Shown: piece by piece, positions 1 to 64,000 of the stretch | Layout of the letters: the number at the start of each line of letters is the position of its first letter | Position numbering within the stretch: position 1 is the stretch's first letter | Assembly: GCA_021770345.1 (NCBI GenBank) | Contig: JAETRD010000016.1 | Coordinates: 13,663-77,662, forward strand | DNA length: 64,000 nucleotides | DNA from: Lachnospiraceae bacterium | GTDB taxonomy: Bacteria; Bacillota; Clostridia; Lachnospirales; Lachnospiraceae | Reading direction: 5' to 3' | The notes under the pieces: generated by a model | What the model saw: the letters and a program-made list of their open reading frames with translations, nothing else | Told to the model about the DNA's origin: nothing | Databases searched by the model: none | Program-made: the position numbers and the translations under genes

Positions 1-1
1 G

Positions 2-2443
2 TACTGGGGCGGCTCCTCCGGAGAGGGAATTATCGTACCGCCGAGTCCGGACGTTGTGGATGCGGGCCATAAAAACGGCGTTCCGGTATTGGGAACCGTA
101 TTTATGCCGCAGACCGCGCACGGCGGAAAAATGGAGTGGCTGGAGGAGCTTCTCACGAAAAACGAGGACGGAAGCTACCCGGTCGCAGATAAGCTGATTG
201 AGGTGGCACAGCTTTACGGATTTGACGGCTGGTTTATGAACCAGGAGACGGAAGGGACAGACGAAGAACCCCTGACCGCGGATCACGCGGCGCGTATGCA
301 GGAATTTATTCAATATTATAAAAAGCAGGCGCCGGAGCTGCAGCTGGTATACTATGATTCCATGACGGCAGACGGAGAGATGGACTGGCAGAACGCATTG
401 ACAGAAAAGAACGTGTCGTTCCTCAAAGATGAAGCGGGGAATGCGGTTGCAGACGAGATGTTCCTGAACTTCTGGTGGACGATGGAAGAACTGTCGGAAG
501 ACCAGCTGGCGAGTCTTTCGGCGGAGAGAAGAGAGTACTATGAAAAAAGTCTTGCCGCACTGGAAGAAACGCCGCTGCTGAAAACTTCCGAAGCATTTGC
601 GAACGAGGAGGGAATCGACCCGTATTCCTTATACGCCGGGATAGACGTACAGGCGGACGGTTACAATACGGACATTAACTGGAAGTGGCTTGAGAAGGAA
701 GCGGGCGGTACGCGCACATCCATCGGTATCTACTGCCCAAGCTGGGCATATCAGTCCTCCGGCGGCATTATCCAGGACTTCTGGAAAAAAGAGAATACCA
801 TGTGGGTAAACACAAAAGGCGATCCGTCTGCGGACATCGAATATTCGGATGACAGGCAGTGGAGAGGCATTTCAAACTATGTCGTGGAGCGGACGGCCGT
901 TACCGGCCTCCCGTTTATTACGAATTTCTCAACCGGAAACGGTTACAGTTTCTTTAAAAACGGGGAGCAGATCAGCTTGTTAGACTGGAATAACCGCAGT
1001 ATCAGTGACGTTCTGCCGACCTACCGCTATATCATTGAGAGTGAGGAGGGCAACAACTTGTCGGCTGATTTTGATGTGGCGGACGCGTACTACGGCGGAA
1101 CCAGCATGATTTTGAGAGGTTCCATGGCAGCGGGCAGGCAGTCTGAGATCAGGCTTTACAGCTCGGAGCTTTCGGTCGCAGAGCCGTTTACATTTACGAC
1201 AACTGCAAAGGCAAAAGGCACATCTGTCGTGATGGACGCGGTTCTGACAACCGATGACGGCTCCAAAATCGTGTTAAAGGGTGACAAACCGGTCGGCGAT
1301 ACATGGACGACTGTGACATACGATACCGGCGAGCTTGTCGGAAAGACAATCAGGACGATTTCTTACCGCATGTCCGCGTCGGAGGATGTGAGCGGATTGC
1401 AGTTCCGGTTTGGAAATATTACGATGACGGACAACGCAGAGCCGGGGGTAAGCGCTGTGAGCAATGTGGAAGTGCTTGGAAAGGAATTTGACGAGGACGG
1501 CATGTATGCGGGGGTACGTCTCGCATGGGAATCCGACGTTCCGGCAGCATACTACGAAGTATATCGCATCAATCAGGATCAGACGAAATCCTTACTCGGC
1601 GTTTCCAACAACACAAGCTTCTACATCAATACCCTGCCGAGGACGGACGAGACAAACAACTCCACCTTTGAGGTGGTTCCGGTGAATCAGATGCTGGCGG
1701 AGGGGACGTCCGCGCAGGTCAATATGGAGTGGCCGGACAACAGCATTCCGAAAGCTGGATTTACCGCAGATGCAACGCTGGTATCGCCGGGACAGACGGT
1801 TACATTCACAAGCCTCTGCTCACAGAACACGGAGAAGGTAAGCTGGACGCTTCCGGGTTCCGATGTGGAGACGGCAGAGGGTGAGACGGTTACGGCCGTA
1901 TACGCCAGGGAAGGTGTCTACCGTGTGACCGCAAAAGCCGAAAATGCATCCGGCGAAAATGAGGCGACACAGGAGGCGTACATCATTGTGACAGAAAACG
2001 CAGCGGACGGACTGACGTTGCTTTCCGGCGGCGCCGCAACGGAAGCCGATACGTTTGTAAATGAGAACGAGGCGCCGGAGTTCGCGGTAGACGGCGACGT
2101 GACAAAGAAATGGTGTGCAACGGGAAGCGCGCCTCATGAGATTACACTGGACTTAGGCGAGGTGAGAGCGGTCAGTGCGGTTGACATATCCCATGCCGAG
2201 GCTGGCGGTGAAGGCGCAGACATGAATACGAAGTCTTATGCGATTCTGGTAAGCGAGGACGGCACAGGCTTTACGGAGGTCCGCAGCGTGACCAGAAATA
2301 CGGCGGGAACCACGCATGATATATTTGCCCCGGTAAATGCAAGATATGTGAAACTTGTTGTAAATAAGCCGACACAGGGCAGTGACAGCGCGGCGCGCAT
2401 TTATGAGATTGAAGTATACGGTTTGGAAAATCCCTTAGAGTAG
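2..2443 (+). CDS. Endo-beta-N-acetylglucosaminidase (GH85) with C-terminal PKD and F5/8-type C domains; 5'-partial
   Basis: Frame is open from base 2 (YWGGSSGEGIIVPPSPDVVDAGHKNGVPVLGT). GH85 catalytic N-x-E motif in FDGWFMNQET; PKD-like FTADATLVSPGQTVTF; discoidin-like DGDVTKKWC...ARIYEIEV. Confidence 0.9.
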   Translation, partial: YWGGSSGEGIIVPPSPDVVDAGHKNGVPVLGTVFMPQTAHGGKMEWLEELLTKNEDGSYPVADKLIEVAQLYGFDGWFMNQETEGTDEEPLTADHAARMQEFIQYYKKQAPELQLVYYDSMTADGEMDWQNALTEKNVSFLKDEAGNAVADEMFLNFWWTMEELSEDQLASLSAERREYYEKSLAALEETPLLKTSEAFANEEGIDPYSLYAGIDVQADGYNTDINWKWLEKEAGGTRTSIGIYCPSWAYQSSGGIIQDFWKKENTMWVNTKGDPSADIEYSDDRQWRGISNYVVERTAVTGLPFITNFSTGNGYSFFKNGEQISLLDWNNRSISDVLPTYRYIIESEEGNNLSADFDVADAYYGGTSMILRGSMAAGRQSEIRLYSSELSVAEPFTFTTTAKAKGTSVVMDAVLTTDDGSKIVLKGDKPVGDTWTTVTYDTGELVGKTIRTISYRMSASEDVSGLQFRFGNITMTDNAEPGVSAVSNVEVLGKEFDEDGMYAGVRLAWESDVPAAYYEVYRINQDQTKSLLGVSNNTSFYINTLPRTDETNNSTFEVVPVNQMLAEGTSAQVNMEWPDNSIPKAGFTADATLVSPGQTVTFTSLCSQNTEKVSWTLPGSDVETAEGETVTAVYAREGVYRVTAKAENASGENEATQEAYIIVTENAADGLTLLSGGAATEADTFVNENEAPEFAVDGDVTKKWCATGSAPHEITLDLGEVRAVSAVDISHAEAGGEGADMNTKSYAILVSEDGTGFTEVRSVTRNTAGTTHDIFAPVNARYVKLVVNKPTQGSDSAARIYEIEVYGLENPLE

Positions 2444-2495
2444 GCAAAAATCCCATTTTATATCAACCGAAACAGGGAACGGGAGGGATTTGTCA

Positions 2496-3449
2496 ATGAA
2501 TCAGGCAAAGAAAGAAATTATATTTTTGGAACCGGTGTGCACCCACAATATCTGGGGCGGCACAAAGCTTCGGGAAGCGTTTGGCTATGCGGCAGAGGGT
2601 GATGATATCGGGGAGTGCTGGGGGATTTCCGCGCATCCGAACGGTGACTGCAGCATAAAATGCGGTGCGTATGCCGGAATGAAACTGTCGGAAGTGTGGG
2701 CGGGGCATCCGGAGCTGTTCGGAAATCTTTCCTGCGACAGATTTCCGCTTTTGACGAAAATTATCGATGCGAGGGAGGACTTAAGCATTCAGGTGCACCC
2801 GGATGACACCTATGCCGCAGCGCATGAGAACGGTTCTTTCGGCAAGACGGAGTGCTGGTATATTTTAGATGCCCCGGAAAACGGAACGCTTGTAGTCGGA
2901 CATAACGCGCGGACCAAAGAGGAGCTGATATCCATGATCCGCGAGGAAAGATGGGGGGAGTTTATCCGTGAGATTCCCGTGAAAAAAGGAGATTTCATAC
3001 AGATTGATCCGGGAACGGTTCATGCGATCAAGGGAGGTCTGGTGCTTTTAGAGACGCAGCAGAACAGTGATCTTACCTACCGCGTGTACGATTATGACAG
3101 AGAGCAGGACGGCAGGCGGAGAGAACTCCATGTGGATAAGAGCATCGATGTGATTACGGTTCCCGCGAGGCCTGCGGAAGAGCGTGTAACACCGACGTCG
3201 GGACTTCCGAAAAACAGGATGAATAAACTGTATTCCTGTAAGTACTATGACATTTTTAAATTGGAGGTAGACGAAAAAACGTCATTTGAGCAGAAATATC
3301 CGTTCCTGCTGATGTCTGTCGTGGAGGGAGAAGGAACGATTGACGACCAGCCGGTGAAAAAGGGGGACCATCTGATTGTGCCCTGCGGCTATGGGGAACT
3401 GAGCGCACAGGGAACGATGAGCGTGATTGCATCGACCGTGAGTGTGTAG
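2496..3449 (+). CDS. manA: Mannose-6-phosphate isomerase, class I
   Basis: IWGG, ECW, LSIQVHPDD, KTECWY and GTVHAI motifs; RBS GGGAGG before ATG 2496. Confidence 0.92.
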   Translation: MNQAKKEIIFLEPVCTHNIWGGTKLREAFGYAAEGDDIGECWGISAHPNGDCSIKCGAYAGMKLSEVWAGHPELFGNLSCDRFPLLTKIIDAREDLSIQVHPDDTYAAAHENGSFGKTECWYILDAPENGTLVVGHNARTKEELISMIREERWGEFIREIPVKKGDFIQIDPGTVHAIKGGLVLLETQQNSDLTYRVYDYDREQDGRRRELHVDKSIDVITVPARPAEERVTPTSGLPKNRMNKLYSCKYYDIFKLEVDEKTSFEQKYPFLLMSVVEGEGTIDDQPVKKGDHLIVPCGYGELSAQGTMSVIASTVSV

Positions 3450-3499
3450 ATGACGGACATTCCGTTTTGGCATAGTTAGGAACTTTTGCCGGAAATGTA

Positions 3500-3551
3500 T
3501 GAGGCGGACCCGGGACAGTGTGGTGTTCACAGTATGTCCCGGGTCCGCTCA
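3500..3551. terminator. Long inverted repeat between convergent manA and larC
   Basis: TGAGGCGGACCCGGGACA (3500-3517) pairs with TGTCCCGGGTCCGCTCA (3535-3551) with one bulge. No U-tract, so function is uncertain. Confidence 0.5.
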
Positions 3552-3606
3552 CGCTTAAGCAGGAGCCGCCTGTAAAGGGCTGCACGCGCTGCAACGGTCC
3601 GATCGC

Positions 3607-4941
3607 TCACCGTACCGATTTTGCGACATCCTCTAAGGACACCGCACACTCGTTTTTCAGGACGGCGGTCTTTAGATCCTCAAACTCCGGTTTTTCTTTT
3701 TTGATGCCGTAACCGGAACTTTTTTTGATGCGGATATCCCCGTAGGAGGTGGGGCGGGCTTCGAAAGTGGACTCGAGCTTGGCGCGCTCAAAGGTCTGAA
3801 AGCGCAGCCCCCTTGTGGAGGTGTGCAGGAAGAAGAGCCCGGTAAATTTGTCCCGGTCGGAGAGTTCGCAGATACAGGTGAGCAGTATGCCGGGGCGGTT
3901 TTTTTTCATCTGTATCGACGTCGTATAGACGTCGAGCGCGCCTGCGGCGAGAAAGATTTCCGTGGCAAGTCCGATCGCCTCCCCGGTCATATCGTCGATG
4001 TTGCAGGAGATGGCGAGAACCTTATCGTCGTAGGCGAAGCCGTCGTCCTCCGCCTCATCGCCGTCGTCCTCCGCGTCCGCCTCTCCGAGAAACGCGCGCA
4101 GACAGTTTGCAATCTCAAAATTTTTGCTTCCCATCCCGTAGCCGATTGCAGAGGGCGCAAGGGCCGGCATGGAGCAGAATTTTTCGGCATAGTACCTGAG
4201 AAGAGCGGCGCCGGTGGGCGTGCAGAGCTCGCCGGTGACGGAGCCGGTGTAGAACGGAATCCCTTTTAAAAGCTCGGCCGTGGCAGGAGCCGGTACCGGA
4301 AGCACGCCGTGGGCGCATTTTACAAAGCCGTTTCCGACGTGGACGGGGGAGGCTAAGATGCGTTCCGGGGCAATGAGGTGGATGAGCAACGCACAGCCCA
4401 CCACATCGGCCAGCGCGTCTAACGTGCCGACCTCATGAAAATGAATCTGCTCTAAGGAGGTGCCGTGCACCTTTGCCTCCGCCTCGCCGATCAGCCGATA
4501 GACGGCGGCAGCATCTTTTTTGACCCGCTTTGGCAGGTCAAGCCGCTCAATCTGCGAGAGGACGTCGGCGTAGGAGGTATGCGGGTGCCCGTGGTGGGCA
4601 TCGTCGTGCTCATGGTGGTGGGCATCGTCGTGTTCGTGGTGGTGCTCATGGGAAGAATCCTCCGCGTCATGCGAGTGGCCGTGGGACGTCGCATCCTCCG
4701 CGTCATGCGAGTGGCCGTGGGACGTCGCATCCTCCGTGACGCCGTCGATCAGCACTTCCATGTGGGTGCCGCAGACACCGCATTTTGTGATCGTGGATGC
4801 CCGCAGCGTAAGCCCACTGTCCGCGAAAAGCGTGTTCATTTTTTTGAGAAACAGATCGCGCTGTCCGCATATCTCGTAGAGGGAACTCATCAGCATATCC
4901 CCTGCAGCTCCCATGTTGCATTCCAGATAAAGTGTTTTCAT
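3607..4941 (-). CDS. larC: Nickel pincer cofactor biosynthesis protein LarC
   Basis: GAAGDM, His-rich insert, IHFHEVGTLDALADVVG, ELCTPTGAA, NIDDMTGE and MKKNRPG motifs. Confidence 0.92.
   Translation of the reverse strand: MKTLYLECNMGAAGDMLMSSLYEICGQRDLFLKKMNTLFADSGLTLRASTITKCGVCGTHMEVLIDGVTEDATSHGHSHDAEDATSHGHSHDAEDSSHEHHHEHDDAHHHEHDDAHHGHPHTSYADVLSQIERLDLPKRVKKDAAAVYRLIGEAEAKVHGTSLEQIHFHEVGTLDALADVVGCALLIHLIAPERILASPVHVGNGFVKCAHGVLPVPAPATAELLKGIPFYTGSVTGELCTPTGAALLRYYAEKFCSMPALAPSAIGYGMGSKNFEIANCLRAFLGEADAEDDGDEAEDDGFAYDDKVLAISCNIDDMTGEAIGLATEIFLAAGALDVYTTSIQMKKNRPGILLTCICELSDRDKFTGLFFLHTSTRGLRFQTFERAKLESTFEARPTSYGDIRIKKSSGYGIKKEKPEFEDLKTAVLKNECAVSLEDVAKSVR
4657..4736 (-). repeat. 36-bp perfect tandem repeat (about 2.2 copies) in the larC His tract
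   Basis: ATCCTCCGCGTCATGCGAGTGGCCGTGGGACGTCGC at 4657-4692 and 4693-4728; encodes EDATSHGHSHDA twice. Confidence 0.9.
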
Positions 4942-4980
4942 AAGAAATTCTCCTTGTATGGTACGGGGACGGACCGCGCC

Positions 4981-5739
4981 TCAGCCTCCGATGTGATTGA
5001 TCATGCTCGCAAGATAGCCGGCGCCGAAGCCGTTGTCAATATTTACCACGGAAACCCCGCTGGCGCAGGAATTTAGCATCGAGAGCAGTGCGGAGACGCC
5101 CTGGAAACTTGCGCCGTAGCCGACGCTGGTGGGAACCCCGATGACCGGGCAGTCCGAAAGGCCGCCGATGACGCTCGCGAGCGCGCCCTCCATTCCGGCG
5201 ACGGCGATGATCGCGTTTGCGCCGCCGATGACTTCTAAATTTGAGAGAAGCCGGTGCAGTCCCGCAACGCCCACATCGTAAAGACGCACAATGCGGTTCC
5301 CGAGTGTCTCCGCCGTGAGCGCGGCCTCCTCCGCCACCGGGATATCGCTTGTCCCGCCGGTGGCCACGACGATGGAACCCTTTGCCGTCACATGTTCGCG
5401 CCGGTTTACGATACCGATTTTTGATATGTCGTCGTAAAACAGGTCAAACCGTTTTGAGAGATAATCTGCGGATTCGGCTGAGAGCCTTGTGATAAGAATA
5501 TTTTCGGGGCAGTGCAGCAGGAGACTGTGCACGATGCCCTCCATCTGTTCTTTCGTCTTGGAAGCCCCGTAGATGACTTCCGCGGCACCCTGGCGCACCG
5601 GCCGGTGATGATCCACCTTCGCATAGCCCAGATCTTCAAACGGCGCAAGCTTCAGCCGGGTGTAGCCCTCCTCGGCGGAGAGCGTTCCCTGCGCAATCTG
5701 CTCTAAAATCTCCCGGATGTGTTCGTTTCCCTGATTCAT
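4981..5739 (-). CDS. larB: Nickel pincer cofactor biosynthesis protein LarB (PurE-like)
   Basis: AKVDHHR, EVIYG, TGGTSDIPVAEEA, DVGVAGLHRL, AGMEGAL, PTSVGYG, VVNIDNGFGA; adjacent to larC. Confidence 0.93.
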   Translation of the reverse strand: MNQGNEHIREILEQIAQGTLSAEEGYTRLKLAPFEDLGYAKVDHHRPVRQGAAEVIYGASKTKEQMEGIVHSLLLHCPENILITRLSAESADYLSKRFDLFYDDISKIGIVNRREHVTAKGSIVVATGGTSDIPVAEEAALTAETLGNRIVRLYDVGVAGLHRLLSNLEVIGGANAIIAVAGMEGALASVIGGLSDCPVIGVPTSVGYGASFQGVSALLSMLNSCASGVSVVNIDNGFGAGYLASMINHIGG

Positions 5740-5961
5740 AGCGTACCTCTCGTTTGCGTAAATTTTCTTCGTACCATTATACTATAAAGGAAGCGTCGAA
5801 TGCAATGTTTTGGCACGTTTCGATCAAAACTGAAAACTGTTTTACGGGGAAGTCATTTGGGTGTATTCTGAATGGGGTATGAAATTTAGGACGGGCGATG
5901 CGGCGGAATCACTTTTGGTAAAAATATACGAGAAAGACGGATGATAAGAGAGGGAAACGTG

Positions 5962-8376
5962 ATGAGTGAGAGAGTGTATTTAAATGACAGTTGGGGATTT
6001 TCGGAGCATTTTACGGAGCAGATGACGGGCGCGGACTTTTCGGGCGAGGGGCTTACAGCGGTCCGCCTGCCGCACACGGTAAAAGAGACGCCGCTGCACT
6101 ATTTTGATGAACACTGCTATCAGATGGTGAGCGGATACCGCAGAATTGTGCGGGTTCCGAAGACGTGGGAGGGGAAGAAAATCTTTCTCACCATCGACGG
6201 CGCGGCGCACGACGCCTGCGTGTACTGGAACGGGAAAAAAGTCGGGGAACATCACTGCGGCTACACGGCGTTTACGATGGATATCAGCGAAGAAATCGTA
6301 GCGGACAGCGAAAATATACTGGCGGTGCGTCTCGACAGCCGGGAGAATCTGAATATTCCGCCGTTCGGTTTTGTCGTCGATTATATGACTTACGGCGGTC
6401 TCACAAGGGAGGTGTGGATAGACGTCAAAAACCAGAGCCATATCGCGGATGCATTTGTGCATGGAGAGCGAAGCGGAGACGGCTGGGAGGTTGTGTCCGC
6501 GGTTTCGCTTGCAGGGGCGGACGCAGGGGCCATGCTGCGGCAGAGTATCAGACGGCGGGGAGAGAAGGCGTGGCGCGGTCTCGGAGAGCGGCAGGTTTCG
6601 GGAACGGCGGCGGAACTTCATTTTCCGGCGGGTGAGATCGCGTGCTGGGATGTGGATGCGCCGAATCTCTACGAGGTGAAGACGGAGCTGCTCGTGCGGG
6701 ACACAGTGACGGACGAGCGCGTGGAGACGGTGGGGTTCCGCACCGCCGAATTCCGTCCGGACGGGTTTTACTTAAACGGCAGAAAATTAAAACTGCGGGG
6801 CTTAAACCGTCATCAGAGCTATCCCTATGTCGGGTATGCGATGCCGGAGTCCATGCAGCGGATGGACGCGGATATTTTAAAGCGTGAGCTGGGCGTCAAC
6901 GCGGTGCGGACTTCCCACTATCCGCAGTCGCATTATTTCCTCGCGCGCTGCGACGAGATCGGCCTGCTTGTCTTCACGGAAATACCGGGCTGGCAGCATA
7001 TCGGGGATGCGGCCTGGAAAGAACAGGCGGTCGCGAACGTGCGGGATATGGTGACACAGTACCGCAATCACACATCCATCATCCTCTGGGGCGTGCGCAT
7101 CAACGAGTCGCAGGATGACGACGCGTTTTATCGGAGAACGAACGCGGCGGCACATGCGTTGGATGCGACGCGGCCGACGGGCGGGGTCCGGGCACATAAA
7201 AAAAGCAGTCTGTTGGAGGATGTGTACACTTACAACGATTTTGTACATTCCGGGAAAAACCGCGGCTGTGAGCCGAAGCGGCATGTCACGCCGGACATGG
7301 GAAAAGCGTACCTTGTCACCGAATACAATGGTCATATGTATCCGACGAAGTCATTTGACGGGGAGGAGCACCGCACGGAGCACGCGCTGCGCCATGTGCG
7401 TGTACTCGATGCGGTAGCCGCGGAGGAGGATATCGCGGGGAGTTTTGGCTGGTGTATGTTTGACTACAATACGCACAGGGATTTCGGGAGCGGCGACCGC
7501 GTCTGTTATCACGGGGTGCTCGATATGTTCCGCAATCCGAAAACCGCGGCGGCGGTGTATGCAAGTCAGCAGGAGGAAGTGCCGGTGCTGGCAGTGAGCT
7601 CTTCCATGGATATCGGGGAGCACCCGGGCTGCAACCGCGGTGAGATCTATCTTTTCACAAACGCGGACAGTGTAAAAATGTACAAAAATGATCGCTTTAT
7701 CAGGGAATATAAGCGAAGGGATTCCTACTGGAAACATCTTTCTCACGGCCCGCTTTTGGTGGATGACTTTATCGGGGACGCCATCGCGGAGGGAGAGCAT
7801 TTTCCGGCTGCCCAGGAGCGCGGCGTGAAGGATGTCTTAAATGCGGTGGCGCGGTTCGGGATACCGAATCTGCCGAAATCCGCCTGCCTGACGGCGCTGA
7901 AACTGATCCTGCGCTACCGTATGACGCCGGAGCAGGCGGTGGCGCTCTACAACAAATATGTGGGCGACTGGGGCGGCGCGTCGACGAGTTACCGGTTTGA
8001 GGCGATAAAAGACAGCGCGGTCGTGGCGGCCGTCCAAAAGGAACCGATGAAATCGGTATCTCTTTTTGCGCGGGCGGACCACACCGCGATGCGAGAAAAG
8101 ACGACCTACGACGTGGCGGCCGTCCGCATTGAGGCGCGGGACGAAAACGGGAACGTTTTACGCTTTTTTAACGAGCCGGTGTCCTTTGCGGTCAACGGAC
8201 CGGCGGAGCTGATCGGACCGCGGGTCGCGGCGCTGCAGGGCGGCATGGGAGGAACCTACCTTAAGACGACGGGGGAGAGCGGCGCCGTGACGCTCACAAT
8301 CACAAACAGTCAGACGGAGCCGGTTGTGATGGAGTTTGAGGCATACGCGGCGGGAGACGTATGCCGCGCAGAATAG
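5962..8376 (+). CDS. Glycoside hydrolase family 2 (beta-galactosidase-like)
   Basis: GLNRHQ, RTSHYPQ, acid/base RINES, nucleophile VTEYNGH; start chosen after RBS GAGAGGGA. Confidence 0.9.
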   Translation: MSERVYLNDSWGFSEHFTEQMTGADFSGEGLTAVRLPHTVKETPLHYFDEHCYQMVSGYRRIVRVPKTWEGKKIFLTIDGAAHDACVYWNGKKVGEHHCGYTAFTMDISEEIVADSENILAVRLDSRENLNIPPFGFVVDYMTYGGLTREVWIDVKNQSHIADAFVHGERSGDGWEVVSAVSLAGADAGAMLRQSIRRRGEKAWRGLGERQVSGTAAELHFPAGEIACWDVDAPNLYEVKTELLVRDTVTDERVETVGFRTAEFRPDGFYLNGRKLKLRGLNRHQSYPYVGYAMPESMQRMDADILKRELGVNAVRTSHYPQSHYFLARCDEIGLLVFTEIPGWQHIGDAAWKEQAVANVRDMVTQYRNHTSIILWGVRINESQDDDAFYRRTNAAAHALDATRPTGGVRAHKKSSLLEDVYTYNDFVHSGKNRGCEPKRHVTPDMGKAYLVTEYNGHMYPTKSFDGEEHRTEHALRHVRVLDAVAAEEDIAGSFGWCMFDYNTHRDFGSGDRVCYHGVLDMFRNPKTAAAVYASQQEEVPVLAVSSSMDIGEHPGCNRGEIYLFTNADSVKMYKNDRFIREYKRRDSYWKHLSHGPLLVDDFIGDAIAEGEHFPAAQERGVKDVLNAVARFGIPNLPKSACLTALKLILRYRMTPEQAVALYNKYVGDWGGASTSYRFEAIKDSAVVAAVQKEPMKSVSLFARADHTAMREKTTYDVAAVRIEARDENGNVLRFFNEPVSFAVNGPAELIGPRVAALQGGMGGTYLKTTGESGAVTLTITNSQTEPVVMEFEAYAAGDVCRAE

Positions 8377-8400
8377 AAGTATGCGGTGCAGAATAATAGA

Positions 8401-8438
8401 GGCCGGACGGCACTTTTGGTTGCCATCCGGCCGTTTTT
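8401..8438 (+). terminator. Rho-independent terminator
   Basis: GGCCGGA...TCCGGCC stem followed by GTTTTT. Confidence 0.65.
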
Positions 8439-8473
8439 GCTTTAAGATTAGAACGAAGAAAGGGGAGAGAAAA

Positions 8474-9526
8474 GTGATACGTTTTAACAGTGATTATACG
8501 GAGGGATGCCATCCGGCGATCTTAGAGCGGCTGGCAGAGACCAATTTTGAACAGACGCCGGGATATGGCGAGGATGTGTACTGCGCGGCTGCGGCGGAGA
8601 AAATCCGTGAGCTCTGTGCGGCGCCGGATGCCGCAGTCCATTTTCTGGTCGGCGGTACGCAGACGAATGTCACGGTGATTTCTGCGGCGCTGCGCCATTA
8701 TCAGGGGGTTATCACGGCCGCGAGCGGACATATCAATATCCATGAGACCGGGGCACTCGAGGCCTGCGGGCACAAGTGTCTTGCCATAGAGACTCCCGAC
8801 GGGAAGCTTACCGCGGAACAGGTGGCCGCGTATGTGGATGCACACTATGCGGACGAGAGCTTTGAGCATATGGCACAGCCGAAGATGGTCTACCTCTCGA
8901 ATCCGACCGAGCTCGGAACGATATACAAAAAGGAGGAGCTCGCAGCGCTTTACCGGGTCTGTAAGGAGCGGGACATTTATCTCTTTTTAGACGGAGCGCG
9001 TCTCGGCTACGGACTTGCCAGCAGGGAGAACGATATGACTTTTGCGGATATCGCGGCCCTCACGGATGTCTTTTACATCGGCGGCACAAAGGTGGGAGCA
9101 CTGTTCGGCGAGGCGGTGGTCATCACGGATGAAAAGTTAAAACAGGATTTTCGTTATAACATCAAGCAGCGTGGAGGAATGCTTGCAAAGGGGAGACTTC
9201 TGGGAATTCAGTTTCTGGCACTGTTTGAGGAAAACCGGTATCAGGAAATATCGGCGCATGCAGCGAGACTTGCAGAAAAGTTAAAGGACGAATTAATAAA
9301 AATGAACGTTACCTTCTACATAGATTCCCCGACAAACCAGCAGTTTCCGGTTCTGCCCGATGCCGTGCTGTCAAAGCTCTCGGAAAACTATGCCTTTGCT
9401 TATCAGGCGCGGGTCGATGAGACGCGCAGCGCCGTGCGGTTGTGCACCTGCTGGGCGACAAGAGAGGAGCATGTGGATGCGCTGCTTGGGGATATTCGCA
9501 GACTGCTTGACACAGAGGAGGAATAA
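8474..9526 (+). CDS. ltaE: Low-specificity L-threonine aldolase
   Basis: FNSDY, GGTQTN, HETGA, DGARL and PLP-lysine GGTK motifs; GTG start after AGGGGAG. Confidence 0.88.
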   Translation: MIRFNSDYTEGCHPAILERLAETNFEQTPGYGEDVYCAAAAEKIRELCAAPDAAVHFLVGGTQTNVTVISAALRHYQGVITAASGHINIHETGALEACGHKCLAIETPDGKLTAEQVAAYVDAHYADESFEHMAQPKMVYLSNPTELGTIYKKEELAALYRVCKERDIYLFLDGARLGYGLASRENDMTFADIAALTDVFYIGGTKVGALFGEAVVITDEKLKQDFRYNIKQRGGMLAKGRLLGIQFLALFEENRYQEISAHAARLAEKLKDELIKMNVTFYIDSPTNQQFPVLPDAVLSKLSENYAFAYQARVDETRSAVRLCTCWATREEHVDALLGDIRRLLDTEEE

Positions 9527-9531
9527 AAAAC

Positions 9532-10548
9532 GTGAAGAAAAAGATTCTGCTGATTGCGACCGGGGGCACGATTGCGTCGAAGACCTCGGAGAACGGATTA
9601 AAGCCGCAGATTACGCCGGAGGAGCTGTTGTCCTTTCTTCCGCAGGCGGGGGAACTCTGTGAGATTGCGACGCTTCCACTGTTAAATCTGGACAGCTCGA
9701 ATATGGAGCCGCAGCACTGGAAGAAAATGGTGGCGGCTGTCCGCGAACACTATGATGACTATGACGGATTCGTGATCGCGCACGGCACGGATACGATGGC
9801 GTACACGGCGGCGGCGCTTTCCTATATGATTCAGAATACCGCAAAGCCGGTTGTGATCACAGGCGCGCAAAAGCCGATCAATCTGGAAATCACCGATGCA
9901 AAGTCGAATCTGCTCGACAGCTTCCGCTATGCGTCGGACGACGAGTCGCAGGGGGTCGTCATTGTGTTTGACGGCAAAGTGATTGCGGGGACGAGAGCGA
10001 AAAAGGTGCGCTCGAAAAGCTACAATGCATTTTCGAGCATCGATTATCCCTGTCTTGCGATGATACAGGACGGAACAATCATGCGCTATATCCCGATGCT
10101 TCCCTGTGACGGAAAGGTACGGTTTTATGAGGAACTTGACGAAAATATATTTCTGATAAAACTAATTCCCGGTATCCGGCCGGAAATTCTGCGCAGTATT
10201 TTTGAAGCCTATGACTGCATAATTGTCGAGAGCTTCGGAGTGGGCGGGATTCCGCATTCCATCGCGGACGGGTTTTATCGTCTCTGCAGGGAATATCCCG
10301 AAAAGCTCGTGGTCATGGCGACGCAGGTCGCGCATGAGGGTAGCGATATGACGGTCTACGAGGTGGGGCATGATATGAAGCGGTATTGCCGCTTTCTGGA
10401 ATCCTACGATATGACGTTAGAGTCCGTGATTGCGAAACTTATGTGGATGCTGGGGAATTTTGATCTGACACAGACGGAGGCGGAAGAGATTTTTTACCGG
10501 AGTATCAATTACGATATTATGTTTGGGAAAAACCGTACCTGTGGATAA
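9532..10548 (+). CDS. ansA: L-asparaginase type I
   Basis: ATGGTIAS and HGTDTMAY catalytic Thr motifs, TGAQKP. Confidence 0.9.
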   Translation: MKKKILLIATGGTIASKTSENGLKPQITPEELLSFLPQAGELCEIATLPLLNLDSSNMEPQHWKKMVAAVREHYDDYDGFVIAHGTDTMAYTAAALSYMIQNTAKPVVITGAQKPINLEITDAKSNLLDSFRYASDDESQGVVIVFDGKVIAGTRAKKVRSKSYNAFSSIDYPCLAMIQDGTIMRYIPMLPCDGKVRFYEELDENIFLIKLIPGIRPEILRSIFEAYDCIIVESFGVGGIPHSIADGFYRLCREYPEKLVVMATQVAHEGSDMTVYEVGHDMKRYCRFLESYDMTLESVIAKLMWMLGNFDLTQTEAEEIFYRSINYDIMFGKNRTCG

Positions 10549-10578
10549 TGTCAACTATTAGATGCAAAATAGTTGACA
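10549..10578. promoter_or_regulatory. BirA (biotin repressor) operator
   Basis: TGTCAAC-N16-GTTGACA, extended IR TGTCAACTATT/AATAGTTGACA, directly upstream of bioY and overlapping its -35. Confidence 0.8.
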
Positions 10579-10601
10579 ATCAGGAGCGATGCGATTATCA
10601 T
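10573..10601 (+). promoter_or_regulatory. sigmaA promoter for bioY
   Basis: TTGACA (10573)-17 bp-TATCAT (10596). Confidence 0.75.
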
Positions 10602-10682
10602 ACGAGTTAGAAACCGTTTGTATTGCCGCAGAAGCCGGAAAGAGGGGAGCGGCAGCTATTTTAGAAAAACGAGGGAAAGCGT

Positions 10683-11246
10683 ATGAAAATTTCGACGAAA
10701 ACGATTGTCACCGTGGGGATGTTTACGGCTGTTTTGAGCGTACTGTCCATCCTGACTATTCCGATGCCGACCGGTGTTCCGGTGACATTGCAGACCTTTG
10801 CGGTCGCTCTCTGCGGCTATGTGCTGGGAGCAAAGCGGGGCACGGCCTCTGCGGCGCTGTATCTTCTGATTGGAACCTTCGGCGTTCCGGTGTTTGCGGG
10901 GATGACCGGGGGCCCGTCGTGGCTGGTAAGCTACAGCGGCGGGTTCCTCTGGGGATTTCTGTTCCTTGCGGCCCTCTGCGGTCTCGGGACGGGGCGCCGT
11001 GCGGTGTTTTGCCTGCTGCCCGGACTCGCGGGACTTATCGTCTGCCATCTGTGCGGTGTCGTACAGTTTTCGATTGTGGCGTCTGTGCCGCTTCCGGCAT
11101 CCGTTCTTGCGGTATCGCTGCCGTATCTTCTGAAGGATGTGGTATCCGTCGCGGGTGCGTATTTCGTATCGCTGCCGATCCGCAGGGCACTGTCCGCCGG
11201 AAATCTTCTCGAGGATGGGACAAAGGCGGGGTATATGCGCATATAG
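10683..11246 (+). CDS. bioY: Biotin transporter BioY (ECF S-component)
   Basis: PVTLQTFAV, YLLIGTFGVPVFAG and PYLLKDV motifs; BirA site upstream. Confidence 0.92.
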   Translation: MKISTKTIVTVGMFTAVLSVLSILTIPMPTGVPVTLQTFAVALCGYVLGAKRGTASAALYLLIGTFGVPVFAGMTGGPSWLVSYSGGFLWGFLFLAALCGLGTGRRAVFCLLPGLAGLIVCHLCGVVQFSIVASVPLPASVLAVSLPYLLKDVVSVAGAYFVSLPIRRALSAGNLLEDGTKAGYMRI

Positions 11247-11292
11247 ACGTTGAATTCGGCAGGAGAAGCATTGCGGGAGGTGAAAAGACGGG

Positions 11293-11730
11293 ATGGAAAC
11301 AGAACGGGAATTTCGGGCGCATCATATAATCTGTACCGCTCTCTACGAGGGAAAGGGCTACAGTGGCGCATTTTGTGAAAACATGACGGCGGTTGTGACA
11401 CGACTCCGGGAAAATCCGGATGAGCGTCTTCGCCTGGTGGCGCGTCCGGATCTGATATGTGCGGACTGTCCGAACCACGGCGCAGACGACAGCTGTACGC
11501 AGAACCATAACCGGGTGGTAAATAAGGACCGACGGGTGATAGAGGTATTCGGATTGAAGGAGAACGGTATATATACCTACCGCGAGCTCTGCGAGGCGGC
11601 GCTTGCGGCACTTGCGCCGGAGTTTTTTATGGAAAACTGCGGAACATGCGAGTGGCGTGCACAGGGGCTCTGTAAATATGAGGACCTGACCGCGCGGCTG
11701 GCAGAGACCGCGCAGTCTGCAGGGGCGTGA
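11293..11730 (+). CDS. DUF1284-family Cys/His-rich protein
   Basis: RAHHIIC..YEGKGYS..F, DLICADCPN and C-terminal CGTCEW..C. Confidence 0.75.
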   Translation: METEREFRAHHIICTALYEGKGYSGAFCENMTAVVTRLRENPDERLRLVARPDLICADCPNHGADDSCTQNHNRVVNKDRRVIEVFGLKENGIYTYRELCEAALAALAPEFFMENCGTCEWRAQGLCKYEDLTARLAETAQSAGA

Positions 11731-11748
11731 CAGAACGGCGGCAAGTCA

Positions 11749-13008
11749 TTATTCGGTCCGCTTATTGATATAGTTTGTCCGGTATTTGGAATACATAATT
11801 TTCTGGCTGTGGTAGAGTCCGTAGTAGCCGGAGAGCATATAGCTTAAGGCTACCGACAGCAGGAAATAGGGCATTCCGTCAAAGCCGAACAGCTCAAAAC
11901 TGATGAGCAGCGAGGTGATCGGGCAGTTGGTGACGCCGCAGAAGACGGCGGACATGCCGACGGCGGTGCACAGAGCCGGAGAAAAGCCGGTAATGCTGCC
12001 GAACAGGCATCCGAAGGCCGCTCCGGTAAAGAAGGTGGGGACAATCTCGCCGCCTTTGTAACCGGCGCCGATCGTGAGCGCAGTAAATATCATTTTCAGA
12101 AGAAAGGCGGCGGGAATCACGCCGCCTTTTAAAAAGCGGGGAATCAGATCCATTCCGGCGCCGTTGTAAGTCTGGTCGCCAACGAGAAGCGTCAGGACAA
12201 TGAGAATGCAGCCGCCTGCCGCAGCCCGGACATAGGGGTTTTTGAAAAGCTTCTTATATAATGCTTCGGTCTGATGCAGCAGAATACAAAATGCGATGCT
12301 GACAAACGCGCAGAGCACGGCAAACACGGAGATGACGACCGCCGTGCCGACGGTAAACTCCGGCAGCCTGCCGACGGAAAAGTGCTCGGCGGGGACTCCG
12401 AGGGAGGCGGCGATGCCGTGGGCGATCAGCGATGCGATGACGCACGGAACGAGTGCGGAATAGTGCATGATGCCGACGCTGACGACTTCCATCGAAAAAA
12501 TAGCGGCGGCCATCGGGGTTCCGAACAGCGCCGAAAACGCGGCTGACATGCCGCACATGATCATGATATGTTTGTCCTTCTCGTCAAAGCCGAACAGCTT
12601 GCCCAGACCGCTGCCGATGCTTCCGCCGAGCTGGAGCGCAGCTCCCTCCCGTCCTGCGGAGCCGCCGAACAGATGGGTGATCAGTGTGGAGATAAATATG
12701 AGCGGAGCCATGCGCAGCGGGATGTTGTCTCCTGACTGGATGGCGGAGAGCACCAGATTGGTGCCCGAATCCTTTTCGTTGTGAGAGAGATGATAAAGTC
12801 CCACGATCATCAGGCCGCCGATGGGGAGAAGGAAAATCAGCCATGGATTCTTGGCGCGCAGCAGCGTCACAAATGACATGGAAAAGTGGAACAGTGTTCC
12901 GACGGAACCTACGACAATGCCGGAAATCACGGAAAAAATAATCGATTTGCAGGAGCTGAGCATCCGACGAGCCGTTTGCTCTGCCCTGTGTTTAAGCAGT
13001 TCTCTCAT
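11749..13008 (-). CDS. CLC-family chloride/fluoride channel-transporter
   Basis: GGSAGREGAALQLG, FGTPMAAAIF and GGEIVPTF motifs; multiple TM segments. Confidence 0.88.
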   Translation of the reverse strand: MRELLKHRAEQTARRMLSSCKSIIFSVISGIVVGSVGTLFHFSMSFVTLLRAKNPWLIFLLPIGGLMIVGLYHLSHNEKDSGTNLVLSAIQSGDNIPLRMAPLIFISTLITHLFGGSAGREGAALQLGGSIGSGLGKLFGFDEKDKHIMIMCGMSAAFSALFGTPMAAAIFSMEVVSVGIMHYSALVPCVIASLIAHGIAASLGVPAEHFSVGRLPEFTVGTAVVISVFAVLCAFVSIAFCILLHQTEALYKKLFKNPYVRAAAGGCILIVLTLLVGDQTYNGAGMDLIPRFLKGGVIPAAFLLKMIFTALTIGAGYKGGEIVPTFFTGAAFGCLFGSITGFSPALCTAVGMSAVFCGVTNCPITSLLISFELFGFDGMPYFLLSVALSYMLSGYYGLYHSQKIMYSKYRTNYINKRTE

Positions 13009-13048
13009 AATCGCATCAGACCTTTCTGGACATGTGAATCACAGTTAA

Positions 13049-13077
13049 ATTTTAACATTATCCCGCGGGATTTACAA
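13049..13077 (-). promoter_or_regulatory. sigmaA promoter for CLC gene
   Basis: Minus strand TTGTAA-17 bp-TAAAAT with TG extension; the spacer contains the 12-bp palindrome ATCCCGCGGGAT. Confidence 0.55.
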
Positions 13078-13224
13078 GCTTCGCACGGCGGGGATAGCGC
13101 TCCGAAAAACGGATATACTATAAGTAGAACAGGAAACATGACGGTGCACGGACGGAGCGTTGTACAAATCATACAAAAACGGGCCTGGAAAGTTGTATAA
13201 AATATGGAAAAAGACAAAAGGGTA

Positions 13225-13253
13225 TTGCATTTTTTCTCTTTAGGAAATATAAT
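13225..13253 (+). promoter_or_regulatory. sigmaA promoter for sugar ABC operon
   Basis: TTGCAT-17 bp-TATAAT. Confidence 0.7.
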
Positions 13254-13264
13254 TTGACTATCAG

Positions 13265-13301
13265 CTGGAAACGTTACCGGTAATGATACCGGAAACGTTC
13301 T
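13265..13301. promoter_or_regulatory. LacI-family / cre-like operators
   Basis: GGAAACGTTACC (13267), overlapping CGTTACCGGTAATG and GGAAACGTTCT (13291) just downstream of the -10; a LacI gene lies in the same cluster. Confidence 0.6.
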
Positions 13302-13340
13302 AAAACAAGGTTGAACAAATTTTTCAGGAGGGTAATTATT

Positions 13341-14786
13341 ATGAAAAGAAAAGTGTTATCCGTAATGCTTGCTACCGCAATGACAGCGACTTTATTTGCC
13401 GGCTGCGGCGGAGACGACAAGACGCAGGAGGGTGGCTCCACGACTCCGGCACCGGCCGGAACAGAGGACGGCGCGGATGCGGGCGCAGACGCAGGTGCGG
13501 CAGATGCGGGCAGCCAGACGGCATCCGGCGGTTCCGTATACTATTTGAACTTCAAGCCGGAGCAGAACGATGCATGGCAGGAGCTTGCGGCGACATACAC
13601 GGAGCAGACCGGCGTGGAAGTAACCGTTATCACGGCTGCAGACGGTACTTACGAGCAGACCTTAAAGTCTGAGATTGTAAAAGAGGAGGCGCCGACACTG
13701 TTTCAGGTGAACGGACCGGTCGGACTTGCAAGCTGGAAAGACTACTGCATGGATTTATCCGGATCGGAGATTTTCTCCCATCTGACGAACGAGGGCTACG
13801 CGCTGAAAAACGATGCGGGCGAGGTTTCCGGTATCGCATATGTGGTTGAAACCTACGGTATCATCTACAACAAGAAAATTCTGAACGATTACTGCACAAT
13901 GGACAACGCGGTGATCGCTTCCGTTGACGAGATTAACAATTTTGAGACCTTAAAGGCAGTGGCGGACGACATTCAGGCAAGATTGGACGAGATTAACGAT
14001 GCGTTTGGCTATGAGCTGAAGGGTGCGTTTACCTCCGCAGGTATGGACGGTTCTTCCGACTGGAGATTTAAGACGCATCTTGCAAATCTTCCGATTTACT
14101 ATGAGTATCAGGAGAAGGGAATCAGTACCACTGACGCCATCGAGGGCACTTACCTTGACAAGTACAAACAGATGTGGGATCTGTACATCACAGATGCGAC
14201 CTGCGAGCCCGGACTTCTTTCCAGCAAGACCGGCGACGAGGCGGAGTCCGAGTTCGGTATGGAAGAGGCAGTGTTCTACCAGAACGGTACCTGGGAGTAC
14301 GGCAACCTGACAAACGAGGATAACGGTTATCTGGTAACAGCGGAAGACATGAGCATGATGCCGATCTACATCGGTGTCGAGGGCGAGGAGAATCAGGGCC
14401 TTTGCTCGGGTTCCGAGAACTACTGGTGCGTAAACAGCAAGGCATCCGCTGAGGATCAGCAGGCGACTCTGGATTTCTTAAACTGGGTCATCACCTCCGA
14501 CGAGGGACGTGATTCTATGGCAAACGTAATGGGATTCACAACTCCGTTTGATACGTTTGCAGACGGCTATGTGGCTGACAACGTATTTATTCAGGCAGAC
14601 GCTGCTTATACGGCGGCAGGCAAAACCCCGGTGGCATGGTGCTTTACGACGATGCCGTCCGAGAACTGGAAGAACGGCGTAGGTTCCGCACTGCTCGAGT
14701 ACGCGCAGGGAACCGGCGACTGGGCTGCTGTTGAGAGCGCATTCGTAGAGGGATGGGCAACCGAGTATGCGGCGGTAAACAACTAA
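13341..14786 (+). CDS. Carbohydrate ABC transporter substrate-binding lipoprotein (probably maltodextrin/alpha-glucan)
   Basis: Lipobox LFAGC, low-complexity linker, YYLNFKPE, FYQNGTW; RBS GGAGG; clustered with malQ. Confidence 0.88.
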   Translation: MKRKVLSVMLATAMTATLFAGCGGDDKTQEGGSTTPAPAGTEDGADAGADAGAADAGSQTASGGSVYYLNFKPEQNDAWQELAATYTEQTGVEVTVITAADGTYEQTLKSEIVKEEAPTLFQVNGPVGLASWKDYCMDLSGSEIFSHLTNEGYALKNDAGEVSGIAYVVETYGIIYNKKILNDYCTMDNAVIASVDEINNFETLKAVADDIQARLDEINDAFGYELKGAFTSAGMDGSSDWRFKTHLANLPIYYEYQEKGISTTDAIEGTYLDKYKQMWDLYITDATCEPGLLSSKTGDEAESEFGMEEAVFYQNGTWEYGNLTNEDNGYLVTAEDMSMMPIYIGVEGEENQGLCSGSENYWCVNSKASAEDQQATLDFLNWVITSDEGRDSMANVMGFTTPFDTFADGYVADNVFIQADAAYTAAGKTPVAWCFTTMPSENWKNGVGSALLEYAQGTGDWAAVESAFVEGWATEYAAVNN

Positions 14787-14803
14787 GAAGATTCTAAAAC
14801 AAC

Positions 14804-14868
14804 GGGCTGCATGTTTCGCGGCAGCCCTTATGTTCAACCAAAAGGGTGGGGAGGATGCGCCCCACCCT
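14804..14868 (+). other. Intercistronic hairpins after the substrate-binding gene
   Basis: GGGCTGC/GCAGCCC and AGGGTGGGG/CCCCACCCT stems; a common position for mRNA-stabilising hairpins. Confidence 0.55.
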
Positions 14869-14893
14869 GTATTTTTTGAGAGGATGGAAGACT

Positions 14894-15736
14894 ATGGAGA
14901 AAGCGATAAAGAGATATTTTCCTATTTTTGCACTCCCGACGATAGCGGCTTTTACACTGGGTTTTATAGTTCCTTTTCTTATGGGTATCTATTTATCATT
15001 TTGTGAATTTACCACGATAACCGACACGAAATTTGTAGGATTGAAAAATTATATCAGAATTTTTTCTGACCCCACGTTTCTTCATGCGCTCTGGTTTACC
15101 GCACTGTTCACGGTGGTATCGGTGCTCACGATCAATGTCTTTGCATTTATCATTGCGATGCTCTTAACAAAGGGAATTAAGGGGACAAATTTTTTCCGTA
15201 CCGTATTCTTCATGCCGAACCTGATCGGCGGTATCGTGCTCGGCTATATCTGGCAGATTCTTCTGAACGGTATTCTCGCAAATTTCGGGAGGACTTTGAC
15301 TTACAGCGGTACCTACGGATTCTGGGGACTGATTGTGCTGATGAACTGGCAGCAGATCGGATATATGATGATTATCTATATCGCCGGAATCCAGAATGTG
15401 CCGGGAGAGCTGATTGAGGCTGCAAAAATCGACGGCGCGACCAATTGGCAGGTATTAAAGAATGTGACGATTCCGATGGTGATGCCGTCGATTACAATCT
15501 GCTCGTTTCTGACGCTGACAAATTCGTTTAAGCTGTTTGACCAGAACCTTGCGCTGACGGCCGGCGAGCCGTCAAACAGTTCCCAGATGGTCGCGCTCAA
15601 TATTTTTGAGACCTTCTACACCAGGACCGGATGGGAGGGCGCAGGCCAGGCGAAAGCAGTGATCTTCTTTATCATTGTGGCCGCAATCGCAATGGCACAG
15701 AACCGTATGACAAGAAGTAAGGAGGTGCAGCAGTAA
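14894..15736 (+). CDS. Carbohydrate ABC transporter permease
   Basis: EAA motif LIEAAKIDGA; TM helices. Confidence 0.92.
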   Translation: MEKAIKRYFPIFALPTIAAFTLGFIVPFLMGIYLSFCEFTTITDTKFVGLKNYIRIFSDPTFLHALWFTALFTVVSVLTINVFAFIIAMLLTKGIKGTNFFRTVFFMPNLIGGIVLGYIWQILLNGILANFGRTLTYSGTYGFWGLIVLMNWQQIGYMMIIYIAGIQNVPGELIEAAKIDGATNWQVLKNVTIPMVMPSITICSFLTLTNSFKLFDQNLALTAGEPSNSSQMVALNIFETFYTRTGWEGAGQAKAVIFFIIVAAIAMAQNRMTRSKEVQQ

Positions 15737-16602
15737 TGGCAAAAAATGCAGACAATCAGGTAAGCGCAGTAAGAAAAGCAAAGCATGGCTGGGTGTTGAC
15801 ACTGTTCTTTTCCGTGCTGACCGTATTTTATATCTATCCGATTTTCCTTGTGCTTATCAACGCCTTCAAGAAAAAGGGATTTATCACAAAGGAGCCTTTT
15901 GCACTGCCGAGTGAGCGCTCGTTCTTCGCACTGAAAAACTTTGTCAACGGGATTGAAAAGACGAATTTCTTTGCCGCTGTCGGGAATTCGGTGATTATCA
16001 CTGTGGGTTCCGTGCTTGTGATCGTGATCTGTACTTCCATGTGCGCGTGGTATATCACCCGGGTAAAGAATAAGCTTACGTCCACGGTCTATACGCTGTG
16101 CCTGTTTTCGATGATTGTGCCGTTCCAGATGGTGATGTTTTCGCTGTCAAAGCTGGCGAATATGATGCGTCTCTCCAACCCGATCGGTATTATCGTCGTG
16201 TATCTGGGATTTGGCGCGGGACTGGCGGTGTTCATGTTCTGCGGATTTGTCAAGAGTATTCCGTTAGAGATTGAGGAGGCGGCCATGATCGACGGCTGCA
16301 CGCCGATTCAGACGTTTTTCCAGGTCGTATTCCCGATTATGAAGCCGACGACGATCACCGTGTCGATTCTGCAGGCAATGTGGATCTGGAACGATTACCT
16401 TCTCCCGTATCTCGTGCTCGACCTGAAAAAATACAAGACGGTTCCGATCGTCATCCAGTACCTGAAAGGCGGCTACGGTGCAGTGGACTGGGGGACGATG
16501 ATGGCGATGCTGGTGCTTGCGATTATCCCGATTATCATTTTCTATATCGCGTGTCAGAAGTATATCATTGAAGGCGTTGTTGCAGGGGCAGTCAAGGGAT
16601 AA
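15736..16602 (+). CDS. Carbohydrate ABC transporter permease
   Basis: EAA motif IEEAAMIDGC, WNDY; TAATG stop/start overlap. Confidence 0.92.
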   Translation: MAKNADNQVSAVRKAKHGWVLTLFFSVLTVFYIYPIFLVLINAFKKKGFITKEPFALPSERSFFALKNFVNGIEKTNFFAAVGNSVIITVGSVLVIVICTSMCAWYITRVKNKLTSTVYTLCLFSMIVPFQMVMFSLSKLANMMRLSNPIGIIVVYLGFGAGLAVFMFCGFVKSIPLEIEEAAMIDGCTPIQTFFQVVFPIMKPTTITVSILQAMWIWNDYLLPYLVLDLKKYKTVPIVIQYLKGGYGAVDWGTMMAMLVLAIIPIIIFYIACQKYIIEGVVAGAVKG

Positions 16603-16691
16603 ACAGAATATACCCATTCAGGAGATCTTTGATGGAATGAATTCCTTCCGGGAGACATTCTGTTGAATAAGCTCCTGAAATTAGAAAAATT

Positions 16692-17717
16692 ATGGAGAAG
16701 CGTATGGTAACGATTAAGGATATCGCCCGGGAGTCCGGATATTCCGTCAGCACGGTTTCCCGTGTGCTGAACCGTCGCAATGATGTGAGTCCGGACGCCA
16801 AAAAGAAAATAGAAGAGGTTGTCGAACGGTTTCATTTTACTCCGAACAATAACGCCAAACAGTTAAAGCAGAACAATTCCAAGTCCATCGGGGTGATTGT
16901 CAAGGGTATCTCCAATATGCTGTTTGCCAATATTGTGGAGGAAATCCAGAAGATGATCGAGAAGACGGACTACACGCTGGTCATGTCCTATCTCGACGAG
17001 GACGACGACGAGGTAGAACAGGCGACGCTGCTGTGCAGAGAGCGCAAGCCGATCGGGCTTTTGTTTCTCGGGGGAAATCCGGAGTTCTTTAAAAAGGAAT
17101 TTGCGGGGGTGGATGTGCCCTGTGTCCTCGTGACCAACCGTGCGGATAAGCTGGGCTATGCAAATCTTTCGAGCGTGGCGACAGACGATATTGCGGCGGG
17201 GCGCTGCGCCGTGGATGCGCTGTTTGCGGCAGGACATGAGAAAATCGGCATTCTCGGCGGTAATCTCGAGAAATCCTATACGAGCCGCCAGCGTTTTCTG
17301 GGCTGTCAGGAGAGTTTCCTTGCGCATGGCAGGGAGATTGAAATGGAGAAGTGTTACGAGAAGGCACATTTCTCCTTTGAAAGCGGCTACCGCGGTATGA
17401 ACCGCCTTGTCGAGAAGTTTCCGGATGTGACGGCGGTATTTGTGATGTCAGATGTGATGGCAATCGGCGCAATTCGGGCATTGCGGGACAGAGGTCTTCT
17501 GGTACCGGAAAATATTTCCGTGGTTGGGTTTGACGGAACGACGTTAGCGGAGTATTATAATCCTAAGATCGCTACGGTAAAGCAGCAGTATCAGACGCTG
17601 GCTTCCCGGAGTGTGGAAATTCTGTTCGGGCAGATTGAGTTGAAGCAGGATGCGGTTCACGAGCTGGTGCCGTTTGAGTTTGTAAGCGGCGAGAGCGTGC
17701 GTGCACAAGAAGAATAA
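16692..17717 (+). CDS. LacI-family transcriptional regulator
   Basis: TIKDIARESGYSVSTVSRVLN HTH; SVVGFDG. Confidence 0.92.
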   Translation: MEKRMVTIKDIARESGYSVSTVSRVLNRRNDVSPDAKKKIEEVVERFHFTPNNNAKQLKQNNSKSIGVIVKGISNMLFANIVEEIQKMIEKTDYTLVMSYLDEDDDEVEQATLLCRERKPIGLLFLGGNPEFFKKEFAGVDVPCVLVTNRADKLGYANLSSVATDDIAAGRCAVDALFAAGHEKIGILGGNLEKSYTSRQRFLGCQESFLAHGREIEMEKCYEKAHFSFESGYRGMNRLVEKFPDVTAVFVMSDVMAIGAIRALRDRGLLVPENISVVGFDGTTLAEYYNPKIATVKQQYQTLASRSVEILFGQIELKQDAVHELVPFEFVSGESVRAQEE

Positions 17718-17742
17718 AAATCGGTATTTTTGGAGGAATGTT

Positions 17743-19266
17743 ATGAGAACGAGTGGTATATTGATGCATATTTCATCCCTGCCGTCCCCATACGGAATCG
17801 GAACGATGGGAAAGGAAGCGAGAAAATTTGCGGATTTTCTGGAAAAGGCGGGCCAGAAATACTGGCAGATACTGCCGATCTGTCCGACGAGTTATGGGGA
17901 TTCGCCATACCAGTCTTTCTCAAGTTTTGCGGGAAATCCCTATTTTATAGATCTGGAATATCTGTGTAAGGAAAAGCTTCTGAAAAAGAAGGAGTGCGAG
18001 TCCTATCCGTGGGGGAAAGACCCGCAGAAGGTGGACTACGGCGTTCTTTACGATTCCCGTTACAAGCTTCTGCGCCACGCATACAGGCGCTTTGTGAAAC
18101 AGGAGCCGGAGGATTTCGGGAAGTTCTGTGACGACGAGGCGGACTGGCTGGACGATTATGCGCTTTTTATGGCGTTAAAGGATGCGAACGGCGGTGCGGC
18201 GTGGTTTACCTGGGACAGGGAATTAAAGACCAGAGAGGAAAAAGCCATAAAGAAGGCGAGAAAGAAATATGCCGAAGATATCCGCTTTTATCAGATGCTT
18301 CAGTATCTGTTCTTTAAACAGTGGCGGGAGCTGAAGGCCTATGTCAACGATAAGGGAATCGAGATTATCGGCGACGTCCCGATTTATGTGGCCGGGGACA
18401 GCGCAGATGTCTGGGCCAATCCGAAACAGTTTTATCTGAATGAAGAACTCGATCCGATTGACGTGGCAGGCTGTCCGCCGGACGCATTTTCGGCGGACGG
18501 ACAGCTCTGGGGGAATCCGCTGTTCCGCTGGGATGTGATGAAGGCGGACGATTACACCTGGTGGACAAAGCGCGTGCAGGCGATGGCGAAGCTGTATGAT
18601 ATTGTACGCATCGACCATTTCCGCGGTTTTGATTCGTATTATGCGATTCCCGCCGGGGACAAGACGGCGAAGAACGGGGAGTGGCGCGAGGGTCCGGGGA
18701 TGGATCTGTTCCGTGTGCTCGAGGAGAAGCTTGGGAAGCTGAACATCATCGTGGAGGATCTGGGATTTTTGACGCCTTCCGTGTTAAAGCTGGTGGAGGA
18801 CTCGGGATTCCCCGGAATGAAAGTCATCCAGTTTGCGTTTGACTCGCGGGAGGGCAGCAATTATCTGCCGCACACCTACGGGCAGCACTGCGTGGTGTAT
18901 ACCGGAACGCACGATAACGACACGCTGCTCGGATGGATGGAAAGCGCACCGAAAGACAGCGTAAAGTTTGCAAAGGAATATCTGAATCTCACGAAGAAGG
19001 AAGGTTACAACTGGGGCATGATGCGGGGCGCGTGGGCGTCCGTCGGCGATCTGGCAGTCGTGCCGATGCAGGATGTGATCGGCCTCGGGGGCGAGGCGCG
19101 GATGAATACGCCTTCCACGCTGGGAGGGAACTGGCTGTGGCGCGCGATGCCGGAGCAGATTGACAGGAAGACGGCGAAGCGTCTTTATAAATATATGGAG
19201 ATGTACGGGCGTCTCTGGAAGGTAAAAAAGGCGAAGAAAACGAAGAAAGAGAAGGAGAACACATAA
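17743..19266 (+). CDS. malQ: 4-alpha-glucanotransferase (GH77)
   Basis: GILMHISSLPS, YGDSPYQS, RIDHFRGF, EDLG, YTGTHDN; RBS GGAGG. Confidence 0.95.
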   Translation: MRTSGILMHISSLPSPYGIGTMGKEARKFADFLEKAGQKYWQILPICPTSYGDSPYQSFSSFAGNPYFIDLEYLCKEKLLKKKECESYPWGKDPQKVDYGVLYDSRYKLLRHAYRRFVKQEPEDFGKFCDDEADWLDDYALFMALKDANGGAAWFTWDRELKTREEKAIKKARKKYAEDIRFYQMLQYLFFKQWRELKAYVNDKGIEIIGDVPIYVAGDSADVWANPKQFYLNEELDPIDVAGCPPDAFSADGQLWGNPLFRWDVMKADDYTWWTKRVQAMAKLYDIVRIDHFRGFDSYYAIPAGDKTAKNGEWREGPGMDLFRVLEEKLGKLNIIVEDLGFLTPSVLKLVEDSGFPGMKVIQFAFDSREGSNYLPHTYGQHCVVYTGTHDNDTLLGWMESAPKDSVKFAKEYLNLTKKEGYNWGMMRGAWASVGDLAVVPMQDVIGLGGEARMNTPSTLGGNWLWRAMPEQIDRKTAKRLYKYMEMYGRLWKVKKAKKTKKEKENT

Positions 19267-19291
19267 GAAACCGCGAAAGGAGTATCGCCGG

Positions 19292-20230
19292 ATGCTGTAT
19301 TTGATCGTGAATGAAAAGTCGAGGAGCGGAAAGGGCGCCGAAATCTGGAGAGAGGTCCGGGCGATGCTCGACGCGGAGCATATCCGCTATCAGGCACAGA
19401 GCACGGAGTATGAGGGGCATGCACGCCTGCTCGCGGAGGAAATCTGCAAGAAGGAGGACGGGGACATCTGTCTGGTGGTGCTCGGCGGGGACGGCACGGC
19501 GAACGAGGTGCTAAACGGGATGAATCATTTCGAGCGGGTGCGTTTCGGGACGATTCCGACAGGCTCCGGCAACGATCTGGCAAGGGGACTTCACATCGCC
19601 GGGACACCGACGGAGAACCTGCGTCAGATTTTGGACTGCATGGCAAAGCCCAGGGAGGAGAATCTCTGTATGGATTTGGGGCAGGTCAGCTGGAACGGCT
19701 GCGAGCGTCCGAGGCTCTTTGCGATCAGTTCCGGCGTCGGGCTTGATGCGCTCGTGTGTAAAAAGGCGCTCAGGTCGAAGCTGAAAGACTTTCTCAACAA
19801 GGTACATCTGGGAAAACTGACGTATGTGTTTCTCACGGTAGCCTCGCTGTTTTCGATGGAGACAGTGGATGCCGCCGTTCAGGCGGAGCGGAGCAGGCCG
19901 CGGCGGATGCCGCGTGTGATCTATGCCGCGGCGATGAATTTTGCCGCGGAGGGCGGCGGTGTGCCGATGGCTCCGGAGGCAGATGCCGCGGACGGTCTGC
20001 TGTCGGTGTGCTGTGCGTTTGGCATTCCGAAGTGGCGCACGTTTTTTTATCTGCCGTTTCTTGTGGCCGGAAAGCATACGGGAATTCATGGTTTTGAGGT
20101 GAATGACTGCAGGACGTTCCGGATAAAATCAGAAAAACCGATGGTACTGCATGCGGACGGAGAGTACTGCGGCGACGTGACCGAGGCGGTTTTTACCTGT
20201 CTGCCGCGCAGACTTTGCGTGCTGCGGTGA
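19292..20230 (+). CDS. Diacylglycerol kinase-family lipid kinase
   Basis: NEKSRSG, GGDGTANEV, PTGSGNDLAR, HADGE. Confidence 0.88.
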   Translation: MLYLIVNEKSRSGKGAEIWREVRAMLDAEHIRYQAQSTEYEGHARLLAEEICKKEDGDICLVVLGGDGTANEVLNGMNHFERVRFGTIPTGSGNDLARGLHIAGTPTENLRQILDCMAKPREENLCMDLGQVSWNGCERPRLFAISSGVGLDALVCKKALRSKLKDFLNKVHLGKLTYVFLTVASLFSMETVDAAVQAERSRPRRMPRVIYAAAMNFAAEGGGVPMAPEADAADGLLSVCCAFGIPKWRTFFYLPFLVAGKHTGIHGFEVNDCRTFRIKSEKPMVLHADGEYCGDVTEAVFTCLPRRLCVLR

Positions 20231-20247
20231 ACCTGGATTGTAAAACA

Positions 20248-20277
20248 GTCATAATCGAAACACCCCTTTCATACATT
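20248..20277 (+). promoter_or_regulatory. sigmaE-type sporulation promoter of spoIVA
   Basis: GTCATAAT-14 bp-CATACATT matches the sigmaE consensus; spoIVA is sigmaE-dependent in Firmicutes. Confidence 0.75.
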
Positions 20278-20304
20278 TTAAGTAAGTATGGAAGGGGCAT
20301 TTTT

Positions 20305-21789
20305 ATGGAGAATAAACCGAAAAAAGAATTTGATTTATACAGCGATATCAAAAACCGCACAAACGGTGAGGTATATCTCGGAATTGTCGGGCCGGTGCGG
20401 ACCGGGAAATCCACTTTTATCAAGCGATTTATGGATTTGATGGTACTTCCCTACATGGAAGATGTACATAGCAAAGAGCGAACCATCGACGAGCTTCCGC
20501 AGTCGGCGCAGGGCAGGACAATCATGACGACGGAGCCCAAATTTGTGCCGAAAGATGCGGCGGAGATTGTGCTTGAGGACGGATCGAAGGTAAAAATACG
20601 CCTGATCGACTGCGTGGGCTTTATGGTGGACGGAGCCACCGGTCATATGGAGGAAAACGGAAACCGTATGGTGAAGACGCCGTGGCTTGACTATGAGATT
20701 CCGTTTGTGGAGGCAGCGGCCATCGGTACGGAGAAGGTGATCAGAGACCACGCGACAATCGGCATTGTGGTGACGACAGACGGAACGATCGGGGAGCTCG
20801 GGCGGGAGAGCTATGTGGATGCCGAGGAGCGGACGATACAGGAGCTTACCGGTCTCGGAAAGCCCTATGTGATGGTCTTAAATTCCAGAAAACCGTACAG
20901 CGAGGAGACGATGCGCCTTGCGGAGAGTCTGCAGGAAAAATATCATGTCGCGGTCGTTCCGGTAAACTGCGAGCAGCTGCGGCGGGAAGATGTGATGAAA
21001 ATCTTAGAGCAGGTACTCTATGAGTTCCCGGTTGCCCGCGTGGAGTTTTATATTCCGAAATGGGCGGAGATGCTGCCGATCGAGCACCCGATGAAAGCGG
21101 AGGTAGTGCGGACTGCCGGGACGATACTCGGCGGGATGAAAAAGACGCGGGACGCCTATGCGATGGATGTTACGCCGGAGCAGTATATCTCTAAGATTAA
21201 GCTTGAAGAGCTTGATCTCTCCTCCGGCTGCGTGAAAATCAATATGGACATCGCCGAGAAATATTATTATGAAAATATGAGCGAGCTTGCCGGTGTGCCG
21301 ATTCAGGGAGAATATGAGCTGATTTCCCTGATCCGGGAGATGGCGGAGCGCAAGGAGGCGTACGACAAGGTGGCGGATGCCATCGAGGCGGTGCAGATCA
21401 AAGGTTACGGCGTGGTTGGTCCGGGACTTTCCGATATCCGCATGGAGGAGCCGGTACTGATCCGCCACGGGAATAAGTTCGGCGTGAAGATGAAAGCGGT
21501 TTCCCCGTCCATCCATATGATAAAGGCAAATATCGAGACGGAGATCGCCCCGATTGTGGGAAGCGAGGAGCAGGCCAACGATCTGATTTCCTATATCAAG
21601 GAAGGGCAAAAGAGCGAGGAGGGCGCGTGGGAGACCAATATTTTCGGCAAGTCTGTCGGGGAACTGATGGAGGACGGGATTCGAAATAAGATTGCGATGA
21701 TGGACGACGAATGTCAGATGAAGCTGCAGGATACGATGCAGAAGATTGTCAATGACAGCAACGGCGGTATGGTCTGTATTATTATTTAG
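20305..21789 (+). CDS. spoIVA: Stage IV sporulation protein A
   Basis: YLGIVGPVRTGKSTFIKRF, IMTTEPKF, DCVG, KFGVKMKA and C-terminal GGMVCIII. Confidence 0.96.
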   Translation: MENKPKKEFDLYSDIKNRTNGEVYLGIVGPVRTGKSTFIKRFMDLMVLPYMEDVHSKERTIDELPQSAQGRTIMTTEPKFVPKDAAEIVLEDGSKVKIRLIDCVGFMVDGATGHMEENGNRMVKTPWLDYEIPFVEAAAIGTEKVIRDHATIGIVVTTDGTIGELGRESYVDAEERTIQELTGLGKPYVMVLNSRKPYSEETMRLAESLQEKYHVAVVPVNCEQLRREDVMKILEQVLYEFPVARVEFYIPKWAEMLPIEHPMKAEVVRTAGTILGGMKKTRDAYAMDVTPEQYISKIKLEELDLSSGCVKINMDIAEKYYYENMSELAGVPIQGEYELISLIREMAERKEAYDKVADAIEAVQIKGYGVVGPGLSDIRMEEPVLIRHGNKFGVKMKAVSPSIHMIKANIETEIAPIVGSEEQANDLISYIKEGQKSEEGAWETNIFGKSVGELMEDGIRNKIAMMDDECQMKLQDTMQKIVNDSNGGMVCIII

Positions 21790-21821
21790 GGCCGATATTG
21801 AAAAATCGAAATGCAGGACAT

Positions 21822-21854
21822 AAAAAATCCCCGGCGGGAAGGCCGGGGATTTTT
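21822..21854. terminator. Bidirectional Rho-independent terminator
   Basis: AAAAAATCCCCGGC-GGGAA-GGCCGGGGATTTTT between convergent genes. Confidence 0.85.
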
Positions 21855-21870
21855 CGTATGGGATTGCGTT

Positions 21871-22734
21871 TTACAGCTCAAACCAGTCTTTGTAGCCGAG
21901 TGCGATCAGATTGTCGCGGCTGATCTTTAAGCTCTCGAACGGGTCTCTTCCGTAGGTATCGTCCTGCTCGATCAGGAAATACTCGCTTCCGCCGGCAAGT
22001 CCGGCTTCGATACACTCTTTGATGGGAAGATTTCCCTCGCCGACCTCGGCAAATTCAATCAGATTGTAGAACTGGCCCATAAATGCCTTGATGTCGAAAT
22101 CGCCCTCCGGGAGGCTGACCGGCGCGATGCGGTAATCCTTCAGATGAAGCAGACGGATACGTCCCGCATATTTATTGATAAAGGTGACCGGGTTTTCGCC
22201 GCCGCGGTGGATCCAGTGGATATCAAGCTCGAAGCCCATCTTCTTTGTGTTGTCCTTGATGATGTCAAGCAGGTACTGTCCGTCGTATTTGACAAACTCG
22301 ACATGGTGATTGTGGTAGTACAGATCGATTCCGTGCTCGCCGAGGCGCTCCGCCATCTCGTCGGCTCTCTTTACGAAATCAACGGCCTTTTCGCGGCTGC
22401 CCATGCAGGTCATCGGCAGCATGCCGATGCGGAGCATATCCGTGTTCAGTGCCTTGCAGTCCTCGACAATCTTGTCAAAGTCGGTTGTCAGGAATTCGCC
22501 CGGCATACCCGGCGCCATCGGCTCTAACGATGCGGAGTTTGCGGCGATTTTGATTCCGAACTCGTCGCAGGCTTTGCGCATGCCGGACACGTTTTCGGGA
22601 GTCATGGGAATCTGGCTTACCTCCATGCAGTGATAGCCGAGTTCCGCGCAGGCTTTCAGCGTCTCGTATGCGCCGAGTTCATCTACTTTTTTCTTGATGG
22701 TACTCATCTGAATACCGATTAATCCTTTTTCCAT
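21871..22734 (-). CDS. Sugar phosphate isomerase/epimerase (TIM barrel, xylose isomerase-like)
   Basis: YHNHHVEF, ELDIHWI, LHLKD and IEQD metal-ligand pattern. Confidence 0.85.
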   Translation of the reverse strand: MEKGLIGIQMSTIKKKVDELGAYETLKACAELGYHCMEVSQIPMTPENVSGMRKACDEFGIKIAANSASLEPMAPGMPGEFLTTDFDKIVEDCKALNTDMLRIGMLPMTCMGSREKAVDFVKRADEMAERLGEHGIDLYYHNHHVEFVKYDGQYLLDIIKDNTKKMGFELDIHWIHRGGENPVTFINKYAGRIRLLHLKDYRIAPVSLPEGDFDIKAFMGQFYNLIEFAEVGEGNLPIKECIEAGLAGGSEYFLIEQDDTYGRDPFESLKISRDNLIALGYKDWFEL

Positions 22735-22820
22735 GTAAAAACCTCCTTATTTGCCTTACGGCTGTCCGTATACGGCGGACAGCCGATATCAATCTTAAGC
22801 TGCGGCGTATGTGTCCGCCG

Positions 22821-23822
22821 TTACAGGACAACTTTTTGCCCGGTGCGTCCCGATTCCTGGATGGCATCGATTAAGCGGATGCTCATCACGGCGTCGCGCA
22901 CATGCAGGTAATCCTGACTGTCTTCCTCCAATGCCTGATAGAAGCGCCCGATCAGCTTGCTGTGGCTTGCACCGTAGTAGAACTTGCTGCCCGGAAGCCT
23001 CGCATCCGTACAGAGCGTCTCTTTTGTGCCGTCCGCGCCGATGCGGTAGAGCGTGTTGTCCATAATCAGAAACGCTCCTTTTTCGAGCTGTACGGACAGC
23101 TGGGTGCTCTCGTTTGTGTAGTTGGCGTTTGTGGCCATAAACATGCCGTGCGCGCCGTTTGTGTAGTTTATCACCGCGGAAACCGTGTCTTCGACCTCGA
23201 TGCCGTAGTCGAGCAGCTGTGCGGTGACGGCTTTTAAGCCGCTGATCTCGCCGCCCAGATGATACATCAGATCTAAGGTATGTACCGCCTGGTTAATCAT
23301 ACAGCCGCCTCCTGCGGTATCCCATCTGCCGCGCCAGGGAGCAACGTCGTAGTATTCCTTTGAGCGGTACCAGGGCACCGTTCCGCGGACGCCCGTGACG
23401 GCGCCGTACTCCCCGCCGTCAATCAGCTCTTTGAGCATCTCGACCGATTCGTTGAAGCGGTTCTGTAAGCAGACGCCGATATGAATGTCGGGGTGGGCCG
23501 CCTCAAATTCCGCAAATTTTTCTGCTTCGCCGGTATTCATCGCGACCGGTTTTTCACAGAATACATGTACACCGAGTTCCGCGGCCTCCATGGAGACCGG
23601 AGCGTGCAGGTAATGCGGCAGGCAGATGTGAACCACATCCGGTTTTGTCTCGGCAATCATGGCCCGATAGTCGGTATAAAAAGGAACATGTTCCGGAGCG
23701 GCGCATGTGCTTCTCTTGTCTGTGTCGCACACGCCGACCAGCGTGATTTCGGGATTGCCTTCGATGGCTGCGATATGTATGGGAGAAATCACGCCCATTC
23801 CGATAATAGCTGCTTTTTTCAT
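22821..23822 (-). CDS. Gfo/Idh/MocA oxidoreductase
   Basis: IIGMGVI, CLPHYLH, FCEKP, GGGCMINQAVHTLD; RBS AAAGGA. Confidence 0.9.
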   Translation of the reverse strand: MKKAAIIGMGVISPIHIAAIEGNPEITLVGVCDTDKRSTCAAPEHVPFYTDYRAMIAETKPDVVHICLPHYLHAPVSMEAAELGVHVFCEKPVAMNTGEAEKFAEFEAAHPDIHIGVCLQNRFNESVEMLKELIDGGEYGAVTGVRGTVPWYRSKEYYDVAPWRGRWDTAGGGCMINQAVHTLDLMYHLGGEISGLKAVTAQLLDYGIEVEDTVSAVINYTNGAHGMFMATNANYTNESTQLSVQLEKGAFLIMDNTLYRIGADGTKETLCTDARLPGSKFYYGASHSKLIGRFYQALEEDSQDYLHVRDAVMSIRLIDAIQESGRTGQKVVL

Positions 23823-23850
23823 ATGGATTCCTTTCAAACGGGGATGTTTC

Positions 23851-25050
23851 CTATCTGGTAGGGAATTTCCCCTCTGCCGCGATTTTTTTGTTCAGCTCTT
23901 CAAGGTAGAGATCCTCGTCAACCGGAAGCTCGACTTCCTTACCGAGCCAGGAGGAGAGCAGGATGGCATTTGCGAGGTTTACGCCGTTGATGCCGTCGGA
24001 ACCCGGAGCGAGAAGCGGCGTGCCGTCAAGCACATGCTGCGCAAAATTCTCCATTACCGTAGTGTGCTGCTTGCCCCATCCGTCGGTATTCTCAAAGGTC
24101 TCCACCGTGTAGAGTCCGCCGCCTGCGGAATTGCCGGAGACAAGTCTGGAAACTTCCATCATGTTCATGGTCGCGTTCATCTCGCTCTCGGACTTGTTCA
24201 GCCGGTATACGGTTGCGGTCTTGCTGTCGTCGACAATAATTTTGCCGCCGTCCAGATCGATCTCAAGACGGTCGGTTCCGATCGGGTCATGCGTGCAGGT
24301 GATAAAGGTTCCCGTCGCGCCGTTCGGGTATTCGGTCACTGCGGTGACGTCGTTTTCCACGACGATATCGCGATGGCAGCCGTAGAGGCACTTTGCGTAT
24401 ACCTTGTTCGGGATTCCGCAGATCCACTGCCACAGATCAAGCTGGTGAGGCGCCTGGTTGACGAGAACGCCGCCGCCTTCGCCGCCCCAGGTAGCGCGCC
24501 AGTCGCTCTGCTGGTAGTAGCTGTCCGGGCGCCACCAGGAATTGATGATCCAGTTGGTGCGCCGGAGTTCGCCGAGTTCGCCGGATTCCACGAGCGCCTT
24601 TACCTTCTGATATAAAACGTTCGTCCGCTGGTTGAACATAATGCCGAATGCAACGTCGGGGTGTGCGGCTGCGCACTCGTTCATCTCACGGACCGCTTTG
24701 GAATATACGCCTGCAGGCTTCTCAACGAGAACCGGCATGCCGTGCTCGAGACAGTAGATGGCGATCTCGGTGTGCAGATAGTGCGGTACGGTGGTGATAA
24801 CGGCGTCCACTTTGCCGGAGGCAACCATCTCTTTCCAGTCGGTGAAGAAGGGGTAGTCCGGGTAATTTTCCTCGCACAGTTTCTGCTTTGCGGGGTCGAT
24901 GTCGCAGAGTGCACCCAGCGCGCAGTGGGGCGGGCACTCCGGTGCGGGCATACCCGGGAAACCGGCCTTTCCGGTTAAAAATCCGGCGTAAGCGCCGCCC
25001 TGTGCGCCGATTCCGATCAGTCCGAAACGAATTTTGTTGTCCATAGTCAT
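23851..25050 (-). CDS. Gfo/Idh/MocA oxidoreductase
   Basis: IGIGAQG, VPHYLH, LVEKP, GGGVLVNQAPHQLD; RBS AAGGAG. Confidence 0.9.
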   Translation of the reverse strand: MTMDNKIRFGLIGIGAQGGAYAGFLTGKAGFPGMPAPECPPHCALGALCDIDPAKQKLCEENYPDYPFFTDWKEMVASGKVDAVITTVPHYLHTEIAIYCLEHGMPVLVEKPAGVYSKAVREMNECAAAHPDVAFGIMFNQRTNVLYQKVKALVESGELGELRRTNWIINSWWRPDSYYQQSDWRATWGGEGGGVLVNQAPHQLDLWQWICGIPNKVYAKCLYGCHRDIVVENDVTAVTEYPNGATGTFITCTHDPIGTDRLEIDLDGGKIIVDDSKTATVYRLNKSESEMNATMNMMEVSRLVSGNSAGGGLYTVETFENTDGWGKQHTTVMENFAQHVLDGTPLLAPGSDGINGVNLANAILLSSWLGKEVELPVDEDLYLEELNKKIAAEGKFPTR

Positions 25051-25072
25051 AGTCTCCTTTTTATATGTGTAA

Positions 25073-25948
25073 TTAAATGGTTGCAAGGATCTCGCATAAA
25101 GCGTGGTACTGCATCGCGTAGCCGTCGGCGCCGTCCTTTGCCTTGTTCGTCTTGATGATATTCTCGGCAGCGGTCGTCTCTAAGGAGGCCAGCGAGTCAA
25201 AGAGGACAAGATGTGGTTCTAACGTGAGAAATCCCTCATAACCCTCCTCGCGGATCGCGCGGGTCAGAAGCTCTTTGATTTTGCCTTCTCCGGTTCCGCA
25301 GACTACGTTTTCCTTGTCTGTCGACACCGCATCCTTGATGTGGATGTACGCGACGTATTCGTGTAAAAGTTCCCAGCATTTTTCCGTGTCCTCACCGCAC
25401 TGCACGAAATTCGCAAAGTCGAAAGCACAGCGCAGGCAGGGGTCGTTTAAGCTCTCCATCAGATCCAGACAGCGACTTCCGATGTCTCCGTAAATCTCTT
25501 TTTCATTCTCATGGATGAGAATGACGTCGTACTTTTTGGCGATCTCGATAAACTTCTGGAGCTTTGCGAGCACGGTTTCCCGATAATCCTGCGGGTCTTT
25601 ACCCTCCGGCATAAAGAAACTGAAGATGCGGATGTAGCGGCAGTCGAGCAGTTTGCAGATCTGGCAGAGTGTGTCGAGCTGTGCGAGCTGTTTTGCAAAG
25701 CCGTCCTCGTCCTCAATGCCCACTTTCCCGATGGGAGAACCGATGGAGGAAACCTTCACGCCCGCAGCAGTAAGCCGCGGCAGAAGCTTTTCGCGGACTT
25801 CCTCCGGGGAATAATCCGCGATTCCCGTTCCGTCTGCGGAGCGGAGAGAGATGTAGTTCATCCCCAGTTCGGTGACCGTCTTTAACTGTGCGTCAAAGTC
25901 GGAACTGATCTCGTCCGCAAAGCCGGAAATCAGAATTTTGTCTTTCAT
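25073..25948 (-). CDS. Sugar phosphate isomerase/epimerase (TIM barrel)
   Basis: SGFADEI, HENEKEIYG, FDFANF, IHIKDA, LEPHL. Confidence 0.85.
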   Translation of the reverse strand: MKDKILISGFADEISSDFDAQLKTVTELGMNYISLRSADGTGIADYSPEEVREKLLPRLTAAGVKVSSIGSPIGKVGIEDEDGFAKQLAQLDTLCQICKLLDCRYIRIFSFFMPEGKDPQDYRETVLAKLQKFIEIAKKYDVILIHENEKEIYGDIGSRCLDLMESLNDPCLRCAFDFANFVQCGEDTEKCWELLHEYVAYIHIKDAVSTDKENVVCGTGEGKIKELLTRAIREEGYEGFLTLEPHLVLFDSLASLETTAAENIIKTNKAKDGADGYAMQYHALCEILATI

Positions 25949-26059
25949 AGTTTCGTTGTCCTTTCCAAATACATGTTTGAATTGCTGATTCCAGCGTAAC
26001 ATATAGGAAAGTGTTTTGGAAGGAAAATATTTGGATTTTTGCGTAAAAATATTATTATT

Positions 26060-27283
26060 TTACCTCTTTTGGCGATTCGAATCGTTTATCATACGGACGT
26101 AGTCGGACGGTGACATACCGATATTTTTTTTGAAAAGTTTTCGAAAATAGGAGACATCGTCGATGCCGCACTGCGCGGCGACCTCCTGGATTCCGGTATG
26201 TCCCATGTTAAAAAGGCGGACGGCAAGACGTATCCGCTGCTGGTTGATGTAGGAGGATACCGTGACGCCCATCTCCTTTTTAAAGAGAGTAGAGAGGTAG
26301 CTTGGATTGACAAAATACTGGCCGGCCAGCTGTGTCAGAGACAGTTTTTCGGACAGATGGACACTGATATGATTGACAACCTTCCGAATGACGGAGGAGT
26401 GTTCCCGGAGGGAATAATTTCGAACCATAAGGCAGTACTGCCGCAGCATTTCTGTTCGCAGACAGCGTGATTCCTCTGCCGTCAGCACTTTCTCGGCTTC
26501 TTTTGCAAATTTTTCGGAGATACGGTCAATGTGAACGGGATGCACGCCGCCGGCTTCCACCGCTTTCCGAAGAAGGGTGTTAAAGACAATCAGGCCGTTG
26601 CGGATCTCGCGCAGTGAGTCGGAGTAGCGTCTTGCGAGACGATACTGTTGTGTGTGTCCGAGGATTTTGATGGCCGTTTCCGTATCGCCTCTCGCGACGG
26701 CGGACAACAGCTTTTCTTCAAGCGCATAGCGTTCCTCAATAATTTTGGCGGACAGGAAATCAGAAGAATCCTGCCGAAACTCAAAGTTGTAATCGTCGTG
26801 CAGGACATGGGAGAGCCGTACGGTCTGTTCCGGATAAAAAAGCTGGAACAGTTCCCGGCAGAGTTCGACCCACTGCTCCTCATGCAGCATGACGGGAACC
26901 GCGTTATAAAATTGGCGAAGCTCCCGCTCATATTCCGCGGGGACATGGTTGGCGTGCATAATGTCTGTGAGCATATGCTCTTCCATGGCATAACTCATAT
27001 ACGGTCCGACTACCAGAATACTCTTTTGGATAGTTTCCTGTTTCGGGAGCAGGCCGATGCAGTACGAGATGTCATAACTATCTTTGCAGCAGTAAAAAAC
27101 CGCTTCCTCTAACGTATTGAAAAAAGTCGTCTGTGCATGCTTTAATTCATCGGAATCGGTGTTGTAGAGCATATGGTACGGATAAAAATGCTCCGCGGAG
27201 TATTCGTCTTCCGTCATTACTTTTGTGTTAATTTTGCTGCTGCCTGTGAGTTTCTGCAGCACCGTCATCAGTTCTACTTTCAT
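26060..27283 (-). CDS. AraC-family transcriptional regulator with N-terminal sensory domain
   Basis: C-terminal double HTH (VNPSYLSTLFKKEMG...DVSYFRKLFKKNIGMSPSDY). Start uncertain (27283, 27268 or 27217). Confidence 0.88.
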   Translation of the reverse strand: MKVELMTVLQKLTGSSKINTKVMTEDEYSAEHFYPYHMLYNTDSDELKHAQTTFFNTLEEAVFYCCKDSYDISYCIGLLPKQETIQKSILVVGPYMSYAMEEHMLTDIMHANHVPAEYERELRQFYNAVPVMLHEEQWVELCRELFQLFYPEQTVRLSHVLHDDYNFEFRQDSSDFLSAKIIEERYALEEKLLSAVARGDTETAIKILGHTQQYRLARRYSDSLREIRNGLIVFNTLLRKAVEAGGVHPVHIDRISEKFAKEAEKVLTAEESRCLRTEMLRQYCLMVRNYSLREHSSVIRKVVNHISVHLSEKLSLTQLAGQYFVNPSYLSTLFKKEMGVTVSSYINQQRIRLAVRLFNMGHTGIQEVAAQCGIDDVSYFRKLFKKNIGMSPSDYVRMINDSNRQKR

Positions 27284-27803
27284 GGAGTTCGCTTTCTTTT
27301 TCCTTTAAGACGTCGTCATAGGCGGCCACGAGATATTCTCTCATCGGGTCATCCTTTGAGAGGTGCGCGACCGCGTCGGCGTAGATTTCTGCGGCCTCCT
27401 CCCTGGAGTCTGCATGGGCCATGCGGCTTTCTAAACTTTCCCGCATCGCCTGTACTCTGGCGGCCTGCTGGTAGAGGACGGGATTTTCGGACTGAAGGAA
27501 ACGCATTTCCTCCGGCGTCAGCTTTTTCCCGCTTTTGAGCTTTGCCATGATTTTGGCGAGATAGTCCTTTTTCTCTTCCTCGCTCATGCCGCAGGCGGGA
27601 CTGAGAAGTTCGGAAATCTGTCTGGAAATCTGAAAAGAGTCCAGCTTTGGGGCGGTGCAGGCCGTTTTGCCGGGTATCGCGGAAGCTTTGAGTTCGGAGC
27701 GGGAATGAGACGCCGCAAGGCTGTCGCGGATGCGCACGGCGGCGCTCTTGTTCTGGTTCCTGTGGAGAATTTGGCCGATGCCGCTCATATCAAAGGTTGC
27801 CAT
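27228..27803 (-). CDS. Hypothetical helical protein (KLKSGKKLTPEEMRFL...NP.LY motif)
   Basis: RBS AGGGAGG before ATG 27803; charged coiled-coil-like composition; no recognised domain. Confidence 0.7.
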   Translation of the reverse strand: MATFDMSGIGQILHRNQNKSAAVRIRDSLAASHSRSELKASAIPGKTACTAPKLDSFQISRQISELLSPACGMSEEEKKDYLAKIMAKLKSGKKLTPEEMRFLQSENPVLYQQAARVQAMRESLESRMAHADSREEAAEIYADAVAHLSKDDPMREYLVAAYDDVLKEKESELHESRTDDGAAETHRQQQN

Positions 27804-27821
27804 AAATATCCCTCCCTGTAT

Positions 27822-27894
27822 CGTACGCTTTGTCCATTGAGGGTAACTTCCGTCCCTCACTTTCGGATGGTGTGTCGCTGCTTTCTATATCGGC
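27822..27894 (-). promoter_or_regulatory. Putative sigmaD/sigma28 -10 box plus CsrA-type GGA-loop hairpin in the 5' UTR
   Basis: Minus strand GCCGATAT (27894-27887); downstream TGAGGG-ACGGAAGTTA-CCCTCA hairpin and ATGGA; -35 is poor (TTAT/CTTA). Confidence 0.45.
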
Positions 27895-27989
27895 AGAACG
27901 GGGAAGAAAATAAGAGGGCCAAAGCAGGAGAACCGACAGCCATTGAAAAATGCAGAGATTTTGTTATAATAAAGTCAGGAGGAATCTGT

Positions 27990-28758
27990 ATGAGGGATGA
28001 GACAAAGATCGACTTATACGCGGCAGGCGCAATGAATCGGAAATATGATGAAGCCTGTAAGCGTGTGTTCAAAAACAGAGAGATGATCGCGCCGATTCTT
28101 AAGATGGTGGTGCCGGAGTACAAAGACTGTACCGTTGAGGAGGTCATTCGGTGTATTGATGAGGAAACGATAAAAGATATTCCAATTGAGGATGTCCCGG
28201 TACAGGTTGAGGGCTTACCGACGGAACTGTCGTCGGTAACGGATAAACTGATTATCTATGACGTTCATTTATTCTGAATTGGAGAAGGTATACTCCATCT
28301 GGATCTGCAATGAGAACATTCCGCCGGAGCTTCGGGATACGGCAACCCAGTATGTGATACAGAAGAAAGATTTGATCGGAGAGACGCAGGAACCGGAAGA
28401 GGAATTTGATCTGATCAATGTAATTATGATACGGCGTGGGGGAGAAGGCCGGGAGAAGATTTTTGATTTCCTGAACGCAGTATTTCATGCAGAAGTGAAG
28501 AAACTGGAGAGCTACACGGTATTTGAAAATAAAAAAGTGGAGGAGGAGGTGCTGACAATGACAGGTCTCGGGGCAAGTATTATGGAGAGAGGGATAAAGA
28601 AGGGACTGGAGCAGGGGATTTCACAGGGACTGGAGCAGGCGACAGTACGTTTCATAGAAAATATGCTTGCAGAGAATGAATCCCTTGATAAAATCTGCAT
28701 GTACACGGGATGTTCAATGGAACAGGTACTTCAGATTATTAAACATAACGGATGTTAG
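27990..28758 (+). pseudogene. Rpn / PD-(D/E)XK nuclease-family putative transposase, internally deleted and frameshifted
   Basis: N-fragment KYDEACKRVF...IIYDVH (27990-28277) joins the out-of-frame C-fragment YSELEKVYSIWIC...MTGLGASIMERGIKKGLEQG; the central nuclease segment is absent; RBS AGGAGG. Confidence 0.7.
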
Positions 28759-28762
28759 ACGA

Positions 28763-28796
28763 CGCTCCGGGCTTCAATGTCCGGGGCGTTTTCTGA
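28763..28796 (+). terminator. Rho-independent terminator
   Basis: ACGCTCCGGGC...GTCCGGGGCGTTTT. Confidence 0.6.
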
Positions 28797-28938
28797 TGAT
28801 ATGGAATCGAAGGTCAACTTGTAATACTTTGCAAAAACTCAGCTTGTTTTCACCTTGTGCTATATGGAAAATTAGGGTAAAATAAAAAAGAATATACACG
28901 CAATATGTGAGATGCCAACGGTGAATGGAGGTATTAGA

Positions 28939-29352
28939 ATGCCGGGAGAAAACAAGAATCAGACAGAGCAGGAGAGCGGAGGTGTCGTTTTTCGGGAGCG
29001 CAGGCGTTTACTGTTCTTCGGACTGCCATGGACGTTTACGAAGTATACGATTACAGACGATATGATCACGGTGGATGAAGGACTTTTTACCGTGGAGGAA
29101 AACGACTGCTACATGTACAAAATTCAGGATGTAAAGCTGACTGCCACGCTGCCGGAGCGCATGTTCGGACTTGGCACGATCACCTGCTACACCGGTGACG
29201 TGACGAATAAAGAACTGCGGTTTATCCATATCAGGAAGGCGAAAGAGATCAAAGACTACCTGCTGCGCGCATCCGAGGAGGCGCGTCTTAAGAGGCGCAC
29301 AGTAAATATGCAGGACATCGGAGCGGACATGGATGATATGTCGGATGAGTGA
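28939..29352 (+). CDS. Bacterial PH-domain protein (bPH_2-like)
   Basis: FTKYTIT..MITVDEG, YKIQDV.L..TL.ERMFGLGTI; RBS GGAGG. Confidence 0.75.
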   Translation: MPGENKNQTEQESGGVVFRERRRLLFFGLPWTFTKYTITDDMITVDEGLFTVEENDCYMYKIQDVKLTATLPERMFGLGTITCYTGDVTNKELRFIHIRKAKEIKDYLLRASEEARLKRRTVNMQDIGADMDDMSDE

Positions 29353-29405
29353 TCTGTTAATCTTTAATTACAGTAAAAATATACGAAAAAGCGAAGGAGA
29401 AGCCT

Positions 29406-30236
29406 ATGAATCCAATTTATGAAAAACTGGAAAAATGTTTTGAGAGCTATAAGGCGAAGATTGACTTTGTGCCGAAGGTGGCGTTAGTACTTGGCTCCGG
29501 GCTTGGGGATTACGCCGAGAGCATCCGTGTGGAGGCGACGCTCGACTATCATGACATCGAGGGATTTCCAGTATCGACGGTGCCAGGCCATGCCGGAAAG
29601 TTTATTTTCGGCTATGTCGGGGACGTTCCGGTCGTCTGCATGCAGGGGAGAGTCCATTACTATGAAGGCTATGCGATGTCCGACGTGGTGCTGCCCGCGA
29701 GACTGATGAAGATGATGGGAGCGGAGATCCTCTTTCTGACGAACGCCGCGGGGGGCGTCAAGCAGGGGATGCACGCAGGGGATCTGATGATGCTGACGGG
29801 ACAGATCGGGTGTCTTGTGCCGTCTCCGCTGATCGGCCCGAATGTGGACGAGCTTGGTGTGCGGTTCCCGGATATGAGCCAGATTTACGATTTGGATTTG
29901 CAGCGCATTGTGCGCAGAGCGGCGCTTGATCTGGGAATTGATATCAAAGAGGGAACTTATATGCAGTTTACCGGCCCGCAGTACGAGACGCCGCAGGAGA
30001 TTTCGATGGCTCGCACGCTCGGGGCGGACGCGGTCGGCATGAGCACGGCCTGCGAGGCGATCGCCGCGAGACATATGGGCATGCGCGTGCTCGGGATTTC
30101 CTGCATCACGAATCTCGCGAGCGGAATTTCCCCGAACCCACTTTCTCATAAGGAAGTACAGGAGATCGCGGATGCGGTGGCGCCGAAATTTAAGGCTCTG
30201 GTGACGGAAATTATCAAAGCGGCCGGGGCAGAATAA
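29406..30236 (+). CDS. punA: Purine-nucleoside phosphorylase
   Basis: VLGSGLG, GRVHYYEG, TNAAGG, GPQYET, DAVGMST, HKEV. Confidence 0.93.
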   Translation: MNPIYEKLEKCFESYKAKIDFVPKVALVLGSGLGDYAESIRVEATLDYHDIEGFPVSTVPGHAGKFIFGYVGDVPVVCMQGRVHYYEGYAMSDVVLPARLMKMMGAEILFLTNAAGGVKQGMHAGDLMMLTGQIGCLVPSPLIGPNVDELGVRFPDMSQIYDLDLQRIVRRAALDLGIDIKEGTYMQFTGPQYETPQEISMARTLGADAVGMSTACEAIAARHMGMRVLGISCITNLASGISPNPLSHKEVQEIADAVAPKFKALVTEIIKAAGAE

Positions 30237-30250
30237 CAGAAAAGAGGGAA

Positions 30251-31555
30251 ATGATGAATACACGTTTTTACAATGCAAAAATTCTTGCGCCGGCGGATGA
30301 GCACAAATTCAAAATCGTCGCGGGTGAGCTGTGGGTGAAGGGCAATACGATCTGTTATCTCGGCGACGGGACGGACGTCGGAAACGTCTGCAAAGAGGGG
30401 GAAGTGCTGGTGTGGGACCGCGAGATCGATGCCTGCGGCAATCTTCTGATACCGGGCTTTAAAAACGCGCACACGCACACGGCGATGACGTTTCTGCGCT
30501 CCTATGCGGACGACCTGCCGCTGCAGGACTGGCTGTACAATCAGGTGTTCCCGAACGAGGGAAAGCTGACCGAGGATGATGTGTACTGGCTGAATATTTT
30601 GGGAATCATGGAATATCTGACGAGCGGTATCACCTCGAACTTTGACATGTACTTTTTCCCGCCGATGAATGCAAAAGCTTCCGCGGATACGGGTTTCCGC
30701 ACCGTGCAGACGAGCGGTCTGAACAATTTCGGCGGCACGCCGGAGATTCTCGAGGAGAATTATCACATCGTCAACGACCTGAGCGAGCTGACGTCGTTTC
30801 TCGTCGGCTTTCACGCGGAGTACACGACGTCGATGGAGCTGATGGAGGGCGTCGCGCGCGTGGCGCAGAAGCTCAAATCCCCGGTATGGGTGCACAATTC
30901 CGAGACAAAGCTTGAGGTGGCGGAGTGCAAGGAGCGCTGGGGCAAGACGCCGACCCAGCTGACCGACAGCCTCGGCATGTATGAGTACGGCGGAGGCGGC
31001 TATCACTGTGTGTGGGTGGAGGAGCCGGATTTTGAGATATTTAAAAAGAGAGGGCTTACCGCGGTCACAAACCCGGCGTCCAATCTGAAGCTGGCTTCGG
31101 GAATCTGCCCGACGAAACGTTTTGTCGACGAGGGCATCGCGATGGCGATCGGAACCGACGGCCCGGCGAGCAATAACTGTCTGGATATGTTCCGCGAGAT
31201 GTTTCTGACCTCGACGCTCGCGAAGGTGCGCGAGATGGACGCTGAGTGTGTCTGCGCGGACGAGATTCTTTATATGGCGACGGCCGGGGGCGCGCATGCG
31301 ATGCAGCTTGCGGACTGCGACAGCCTTGCGGTCGGCAAGAAAGCCGACCTTGTGATGATTGATTTAAAGCAGCCGAATATGCAGCCCGAGAATAATCTCG
31401 TGAAGAACCTGGTCTACAGCGGCAGCAAGCAGAACGTAAAGCTTACGATGGTAAACGGCAGGGTGCTCTATGAGGAAGGCCGGTTTGATATCGGTTTTGA
31501 CCCGGAGGAAATCTACGCGAAGGCAAATGCGATTATTGGCCGTATGAAAGCGTGA
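30251..31555 (+). CDS. mtaD: Amidohydrolase, probably 5-methylthioadenosine/S-adenosylhomocysteine deaminase
   Basis: PGFKNAHTH, HNSET, NPASNLKLASG, IGTDG..SNN; next to PNP. Confidence 0.75.
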   Translation: MMNTRFYNAKILAPADEHKFKIVAGELWVKGNTICYLGDGTDVGNVCKEGEVLVWDREIDACGNLLIPGFKNAHTHTAMTFLRSYADDLPLQDWLYNQVFPNEGKLTEDDVYWLNILGIMEYLTSGITSNFDMYFFPPMNAKASADTGFRTVQTSGLNNFGGTPEILEENYHIVNDLSELTSFLVGFHAEYTTSMELMEGVARVAQKLKSPVWVHNSETKLEVAECKERWGKTPTQLTDSLGMYEYGGGGYHCVWVEEPDFEIFKKRGLTAVTNPASNLKLASGICPTKRFVDEGIAMAIGTDGPASNNCLDMFREMFLTSTLAKVREMDAECVCADEILYMATAGGAHAMQLADCDSLAVGKKADLVMIDLKQPNMQPENNLVKNLVYSGSKQNVKLTMVNGRVLYEEGRFDIGFDPEEIYAKANAIIGRMKA

Positions 31556-31557
31556 AA

Positions 31558-31700
31558 AGTATATCTAAAGCTCATGCCAGAGGGCATTTCGCTAAGATAT
31601 ACTAAGTTTCACGCCGGAGAATCCCAAAACAGGGATTCTCCGCGCTGGATTTTCAGGCATAGGCATGAGCTAAGAGATACGAAGTTTCACGCCAAAGCGG
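31558..31700. repeat. Composite palindromic REP-like element
   Basis: Hairpin AGTATATCT...AGATATACT; perfect hairpin GGAGAATCCC/GGGATTCTCC; 25-bp direct repeats at 31591-31615 and 31669-31693 (23/25 identical). Confidence 0.65.
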
Positions 31701-31751
31701 CGTTCTTATGAGGTGGAAATTTTATAAGGTTCTTTTTAGAAAGGATTTTGC

Positions 31752-32507
31752 ATGCGGGTTATTTTTATACATCACAGCTGTTTTCTGGTTGAAGTGGACG
31801 AGAAGGTGCTCATTTTTGACTGGTTTGCGGGTGACAGGGTGCAGGGATATCATTTTGGCGGGGTGATTCCGGAGTATGCGCCGGACACGCCGGTCTATGT
31901 CTTTGCGAGCCATAAGCATCAGGACCATTTTGACATGGATGTGCTCCGGTGGAGCAGCCGGTATCCCGGTATCCGCTATATTTTTTCAAAGGACTGCAAG
32001 ATGACGCCTCGTTTCCTTGCGCGGCATGGTATAGACCCGGCGGTGCGTGAGCGTATCACCTGGGTCGCCGCCGGGGAGAATTATAAGGTGGACGACCTTG
32101 CAATCGAGACGCTTCGCTCTACGGACGCGGGGGTGGCTTTTTATGTGGAGACGCGGGGAGCCGCGTTTTTCCATGCCGGCGATTTAAACAACTGGCGGTG
32201 GGAAGGCGTCGGGGAGCTGATTCATATGGAGATGGAGGCGACCTACAAATCCCAGATTCGAAAGCTTTCCGGGAAAAAGATTCATCTGGCGTTCGTGCCC
32301 TTAGATCCCCGGCTGAAAGAGAATCAGGGACTTGGGCTTTCGTATTTTCTGGAGCATACGGATGCGGACTATGTGTTCCCGATGCATATGTGGCAGGATT
32401 ATGCGGGGATCGCGGAGTTTAAGAAGCAGATTTCAAACGCGGCGATGGCGGAGCGGATTGTCGATATCAAATGTGAGAATCAGATTTTCGAAATACGGGA
32501 AGAGTAG
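31752..32507 (+). CDS. MBL-fold metallo-hydrolase
   Basis: IHHSCF, SHKHQDHF, FHAGD, PMH. Confidence 0.85.
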   Translation: MRVIFIHHSCFLVEVDEKVLIFDWFAGDRVQGYHFGGVIPEYAPDTPVYVFASHKHQDHFDMDVLRWSSRYPGIRYIFSKDCKMTPRFLARHGIDPAVRERITWVAAGENYKVDDLAIETLRSTDAGVAFYVETRGAAFFHAGDLNNWRWEGVGELIHMEMEATYKSQIRKLSGKKIHLAFVPLDPRLKENQGLGLSYFLEHTDADYVFPMHMWQDYAGIAEFKKQISNAAMAERIVDIKCENQIFEIREE

Positions 32508-32508
32508 C

Positions 32509-32538
32509 TTGACGGCAGGGAAACAGTTGCGATATACT
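32509..32538 (+). promoter_or_regulatory. sigmaA promoter
   Basis: TTGACG-18 bp-TATACT upstream of the small ORF and alaS. Confidence 0.65.
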
Positions 32539-32571
32539 GAATAGTCAGAAAAGAGAAAGGTGGATGTGACG

Positions 32572-32721
32572 ATGGCATTTTTGGGATGGGTAGGACATTA
32601 TGTACTTGTTTTTGCCGTGTTGGCGGCGGTTGCAGGGCTCGGCATCTTTTGCGGGAAAAAGTGGAGTGACAGCAAGGATAAAAAGCAGGCGGCAGAGACC
32701 GGCGATACGAAGGAAATATAA
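32572..32721 (+). CDS. Small single-pass membrane protein (49 aa), missed by the ORF track
   Basis: MAFLGWVGHYVLVFAVLAAVAGLGIFCGKKWSDSKDKKQAAETGDTKEI; RBS AAAGGTGG; TM followed by a Lys-rich tail. Confidence 0.75.
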   Translation: MAFLGWVGHYVLVFAVLAAVAGLGIFCGKKWSDSKDKKQAAETGDTKEI

Positions 32722-32751
32722 GGAAAAAGAGGAGTTTTGGAGGAACGAGTC

Positions 32752-35412
32752 GTGAAGAAGTTTTACGGAGAAAACGAACTGCGGAGAATGTATCTGGAGT
32801 TTTTTGAGAGCAAGGACCACCTTGTGATGAAGAGCTTTTCACTGGTGCCGCACAATGACAAGAGCCTGCTTTTGATTAATGCGGGCATGGCGCCGTTAAA
32901 GCCGTATTTTACGGGGCAGGAAATTCCGCCGCGAAAGAGAGTGGCAACCTGTCAGAAATGTATTCGCACCGGCGATATCGAGAATGTCGGTAAGACCGCG
33001 AGGCATCTGACTTTTTTTGAGATGCTCGGGAATTTTTCCTTCGGGGATTATTTTAAGCACGAGGCGATCGCATGGTCGTGGGAGTTTCTGACCGAGGTGC
33101 TTGGACTTGAGGCGGACAGGCTTTATCCTTCCGTGTACGGGGAGGACGACGAGGCGTTTGACATCTGGACAAAGGAGGTCGGCGTTGCGCCGGAGCGCAT
33201 CACACGCTTTTACAGGGACCCCGAGACCGGGGAGTGCGACAATTTCTGGGAGCACGGTGCGGGACCGTGTGGACCGTGTTCCGAGATCTATTACGACAGG
33301 GGCGAGAAATACGGTTGCGGAAAGCCGGACTGCAAGGTGGGGTGTGACTGTGACCGCTTCATGGAAGTGTGGAACAACGTGTTCACCCAGTTTGACGGCG
33401 ACGGCAAGGGCAATTATACGGAGCTTGAAAATAAAAATATTGACACCGGCATGGGCTTAGAGCGCCTTGCGGTTGTGATGCAGGATGTGGATTCCGTGTT
33501 TGACATTGACACGATGAAAGCAATCCGGGATAAGGTCTGCGCGCTGTCGCACAAGACGTACCTGCAGGATGCGTTGGACGATGTGTCCATCCGCCTGATT
33601 ACCGACCATATCCGCTCTGCGACATTTATGGTTTCCGACGGCATTATGCCGTCCAATGAGGGGCGTGGGTATGTGCTGCGCCGGATTATCCGCCGCGCCG
33701 CAAGACACGGCAGGATGCTCGGCATCGACGGCACGTTTATGGCGGAGCTTGCCGCGACGGTGATTCGTGAGAGTAAGGACGGTTATCCCGAGCTTGACGA
33801 GAAGAAGGATTTTATCTTTAAGGTGCTGACGCAGGAGGAGGAGAAGTTCGGCAAGACGATTGACCAGGGACTTTCCATTTTAGGCGAGATGGAGGCCGAG
33901 ATGGAAGGGAAGGGACAGAAGGTCCTGTCGGGCGACAATGCGTTTAAGCTTTACGATACCTACGGCTTTCCGATTGACCTGACCAGAGAGATTCTCGAGG
34001 AGAAAGGTTTTTCGATTGACGAGGACGGGTTTGCTGCGGCGATGGAGGTGCAGAGAAAAACGGCGCGTGCCGCGCGCAAGACCACGAATTACATGGGGGC
34101 TGACGTGACGGTGTATGAGTCGATCGACCCGGCGATTACCTCGGAGTTTGTCGGTTACGACAGGTTAGAGGAGAGCGCAAAGGTGCTGGTGCTCACAACG
34201 GAGACGGAGCTTGCGGAGGCGCTCTCCGACGGCGAGATCGGTACCGTGATTGTGGACAAAACGCCGTTTTATGCGACGATGGGCGGACAGCAGGGCGATA
34301 AAGGTGAGATTCGCACCGCTTCCGGCACGTTCCTTGTGGAGGATACCGTAAAGCTTGCGGGCGGCAAGGTCGGCCATATCGGGAAAATGACGAGCGGTAT
34401 GATAAAGACCGGCGACACGGTCACCATGTGCGTGGACGAAAGACTGCGTGCGAAGACATGCAAGAACCACTCCGCGACGCATCTGATGCAGAAAGCGCTG
34501 CGCGAGGTGCTGGGGACGCATGTGGAGCAGGCCGGTTCCTATCAGGATTCCGAGCGCACGCGTTTTGATTTTTCTCATTTCCAGGCGATGACGGAGGAGG
34601 AGATTGCGAAGGTCGAAAACATGGTCAACGAGAAGATCGCTGCGGCGCTTCCGGTCGTGACCGAGGAAATGAGTCTTGCGGATGCCAAAAAATCCGGCGC
34701 GATGGCGCTTTTCGGTGAAAAATACGGTGATACCGTGCGCGTGGTGCGGATGGGAGATTTCTCGACCGAGCTGTGCGGCGGAACCCATGTGGAGAACACG
34801 AGCGCCATTGCGGCATTTAAGATTATCTCGGAGTCCGGCGTTGCGGCGGGCGTGCGCCGTATCGAAGCGCTGACCTCGGACGCGGTGTTTGCATATTATG
34901 ACAGGATTGAGGAGCAGCTTGCGGCGGCTGCGAAAGCTGCAAAGGCGACGCCTGCGACGCTCGTCGAGAAGATCGAGCACATGATGGCGGAGATCAAAGC
35001 GCTGCAGAGCGAGAATGAGTCGTTAAAGAGCAAGGCTGCAAAGGATGCCTTAGGTGACGTGATGGACCAGGTTGTCGAGGTTTCCGGCGTGAAGCTTTTA
35101 GCGGCGAGCGTCCCGGGCGTGGATATGAACGGTCTGCGCGATCTTGGAGACCAGTTGCGCGGCAAGCTCGGCGAGGGGGTTGTCGTGCTTGCCTCCGAGG
35201 CGGACGGCAAGGTGAATCTGATCGCGATGGCGACCGACGGGGCAATGAAACGGGGAGCCCATGCGGGGAACCTGATTAAGAGTATTGCCGGAAAAGTCGG
35301 CGGAGGCGGAGGCGGACGTCCGAATATGGCGCAGGCCGGCGGCAAGAATCCGGCGGGAATCCCGGATGCAATTGCGGAGGCAAAGACCGCGCTCGAAGGA
35401 CAGATTCAATAG
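32752..35412 (+). CDS. alaS: Alanine--tRNA ligase
   Basis: LLLINAGM, TFFEMLGNFSFGDYFK, DTGMGLER, editing HSATH and ELCGGTH, C-terminal GGGGG. Confidence 0.98.
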   Translation: MKKFYGENELRRMYLEFFESKDHLVMKSFSLVPHNDKSLLLINAGMAPLKPYFTGQEIPPRKRVATCQKCIRTGDIENVGKTARHLTFFEMLGNFSFGDYFKHEAIAWSWEFLTEVLGLEADRLYPSVYGEDDEAFDIWTKEVGVAPERITRFYRDPETGECDNFWEHGAGPCGPCSEIYYDRGEKYGCGKPDCKVGCDCDRFMEVWNNVFTQFDGDGKGNYTELENKNIDTGMGLERLAVVMQDVDSVFDIDTMKAIRDKVCALSHKTYLQDALDDVSIRLITDHIRSATFMVSDGIMPSNEGRGYVLRRIIRRAARHGRMLGIDGTFMAELAATVIRESKDGYPELDEKKDFIFKVLTQEEEKFGKTIDQGLSILGEMEAEMEGKGQKVLSGDNAFKLYDTYGFPIDLTREILEEKGFSIDEDGFAAAMEVQRKTARAARKTTNYMGADVTVYESIDPAITSEFVGYDRLEESAKVLVLTTETELAEALSDGEIGTVIVDKTPFYATMGGQQGDKGEIRTASGTFLVEDTVKLAGGKVGHIGKMTSGMIKTGDTVTMCVDERLRAKTCKNHSATHLMQKALREVLGTHVEQAGSYQDSERTRFDFSHFQAMTEEEIAKVENMVNEKIAAALPVVTEEMSLADAKKSGAMALFGEKYGDTVRVVRMGDFSTELCGGTHVENTSAIAAFKIISESGVAAGVRRIEALTSDAVFAYYDRIEEQLAAAAKAAKATPATLVEKIEHMMAEIKALQSENESLKSKAAKDALGDVMDQVVEVSGVKLLAASVPGVDMNGLRDLGDQLRGKLGEGVVVLASEADGKVNLIAMATDGAMKRGAHAGNLIKSIAGKVGGGGGGRPNMAQAGGKNPAGIPDAIAEAKTALEGQIQ

Positions 35413-35435
35413 AACAGAAGAGAGAGAATGAAAGG

Positions 35436-35472
35436 ATTCGGATGTGAAAAAGGGTTTTCACATCCGAATTTT
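35436..35472 (+). terminator. Rho-independent terminator
   Basis: ATTCGGATGTGAAAA/TTTTCACATCCGAAT followed by a T tract. Confidence 0.8.
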
Positions 35473-35520
35473 ATAAAAAGGCTGATGATTGAAACAATAA
35501 AAAAATATCCCTCCGCCCGT

Positions 35521-35916
35521 TTAAAACGGCAGAGGAACATTTCTTATAATACCGTATAAAACCAAAATCGTGATACAGCTCCACAGAACCGCATTTTGCC
35601 AACGGTGCATCTGCCGGTGTCCGGTCTGTATGTATGTGGCAGAGTAGGTGACAAAGATGGCCGCAAGCACAGGGCTTAGCAGCAATAGCACTGGATTTGC
35701 CGCAAAGGCCGCCGGGAAATCCAGCCGCAGCAGCGCAAGACACATGCGCGTGACGCCGCATCCCGGACACTTTAATCCCGTCAGAAAATAGAGCGGGCAG
35801 ACCAAACCGATGCCCGTACGGCGGACAAAAACCGCATATACAACGCCCAGGACACAGAGCAGAGCGGCGGAGCCCAGAACACAGAGCAACCGTCTTTTTA
35901 CCGTGTCGGCAGGCAT
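35521..35916 (-). CDS. DUF2752-family membrane protein
   Basis: CPLYFLTGLKCPGCGVTR...F.AAF.ANP; TAATG overlap with the upstream gene. Confidence 0.8.
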   Translation of the reverse strand: MPADTVKRRLLCVLGSAALLCVLGVVYAVFVRRTGIGLVCPLYFLTGLKCPGCGVTRMCLALLRLDFPAAFAANPVLLLLSPVLAAIFVTYSATYIQTGHRQMHRWQNAVLWSCITILVLYGIIRNVPLPF

Positions 35917-36263
35917 TAGTTGTTTGTGGCTGCGAGGTTGTTTAACTCGTTCTGCATCAGCGCCCATGCAACAACCGGGATGAGCAGGCAGAGGATCAGG
36001 TAAAGCACGCCGCTGTTGCTCGACGGAATCCCGCGTTTCTGCTTTGCAACGTCAATCTTTTCGCCCTGCTTGTAAGCCCAGTACAGACCGTAGATGTTGC
36101 AGGTGATGATCGTGAGAAGTACGGTCATTCCGCCAGAGGTTCCCTCCGTGCCTGCCGCAGTGTTAGTATCATTCGTCAGGCATGCGAGCCAGTAGAGACC
36201 ATAGATACCGCAGGTAACGATGGACAAAATAATACATACCGCAATGTTTCTCTGTTGAATCAT
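35916..36263 (-). CDS. DUF4234-family membrane protein
   Basis: ILSIVTCGIYGLYW, LTIITCNIYGLYWAYK, LMQNELN. Confidence 0.8.
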   Translation of the reverse strand: MIQQRNIAVCIILSIVTCGIYGLYWLACLTNDTNTAAGTEGTSGGMTVLLTIITCNIYGLYWAYKQGEKIDVAKQKRGIPSSNSGVLYLILCLLIPVVAWALMQNELNNLAATNN

Positions 36264-36486
36264 AACAAAATCTCCTTTGTATTAAATTTTTATAAACTTT
36301 TCGGATATAGAATATAGCTGAAATGCTGATATGTCAATATGAAATTTAAGAAATGAACTGTATTTCGTTTATTTTTTAACAAATGATTGGCGTTTTTTCA
36401 TAATAAAGGAAACTCTACCTGGAAGGGGTGTTATTTTTTGCCCGATTGCGCTATGCTGGGCTCACAAAACATAAGGGGGAATTGCC

Positions 36487-37386
36487 GTGGATACCGTTAA
36501 AATCGGAAAATATATTGCATCAAAAAGAAAAGCGCTTGGGATGACGCAGGTACAGGTCGCAGAAAAACTTGGGATGAGCGACAAGTCTGTGTCAAAGTGG
36601 GAGCGGGGTGTATGTCTTCCGGATGTGTCGGTTTATCTGGATTTGTGTGAGATTCTGGGGATTTCTCTCAATGAATTTTTTGCCGGGGAGGATATAGAGC
36701 AGGACAAAATCGCACGAAAGTCGGAAGAAAATCTGATTGAGGTGACAAAAGACAGCAAGGAGCGGAAGCGGCGCTTAAAGACTGTGATCGCGGCGCTTGC
36801 GGCACTCTGTGTCGTTGTGACGGGTATTCTGGTATACCGGAGTATTTCTGACGGAAAATCGGAAATAAATTATATAGAGCCGCTTGCAGGGGACAGCGCT
36901 GAGATGGCGATCGCGGAACTGCTGTCGGATGTGGACGGCGCGTTTTTATACGATTATGCAGTCGATACGGGATTCGATGAGATGACGCTTGGTCTGTCGG
37001 TGTACCGGGGCGGCGAACTGGAGAGAAAAGAAATCATCGGAGCGGTTGGCCTGCCTGATTCCGGGGAGGCAAAGGAAGGAATGATCGCGGTTGTCCCCGA
37101 TTTCGACAACGGTAAGGTAAAACTGATCGCAGCGGGCGGGGGATTAAAATATTCCTTAAAATTTGACATACTCGATGATGTATCAGACCGGGAATTGTTT
37201 GGCAGAGGGGCTTCACAGACAGACGGGCGGACCGACATTGTAAAAGAGGAAGAACAGGTAATACTGGCGCTTATATACGGGAAGAACGGGATCAGTGAGA
37301 TTTCGGTAGCGGAAATCGCGGAAGGTGAGGTGCCAAGCAGGAACGATTATGTGTACGCGCTGTCTGTCTGCTTCGGCGGGAGATAA
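36487..37386 (+). CDS. XRE-family HTH regulator with a TM helix and extracytoplasmic domain
   Basis: MTQVQVAEKLGMSDKSVSKWERGVCLPD; hydrophobic VIAALAALCVVVTGILVY. Confidence 0.82.
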   Translation: MDTVKIGKYIASKRKALGMTQVQVAEKLGMSDKSVSKWERGVCLPDVSVYLDLCEILGISLNEFFAGEDIEQDKIARKSEENLIEVTKDSKERKRRLKTVIAALAALCVVVTGILVYRSISDGKSEINYIEPLAGDSAEMAIAELLSDVDGAFLYDYAVDTGFDEMTLGLSVYRGGELERKEIIGAVGLPDSGEAKEGMIAVVPDFDNGKVKLIAAGGGLKYSLKFDILDDVSDRELFGRGASQTDGRTDIVKEEEQVILALIYGKNGISEISVAEIAEGEVPSRNDYVYALSVCFGGR

Positions 37387-37459
37387 ACGGCTGTGGCAGA
37401 CGCAGGTGTGTGGGTCGGCGGATAAATTGTCTGAATATTTCCGAACGACAGAAAAACAG

Positions 37460-37488
37460 TTGACGGATTGCCAATATATGTTTATAAT
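37460..37488 (+). promoter_or_regulatory. sigmaA promoter of rpsU
   Basis: TTGACG-17 bp-TATAAT. Confidence 0.8.
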
Positions 37489-37566
37489 CTTCTATAGTGC
37501 AATGATTATGACCCAAACAGTTGAATATGCACAATACGCAACTGGAGGGAGGTTAGGTGTGAGATA

Positions 37567-37743
37567 ATGTCAAGTGTAATTGTAAAAGAAAACGAGACTT
37601 TAGACAGCGCTTTACGTCGTTTCAAGAGAAACTGCGCAAAGGCAGGTATTCAGCAGGAGATTCGCAAGAGAGAACACTACGAGAAGCCGAGCGTAAAACG
37701 CAAGAAAAAATCTGAAGCAGCAAGAAAAAGAAAATACAACTAA
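37567..37743 (+). CDS. rpsU: 30S ribosomal protein S21 (missed by the ORF track)
   Basis: [58 protein letters not shown]. Confidence 0.97.
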
Positions 37744-37752
37744 TGCAGGAAG

Positions 37753-37785
37753 AAAAGAGCCGTCGGGGAATCGACGGCTCTTTTT
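37753..37785. terminator. Bidirectional Rho-independent terminator
   Basis: AAAAGAGCCGTCG/CGACGGCTCTTTT. Confidence 0.85.
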
Positions 37786-37792
37786 ATGCACA

Positions 37793-37871
37793 GGGGTGCG
37801 TATAGAAGTTGGCTGCTAACGCAGCACGCACCCCATGCGGCGAGTAGGGGAAGATGGCTCTTTCCTACTCG
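37793..37871. repeat. REP-like double-hairpin element
   Basis: GGGGTGCGT/ACGCACCCC enclosing GCTGC-TAAC-GCAGC, then CGAGTAGG/CCTACTCG. Confidence 0.5.
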
Positions 37872-37884
37872 ATTATCACCAAGG

Positions 37885-39195
37885 TTATGAAAACTCACAG
37901 GGCAGCATGACCGTGGCGGAGAAATACCCGTCGTCGGAAGCAAGATTTAAGATGCCGTTTTGCTCACGGACCGTGTTTTGGATAATCTGAATGCCGAAGC
38001 CGTGCTGCGTTTTATTTTCTTTTGTCGAGATCAGTTTCGGATTTTTTGCAAGCACGTCAAAGCTGATTTTATTTTTGATCTGAACGGTAAGGTAGCCCTG
38101 ATTGCAGCGGATCATAACCCGGATGTCGGGATTTGCTTCGTCCAGGCTGGCTTCGATTGCGTTGTCGAGCAGGTTCAGCAAAATCGTACAGAGGGAATCC
38201 TCGCTCAGCCTGAGATTTGCCGGAATCAGGATTTCCGTGCACAGTTTGATTTTCTTTTTCTGGGCCTCCCGGATTTTTTCATTTAAAATATAATCCATCA
38301 GGGTGTTTCCCGTCTGCACTTGTCCGATGGAAGACAATTTGCTTCCGATCACATTCTGCATATATGCGTCTAACGCGTCATATTTCTTTTCGGAGAGCAG
38401 CGTTTGGATATAGAAATAGTTATTGCGCAATTCATGACGTTCCTTGCGAATTTCATCCTGCAGTAAGATTGCATATCGATAGTGAGACAGCTGTGCTTTT
38501 GTCTGCTGCAGGGCATTATTCAGGTCGCGCTGTTTTTCGTAGGAATCAATGATTGTTGTGAAAAAGTAATAGATAATCGGCAGATTGGTCATGATAATCG
38601 CAGCGAGTATCGGCGCAAATTTCAGCCAGAGTGACGTATTGTTTGCGGTAAGCATCGTACAAAATAGAATGCTGAGCGGGAAATACAGAACCAGCAGGTA
38701 TTTTTCCGGCACAAAGGACAGTTTTTTATTCAGGCGGACTTTCTGGAACAGCGCGCAGAGAAGAATCAGGAGCGCATAAAAAAGAAGGCCGGTAAAAAAG
38801 TCGATCAGCGCGTAGGTGCGTGCATCCATCGAAAATTCGAGCTCGTAGAGCGGGGAACAGACGATTTTATAAAGCTGGATAAATGTCAGTGAAAACAGGA
38901 TATAAGTTCCGCGGTATAAGAGAGAAGTCTGTAAAAACAGGCGGGAGCAGAGAAGCAGGGAAAGACCGAGGGAGAAAATGCAGATCCAGTAAGGCGAATT
39001 GGAAAACAGTTTTTGAACCGCAAAGCCGAGACCGCAATTGATGCACAGGAAAATGGCAGTGCCGGCGAGGAGATACTGCCAGGTTTTGACGGCGGCATGT
39101 CTTGCACCGCACAGAATATAGAGGGAATACGACATCAGAATGTAGAGGATGCAGCTGTCCGCATGGCGGTACAGCCGGTAGACAAAATCAAACAT
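37885..39195 (-). CDS. GHKL (AgrC-like) membrane sensor histidine kinase
   Basis: Multi-TM N-terminus, H-box ERHELRNN, N-box NLLDNAIEA, HGFGI. Confidence 0.85.
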   Translation of the reverse strand: MFDFVYRLYRHADSCILYILMSYSLYILCGARHAAVKTWQYLLAGTAIFLCINCGLGFAVQKLFSNSPYWICIFSLGLSLLLCSRLFLQTSLLYRGTYILFSLTFIQLYKIVCSPLYELEFSMDARTYALIDFFTGLLFYALLILLCALFQKVRLNKKLSFVPEKYLLVLYFPLSILFCTMLTANNTSLWLKFAPILAAIIMTNLPIIYYFFTTIIDSYEKQRDLNNALQQTKAQLSHYRYAILLQDEIRKERHELRNNYFYIQTLLSEKKYDALDAYMQNVIGSKLSSIGQVQTGNTLMDYILNEKIREAQKKKIKLCTEILIPANLRLSEDSLCTILLNLLDNAIEASLDEANPDIRVMIRCNQGYLTVQIKNKISFDVLAKNPKLISTKENKTQHGFGIQIIQNTVREQNGILNLASDDGYFSATVMLPCEFS

Positions 39196-39221
39196 GGTAA
39201 TCTCCCGTTCTTGCTCAGCCC

Positions 39222-39273
39222 GCGAATTTGGGCGCAAGCACAAATTTGCCTGTGAAAAATTTATTTTTCACAG
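39222..39273 (-). repeat. Intercistronic double-hairpin element, copy A
   Basis: Minus strand CTGTGAAAAATAAATTTTTCACAG-GCAAATTTGTG...CAAATTCGC; similar to 49684-49747. Confidence 0.55.
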
Positions 39274-39281
39274 TACACTTC

Positions 39282-40001
39282 TTAAAATCTGGTATGATAA
39301 AGCAGGTATTTTTGTTTTATTTCTTCCGCTCTGCCGCGGCTGACCGGCAATTCGACACCGTTCGTAAGCGTAATATGATCTCTTCCGATTGTGAAAATAT
39401 GCCTGCAGTTTACGAGATAACTGCGGTGTATTTTTAGAAAATAATGTTCGGACAGGGTTTCTTCGAGTTCTGTCAACCGGCAGCGGAAAAGGTGCGAGGC
39501 GTCTGCGGTGACAATCAGGCAGTCTTTTCGCTGGGCTTCAATGTAGAGAATACGCGGGAGCGAAAAGGAATACAGGTCTCCGGAACCCGCCTCGCGCAGA
39601 CACAGTGAAGAGCCTTTATCCTGCGCCCATTTTTCGGTGATGGCGGCTGTCAGTTCCGGCAGGGATTCCCGAAATGTTTCTTTTCTGATAAACCGGTATG
39701 GCTGAACTTCGAATGTCTGAAAGACCAGTTCGTCTCTGCTCGAGATGAAAACGACCAGAGAGTCAGGGGAAATCCGACGGATTCTGCGGCAGACTTCGAT
39801 GCCGTCTATTTCCGGCATTTCGATATCCAAAAATATGACGTCATAGTGATAATGTTCCTCAAACATCCGTAAAAAGCCGGTACCGGAAAGGAAGGTATCA
39901 AAGGCCACAGGCACCTGTTGTTTTTTGAAAGCGTCGATGAGCGATTCCTTTATATGGGTCAGGATATTTGGTTCGTCTTCCACGATTGCAGCCTGATACA
40001 T
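39282..40001 (-). CDS. LytTR-family response regulator
   Basis: IVEDE, phosphoacceptor IFLDIEM, FLKIHRSYLVN; RBS GGAGGAG. Confidence 0.9.
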   Translation of the reverse strand: MYQAAIVEDEPNILTHIKESLIDAFKKQQVPVAFDTFLSGTGFLRMFEEHYHYDVIFLDIEMPEIDGIEVCRRIRRISPDSLVVFISSRDELVFQTFEVQPYRFIRKETFRESLPELTAAITEKWAQDKGSSLCLREAGSGDLYSFSLPRILYIEAQRKDCLIVTADASHLFRCRLTELEETLSEHYFLKIHRSYLVNCRHIFTIGRDHITLTNGVELPVSRGRAEEIKQKYLLYHTRF

Positions 40002-40164
40002 AAGTTCTCCTCCGTAAGAAACGTTTTTCATAACGGCAGTATACCACAAAACAGATTGTCATTACAGTGCAATTCGTACCGCAGGCCGACAACTCGTACC
40101 GGTTTCAAAGAATCCCTCTTTTTTGTGTTAGGTTAGAGGTACCAAATCAAAGGAGGGAAATCGC

Positions 40165-43017
40165 ATGATTTCAATTAACTGGAGTGACGTCATAGGCGTA
40201 CTTAAGATGTGCAGGCCGTATCTGATCGCGATTGCGGCAGTTCTTGCGGTCGGTATAACGGTGATTGTGCGCTGCAAAAAACAGACGGTAAAAACAAGGA
40301 AGCTGGTGCGTGCGAATGCGGCGATTGCGATGATTGCAGGAATCGCAGTAATTTTAAATATGATCTGCACGGGTCCGCTGTCGACGCTGCTTACGCTCAG
40401 TATGCAGGAGAGCGGAAGCGTGACGGAGAAGACGACCGGGCAGTCAAACGAAGACTGCCGGACGATTGCGGCGGAGGGAATCGTGCTGCTGGAAAACGAC
40501 GGTCTGCTCCCGCTGGCGGAGAATAAAAATCTGAACGTGTTCGGGTGGGCGAGTACCGCTCCGATTTACGGAGGTTCCGGCGCGGGAGCGCTCAACGATC
40601 TGTACGAGAGAGTGTCGCTTCTGCAGGGACTGGAAAACGCGGGATTTGAGCTGAATGGCGAACTTACGGAACTGTATACGGGGCTTGCAAAAGAAAGAGC
40701 GGCATACGGTTCGGACTGGAGCCTTCCGGAGGTTCCGGCGGCGGATTACAGTGAGGAGCTGCTCGGTCAGGCAAAAGAATTTTCCGATACGGCAGCGGTT
40801 GTGATCGCGCGCTGGGGCGGAGAGGGAAGCGATCTTCCGACTGATATGACGGCCGCGGCCTACACGGACAATTCGGCGGAGTATGCGGATTTTGTGGAAG
40901 GGCAGCATTATCTGGAACTCAGTAAGACGGAGCAGGATTTGATAGAGATGGTCTGCGCCAATTTTGAAAATGTGGTGCTTATTTACAACGGGCTGTCGAC
41001 GTTTGAACTGGGGTTTGTCGAGGACTATCCGCAGATTCGGAGCGTTCTGTGGTGTCAGGGACCGGGACAGACCGGATTTGACAGTCTCGGAACGATCATG
41101 AACGGTTCGGTCAATCCGTCCGCAAAGACGTCGGATACGTTTGTATATGATCTGACGGCAACGCCGACATGGAACAATTTCGGCGATTTCCGGTATGACA
41201 ATATGCAGGAATTTAAAATTGACGAGAGCGACCCGTATGTCGGCGGGGCGATGCCCACGTTTGTGAATTATGTGGAGGGAATCTATGTCGGGTACCGGTT
41301 CTATGAGACGGCCGCGCGGGAAGGGCTGATTGATTACGAGGCCGCGGTGCAGTATCCGTTTGGCTATGGGTTAAGCTATACGACATTTCAGCAGGAGATC
41401 AAATCTTTCGCGGAAAAGGACGGTCACATTACGCTTGACGTGACGGTGACAAATACCGGGGATACGGCGGGAAAAGATGTGGTTGAGGTGTATTACAACC
41501 CGCCCTATACAAACGGGGACATTGAGAAAGCGGCCGCGAATCTGATTGCCTATGACAAGACAAAGCTTTTAAAGCCGGGGGAGAGCGAGACGCTTTCCGT
41601 CCGCTTTGCAGCGGAAGATATGGCGTCCTATGACAATCAGAATCACGGATGCTATGTACTTGAACGGGGGGACTATGAAATCAGCATTAACGGGGATTCC
41701 CATACCGTGCTTGACGCCGTCACCTACACGGCGGAGCAGGATATTATTTATGACGCGTCAAACGCCCGTTCTTCGGACAGGACGGCGGCGGTAAACCGGT
41801 TTGGATATGCCGACGGACATCTCACATATCTTTCCCGCTCCGACGGCTTTGCAAATTACGGGGAGGCAACCGCAGCGCCGGAAAGCCTGTCGATGCCGGA
41901 GGATTTGAAGAATGGCTTTATTGTCACCTCTAACTACAAAATGCCAAAGGATGAAAACATCGTGATGCCGGTTACCGGAGCGCAAAACGGCATCGTGCTC
42001 GCGGAACTTCGGGGCGCGGATTATGACGACGAGCGCTGGGAGAAGCTATTAGACCAGCTGACAATCGATGAAATGCAGGATATGATCGCGCATGCGGGCT
42101 TCCAGACCGCGGCGGCCGAAAGCGTGGGAAAGGTGTCCACGGTGGACTGCGACGGACCGTCTGCGATCAGCAATAATTTTACCGGCGCCGGTTCTGTCGG
42201 GTTCCCGTCGAATGTAATGATCGCATGTACCTGGAACGATGAGCTCGCATACGCCTACGGCTATGACATGGGGAAGATGACCGCAGAACTCGGCGGTTCC
42301 GGCTGGTATGCGCCGTCTATGAACCTTCACAGAAGTGCGTTCGGCGGGCGTACATACGAGTATCCCTCCGAGGATCCGGTGCTGGCCGGAAGGATGTCCG
42401 CGCAGGCGGTAAACGGCGCGGCAGAGCATGGCGTGTACGCATATCTGAAGCATTTTGCAATGAATGAACAGGAGACAAACCGGTGGGTAATGCTCTGTAC
42501 CTGGGCAAACGAACAGGCGATGAGAGAGCTTTACCTGAAGCCGTTTGAAATCTGCGTGAAGAACAGTGAGGCTTCCGCCGTGATGTCTTCCTTTAACTAC
42601 ATAGGAAATATCTGGGCAGGCGGAAACTATGAGCTCCAGACAATCCTGCTTCGCGACGAGTGGGGCTTTCAGGGGTTTGTCGAGACGGATTATTTTGCCG
42701 GCGCCTTTAATATGAATGCCGACCAGGTAATCGCCACCGGGGGTTCCTGCTGTCTGTCAACCTTTGACGTAGGGACAAATTTTGTGTCCGATACGAGTGA
42801 CCCCACTTCCGTGCAGCATATGCGCACCGCCTGCAAAAACATGATGTACACCGTCGTAAATAGCAACGCATACGCGCAGGACGCGGCGGTTACGATGGCC
42901 GGATGGATGAAGCTGATGTTTGGAATCGACGCCGCGCTTGCGGTGCTGCTGCTTCTGTGGGAGGCTGCGGCGATTAAAAATTATCGAAAAAAAGAAATTG
43001 TAATATCCGTGGAGTAG
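40165..43017 (+). CDS. Membrane-anchored GH3 beta-glucosidase with inverted domain order
   Basis: N- and C-terminal TM segments; EGIVLLEN...YPFGYGLSYT precedes the TIM-barrel part with KHFAMN and nucleophile LRDEWGFQGFVETDY. Confidence 0.88.
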   Translation: MISINWSDVIGVLKMCRPYLIAIAAVLAVGITVIVRCKKQTVKTRKLVRANAAIAMIAGIAVILNMICTGPLSTLLTLSMQESGSVTEKTTGQSNEDCRTIAAEGIVLLENDGLLPLAENKNLNVFGWASTAPIYGGSGAGALNDLYERVSLLQGLENAGFELNGELTELYTGLAKERAAYGSDWSLPEVPAADYSEELLGQAKEFSDTAAVVIARWGGEGSDLPTDMTAAAYTDNSAEYADFVEGQHYLELSKTEQDLIEMVCANFENVVLIYNGLSTFELGFVEDYPQIRSVLWCQGPGQTGFDSLGTIMNGSVNPSAKTSDTFVYDLTATPTWNNFGDFRYDNMQEFKIDESDPYVGGAMPTFVNYVEGIYVGYRFYETAAREGLIDYEAAVQYPFGYGLSYTTFQQEIKSFAEKDGHITLDVTVTNTGDTAGKDVVEVYYNPPYTNGDIEKAAANLIAYDKTKLLKPGESETLSVRFAAEDMASYDNQNHGCYVLERGDYEISINGDSHTVLDAVTYTAEQDIIYDASNARSSDRTAAVNRFGYADGHLTYLSRSDGFANYGEATAAPESLSMPEDLKNGFIVTSNYKMPKDENIVMPVTGAQNGIVLAELRGADYDDERWEKLLDQLTIDEMQDMIAHAGFQTAAAESVGKVSTVDCDGPSAISNNFTGAGSVGFPSNVMIACTWNDELAYAYGYDMGKMTAELGGSGWYAPSMNLHRSAFGGRTYEYPSEDPVLAGRMSAQAVNGAAEHGVYAYLKHFAMNEQETNRWVMLCTWANEQAMRELYLKPFEICVKNSEASAVMSSFNYIGNIWAGGNYELQTILLRDEWGFQGFVETDYFAGAFNMNADQVIATGGSCCLSTFDVGTNFVSDTSDPTSVQHMRTACKNMMYTVVNSNAYAQDAAVTMAGWMKLMFGIDAALAVLLLLWEAAAIKNYRKKEIVISVE

Positions 43018-43038
43018 GAAGGAGTGCGGCTGCTAAGT

Positions 43039-43677
43039 CTAGTAGCCGCATGATTCTCCGATTAAAATGACCTTGATCCGCCCCTGGATGCCGCTCCTTC
43101 TTGTGACGACAACCTGATTGCAGATGCAGTCCGGTGACAGACAGTCCGCACAGACGCCTGTTGCGGCGCAGGGTGTATTTCTGCCGAGCCGTTTGCAGTT
43201 CATCGGGGTTGCAGTGTTATGTACGCGGCTTACGGCCTCCGCGACATTTGCGGCGACCTTGTTCATCCCTGCCAGGATGATCACATACTCCGGACCGTAG
43301 ACGAGGGCTGCGACGCGGTTGCCGATGCCGTCAATATTGACAAGTTCCCCGTCGTTTGTGATCGCATTTGTGCTCATGAAATAGTAGTCTGCCGACAGCG
43401 CGTCGTGGTAGAGCTGCTTTGTCTCTTCCGGAGTCTTTGCGGCAGCGCGGTCGAGCAGCGTGATGTCGTCCCGCTTTCGGAGTGCGTCGAGCGTGCCGGT
43501 CTCCGCCAAAGTCATCGAACCGCCGAAAGCGACGGTGCAGCCGGCGGGAAGATAGGAGAGTGCTTTCTCTCGTGCCTCATCTGCGGTGGCGCAGTAGCAA
43601 GCTTCTATGCGGCGTTTTTCAAAATTTTTGATCAGGGTCTGTGCAAGTGTTTCATAGTGCATCTGTTTTGGATTCAT
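43039..43677 (-). CDS. LUD-domain lactate-utilisation-like protein
   Basis: FGGSMTL, STNAIT..GELVNIDG.GNRV, terminal Cys cluster. Confidence 0.8.
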   Translation of the reverse strand: MNPKQMHYETLAQTLIKNFEKRRIEACYCATADEAREKALSYLPAGCTVAFGGSMTLAETGTLDALRKRDDITLLDRAAAKTPEETKQLYHDALSADYYFMSTNAITNDGELVNIDGIGNRVAALVYGPEYVIILAGMNKVAANVAEAVSRVHNTATPMNCKRLGRNTPCAATGVCADCLSPDCICNQVVVTRRSGIQGRIKVILIGESCGY

Positions 43678-43857
43678 AAAGGACCTCCTGTCTGAAAGTG
43701 TTGTTAATGAAAGTATAGCTTACCTGACTTTTTTTCTCAAGCAGATAAAAAAATCAACCTGACACATGCACTTGGAATTTTGGGATAGATATTACATTTT
43801 AAGTGTGATATACTGAAACTATAATTGAAACGCACTTAATCTTCAGGAGGTGGGAAT

Positions 43858-44028
43858 ATGCCGACAAACGAAAAAGAAATTAACTGCTATCTGTTTGATC
43901 AATTATCTATATTGGAACGCATTGAAGCGGTAACTGACGACGAAAAGGTTTTGAAACAAATAGCCATAGAAAGGCGACAAATTGAAAGAAAATTGTATCA
44001 ATCGCCGCCGCTTGTAAAAGACGAGTAA
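43858..44028 (+). CDS. Small hypothetical protein (56 aa), missed by the ORF track
   Basis: MPTNEKEINCYLFDQLSILERIEAVTDDEKVLKQIAIERRQIERKLYQSPPLVKDE; RBS AGGAGG; extended -10 TGaTATACT at 43806-43814. Confidence 0.72.
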   Translation: MPTNEKEINCYLFDQLSILERIEAVTDDEKVLKQIAIERRQIERKLYQSPPLVKDE

Positions 44029-44120
44029 TTTTTCGCTACAGAGTGTCAGATGTTTCTGACACTCTTTTTCCCTTATGGAATTCGGGTTCGATACATCACA
44101 TGCGAACTTTATAAGGTTTG

Positions 44121-44904
44121 TCAAATGTCGTTCGAATCAGATTCCGATTGCAGCGCGGAGATAATTTTTGACCAGGGTTTCATTGCCAACAATTCTACAT
44201 AGCACTTTCCGCTTACTGCTTCTCCCTGAAAAGTACCGCTGATTGTACTGGCCGCTTCATAATGATTCAAGGGTTTTGCCCATTTAAACTGCAACTCCTG
44301 TTCTTTAATCTCTGTCACAACTTGGAGCGTCGCGTTACATTCCGGAATCTCTATCTCCCATTTTGTAGGATAGTCGTTTTTTCCAGGCATCCGTACTTTT
44401 CCATATGTCGCGGGCATTGGCAATTACGGGTGAGACAGGGACAACGTTCTGCGTTCCGTCAGGATAGAGCAGGGTGACGAAAGGCCGCTCTTTTCCGTTT
44501 CCCACAGGAAACCATAAGCTTCCGTATACGCCGTTGGACAGGTTCAGATCCATCCAGCCCCAGGTCATATCCGCAGTATTGATGTTTTGCCATTGGCGGT
44601 CGAACCATGTATTTCCGTTGATTTCATAGGTCTTGTCATTTACCGATACGTTCCCTCTGGTTTCCAGCGTTGGCATGGAATACTGAAATACGTCAAGTCC
44701 AATCATCGGAAAGCGCCCGGTGCCTCCGTTCAAAATCGGATATCCGACGGGAGCAAGCGTTGCATTCATCTGGATTTTTTTGCCGCTGATTTCAAGGGAC
44801 AGACAGCCCAAGTCCCCCTGAAAGCAGTTTTTCGGAGTTTTTATGCGAAAAGCGGCTGTGTCCATCGGTTCATAGTTTACAATTTGATTTTTGAGCAGTT
44901 GCAT
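44121..44904 (-). pseudogene. AttH/CrtC-like lipocalin-fold protein, frameshifted
   Basis: GNTWFDRQW and WGWMDLNLSNG in one frame; YPTKW...YEAAS.ISG...G.CYVEL in the next; break near 44375-44395; strong RBS GGAGG. Confidence 0.65.
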
Positions 44905-44974
44905 TTCGATAACCTCCTAAAAAATGATTGATTTTTTTTCACAGTCGCATAATAATACATATTGGCAAGAAAAA

Positions 44975-45001
44975 CAACAGACTGTTTATTTGCAGATGTT
45001 G
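44975..45001. promoter_or_regulatory. Candidate TetR operator
   Basis: CAACA-N17-TGTTG containing the palindrome AACAGACTGTT, between divergent genes. Confidence 0.35.
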
Positions 45002-45107
45002 ACAGGAACAGCGATAAAAATCAAATTGTCAATCATGTGGACAATAATGCAAAATTTGTTGATTTACAACTTTACGTTATCACAACAAATATGGAGAGAA
45101 CGCATTC

Positions 45108-45677
45108 ATGGAAAACTTACGGATACGCACAACAAAAAATGATTCGGCAGGCGCTCCTGATGTTGCTAAAAGATCAGCCGTTGGAAAAATCACAATTATG
45201 GCGCTATGCAAGCAGGCTTGTGTCAACAGAACGACATTTTACAAATATTACGGAAGTCAGTACGATGTTGTGGATGACATTATTGATGAATTGTTTGACA
45301 CGTTGAAGGGGTTTGTGCCTCAACGCGGTCCATCTGGTATTTTATTTTCCAGAGAAATGCTGAATTATTTACTGGAAAACAGAACGATGTGCGTCACGCT
45401 TCTTGATAAGCTTCCGGTATCCCTTTTCAGTCTGAAGCTGTTGAATATTATCTCTTACGATGATGATTTTCTCATCGAATTTGCGGAAATTTATACGGAA
45501 GAACAGAAAAGACGGCTCTTTTCTTTTTATCAATATGGCGTTTTCGGAATTATGTATCAATGGCTTCATTCGGAAACTCCGGCGCCGACAGAGTTGGTGT
45601 ATGATATGATGTGTAGTTTAAGAAAAAATATAATATTCGCTGATTCAAGTGTACCGATGGATTCTGCTGGCGTTTAA
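45108..45677 (+). CDS. TetR/AcrR-family regulator with a scrambled first helix
   Basis: ITIMALCKQACVNRTTFYKYY HTH; helix-1 sequence MIRQALLMLLKDQPLEK is in the +1 frame. Confidence 0.75.
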   Translation: MENLRIRTTKNDSAGAPDVAKRSAVGKITIMALCKQACVNRTTFYKYYGSQYDVVDDIIDELFDTLKGFVPQRGPSGILFSREMLNYLLENRTMCVTLLDKLPVSLFSLKLLNIISYDDDFLIEFAEIYTEEQKRRLFSFYQYGVFGIMYQWLHSETPAPTELVYDMMCSLRKNIIFADSSVPMDSAGV

Positions 45678-45764
45678 GAACGTGTATCAAACGTTGGAAT
45701 GCCGTTGTAGATGCCGTTATAGACGGAATATGTGTGCTTTAAAATATGCTTCAGGAGGAAAGAG

Positions 45765-47504
45765 ATGCGCGAGAATTTAAAGAAAATGATATCCTATTAC
45801 GGACCGTACCGGAAGATTTTCTGGGCCGATATGTTTTTTGCCATGCTGTCTGCGGGGATTGCGCTGCTGCTGCCGTTAGTGGTGCGCTATGTGACCTACA
45901 CGCTTGCCTATCTCGGAAAAGAGGAGATTTTATCCCAGATTACATGGATTGCCGCGATTCTGCTGGCGCTTGTGGCGGTGGACTGGTACAGCAAATATTT
46001 TATCGCCAATTACGGGCATGTGATGGGAGCGCGGATTGAGTATGATATGCGCGCGCAGATTTTTGATCATCTGCAGAAGCTGTCGTTTGCATTTTACGAC
46101 AATCAGAAGGTCGGGCAGCTGATGAGCCGCATTACGACGGACCTGTTTGACATCACGGAGCTGATGCATCACGGGCCGGAAAATATTATCTTGTCTCTGA
46201 TTAAGATTATCGGCGCGCTGGCGATTCTGCTGCAGATCAGTCCGCTTCTGGCGCTGGCGGCTTTTGCGGTGCTGCCATTTATGTTTGTGTTTGCGTATTT
46301 TATGAATCGGAAGATGCGGCTTGCGTTTCGTCAGAACCGGGTGCGCATCGCGGAGATTAACGCGCAGATTGAGGACAACCTTTCCGGTATCCGCGTCGTG
46401 AAGTCTTTTGCAAACGAGGCGATCGAAAACGAAAAGTTCCGCGCGGGAAACGACGGATTTTTGTCCGCAAAGAAGAACAGCTACCACTATATGGGACATT
46501 TTTCCGCCGGTATGGGCGCGTTTACGACGCTGATTCAGGTCAGTGTCATCACAATCGGCGCGGTGCTGATCGCTTACGGCAAGGTGGACGCGGCGGATCT
46601 TGTGACTTTTGTGCTCTACATCAGCGTCTTTACGGAGCCGGTGCGGACACTGATCGATTTTACCGAGCAGTTTCAGAACGGTTATACGGGGTTTGAGCGT
46701 TTCTGCGAGATTATGGCTGTGGAGCCGGATATTGCGGACTGCGCGGATGCGGTTCCGCTCAAAAATGTCCGCGGCGATATCGCGTTTGAGAATGTGTCCT
46801 TCCAGTATGAGGAGGATGCCGGGCGTGTGTTAAACCATATCAATCTGAAAGTTCCGGCGGGCGCTTACATGGCGCTTGTGGGTTCTTCCGGTGCGGGAAA
46901 GAGCACGCTCTGCTCCCTGATTCCGCGCTTTTATGACGTGACCGGAGGCGCGGTCACGATTGACGGCGTCGATGTGCGGAAAGTAAGGCTTGCAGATCTG
47001 CGCAGCCAGATTGGAATCGTGCAGCAGGATGTGTACCTGTTTGTCGGCACGGTGTATGACAATATCCGCTACGGCAGGCCGGACGCGACGCGCGAGGAAG
47101 TGATCGAAGCCGCAAAGAACGCGAACGCGCACGACTTTATCATGTCGCTGCCGAATGGCTATGAGACGGATATCGGGCAGCGGGGAATCAAGCTCTCCGG
47201 CGGGCAGAAGCAGCGATTGTCTATCGCGCGTGTCTTCCTGAAAAATCCGCCGATTCTCATTTTTGACGAGGCCACGTCGGCGCTTGACAACGAGAGTGAG
47301 CGCGTCGTGCAGGAGTCGCTTGAAAAACTGGCGGCGAACCGGACGACGTTTGTGATCGCGCACCGCCTTTCCACGATCAAGAGCGCCGAGCGGATTCTCG
47401 TGCTCACCGACGAGGGAATCGCGGAGGAGGGCACGCACGACGAACTGCTGGAAAAGAAGGGAATCTACGAGAAGCTCTACAGCATGCAGTTTCATCGGGT
47501 GTAG
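45765..47504 (+). CDS. ABC exporter, fused permease/ATPase
   Basis: Walker A GSSGAGKST, LSGGQKQR, ILIFDEATSALD, HRLST. Confidence 0.93.
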   Translation: MRENLKKMISYYGPYRKIFWADMFFAMLSAGIALLLPLVVRYVTYTLAYLGKEEILSQITWIAAILLALVAVDWYSKYFIANYGHVMGARIEYDMRAQIFDHLQKLSFAFYDNQKVGQLMSRITTDLFDITELMHHGPENIILSLIKIIGALAILLQISPLLALAAFAVLPFMFVFAYFMNRKMRLAFRQNRVRIAEINAQIEDNLSGIRVVKSFANEAIENEKFRAGNDGFLSAKKNSYHYMGHFSAGMGAFTTLIQVSVITIGAVLIAYGKVDAADLVTFVLYISVFTEPVRTLIDFTEQFQNGYTGFERFCEIMAVEPDIADCADAVPLKNVRGDIAFENVSFQYEEDAGRVLNHINLKVPAGAYMALVGSSGAGKSTLCSLIPRFYDVTGGAVTIDGVDVRKVRLADLRSQIGIVQQDVYLFVGTVYDNIRYGRPDATREEVIEAAKNANAHDFIMSLPNGYETDIGQRGIKLSGGQKQRLSIARVFLKNPPILIFDEATSALDNESERVVQESLEKLAANRTTFVIAHRLSTIKSAERILVLTDEGIAEEGTHDELLEKKGIYEKLYSMQFHRV

Positions 47505-47546
47505 ATGAGAGAAACCGGTTGCGCACCGGCAGTGGGGGAGGTAAAT

Positions 47547-48194
47547 ATGTCCGATTTTTTAAACGGCATCAGGCACACAGAGAAGAAAATCCCTGCCGTA
47601 AGGCAGGTTGTTTACACGGTCTGCATCCTGCTTCTCGGCGTTGGGCTGGGTGTTTTCTCAAAGTTTTTGGACTGCACGGCATCAAACGAATTGCCGGTAC
47701 TCATCGAATATCTGGATGTCCGTAACTTTTTGGGACGTTTTCCGGTCTGGATTCTGCTTGCCGTGTGCATTTCCGTGTACAGCATGTCGCCGGTGCGGGC
47801 GGGAATCAACGTGCTTGCGTTTTTTGCGGGAATGGTCACAAGCTACTATTTATATTCAAATTTTATTGCCGGCTTTTTTCCGAAAAGCTATGCGATGATC
47901 TGGATTGTTTTTACCCTGATATCGCCGTTTCCGGCAGCTCTCTGCTGGTATGCAAAAGGAGAGGGCGGCGTGGCGGTGTTTCTTTCCGCGGGAATTTTTG
48001 CCTGCCTGTTTGATCTGACATTTTCATATGGCTGGCTTTATTTTGACATCCGTTCACCTTTGGAACTGCTGGTATTTGTCTGCGGGTTCGCGGTTTTAAG
48101 GCGGGGAACCGTCAGAGAGACGCTTCTTATGGCGGGGATGGGCGTCGCTTTGGCATGGCTGCTTCGAATCGTTTTGCCGTTTCGGTTCGGGTGA
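47547..48194 (+). CDS. Multi-pass membrane hypothetical protein (resembles DUF6518)
   Basis: About six hydrophobic segments; RBS GGAGG. Confidence 0.6.
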   Translation: MSDFLNGIRHTEKKIPAVRQVVYTVCILLLGVGLGVFSKFLDCTASNELPVLIEYLDVRNFLGRFPVWILLAVCISVYSMSPVRAGINVLAFFAGMVTSYYLYSNFIAGFFPKSYAMIWIVFTLISPFPAALCWYAKGEGGVAVFLSAGIFACLFDLTFSYGWLYFDIRSPLELLVFVCGFAVLRRGTVRETLLMAGMGVALAWLLRIVLPFRFG

Positions 48195-48219
48195 CTGCAA
48201 GACCGGCAAAGGAGCGGAG

Positions 48220-48263
48220 AGAGTGTATATCCTCGTGTGTTTAAAGAGGGGTACACTCTTTTC
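48220..48263 (+). terminator. Probable terminator
   Basis: AGAGTGTATATCCTC...GAGGGGTACACTCT followed by TTT. Confidence 0.5.
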
Positions 48264-48347
48264 CTTTGTTCACTGAGAGTGGTATCGGAGCATAAAAGGC
48301 AGATTACAATTTAATGACGGAGGTAAATCGTCGGGAGATAAAATTGA

Positions 48348-48368
48348 TTTTGCAACTTACTTGCAAAA
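48348..48368. promoter_or_regulatory. Perfect inverted repeat, candidate metalloregulator operator
   Basis: TTTTGCAA-CTTAC-TTGCAAAA upstream of the CobW pair. Confidence 0.45.
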
Positions 48369-48446
48369 TGATACAAAAGCGCGTAAAATGGATATGCTTA
48401 TAAAAGCGTGTAAGGCAGAGTTTTATTTTTCTATAGAAAGGGAGCG

Positions 48447-49664
48447 ATGACAGTGACAAAGATTGATATTATTTCCGGCTTTTTGGGGGCCGGCAAGACG
48501 ACTTTTATCAAGAAAATGCTGGACGAGGTTTTTCAGGGTGAAAAGCTGGTGCTGATCGAAAACGAGTTCGGAGAGGTCGGCATCGACGGAGGATTTCTGA
48601 AGGATGCGGGGATTGAGATCAGCGAGTTGAATTCCGGCTGTATCTGCTGTTCGCTGGTGGGAGATTTCGGCAGGAATCTTCATGAGGTGATCGAGAAATT
48701 CCATCCGGACCGCATTTTAATCGAGCCGTCAGGGGTCGGGAAGCTGTCCGACGTCATGAAGTCCGTGATCGACGTGGAGAAAGAGGAGGACGTGAAGTTA
48801 AACGGTCTTGTCACCGTCGTGAACGCCACGAAGGCGAGCAAGCAGATGAAGGCGTTCGGCGAGTTTTTTAACAACCAGATCGCGTATGCGACGACGATTG
48901 TGTTAAGCCGCACGCAGAATACAACGCCGGAGAAGTTAGAGCTCTGTGTGAAACAGATGCAGGAGCTGAATCCGAAGGCCGCGATCATCACGACGCCATG
49001 GGACAATATCAAGGGGGAGCAGATCTGGAACGTCGTGGAGGGACAGGACTCTCTGGAGGCAAAGCTGATGGCGGAGGAACATGCGCGCCGCGAGCAGGAG
49101 GAGCATGAGCACGAGCATCACCACGACCACGCGCATGAGGGGCACGATCACGACCATGAACATGAAGGCCACGACCATCATCATGAGCATGAGCATGAAG
49201 GCCACGATCATGAGCATGAAGGCCACGAGCATCATCACGATCATGAGCATGACCATGAAGGCCACAAGCATCATCACGAGCATGACCATGAAGGCCACGA
49301 GCACCACCACGACCATGACGAGAACTGTACCTGCGGCTGTCATGACCACGATCATGACCACGGACATGACCATCACCATCATGCGGATGATGTATTCACG
49401 AGCTGGGGCAGGGAGACGCCGCATAAATTTACCCGGGAAAAACTTGAGGAAGTGTTAAAGATCTTCTGTGATACCGAGGATTACGGCACGATTCTGCGCG
49501 CAAAGGGTATGGTGGAGGCCGAGGACGGCTCCTGGATTTATTTTGATATGGTGCCGGGCGAGTATGAGTTGCGCGGTGGTGAGCCGGATTACACCGGACG
49601 GCTCTGCGTGATCGGAACCGATATTGACGAACACAGGTTAGAGGAATTGTTTGGAATCGCATAA
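48447..49664 (+). CDS. COG0523/CobW (G3E) metallochaperone GTPase with a long His-rich insert
   Basis: SGFLGAGKTT, ENEFGE, GCICC, IEPSG, C-terminal LRAKG...VIG. Confidence 0.9.
   Translation: MTVTKIDIISGFLGAGKTTFIKKMLDEVFQGEKLVLIENEFGEVGIDGGFLKDAGIEISELNSGCICCSLVGDFGRNLHEVIEKFHPDRILIEPSGVGKLSDVMKSVIDVEKEEDVKLNGLVTVVNATKASKQMKAFGEFFNNQIAYATTIVLSRTQNTTPEKLELCVKQMQELNPKAAIITTPWDNIKGEQIWNVVEGQDSLEAKLMAEEHARREQEEHEHEHHHDHAHEGHDHDHEHEGHDHHHEHEHEGHDHEHEGHEHHHDHEHDHEGHKHHHEHDHEGHEHHHDHDENCTCGCHDHDHDHGHDHHHHADDVFTSWGRETPHKFTREKLEEVLKIFCDTEDYGTILRAKGMVEAEDGSWIYFDMVPGEYELRGGEPDYTGRLCVIGTDIDEHRLEELFGIA
49085..49385 (+). repeat. Degenerate CAT/GAG/GAC tandem repeats encoding (HEHEGHDH)n
   Basis: About 100 aa of H/E/D/G ending in CTCGC and HHHH. 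Confidence 0.9.
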
Positions 49665-49683
49665 CAGGCGGAAATGGAGATTC

Positions 49684-49747
49684 GTGTGAGAAATAAGCTC
49701 GATAGCTTATTTCTCACACGCAAATTTGTGTCGGAGCCACAAATTTG
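49684..49747 (+). repeat. Intercistronic double-hairpin element, copy B
   Basis: GTGTGAGAAATAAGCT/AGCTTATTTCTCACAC followed by CAAATTTGTG/CACAAATTTG. Confidence 0.6.
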
Positions 49748-49796
49748 AATCGCAATCGCGTGCCTGCGCAAAACAGCTCCGGCATGGAGGATATAT

Positions 49797-50738
49797 ATGC
49801 AGGAAATACCAGTTTATTTGTTTACCGGATTTATGGACAGCGGCAAGACGACGCTGATTAAGGAGACGCTGATCGAGAACGGGTTTGCGGAGCAGGGGAA
49901 GAGCCTGATTATCTGCTGCGAGGACGGCGACGAGGAATACGACGAGGAAGCATTAAAAAAGGTGAACGCCAGAGTTTTGATGGTGGAGGATGAGGAGGAT
50001 TTTACGGACGAATTTTTGCAGAAAGCGAACCTCTCGTATCTTCCGGATCAGGTGTTTCTCGAGTATAACGGCACCTGGGGGATGGATACGCTCCTCGAGA
50101 CGACGCTGCCGAGCGGCTGGGTGATTGTGCAGTCCCTTGCGACCGTAGATGCGACGACGTTTGAGATGTATCTAAATAACATGCGCCAGATGATTATGGA
50201 GCAGCTGTTTGAGGCCGATGTGGTGATTTTCAACCGCTGTGACGATACGACCGACAAGGGGAAATTCCGCCGCAATATCAAGGCGCAGAACCGCAAGGCA
50301 CAGATTGTCTATGAGCGGGCGGACGGAACCTTAGACGAGCGGGAGGAGGAGCTTCCCTTTGACATCAGCGGGGACGAACTCGACATTTCTGATGCGGACT
50401 ATGCCATCTGGTATATGGATTGCATGGAAAACCCGAAGAAATACGAGGGCAAGCGGGTGAAATATCTCGCGCTTGTCTACAATCCCGACAAACTCAAAAA
50501 GGGCGTGTTTGTTCCGGGGCGGTTTGCGATGACCTGCTGTATCGAGGATGTAACCTTCATCGGCTTCAAGTGCAAATATCCGGACGAGGATCAGATTCCG
50601 CACAAGTCCTGGATTACGATTACGGCGGAGGTGCGCGTTGAGTTTGCGAGAGAGTACAAGGGAAAGGGGCCGGTGCTTTACCCGGTCTCGATCGAACCGG
50701 CCGAGGCGCCTGATGACGAGCTGGTGTATTTCTCGTAA
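49797..50738 (+). CDS. Atypical G3E-like GTPase fused to a DUF1980/TIGR03943-like C-terminal domain
   Basis: TGFMDSGKTT; lacks GCxCC; C-terminal GRFAMTCCIED...W.... Confidence 0.65.
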   Translation: MQEIPVYLFTGFMDSGKTTLIKETLIENGFAEQGKSLIICCEDGDEEYDEEALKKVNARVLMVEDEEDFTDEFLQKANLSYLPDQVFLEYNGTWGMDTLLETTLPSGWVIVQSLATVDATTFEMYLNNMRQMIMEQLFEADVVIFNRCDDTTDKGKFRRNIKAQNRKAQIVYERADGTLDEREEELPFDISGDELDISDADYAIWYMDCMENPKKYEGKRVKYLALVYNPDKLKKGVFVPGRFAMTCCIEDVTFIGFKCKYPDEDQIPHKSWITITAEVRVEFAREYKGKGPVLYPVSIEPAEAPDDELVYFS

Positions 50739-50781
50739 AAAATCTACGGGGAAATAAAAAACGTACCGGCAAAAGTTTTTG

Positions 50782-50810
50782 TTGACAAATTCGCGTTACT
50801 GTATTAAAGT
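50782..50810 (+). promoter_or_regulatory. sigmaA promoter of the T-box leader
   Basis: TTGACA-17 bp-TAAAGT. Confidence 0.6.
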
Positions 50811-50820
50811 ATAGCTCATA

Positions 50821-51104
50821 AGAAAAACCGTTGAGAAAGAGTAGTAGGCATCTATTCAATATCACAGAGAGCTGCAGGCGGTGGGATTGCAGTATGGCGA
50901 GATTTGTCGAATGGACTTTTGAGGGCGGCCCGAATCACAGTAGGCGTCGCCGGGAACCGGACCCGTTATCCATCCGGCGTGTATCTCGGTGCCGTAGGGC
51001 GCTTCGTACATGAAAAGAGTGGACTGATTCAGTCAAAATGAGTGGTACCGCGATAATAACCTTGTTTATTACCGTCTCAAGCGATAGCTTGGGACGGTTT
51101 TTTT
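50821..51104 (+). ncRNA. T-box riboswitch, Trp specifier
   Basis: AGAGAGCTG...GGTGGGA..CAG apical motifs; GAA-UGG-A specifier (50912-50914); T-box AAATGAGTGGTACCGCG (about 51036-51052); terminator ACCGTC/GACGGT plus a T tract. Confidence 0.88.
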
Positions 51105-51166
51105 GTCCGGCGGACATACTTCTCAAAGCGGATTTTCAAAAAAAGATATTTCGGGAGGAAATGAAA

Positions 51167-52300
51167 ATGAAACGAAACATGATAGCGGCAATGACGGCAG
51201 TGACAATGACGGCAGCGCTTTTGGGCGGCTGCGGAAACGCGGATCAGGACACCGCAGGCGGGGCGGAGGATATCCGGCTTACTGAGGCGGCGGACGCGGG
51301 AAGCGGACGGGCGGACGACGAGGATATGCTGACGGAGGATGCGGAGCATGCACCTGCCGCAGACGGTGCGGCGTATAAGGTCGGCATCGTGCAGTATGTG
51401 GACGACGCGTCGTTAAACCAGATTGAAAAGGCAATCGAGGCGGAGCTTGACGCGAAAGGCGCAGAACTCGGAGTGACGTTTGACTATGCGGATTACACGT
51501 TTAACGGCCAGGCGGACCAGACCATCTTAGGGCAGATTGCGGCGGAACTTGCGGCGGACGAGGTGGACATCATTATTCCGATCGCGACGCCTGCGGCGAT
51601 GGTGATGCAGAGTGCGACGGAGGAGAGCGGGATTCCGATCGTGTTCTCCGCCGTTTCCGACCCGGAAGGTGCGGGGCTTGTGGCATCCAACGATGCGCCG
51701 GGTGCGAATATCACGGGAACTTCCGACGCAATTGACACGGCGATGATATTTGATCTGATGAGAGCGGCAAATCCCGACACGGCGAAGGTGGGTCTGCTCT
51801 ACGACAAGAGCCAGCCGGCATCTTTGGGATCGATCGAAGATGCAAAAGCATACTGCGACGCCAACGGAATCGCTTATGTGGAGAAAACCGGAACGACGAT
51901 CGCCGAGGTGAGCGCGGCGGCGGACGCGCTGGTGGCAGAGGGCGTGGATGCGATATTCACGCCGCAGGACAACACGATTATGACGGCGGAGCTTGCGATT
52001 TTTGAGAAGTTTACCGATGCGGGAATCCCGCATTACACCGGAGCGGATTCGTTTGCGTTAAATGGCGCGTTCTGCGGATACGGCGTCAACTATGCGGATC
52101 TTGGAACCGCGACGGCGGATATGGCAGTCGAGGTGCTTGCAGGCGGCGCCAACCCGGGGGAGATGGCGGTGCGCACCTTAGACCGGGGAATCGTGACCGT
52201 GAACACGGAAACCGCACAGGCAGTCGGAATCGACTACTCCGTGTTTGAGGAGATGTGTTCCAAACTGGTGGAGACCGTAACGGCAGAGGAGTTTGAATAA
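51167..52300 (+). CDS. ABC transporter substrate-binding lipoprotein (TrpX-like)
   Basis: Lipobox LLGGC, IATPAA, VFSAVSDP, PQDNT; under a Trp T-box. Confidence 0.85.
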   Translation: MKRNMIAAMTAVTMTAALLGGCGNADQDTAGGAEDIRLTEAADAGSGRADDEDMLTEDAEHAPAADGAAYKVGIVQYVDDASLNQIEKAIEAELDAKGAELGVTFDYADYTFNGQADQTILGQIAAELAADEVDIIIPIATPAAMVMQSATEESGIPIVFSAVSDPEGAGLVASNDAPGANITGTSDAIDTAMIFDLMRAANPDTAKVGLLYDKSQPASLGSIEDAKAYCDANGIAYVEKTGTTIAEVSAAADALVAEGVDAIFTPQDNTIMTAELAIFEKFTDAGIPHYTGADSFALNGAFCGYGVNYADLGTATADMAVEVLAGGANPGEMAVRTLDRGIVTVNTETAQAVGIDYSVFEEMCSKLVETVTAEEFE

Positions 52301-53262
52301 TGGGAAGCATTTTTACCGTGTCAATCGTGCAGAATGCCTTAGAGCTTGGGTTGATCTATGCGCTTGTGGCGCTTGCGCTGTTTATCTCTTTCCGCATCTT
52401 AAATATTGCGGATTTGTCCACGGACGGTTGTTTCACCTTAGGGTGCGCCGTCTGTGCGTCGCTGACGATTGCGGGGCATCCCGTTCTCGGGCTTTTCGCA
52501 TCGATGGCGGCGGGGGCCTGCTCCGGGTTTGTGACGGCGTTTTTACAGACGAGGATGGGGATTCAGTCCATCCTCGCCGGAATCATCGTCAATACGGGAC
52601 TCTATACCGTCAATATCGCGGTGATGGGCTTTGCCTCCAATATGAATCTGTTCGGATGTGATTCGGTCTTTACCTGGGCGAAAGACGCCATCGGAGGAAG
52701 CGCATATAAGCTGGTCGTTGTGGGAGCCATTGTCGCGGCAGTCGGAATCTGCGTCGCGCTGTTTCTGAATACGCGAATCGGCCTGTCCATCCGTGCGACC
52801 GGGGATAACCCGGATATGGTGCGCGCGTCGAGCATCAACACGGCGGCGATGATCACGGTCGGCCTTTGTGTGGCGAACGCGCTGACCGGCCTCTCGGGCG
52901 GGCTTTTGGCGCAATATCAGAAATCCTGCGATATCAACCTCGGAACCGGCATGGTGACGATCGCGCTTGCGAGCCTGATCATCGGGGAGACGTTTCTCGG
53001 CAGAGGCGGCATGCCAAAGCGGATTTTCGGCGTGATTCTCGGGAGCTGTCTCTATCGCTTTATCGTGGCGCTTGCGCTGCGCATGAGTGTTCCGGCGGAG
53101 TGCCTAAAGCTCGTGTCGGCGATGATTGTTGCGGCGGCGATCGCGCTCCCCTATCTGCGGAGCCAGGCGGCGTTTCAGAAGCAGAAGCGGGCGGCAAAGG
53201 CGGAAAACCAGATTTATATCAGGAGCCTGGCAAAGGATGACGGAGAAGGGGGCGAGGCGTAG
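52300..53262 (+). CDS. ABC transporter permease (TrpY-like)
   Basis: ADLSTDGCFTLG, GLSIRATGDN, LASLIIGE. Confidence 0.85.
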   Translation: MGSIFTVSIVQNALELGLIYALVALALFISFRILNIADLSTDGCFTLGCAVCASLTIAGHPVLGLFASMAAGACSGFVTAFLQTRMGIQSILAGIIVNTGLYTVNIAVMGFASNMNLFGCDSVFTWAKDAIGGSAYKLVVVGAIVAAVGICVALFLNTRIGLSIRATGDNPDMVRASSINTAAMITVGLCVANALTGLSGGLLAQYQKSCDINLGTGMVTIALASLIIGETFLGRGGMPKRIFGVILGSCLYRFIVALALRMSVPAECLKLVSAMIVAAAIALPYLRSQAAFQKQKRAAKAENQIYIRSLAKDDGEGGEA

Positions 53263-54081
53263 ATGGGACAGCAGGATGCGATGCTTTTGATGAAAAATAT
53301 TACAAAAACCTTTAACCCGGGCACGGTCAACGAAAAATGCGCGCTTGACAACGTGAGCCTCACGCTAAAAAAGGGAGATTTCGCAACGATCGTCGGGAGC
53401 AACGGCGCGGGAAAGTCCACGCTGTTTCACGCGATCACCGGCGCGTTTTTTGTGGATCGGGGGCTGATTCTGCTCGGCGGCGAAGATATTACCTATCAGC
53501 GCGAACATGTGCGCAGCAGGGTGATCGGCCATCTGTTTCAGGACCCGCTGAGGGGGACGGCGCCTCATATGACAATCGAGGAAAATATGACGCTGGCCTA
53601 TCGCAGCGCGGCTTCCAAAAACGCATGTTTCGGCCGCATCAGATCGTCGGATCGGGAAATGTTCCGAGAGCAGTTAGCGCTTCTTGACATGGGGCTTGAG
53701 GACCGGATGCGGCAGCCGGTGGGCCTGCTCTCAGGCGGGCAGCGGCAGGCGCTGACGCTTCTGATGGCGACGATGGTCACACCGAAGATTCTGCTGCTTG
53801 ACGAACACACGGCGGCGCTTGACCCGGCCACGGCCGAAAAGGTGCTGTCTCTCACAAGACAGATCGTGGCCGATCGGAAGATCACCTGTCTGATGGTGAC
53901 GCACAATATGCACCAGGCGCTCACACTCGGCAGCAGGACGCTGATGATGAACGGCGGCCGGATTGTGCTCGACGTGGGGGGAGAGATTCGTGAAAAGATG
54001 ACGGTGGAGGATCTGCTGGCGCAGTTTGCCGCAAAGGCCGGGGAGGAACTTGACAACGACAGGATCTTGCTGTCAAAATAG
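53263..54081 (+). CDS. ABC transporter ATP-binding protein (TrpZ-like)
   Basis: GSNGAGKST, LSGGQRQ, LLLDEHTAALDP. Confidence 0.9.
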   Translation: MGQQDAMLLMKNITKTFNPGTVNEKCALDNVSLTLKKGDFATIVGSNGAGKSTLFHAITGAFFVDRGLILLGGEDITYQREHVRSRVIGHLFQDPLRGTAPHMTIEENMTLAYRSAASKNACFGRIRSSDREMFREQLALLDMGLEDRMRQPVGLLSGGQRQALTLLMATMVTPKILLLDEHTAALDPATAEKVLSLTRQIVADRKITCLMVTHNMHQALTLGSRTLMMNGGRIVLDVGGEIREKMTVEDLLAQFAAKAGEELDNDRILLSK

Positions 54082-54234
54082 AAAAATACGTTGAAAAAAG
54101 GCGAATCATCCATTATGATTAATTAGATAGTGACATGTCGGGAGCGCCGCGGCGTCTGGGCGGCGTCGGATTATGCCGAAATAAAATATAGGAATACATA
54201 GTTGTATGGGGAACGAGAGTGATAGGAGGAACGT

Positions 54235-55116
54235 ATGTATCAGATTGTAAAGAGAAGGCAGCTGGCAGATAAGATTTATCTTATGGATGTCAGAGCGCCC
54301 CGGGCAGCGCAGCACTGCGAGCCGGGGCAGTTTGTGATTGTGAAGACGGATGAGGCGGGGGAGCGTATTCCGCTGACGATCTGCGACTATGACAGGGAGG
54401 CGGGGACGATCACGATTGTTTTTCAGACCGTCGGGGCGTCCACGGAGCGCATGCTTGCGCTTGAAGAGGGAGATTCGTTTCAGGATTTTGTGGGGCCGCT
54501 CGGCTGTGCTTCCGATTTGATCGGCGAGGATATCGAAGAATTAAAGAAAAAGAAAATTTTGTTTGTGGCCGGCGGTGTCGGGACGGCGCCGGTATACCCG
54601 CAGGTGAAATGGCTTCACGAACACGGCGTGGACTGTGACGTGATCATGGGTTCCCGCAGCAAAGATCTGCTGATTCTCGAGGACGAGATGCGCGCGGTGG
54701 CGACGAATCTGTATGTGACGACCGACGACGGTTCCTACGGATTTAAGGGAACCGGAACGGCGCAGCTTCAGGCGCTTTATGACGAGGGTGTCCGCTACGA
54801 CCACTGTGTCGCGATCGGGCCGATGATCATGATGAAGTTTGTCTGCAAGCTGACAAAGGAGCTCGGGATTCCGACGATTGTTTCGATGAATCCGATTATG
54901 GTGGACGGAACCGGGATGTGCGGTGCATGTCGTCTTGTTGTCGGGGACGAAGTGAAGTTTGCGTGTGTGGACGGCCCGGAGTTTAACGGTCATCTGGTGG
55001 ATTTCGATCAGGCAATGAAACGTCAGCAGCAGTATAAGACCGAAGAGGGAAGGGCAATGCTTGCGCTTGCGGAGGGGGATACCCACCACGGCGGCTGCGG
55101 GCATTGTGAATCATAG
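54235..55116 (+). CDS. nfnA: NfnA (flavin/2Fe-2S subunit of the electron-bifurcating transhydrogenase)
   Basis: PGQF, ERIPLTI, GPLG, GPMIMMK, DGTGMCGACR, CVDGPEF. Confidence 0.8.
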   Translation: MYQIVKRRQLADKIYLMDVRAPRAAQHCEPGQFVIVKTDEAGERIPLTICDYDREAGTITIVFQTVGASTERMLALEEGDSFQDFVGPLGCASDLIGEDIEELKKKKILFVAGGVGTAPVYPQVKWLHEHGVDCDVIMGSRSKDLLILEDEMRAVATNLYVTTDDGSYGFKGTGTAQLQALYDEGVRYDHCVAIGPMIMMKFVCKLTKELGIPTIVSMNPIMVDGTGMCGACRLVVGDEVKFACVDGPEFNGHLVDFDQAMKRQQQYKTEEGRAMLALAEGDTHHGGCGHCES

Positions 55117-55129
55117 GATGGAGGAGAAT

Positions 55130-56515
55130 ATGGACGTAATGGTGAAAGTTCCGGTTCGCGAGCAGGAGCCTGCGGTTCGTGCGGCGAATTTTGAGGAAGT
55201 ATGTCTGGGATATAACGAAGAAGAGGCGATGGCGGAGGCTTCCCGCTGTCTGAACTGTAAAAATGCGCAGTGTATGAAGGGCTGCCCGGTGTCTATTGAC
55301 ATTCCGGGATTTATCTCGCAGGTGAAAGAGGGCAACTTCGAGGAGGCATATCAGATTATCAGCAAGTCCTCCGCGCTTCCGGCCGTCTGCGGGCGCGTCT
55401 GTCCGCAGGAGACTCAGTGCGAGGGCAAATGCATCCGCGGCATCAAGGGCGAGGCCGTTGCGATCGGCAAGCTCGAGCGCTTTGTGGCGGACTGGGCGAG
55501 AGCGCACGGGATTAAGCCGCGGAAAGCAGAGCACGCAAACGGCCGTAAAGTTGCGGTGATCGGTTCCGGACCCGCAGGGCTGACCTGCGCCGGAGATCTG
55601 GCGAAGATGGGCTATGACGTGACGATTTTTGAGGCGCTGCACGAGGCCGGCGGCGTGCTTGTTTACGGGATTCCGGAGTTCCGTCTGCCAAAGCAGGAGG
55701 TTGTCGCTGCGGAGGTGGAGAATGTCAAAGCGCTCGGCGTAAAAATCGAGACAAACGTTGTCATCGGAAAGTCGGTCACGATCGACGAGCTGATGCGCGA
55801 CGAGGGATTTGAGGCGGTGTTTATCGGATCGGGCGCGGGGCTTCCGCGGTTTATGGGAATCCCGGGCGAACAGGCGATGGGCGTATTTTCCGCAAATGAA
55901 TACCTGACCCGGAACAACCTGATGAAAGCGTTTCTGGAGGGCTATGACACACCGATTAAGGCCGGGAAGAAGGTCATCGTCGTGGGCGGCGGCAATGTGG
56001 CGATGGATGCGGCGAGAACGGCCAAACGGCTTGGCGCCGAGGTACATATCGTGTACCGCCGCAGCGAGGAGGAGCTTCCGGCCCGCCGCGAGGAGGTGCA
56101 TCACGCGAAGGAGGAGGGGATTATCTTTGATCTTCTGCAGAACCCGACGGAGCTGCTCGTGGACGAGAACGGCTGCGTAAAGGGCGCGCGGATTATCCGC
56201 ATGGAGCTTGGAGAGCCGGATGAGTCCGGCAGAAGAAGCCCGGTGGAAATCCCCGGTTCCGAGTACGAGATAGAGGCGGACACCGTGATTATGTCGCTCG
56301 GGACCTCCCCGAATCCGCTGATTTCCGCGACGACGGAAGGGCTTGACGTAAACCGCAGGAAATGTATCGTGGCCGACGAGGCGAACGGGCAGACCTCGAA
56401 AGAGGGTGTGTTTGCGGGCGGCGACGCCGTGACCGGCGCGGCGACGGTGATTCTTGCGATGGGTGCGGGAAAGGCCGCGGCGAAGGGAATCGACGCGTAT
56501 CTGTCAGAGAAATAA
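55130..56515 (+). CDS. nfnB: NfnB (GltD-like Fe-S flavoprotein)
   Basis: CLNC...C...CP, CGRVCPQE.QC, GSGPAG, GGGNVAMD, FAGGD; paired with NfnA and no gltB nearby. Confidence 0.75.
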   Translation: MDVMVKVPVREQEPAVRAANFEEVCLGYNEEEAMAEASRCLNCKNAQCMKGCPVSIDIPGFISQVKEGNFEEAYQIISKSSALPAVCGRVCPQETQCEGKCIRGIKGEAVAIGKLERFVADWARAHGIKPRKAEHANGRKVAVIGSGPAGLTCAGDLAKMGYDVTIFEALHEAGGVLVYGIPEFRLPKQEVVAAEVENVKALGVKIETNVVIGKSVTIDELMRDEGFEAVFIGSGAGLPRFMGIPGEQAMGVFSANEYLTRNNLMKAFLEGYDTPIKAGKKVIVVGGGNVAMDAARTAKRLGAEVHIVYRRSEEELPARREEVHHAKEEGIIFDLLQNPTELLVDENGCVKGARIIRMELGEPDESGRRSPVEIPGSEYEIEADTVIMSLGTSPNPLISATTEGLDVNRRKCIVADEANGQTSKEGVFAGGDAVTGAATVILAMGAGKAAAKGIDAYLSEK

Positions 56516-56549
56516 AAAGTGTCGGTTTTGAAGAGGAGAAGATTACTCG

Positions 56550-56604
56550 AAACGGGACGGCTGCTTTGCAGAGAACTATCTCTGTCAAAGCAGCCGTCCC
56601 GTTT
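56550..56604. terminator. Long bidirectional hairpin
   Basis: AAACGGGACGGCTGCTTTG-CAGAGA...TCTGT-CAAAGCAGCCGTCCCGTTT between convergent genes. Confidence 0.75.
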
Positions 56605-56614
56605 TTGTCGATGT

Positions 56615-57436
56615 TTAATCGAGGTTGATATGCTTTCTTACGATCACATTGCAGATCACATAAAGGATAAGAATATAAATGATATTATAAATCATGGAGC
56701 TGTTCATAAAATTTCCGAAAATCGAGACCGCGGTCTGGTCGGAATAACGGCTTGCCTCCTCGACCAGCAGGGCTGTGGAGTAGCCGGTGATCACCATAAG
56801 GATCGTCGAAGCGATCTGGCTGATTATGGAGAGGATGGCGCCGGTTGCGATGGAAGCGCCGATTTTGTGCTGTCCGAACAGCTGTCCGATGGACATGCTC
56901 GCATAAACCCACAGCAGATAATTGAGGCAGGACAGTAGAACGGAAACGCCGCCGTATGCGAGAAACTGTCCGAAGGAGAGACCGAAAAACGTGCGGAACC
57001 GCTCAAAAACGCTGCTGTCGATTTCGGCCAGGATTTCTCCGCGGGAAATTCCGATCAGAAGCGTGAAAACGGATGCGATCAGCAGCAGGCAGGACAGCAG
57101 GATCCAGATCGTCGAGACCAGAAGCTTCACATGGAAGGTGGTCAGAGGCTTTACCGGAAGCGTGTGAGTCAGATAGCCCTGATCGGAGTACATCGTCTTG
57201 TAAAAGTGGATGCACATATAGATATAAGTCACGACAAACAGTGCAAAAACAGCCAGAATGTAGACGAGCATGGTCGCGATTGTCAGTACGTCGGTAATGT
57301 TGCCTGTGCCGTGCTGGACAAAGTCCATGGATAACACGAGAGAACCGACGGCGGTGACGGCTGCGGTAAAGAGATACAGAGTCAGCATCACCTTCGCCGT
57401 GTTTCTGAATTCGTATTTGATTAATTTTCCTAGCAT
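56615..57436 (-). CDS. ABC transporter permease
   Basis: MLGKLIKYEF, FYKTMYSDQGYLTHTLPV, six TMs; in an operon with an ATPase. Confidence 0.8.
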   Translation of the reverse strand: MLGKLIKYEFRNTAKVMLTLYLFTAAVTAVGSLVLSMDFVQHGTGNITDVLTIATMLVYILAVFALFVVTYIYMCIHFYKTMYSDQGYLTHTLPVKPLTTFHVKLLVSTIWILLSCLLLIASVFTLLIGISRGEILAEIDSSVFERFRTFFGLSFGQFLAYGGVSVLLSCLNYLLWVYASMSIGQLFGQHKIGASIATGAILSIISQIASTILMVITGYSTALLVEEASRYSDQTAVSIFGNFMNSSMIYNIIYILILYVICNVIVRKHINLD

Positions 57437-58128
57437 TTGAATACCTCCCTGAAAAGTGCGTCTACGGACTTGCCTTCCTTCTGGCGGATCTCATCGACCG
57501 AGGAGACAAGCCGTATCTGACCGTTCTGAATGAAGATGACTTCGTCTAAAATATTTTCGATATCCGCGATCAGATGTGTGGATATCAGAATGGAAGCCTC
57601 GGGGTCATAGTTCGAGAGAATGACGTCTAAGATGTAATCTCTGGCGGCAGGGTCAACGCCCGCAATCGGTTCGTCTAAAATATACAGATCGGCTCTGCGG
57701 CTCATCACGAGAATCAGCTGTACCTTTTCTTTTGTGCCTTTTGACATGGTCTTGAGGCGGTCTTCGGGATTGATCTGGAGCTTCGCAAGCATGTCGTAGG
57801 CCCGCAGGGAATCAAAATCCTCATAGAAATCCGCGAACATGCGGATGATGTCGTTGACGCGCTGATTCATGTTCAGATAGGTGTGGTCCGGCAGATAGGA
57901 GATGTGTTTCTTGCTCTCCACACCGATCGGAGCCTCGCGCATATACAATTCCCCCGAGGTCGGCATCAGAAGGCCGTTCATCATTTTGATCAGCGTCGTC
58001 TTCCCGCTGCCGTTCGGGCCGAGCAGGCCGATGATATGGCCGCTCTCGATACACAGATTGACATGTTCCACCGCAGGTTTTTTGCCGTAAGCCTTGGTGA
58101 GATCTTTACATTCCAGTAGTGTGCTCAT
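57430..58128 (-). CDS. ABC transporter ATP-binding protein
   Basis: GPNGSGKTT, MSKG, LDEPIAGVDP, STH. Confidence 0.9.
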   Translation of the reverse strand: MSTLLECKDLTKAYGKKPAVEHVNLCIESGHIIGLLGPNGSGKTTLIKMMNGLLMPTSGELYMREAPIGVESKKHISYLPDHTYLNMNQRVNDIIRMFADFYEDFDSLRAYDMLAKLQINPEDRLKTMSKGTKEKVQLILVMSRRADLYILDEPIAGVDPAARDYILDVILSNYDPEASILISTHLIADIENILDEVIFIQNGQIRLVSSVDEIRQKEGKSVDALFREVFKC

Positions 58129-58496
58129 GCTTGTTCCTCCTTCATATTTCGGTTCATCATGTCGAGAATCTGCTCGTTTTCAAAACCTAATTGCTGCATC
58201 AGTGTTAAAAATTCGTGAATTTTTTCGTTTGCAAAAGATGTCTTCAATTCTTCGATCATTGTCGTGTCCTCCGTGATAAAGCGGCCGCTTGTGCGCTGGG
58301 AGTGTACCAGGCCCGTCCGCTCCAGTTCCTGAAACGCTTTCTGCATCGTGTTTGGGTTCACCGCCGCCTCTGCGGCTAAGTCCCGGACACTCGGGAGCTT
58401 GTCGCCGGGCGTGTATTTCCCGGCGATAATATCCATCTGGATGCGCTCTACAATCTGCAGGAAAATCGGTCTGTCAGAATCTAAATTCCATGGCAT
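58125..58496 (-). CDS. GntR (YtrA-subfamily) regulator
   Basis: PIFLQI, LPSVRDLA, VNPNTMQKAF; short C-terminus. Confidence 0.9.
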   Translation of the reverse strand: MPWNLDSDRPIFLQIVERIQMDIIAGKYTPGDKLPSVRDLAAEAAVNPNTMQKAFQELERTGLVHSQRTSGRFITEDTTMIEELKTSFANEKIHEFLTLMQQLGFENEQILDMMNRNMKEEQA

Positions 58497-58512
58497 ATTG
58501 TCACCTCACTTC

Positions 58513-58561
58513 TGTATTTTTGTACTAATAGAATAATACAATAGTACATGCGAAATGTCAA
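58513..58561 (-). promoter_or_regulatory. Promoter with a YtrA-type operator
   Basis: Minus strand TTGACA-17 bp-TATTAT; TGTACTA...TAATACA/TAGTACA half-sites over the -10. Confidence 0.7.
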
Positions 58562-58626
58562 TAGATAAAATAGTTTTTGTTTTTTATTGTGCTCACGGAC
58601 GCTTTCGCGTAAAATAAAAGATATAA

Positions 58627-60624
58627 ATGTCGAACAGAAAGTGTTTATGGGTGATAAGTCGGACGATGAAAATAAGAGAGACACATTTGATAAATAAGAA
58701 TCCGCAAAAGAAAGCCAGCATGAAACAGAGGGTAAATATCAGTCTGCTGATTCTGTTTGTGATAGTTGTTTTGGTTTTTACCGGAGTCAACTGGTATCTG
58801 CAGAGGAAAGCTGCAGAGACAGATATGATCTATAATTCCGGCGAATTATTCTGGCAGGTAGAGCAGGTCATAAAACAAAATGCCGGGGAGCTTGACACTG
58901 TTACGGAGGATATACGGAACACCTGCATCTTAAATGCGGGCGCGGTGGCCTATTTGCTCGAATACGCGCCGGACTTTATTGAGGATAGAGCCGAGCTGCA
59001 AAAGATTGCGCGGCTTCTCGAGATAGACGAGATACATATTTTTAATACGGACGGAGTGATCTATGCCGGCACCGAGCCGCAGTATTACGGTTATTCCGTT
59101 GATTCCGGGGAGCAGATCGGCTTTTTTGCACCGATGCTTTCCGACAGGAAGCTGTCTCTGTGTCAGGAGATTGTTCCGAATACCGCAGAGGGAAAGCCGA
59201 TGCAGTACGCCGCGGTCTGGATGGAGGACGGCAGCAACATTGTGCAGATCGGGATTTCCCCGGAACGTGTCCTCGAACAGACGCGCAGAAACGAGCTGTC
59301 TTATATTTTTTCCATGTTTACAAATAATAATGCCGATATTCTGATGGCAATCGAGGAGACCGGAGGAGTTGTGCTGGCTTCCACCGCAAAGCAGTTTGAG
59401 GGAAAGGCATCATCGAAGCTTGGAATTTCCCCGGAATGGAATACCGCCGGGGAGAAGGGATATCATCTCTCGATCGGGGACATGCGGTATTACGGTGTCT
59501 TCCAAAGGACTGGCGGCACCGTCCTCGGACATCTGTACACGGAGGAGTATCTGTACCGCAATGTGAAGGAGGGAAGCCTGCGGCTGATCTTTTATCTGAT
59601 TCTTCTGCTGGGTGCGGTTACTCTGTTTATTTCCTGGTATATCGACAGGAATATTATCGTGTCGATCAACGGCATCATCCAAAAGCTCAAAGAGATTGCG
59701 GACGGCAATTTTAACGAGCAGGTGGATATCTCTGCAACGCCCGAATTTGCGGAACTCAGTCAGTATATCAACGGCATGGTGACCGGCATTCTGGAATCGG
59801 GGCAGCAGATTTCCGCGATTCTCGACGCGACGAATCTGCCGATCGGGACCTATCAGTACGGCGGCAATACAAAGCGGGTGCTTTACACCGGGCGTCTTCC
59901 GGAGATTATGGGAATGTCGGAGCGGGAGGCAGCGGAAGTATTTGCGGACAGCAGGGCATTTGAACGGCGGATGGATGCGTTAAAGCGGAATCATGTGCAG
60001 GGGCAGAGGGATGTATACTGTATGGAGGGGAGGCATCCGCGTTATCTCAAGATCGAGACGCATCCGAAACAGGGCGGCGTCTTCGGAATCTTGCTGGATA
60101 TCACGGAGACCGTGGAAGAAAAGCTGTATCTGGAGCGGGAACTCGGGCAGGATGAGCTGACCGGGCTTCCAAACCGCAGGGCGTTCTACCTGCAGATGGA
60201 AGAACTGTTTTCGGAACCTTCCGGTCTTGAAAATGCAGCGGTGCTGATGATCGATTCGGATGATTTAAAGAAGATCAACGATAATTACGGACATGAGTAC
60301 GGCGACAGGTATCTTTGCACGATCGCAAAGACACTGGAAGAGACGACGGCTCCGAACCGTGTGATCGCCCGCTTAAGCGGTGACGAATTTGCGGTATTTT
60401 TCTACGGGGCGGCGGATCGGGAGACGCTTGACGGCTATATCCGTGAACTGAAAGCCAACAGGGATTTCGGAGAGAGGCTGTCGGAAGAAGTGCAGATAGA
60501 ACTGCGGTTTTCAGTCGGTGTCGCCGTTTACGGTGAGGACGGCTGCAGCTATAAAATGCTTTTAAAGTGCGCGGATTCCAGAATGTATGAGGAAAAACGG
60601 CGGCGCAAAAACAGAGCGGTTTAA
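58627..60624 (+). CDS. Membrane sensor diguanylate cyclase (extracytoplasmic domain, HAMP, GGDEF); start uncertain
   Basis: Two TMs, DELTGLPNRRAF, IDSDDLKKIND.YGH..GD, ARLSGDEF. Confidence 0.85.
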   Translation: MSNRKCLWVISRTMKIRETHLINKNPQKKASMKQRVNISLLILFVIVVLVFTGVNWYLQRKAAETDMIYNSGELFWQVEQVIKQNAGELDTVTEDIRNTCILNAGAVAYLLEYAPDFIEDRAELQKIARLLEIDEIHIFNTDGVIYAGTEPQYYGYSVDSGEQIGFFAPMLSDRKLSLCQEIVPNTAEGKPMQYAAVWMEDGSNIVQIGISPERVLEQTRRNELSYIFSMFTNNNADILMAIEETGGVVLASTAKQFEGKASSKLGISPEWNTAGEKGYHLSIGDMRYYGVFQRTGGTVLGHLYTEEYLYRNVKEGSLRLIFYLILLLGAVTLFISWYIDRNIIVSINGIIQKLKEIADGNFNEQVDISATPEFAELSQYINGMVTGILESGQQISAILDATNLPIGTYQYGGNTKRVLYTGRLPEIMGMSEREAAEVFADSRAFERRMDALKRNHVQGQRDVYCMEGRHPRYLKIETHPKQGGVFGILLDITETVEEKLYLERELGQDELTGLPNRRAFYLQMEELFSEPSGLENAAVLMIDSDDLKKINDNYGHEYGDRYLCTIAKTLEETTAPNRVIARLSGDEFAVFFYGAADRETLDGYIRELKANRDFGERLSEEVQIELRFSVGVAVYGEDGCSYKMLLKCADSRMYEEKRRRKNRAV

Positions 60625-60678
60625 AACCGCGGGAGACTGTGCTATAATAACGGCAGGCAGGAAAAGAGGGAAGCGAAT

Positions 60679-61293
60679 ATGGAGACAAAAACATACGATT
60701 TGTGGGCGGACGGCTACGGAAGAGAGGTACATCTGCTGGACGACGGGGATGAGTATCCGGTGGCCGGTTATGCGAAGCTTCTGGCGGATGTATATGAGAC
60801 GGTGCGCACATCCGACGCGAAAAGGGTGCTGGACATGGGATTCGGTACGGGGATACTGACCAAAAAGCTGTATGCGGACGGTTATGAGATCGCGGGAGTT
60901 GATGCGTCGGAACAGCTGGTGGCTGCGGGGCGGCAATGCATGCCGGGGGCGAAGCTGGTGGCCGCGGACTATTCGTTCGGGATGCCGCTTGACTTTGTGA
61001 ATGCGGAATTTGATATGATTATCAGTACCTATGCGTTTCATCACATTGACCGTTACGAGAAGTCGGCGCTGATTCGGGATCTGCTGCGTGTGCTTAAGGA
61101 GGGCGGCAGACTGATTATCGGCGACCTCGCGTTTGAATCGATGGAAGCGCTGAAGGCATTCCGCGGCAGCAACCGGGAAAAATGGCTCTACGATCAGCAG
61201 TATATCGTCTATTCCCAGCTGGCCGGAGAGTTTGAGAACACGGAGTGGAAGCAGATTTCCGGGTGCGCGGGGATTGTCACGATCACAAAATAA
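60679..61293 (+). CDS. Class I SAM-dependent methyltransferase
   Basis: VLDMGFGTG, GVDASEQ, YAFHH, LKEGG. Confidence 0.85.
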   Translation: METKTYDLWADGYGREVHLLDDGDEYPVAGYAKLLADVYETVRTSDAKRVLDMGFGTGILTKKLYADGYEIAGVDASEQLVAAGRQCMPGAKLVAADYSFGMPLDFVNAEFDMIISTYAFHHIDRYEKSALIRDLLRVLKEGGRLIIGDLAFESMEALKAFRGSNREKWLYDQQYIVYSQLAGEFENTEWKQISGCAGIVTITK

Positions 61294-61327
61294 TCGTTAC
61301 AAAAACAGAACTTTTTATTACAAAAAA

Positions 61328-61450
61328 TGAAGGTTCTGTTTTTTTTGCCGATATATATAGTGTCGGAACATAAAAAGCTACGGATGGCGTCGGATTTCAC
61401 GGATGGAAACGGGGGAAACTGGCGCCTTTTTTGTGGGCGTTTGACAGGGA
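61328..61450 (+). promoter_or_regulatory. Putative sigmaD/sigma28 promoter plus CsrA-type sites
   Basis: TGAA-15 bp-GCCGATAT (61347-61354); ACGGAT hexaloops in short stems at 61380 and 61399; AGGGA near the RBS. Confidence 0.55.
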
Positions 61451-61468
61451 ACGACGGGGGGAATATGA

Positions 61469-62296
61469 GTGTTACGGGTGGCAATTTGTGATGAGGATGC
61501 CGTTTTCCGGGAACGTCTTTTTCGGGAAATCAATGCGCTGGCAGACTGCGAAATACGCCAGTATGAGAGCGGAAAGGCGCTGCCGGAGAACGGACATGGA
61601 TTTGACCTTATATTTTTGGAGGTCGAGGAGGAAAAGAGGGGGGAGATAGCGGTTGCAAAAAGGCTGCGGGAATCGGGCGTGCGGGTCGTGATTGTCAGCA
61701 GCGTGACAGAATTCGCGTTTGCGGCCTACGAGGCGGAGGCGTTTCAGTATCTGTGTAAGCCGATCGGTGAGGAGCGGCTTGCGCGTCTGCTTGACCGGGT
61801 GAGTGAAAAACAGGCTGCCTGTGAGCGGGAAACGTTTCTGGTGCGCGCAAACGGCTGCCATTACACGATCGAGAAGGGAGACATTCTCTATGTCGAAAAT
61901 ATGGCGCGCAAAGTGATTCTGCACATGAAGCACGGGGAAATCGCTTACTACGCGAAAATGCGCGAGGTGGAGGAGGCGCTCGGAACATCGTTTTACCGCT
62001 GTCACAGGGGATTTCTGGTAAATCTCGATGCGGTAAAAGGTTATGAGGCCGGAAATATTTTTTTAAAAAACGGGGAGTGCATTCTGATGGCAAAACAGAA
62101 GTATAACGAGTTTGCCGAAGTTTATGCGATGTACTTAAGACGGGTGAAAAACCTGAGAAACAGAAAGCGGGGAAATGAGTATGAGAATCGGAAACAGAGC
62201 GAATATGGTAATCATGAACGCCAGGCTGAAACGGCAGTCGAGGACGCAGTCGCTGATAAAAAGAAACACGAAAAAAGTGTCGTCCGGGGGATTTAA
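61469..62296 (+). CDS. Orphan atypical LytTR response regulator (phosphoacceptor Asp replaced by Glu)
   Basis: VAICDED, DLIFLEV, YLCKP, LytTR FYRCHRGFLVN; GTG start after GGGGGGA. Confidence 0.8.
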   Translation: MLRVAICDEDAVFRERLFREINALADCEIRQYESGKALPENGHGFDLIFLEVEEEKRGEIAVAKRLRESGVRVVIVSSVTEFAFAAYEAEAFQYLCKPIGEERLARLLDRVSEKQAACERETFLVRANGCHYTIEKGDILYVENMARKVILHMKHGEIAYYAKMREVEEALGTSFYRCHRGFLVNLDAVKGYEAGNIFLKNGECILMAKQKYNEFAEVYAMYLRRVKNLRNRKRGNEYENRKQSEYGNHERQAETAVEDAVADKKKHEKSVVRGI

Positions 62297-62915
62297 ATCA
62301 AAGACGAATCAGTCGCTGCTCGCCGCGCTGAATAAAAACAGCGGCGAGAAGACAAACGGCGCGACGCTGGCAGAAAATCAGAGCAAGAGCTACGATTACG
62401 GCATTGTGGAGACTTCGGCGGAGCGGGTCGGCAGTTATCTTGCCGCGCTTGGTGAGACCGGAGAAAAGTCTGTCTATGAGAAGGAAGATGCCAAAGCGGC
62501 GGTGGAGAAGGAGCTGCAGTCATTTGTGAGCAATTACAATATTATGCTGCGCAAGTTAAAGAGCATCGGCGGGACCGTAAACAGTGCCTACGAGAAAAAG
62601 TTAAAAGATATGATCGCGGCGAAGAAGGAAGAGTTTGGGAAGTTCGGAATTTCCCAGAATGTGAACGGCACGCTTGAGTTTGATGTGAAAACATTCCGGA
62701 ATGCGGATGTTGCGGCGGCGAAGGACTTTTTTGCGGGGGAGAGCGGGATGGCGTCAAAGCTTCTCGCCCAGACAAAACAGATCGAAACTCACGCCGCAGA
62801 CCAGATTGCGGCGCTCAAGAAGAGCAGCTATGCGCTCTGCAGTAACTACAGCCGCTATGGAAGCAGCATATACGACAACGGCGTTTCCGGGTACAAATAT
62901 AATGCCAGAGGGTAA
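62175..62915 (+). CDS. Hypothetical protein with a FliD C-terminal-like segment
   Basis: FVSNYN...L.KL...FGIS.N.NGTLEFD...F..A......FAG..G resembles the FliD_C pattern; disordered Lys/Ser/Asn N-terminus. Confidence 0.55.
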   Translation: MSMRIGNRANMVIMNARLKRQSRTQSLIKRNTKKVSSGGFKSKTNQSLLAALNKNSGEKTNGATLAENQSKSYDYGIVETSAERVGSYLAALGETGEKSVYEKEDAKAAVEKELQSFVSNYNIMLRKLKSIGGTVNSAYEKKLKDMIAAKKEEFGKFGISQNVNGTLEFDVKTFRNADVAAAKDFFAGESGMASKLLAQTKQIETHAADQIAALKKSSYALCSNYSRYGSSIYDNGVSGYKYNARG

Positions 62916-62952
62916 ATGTGAAGCGGTTTCGTGCAGCGGAACCGCTTCACAT
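62916..62952. other. Intercistronic hairpin without a U-tract
   Basis: ATGTGAAGCGGTT/AACCGCTTCACAT. Confidence 0.55.
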
Positions 62953-63009
62953 CGAAGCGCGCAGACACAGCGTTTTTCCGATGACTTGTTTAGGGTTAAA
63001 GCGAAGAAA

Positions 63010-63966
63010 ATGATGGGGACAGAAAATCGGGGCAGGATGCAGCGCGACACGCTGGAAATCTCTGCGATATGGGAGGATGAGATAGTTCTCTCCGAGAACT
63101 ATGAAGATATTTCGGATAATGTGCGGAATGTCAGTGTATGGAATACGGAAGCTGTCTATGAGATTGCAAATGAGACCCTGCAGAAATATTACGAGGGCGT
63201 GTTTGATATGGTGACGGTGGGAGATCTGTTCTGCAGCTGCTATTTGAAGTGCATCGCGCAGAAGGAGTACTCCGATGCATACGGACAGACAAAGCTTGAG
63301 ATTCTCGGCACAATCTATGAGTATTTCTGCAGGGCGAACGCGAGAAAGAGCGTGGTGCAAAACGAGTCTGAGGGAAGGCGGCTTATCGAGGAGTGTGGTC
63401 TGACCTGGGCCGGCACGACTTATTATGATTCCCAATATTACTACAAGTGTATGGAGATGCAGAAAAATCTGGGGATGCTCTGTGACGAGATCTGTGACGA
63501 GTGGGGGATGAGAGGACTCGAATTCGGAGAAATCGAATCGCACAGCAGATTCCGGCCGGTGGGAGGCATGCGGTTTCACGGGGTGTTTGTCTGGGCGCAG
63601 ATGAAGGATAATTACCCCTGCAATCAATACGGGCTCAAGGATGAGCGCATGGAACCGCCGGAGCACTTTGTCTATCTGTATCGGAATCATCTGAAAGAGG
63701 AGGAGAGGGGAGCGGTAGAACGGCTCGGAGCCCGTATGAAGGAACGGCTCCGAAAGGCTGTGCCCGGGGAGGAACACTGCCTGTGGCGAAGCTTTCTCTT
63801 GAGCGGGGACCGAAATTATCACAACGGTATGAGTTATCTGCTCGAGGGAAACATCCAGGACGCACGGGACGAGAAGCTGTACTGTGACGCCATGGATTTC
63901 CTCGCAAATTTCAGGCTGTACCGGGTAAACGGGTGTGTGGAATATCTGCACGCCTGCAGTTTATGA
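63010..63966 (+). CDS. Hypothetical protein (Cys/Tyr-rich)
   Basis: Long ORF with natural composition; start uncertain; no recognised domain. Confidence 0.7.
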   Translation: MMGTENRGRMQRDTLEISAIWEDEIVLSENYEDISDNVRNVSVWNTEAVYEIANETLQKYYEGVFDMVTVGDLFCSCYLKCIAQKEYSDAYGQTKLEILGTIYEYFCRANARKSVVQNESEGRRLIEECGLTWAGTTYYDSQYYYKCMEMQKNLGMLCDEICDEWGMRGLEFGEIESHSRFRPVGGMRFHGVFVWAQMKDNYPCNQYGLKDERMEPPEHFVYLYRNHLKEEERGAVERLGARMKERLRKAVPGEEHCLWRSFLLSGDRNYHNGMSYLLEGNIQDARDEKLYCDAMDFLANFRLYRVNGCVEYLHACSL

Positions 63967-64000
63967 ATGCACATCCGGCAGCAGGCAGCGCAGAAGTCTG

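Follow-up and report, generated by a model that had tools for sequence, protein, structure and literature searches.

A candidate late-flagellar operon of a gut Lachnospiraceae bacterium with a terminator-type leader RNA and an atypical LytTR regulator

Results

We found a locus that is probably a late-flagellar, FliA/sigma-28-dependent operon, with a terminator leader proposed to be read by CsrA and a self-boosting, phosphorylation-independent LytTR factor. It lies on the forward strand of a 64,000-nucleotide stretch of DNA (the whole of which is called the window here) from a gut Lachnospiraceae bacterium whose nearest relative is an uncultured Roseburia. The locus contains three ORFs in one direction, at 61469-62296, 62181-62915 and 63010-63966. 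Both the ORFs and the protein matches agree with the original prediction that three co-oriented genes are present and that none of them is a canonical flagellar part. A GGDEF gene and a methyltransferase gene lie upstream of the operon, and the gene after 63966 is on the opposite strand.

Ahead of the three genes we found the predicted sigma-28 (FliA/SigD)-type promoter, TGAA(GGTT)-N15-GCCGATAT (61328-61354), which consists of TGAA at 61328-61331, a 15-nt spacer and a conserved -10, GCCGATAT, at 61347-61354 that matches the element GCCGATA[AT]. Fifteen syntenic orthologous operons with the same regulator, gene 2 and gene 3 were found in the genus. The regulators of these operons are merely 38-81% identical, yet GCCGATATA is unchanged upstream of all 15. 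The -35 of the orthologues is T[GAC]AA, with one reading TAAA, and the consensus of 39 promoters linked to the leader motif described below is TAAA-N15-GCCGATAT. The TGAA of the window matches three of the four positions of the family consensus TAAA, at the exact N15 spacing.

The original prediction carried the caveat that the 8-mer also falls at implausible sites, and this holds. We counted 8 copies of GCCGATAT in the window against 2.8 expected, and 352 copies genome-wide, mostly within genes, against about 136 for the reversed word. Alone the 8-mer is weak evidence, and we dropped it as a genome-wide marker because it is too common in coding DNA. The box is more than chance because all 15 syntenic operons retain it. 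It could still be argued that the motifs are chance or a housekeeping promoter and that the three genes have nothing to do with motility, given the frequency of GCCGATAT in coding DNA, a -35 that departs from TAAA and three proteins outside the canonical flagellar set. We give this reading hardly any credence, since GCCGATATA persists in the orthologues despite 38-50% protein identity, other boxes are conserved and locked in position, no sigma-70-like site was found in 61290-61470, and gene 2 is FliD_C-like.

The rest of the genome also fits the flagellar assignment. It carries fliA (272 bits), fliW, two copies of csrA, a canonical fliD and eight flagellin-type (flagellin_N) ORFs, so both fliA and csrA, for which the genome was to be checked, are present. 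Intergenic TAA[AGC]-N16-CCGATATA boxes precede the flagellins, as had been asked of the promoter pattern, and also flaG, flgN, a rod gene, a fliK-like gene and a DUF6240 gene of this genome. A strict search for T[ACG]AA-N15-GCCGATAT returned just 2 intergenic sites in the genome, because the -35 of this genome is TAA[AGC]. Taken with the box before late flagellar genes and its conservation in the orthologous operons, these data strongly support sigma-28 wiring of the operon at the level of sequence.

The published sigma-28 consensus for Butyrivibrio and Roseburia is TAAA / MCGATAa (PMC3720852). The promoter described here resembles the flagellin promoters of Butyrivibrio, Roseburia and Eubacterium (Neville et al. 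2013, PMC3720852) in its -10 core, its spacing and the bacterial family in which it occurs. However, those promoters were described for fliC genes only, whereas this one serves a regulator operon and has LytTR-type repeats set against its TGAA -35.

These repeats were overlooked in the earlier reading of the promoter region, which had recognized the sigma-28 box. They are the direct repeats GTTACAAAAA (61296-61305) and ATTACAAAAA (61317-61326), which lie 21 bp apart, touch the -35 and together (61296-61326) form a candidate LytTR operator. In 14 of the 14 orthologous promoters examined, T[TG]AC pairs occur at a fixed 21-bp spacing and a fixed distance from the -10. No further LytTR-box pairs were found elsewhere in this genome, where the pair is unique. 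Autoregulated LytTR promoters, such as agr P2/P3 with AgrA, plnA and comCDE, have two 9-bp direct repeats, separated by a 12-bp spacer, beside the -35. The arrangement is alike here, with two repeats of about 10 bp that adjoin the -35 of an operon encoding a LytTR protein, and suggests autoregulation by the operon's own regulator, the presumed ligand of the repeats. Unlike those systems, the operon has a sigma-28-type and not a housekeeping promoter, its regulator lacks the phospho-acceptor Asp and has no cognate kinase gene nearby, and the box sequence, GTTACAAAA, is its own.

A hairpin followed by a T-run (AACAGAAC.../...GTTCTGTT, 61304-61346) covers the box spacer and the -35, and accounts for a weak mir-471-like Rfam match. 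It is confined to the window and the closest relative, in which there is no co-oriented upstream gene, and may be the terminator of the upstream methyltransferase gene.

Downstream of the promoter, both ACGGAT(GG) sites of the original prediction are present, at 61380 and 61399; they are two of the four copies of ACGGATGG in the whole window. The prediction placed each of them in a short stem. Such stems can form (GCU/GGC and UUUC/GGAA), but the conserved structure, which had been overlooked, is a terminator-type hairpin of 16 predicted pairs at 61382-61430, with core arms at 61386-61393 and 61419-61426. The stem is GC-rich (about -20 kcal/mol) and is followed directly by a U6 run (61427-61432). 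The first GGA of the leader (61382-61384) lies in the 5' GGA box GCUACGGAUGG. The second (61401-61403) lies in the apical loop, UUUC-ACGGAUG-GAAA (61395-61409), in an A-N-GGA context.

The earlier reading was thus right about the GGA sites but missed both the terminator and the fact that the leader belongs to a widespread RNA family. Members share GCUA-N-GGAUGG followed by a terminator-type hairpin, in which a second GGA lies 18-20 nt on, and by a U-run. In the window the element spans 61373-61435 and was matched by covariance models at 71.7 and 67.3 bits. We collected 42 distinct copies, from 39 of the 151 genus genomes searched (its own included) and 9 of the 150 other genera searched, with up to three copies per genome. 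A third copy in this genome, on contig C52, was rejected as a chance match within coding-looking DNA. The first GGA is kept in 41 of the 42 copies, the loop GGA in 38 and the U-run in 41, and 39 copies sit just downstream of a sigma-28-like -10 (median gap 6 nt). Across 28 sequences, whose alignment was fitted to the model, pairing holds in 98.2% of cells, changes on both sides occur at 9 of the 16 pairs and 40 cells are compensatory; none of 500 shuffles reached the observed level and slid controls paired at 41-57%.

We found no match to Rfam 15, TwoAYGGAY and Termite-flg included, on the element in the window (E up to 10) or on the leader in nine other loci (E up to 5). The leader is an RNA family absent from Rfam 15. 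These scans of the region and the nine loci also gave no support to a c-di-GMP or other known riboswitch, despite the upstream GGDEF gene. TwoAYGGAY (Weinberg et al. 2010, PMC2864571), reported from human gut, Clostridiales and gamma-proteobacteria, is listed as not cis-regulatory. Like that motif (PMC2864571), the leader presents two AYGGAY elements by hairpins, ACGGAU twice in the window, in gut Clostridiales. In contrast to it, the leader has one GGA on the 5' side of a long terminator stem and one in the loop, and is cis-regulatory.

In every copy the element lies directly upstream of a co-oriented gene, and in several a Shine-Dalgarno follows within 14-20 nt of the U-run, so that in those copies the gene could be expressed only by read-through. 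Many copies begin a few nucleotides from the predicted 5' end of the RNA, and no conserved upstream partner for a competing antiterminator fold was seen among the family copies. With no such fold of its own, the RNA would depend on a factor that acts in trans. A leader peptide was discarded as an explanation, as the AUG in GGAUGG is not conserved (GGAA and GGAC variants occur) and the mini-ORF varies in length.

The sequence around both GGA sites makes CsrA a plausible candidate for this factor. The context of the first is A-[AUC]-GGA-U-G and that of the second CA-N-GGA-U, against a CsrA SELEX consensus of RUACARGGAUGU. The two are 19 nt apart in the window and 18-20 nt apart in 33 of 38 copies, and the CsrA dual-site bridging distance in the literature is 10-63 nt with an optimum of about 18. 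As predicted, AGGGA is present near the ribosome-binding site (61446-61450), followed by a G-rich Shine-Dalgarno, GGGGGGA (61456-61462). GACAGGGA and GGGGAGGA recur in orthologous leaders, and the segment 61446-61462 could be a third CsrA-type site that covers the ribosome-binding site. The GGA at this position does not discriminate, because any Shine-Dalgarno of this type contains GGA.

ACGGAU/ACGGA hairpin loops were also found in flagellin and flaG leaders of the same genome. AYGGAW occurs at 4.4 per kb in sigma-28 leaders versus 1.8 per kb in controls, and GGA motifs are only about 1.5-fold enriched in a crude set of sigma-28 leaders, a weak point in favor of CsrA; GGA hairpins show no enrichment in intergenic DNA overall. 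csrA was found in 37 of the 39 genomes with the leader motif, and the two without a CsrA match are incomplete MAGs (74% and 86%). This co-occurrence does not discriminate, because 132 of the 151 genus genomes have CsrA, and csrA paralogue number in a genome does not follow the motif. Within the subgroup of response-regulator operons the GGA is inseparable from general conservation, because there the element hardly varies in its 5' half.

We weighed three other readings of the leader. The operon could be sigma-28-dependent with a leader that works without CsrA, as a leaky constitutive terminator or a 5' stabilizer that throttles or protects late transcripts, with the GGA boxes kept for folding or another reason. 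The first GGA can indeed pair with the U-run in the consensus fold (G-U, G-U, A-U, U-A), which could explain the conservation of both, 4 of the 42 copies lack the loop GGA, and the lack of a conserved upstream antiterminator, together with copies that must start right at the element, suits this reading as well. However, the first GGA is almost never lost while the adjacent stem covaries freely, the spacing between the two GGAs is held, and in 30 of 41 copies the first GGA is followed by U, which the CsrA consensus also has there, and not by the G of a Shine-Dalgarno. The last point disfavors an SD-like 5' stabilizer in particular, and we regard CsrA independence as rather unlikely.

Alternatively, the leader could be a sigma-28-driven small RNA of about 60 nt that uses its two GGA sites to titrate CsrA beside FliW, with gene expression a by-product of read-through. 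Promoter and terminator form a complete unit that carries two CsrA-type sites and occurs in up to three copies per genome, and sponge RNAs of such logic (CsrB/RsmZ) are known in Gammaproteobacteria. We think this improbable, since the element always adjoins a co-oriented gene, the short distance from U-run to Shine-Dalgarno leaves no space for a second promoter, and one dimer per RNA makes a poor sponge.

Lastly, another factor could run the leader, either an ANTAR-like or other antiterminator that reads two hexaloops or a small-molecule riboswitch. In two-hexaloop ANTAR targets, loop position 1 is A and position 4 is G; the same is true of both ACGGAU loops in the window, and the 5' arm of the terminator shares bases with the first mini-stem (GCU/GGC). 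Across the family, however, the second loop is 4 to 8 nt long and not a hexaloop (for example UUCAA-AGGA-UUGAA), which disfavors an ANTAR-type dual hexaloop. The loop is variable, and the family has neither the multi-helix junction or conserved pocket of riboswitches nor an Rfam riboswitch match. We consider control by such a factor very improbable.

We found that the first gene (61469-62296, GTG start at 61469) encodes a LytTR-type regulator (Pfam LytTR PF04397, E=2.3e-17) with a degenerate receiver, which scores 31.4 bits against the Pfam Response_reg cut-off of 30.2. Its description as an atypical LytTR protein proved apt. In the phospho-site column the 15 orthologues have E8 A3 K2 D2, with Glu in the window protein, so that the phospho-Asp is replaced by Glu, Ala or Lys in 13 of 15. 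This suggests, from residue identity, that the regulator may be a phosphorylation-independent LytTR transcription factor.

The 3' end of the regulator gene overlaps gene 2 (62181-62915) by 116 nt. Gene 2 encodes a 244-aa helical protein with a basic N-terminus (MRIGNR...) and a segment that is FliD C-terminal-like, as was predicted, at the profile level: a profile of 15 homologues matched Pseudomonas FliD 5fhy (E=2.6e-8), and 8 of the 15 family members, the window protein alone not being one, match Pfam FliD_C (PF07195). The AF2 model (pLDDT 74.6) is all-helical with two tiny strands, and its best fold matches are to FliD (9gnz/6sih), weakly. We found 233 database relatives, all unnamed or "hypothetical". 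The likeness to the FliD / HAP2 cap is confined to the C-terminal helical region. Unlike FliD, the protein is short, neither it nor its family matches FliD_N, it lacks the head (D2/D3) domains, and it has a conserved Tyr-rich tail of its own; because of these differences it cannot be a filament cap as known. The canonical fliD lies elsewhere in the genome, at a locus with a 943-aa ORF.

Between genes 2 and 3 there is a 17-bp perfect hairpin with no U-run (62916-62954). The closest relative has a weaker form of it and more distant relatives have none; it is possibly a processing or stability element or a weak terminator. Gene 3 (63010-63966, although its start may be further upstream) encodes a 318-aa protein of unmatched fold, with an AF2 model at pLDDT 80.7 and pTM 0.80 and a best Foldseek TM of 0.22 or lower. 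It falls among about 85 database clusters, all hypothetical, and Pfam, PDB sequence, Foldseek and 5.8-billion-protein searches returned no function, with no Pfam or PDB sequence match.

Discussion

Our data fit the following model. Transcription would start a few bases past GCCGATAT, and the LytTR-type repeats abutting the weak -35 (TGAA) would probably boost initiation, giving positive autoregulation. The first 60 nt or so of the RNA would present a single-stranded GGA box, then a GC-rich hairpin and U-run acting as an intrinsic terminator, with the second GGA displayed in the apical loop 19 nt downstream of the first. A CsrA dimer that bridged both sites on the nascent RNA would alter how often the terminator works, and translation may be controlled as well, through the additional site at the Shine-Dalgarno. 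CsrA activity is set by FliW and flagellin, so expression of the operon would require both active sigma-28 and the right state of flagellin secretion.

B. subtilis hag has a SigD promoter and a leader with two CsrA sites, and is subject to the Hag-FliW-CsrA partner switch. The locus described here is like hag in its sigma-28/SigD promoter, a GGA in a hairpin loop, a GGA-containing Shine-Dalgarno and the presence of fliW and csrA in the genome. It differs in its cargo, which is a transcription factor and uncharacterized proteins rather than flagellin. To our knowledge the hag leader has no intrinsic-terminator hairpin, whereas here the GGA sites flank and crown one, which implies control of elongation if CsrA binds as predicted. 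Since the GGA sites are in and beside the terminator hairpin, control is more likely at transcription elongation than at translation only. CsrA is reported to remodel the leader RNA of E. coli pgaA and so to promote termination by Rho (Figueroa-Bossi 2014, cited in PMC7652899). An action of CsrA on elongation through two leader-hairpin sites would follow the same logic; pgaA is Rho-dependent and has rut sites, while the leader here has an intrinsic terminator and belongs to a sigma-28-specific family.

Sigma-28 here probably also drives a transcription factor and protein families of no known function. The leader looks suited to CsrA yet would work through a terminator, and intrinsic-terminator control is absent from the CsrA mechanisms in a 2020 review and from the literature we searched.

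Schemes of the flagellar hierarchy usually stop at sigma-28 and the late structural genes, and the flagellins of abundant gut commensals are major immune stimuli. The architecture of this operon suggests a further tier of regulation that is linked to the assembly of the flagellum. More speculatively, and with doubt on our part, GCUA-N-GGAUGG leaders may be the first intrinsic attenuators to be operated by CsrA, and would let the FliW-CsrA-flagellin checkpoint gate transcription of a whole "dark" late regulon in Lachnospiraceae. This regulon would include a self-activating, phosphorylation-independent LytTR tier below sigma-28 and a mini-FliD that is perhaps exported through, or acts on, the flagellar export apparatus. 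If this is true, the leaders would represent a new class of regulatory RNA and a new mode of CsrA action, with promoter and leader forming a compact, portable module. They would also provide an entry to motility-linked unknowns in this family, namely the gene 2 and gene 3 families, DUF6240 and LytTR-only proteins.

Genomic setting of the regulator operon

The window corresponds to positions 13663-77662 of contig C40, and its genome (3.9 Mb, 51.5% GC, 99.6% complete) has an uncultured mouse-gut Roseburia MAG as its nearest public relative. The operon and its control region make up the final 2.7 kb. Three forward-strand ORFs encode a LytTR-type regulator (gene 1, 61469-62296, with a GTG start at 61469), a FliD_C-like protein (gene 2, 62181-62915) and a protein of unknown fold (gene 3, 63010-63966); the gene after gene 3 is convergent. 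The sequence features listed in the original prediction (TGAA-N15-GCCGATAT, two ACGGAT, AGGGA and three co-oriented ORFs) were all present where it had placed them.

The genome encodes FliA (272 bits), FliW adjoining CsrA, a canonical FliD and eight flagellin_N ORFs. A second, divergent CsrA (54.5 bits) is encoded directly upstream of a flagellin. The two csrA regions are on contigs C5 (C5:68599-69496) and C81 (C81:159164-159734), one canonical beside fliW and one divergent.

A GGDEF diguanylate cyclase gene (HAMP and GGDEF domains) and a SAM methyltransferase gene (58627-61293) separate the gntR-ABC operon from the regulator operon. These look inserted, since gntR and the regulator operon are immediate divergent neighbours in the closest relative (locus L048) and at other orthologous loci.

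The operon follows a conserved σ28-type promoter

A -35-type TGAA (61328-61331, forward strand) is followed, after a 15-nt spacer, by the -10-type box GCCGATAT (61347-61354, forward strand). The original prediction had cautioned that this 8-mer also occurs at implausible sites, and we found 8 copies in the window against 2.8 expected, and 352 in the genome, mostly intragenic, against ~136 for the reversed word. On its own the box is not beyond chance; in its genomic and orthologue context it is.

We asked, as had been proposed, whether flagellin genes share the box and whether it is conserved upstream of orthologues. Intergenic TAA[AGC]-N16-CCGATATA sites stand ahead of two flagellins, flaG, flgN, a rod gene, a fliK-like gene and a DUF6240 gene of the same genome. 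The regulator, gene 2 and gene 3 are syntenic in 15 further loci of the genus, and GCCGATATA is invariant upstream of the operon in 15/15, with a -35 of T[GAC]AA at N15. This holds despite regulator identities of only 38-81% and differing flanks. The window promoter can also be read as TGAAGGTT-N11-GCCGATAT, which resembles the enteric σ28 consensus, TAAAGTTT-N11-GCCGATAA. Promoters of the 39 leader copies with a σ28-like -10 (see below) pool to TAAA-N15-GCCGATAT, and the published σ28 consensus for the host's bacterial group is TAAA / MCGATAa (PMC3720852). With FliA in the genome, the box ahead of flagellar genes and its invariance in orthologous loci, the predicted σ28 promoter is well supported.

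A second σ28-type box in the window, GCCGATAT at 27887-27894 on the reverse strand (region 27228-27900), has a poor -35 and lacks a terminator-type leader. Downstream of this box come a GAGGG-ACGGAAGUUA-CCCUC hairpin, AUGGA, a GGGAGGGA Shine-Dalgarno and then a 210-aa protein without a Pfam match (MATFDMSGIGQ...).

The leader RNA has the shape of an intrinsic terminator

Two small hexaloops had been predicted ahead of gene 1. Both are visible, with ACGGAT(GG) at 61380 and 61399 (forward strand), but the conserved structure is larger and terminator-shaped. Within the leader (61373-61435) the arms GGAUGGCGUCGG (61382-61393) and CUGGCGCCUUUU (61419-61430) pair and are extended by UUUC/GAAA, while U6 occupies 61427-61432; this hairpin and U-run form an intrinsic-terminator shape. 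Further on come AGGGA at 61446 and a G-rich Shine-Dalgarno ahead of the GTG at 61469.

This structure is common to eleven orthologous leaders. A covariance model built from these eleven found copies in 39 of the 151 genomes searched in the genus (own genome included), and a second model, used for other genera of the family, found the leader in 9 of 150. In the model-fitted alignment of 28 leader sequences, 98.2% of cells pair, compared to 41-57% in slid controls, and both sides change in 9 of 16 pairs (40 cells), a level reached by 0 of 500 shuffles. Among 42 distinct copies, GGA1 is kept just 5′ of the stem in 41 (consensus GCUA-N-GGAUGGC), GGA2 in the apical part in 38 (e.g. UUCAA-NGGA-UUGAA) and the U-run in 41. 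A σ28-like -10 is found upstream of 39 at a median gap of 6 nt, and thus the leader is essentially the RNA 5′ end. No Rfam 15 family matched the leader, and we found no publication on this RNA family in the literature searched.

CsrA is a candidate ligand of the leader

GGA1 occurs in the context A-[AUC]-GGA-U-G and GGA2 in CA-N-GGA-U, the window GGA2 site being UUUC-ACGGAUG-GAAA. These sites are reminiscent of the RsmE-bound hcnA hairpin. Each comes near the CsrA SELEX consensus, RUACARGGAUGU. They stand 18-20 nt apart in 33 of 38 copies, in line with the optimum reported for a single CsrA dimer that bridges two sites. ACGGAU/ACGGA loops are also present in the leaders of the flagellin adjoining csrA, a second flagellin and flaG of this genome. 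Co-occurrence of CsrA with the leader is uninformative because CsrA is nearly universal in the genus. The GGA contexts and spacing make CsrA a plausible ligand and the leading candidate. The originally predicted CsrA layer is retained to this extent, with its likely mode of action moving from translation alone towards attenuation.

Since both GGA sites emerge ahead of the 3′ arm during transcription, a CsrA dimer could act on terminator folding. A bound dimer might hold the 5′ arm, favouring read-through, or might clamp the apical hairpin, favouring termination; we rank neither above the other. In the literature searched, review included, the termination linked to CsrA is Rho-dependent, not intrinsic.

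In the leader of the flagellin beside the divergent csrA we observed a CGGGA-ACGGAU-UCCCG hairpin and an ACGGAGG Shine-Dalgarno.

LytTR-type repeats adjoin the promoter

A pair of direct repeats, GTTACAAAAA (61296) and ATTACAAAAA (61317), stands on the forward strand with 21-bp spacing, the second touching the -35. The T[TG]AC pairs keep this spacing and an identical distance to the -10 in 14/14 orthologous promoters, and no further copy of the pair was found across the genome. Compared to the closest relative, the repeats were kept with the operon when the GGDEF and methyltransferase genes entered upstream. Classic LytTR operators (agr, pln, com promoters) consist of paired ~9-bp repeats with a 12-bp spacer beside the -35, and the window repeats share this paired layout. 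From this likeness and the conserved linkage to the operon we infer that the encoded LytTR protein may positively autoregulate the operon.

At six loci from other genomes (L126, L128, L136, L140, L141 and L149), all leader-bearing, repeated GGGTTTCGTTCC-type boxes ~22 bp apart lie just upstream of the -35, 30-60 nt before the σ28 -10. Some of these promoters precede LytTR regulators with the normal Asp. The boxes look like a different LytTR operator joined to the same promoter-plus-leader module.

Proteins encoded by the operon

Gene 1 is an atypical LytTR regulator, as predicted. Its LytTR domain matches at E=2.3e-17, and its receiver is marginal, scoring 31.4 bits for a threshold of 30.2. 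Glu occupies the phospho-acceptor position, where the 15 orthologues have E8 A3 K2 D2. Given this Glu and the lack of an adjacent kinase gene, its activity is probably governed by protein amount, which fits the heavy control of expression. No publication on a σ28-driven LytTR tier was found in the literature searched.

The regulator ORF overlaps gene 2 by 116 nt in a different frame (62181-62296), giving a ~40-aa Lys/Glu-rich tail seen only in the window and the closest relative. In other orthologues the regulator ends right where gene 2 starts or shortly ahead of it (ATGA-type overlap), a layout suggestive of translational coupling there.

Gene 2 alone has no Pfam match. The predicted likeness to FliD appears at the profile level: 15 homologues combined into a profile hit the C-terminal part of Pseudomonas FliD (E=2.6e-8), and FliD_C is matched in 8/15 family members. 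AF2 models the gene 2 protein as a helical bundle, for which FliD chains are the best, though weak, matches. FliD_N and the head domains are absent from it, and its N-terminus is basic. Two more distant homologues start MRITNN/MRITTQ, like a FlgL-type ORF of this genome (MRITNNM). That the product is exported is speculation.

Gene 3 bears out its description as an unknown protein: searches of Pfam, PDB sequences and PDB folds gave no match despite a confident AF2 model (pLDDT 80.7, pTM 0.80), and its about 85 relatives are all hypothetical. The gap between genes 2 and 3 contains a perfect 17-bp hairpin without a U-run (62916-62954). In more distant orthologues this gap spans 260-360 nt and codes for a conserved peptide segment, ER-YRR-x-FWGT-FLE, so an N-terminal extension may have been lost from gene 3 in the window.

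The leader precedes other genes

The leader precedes regulator operons like that of the window, gene 2-like genes alone and gene 3 alone; in one close relative gene 3 comes after a methyltransferase gene and has a box and leader of its own. It is also found ahead of LytTR-only mini-proteins, several Pfam-less proteins and DUF6240 genes, including one in another genome (L139). The window's genome has a second, weak copy (26 bits), a long-stem variant (AGCUACGGACGGCG...) after a σ28 box and ahead of its own 1073-aa DUF6240 gene (C81:208729-208870, reverse strand; L150:294-359).

In other genera, stand-alone 110-115-aa proteins lie directly behind a σ28 box and leader (L145:1152-1481 and L146:1573-1917); by eye they look like LytTR domains without a receiver. 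Several leader-driven unknown proteins of other genomes (L125-L138) begin M-x-I-x-G-[IV]-G...Y-x-Q-N-[YF], which resembles FlgM N-termini. This shared motif could be a common export or recognition signal.

Several copies leave only 14-20 nt between the U-run and the Shine-Dalgarno, so that their genes must be expressed by read-through, which argues that the leader is cis-regulatory.
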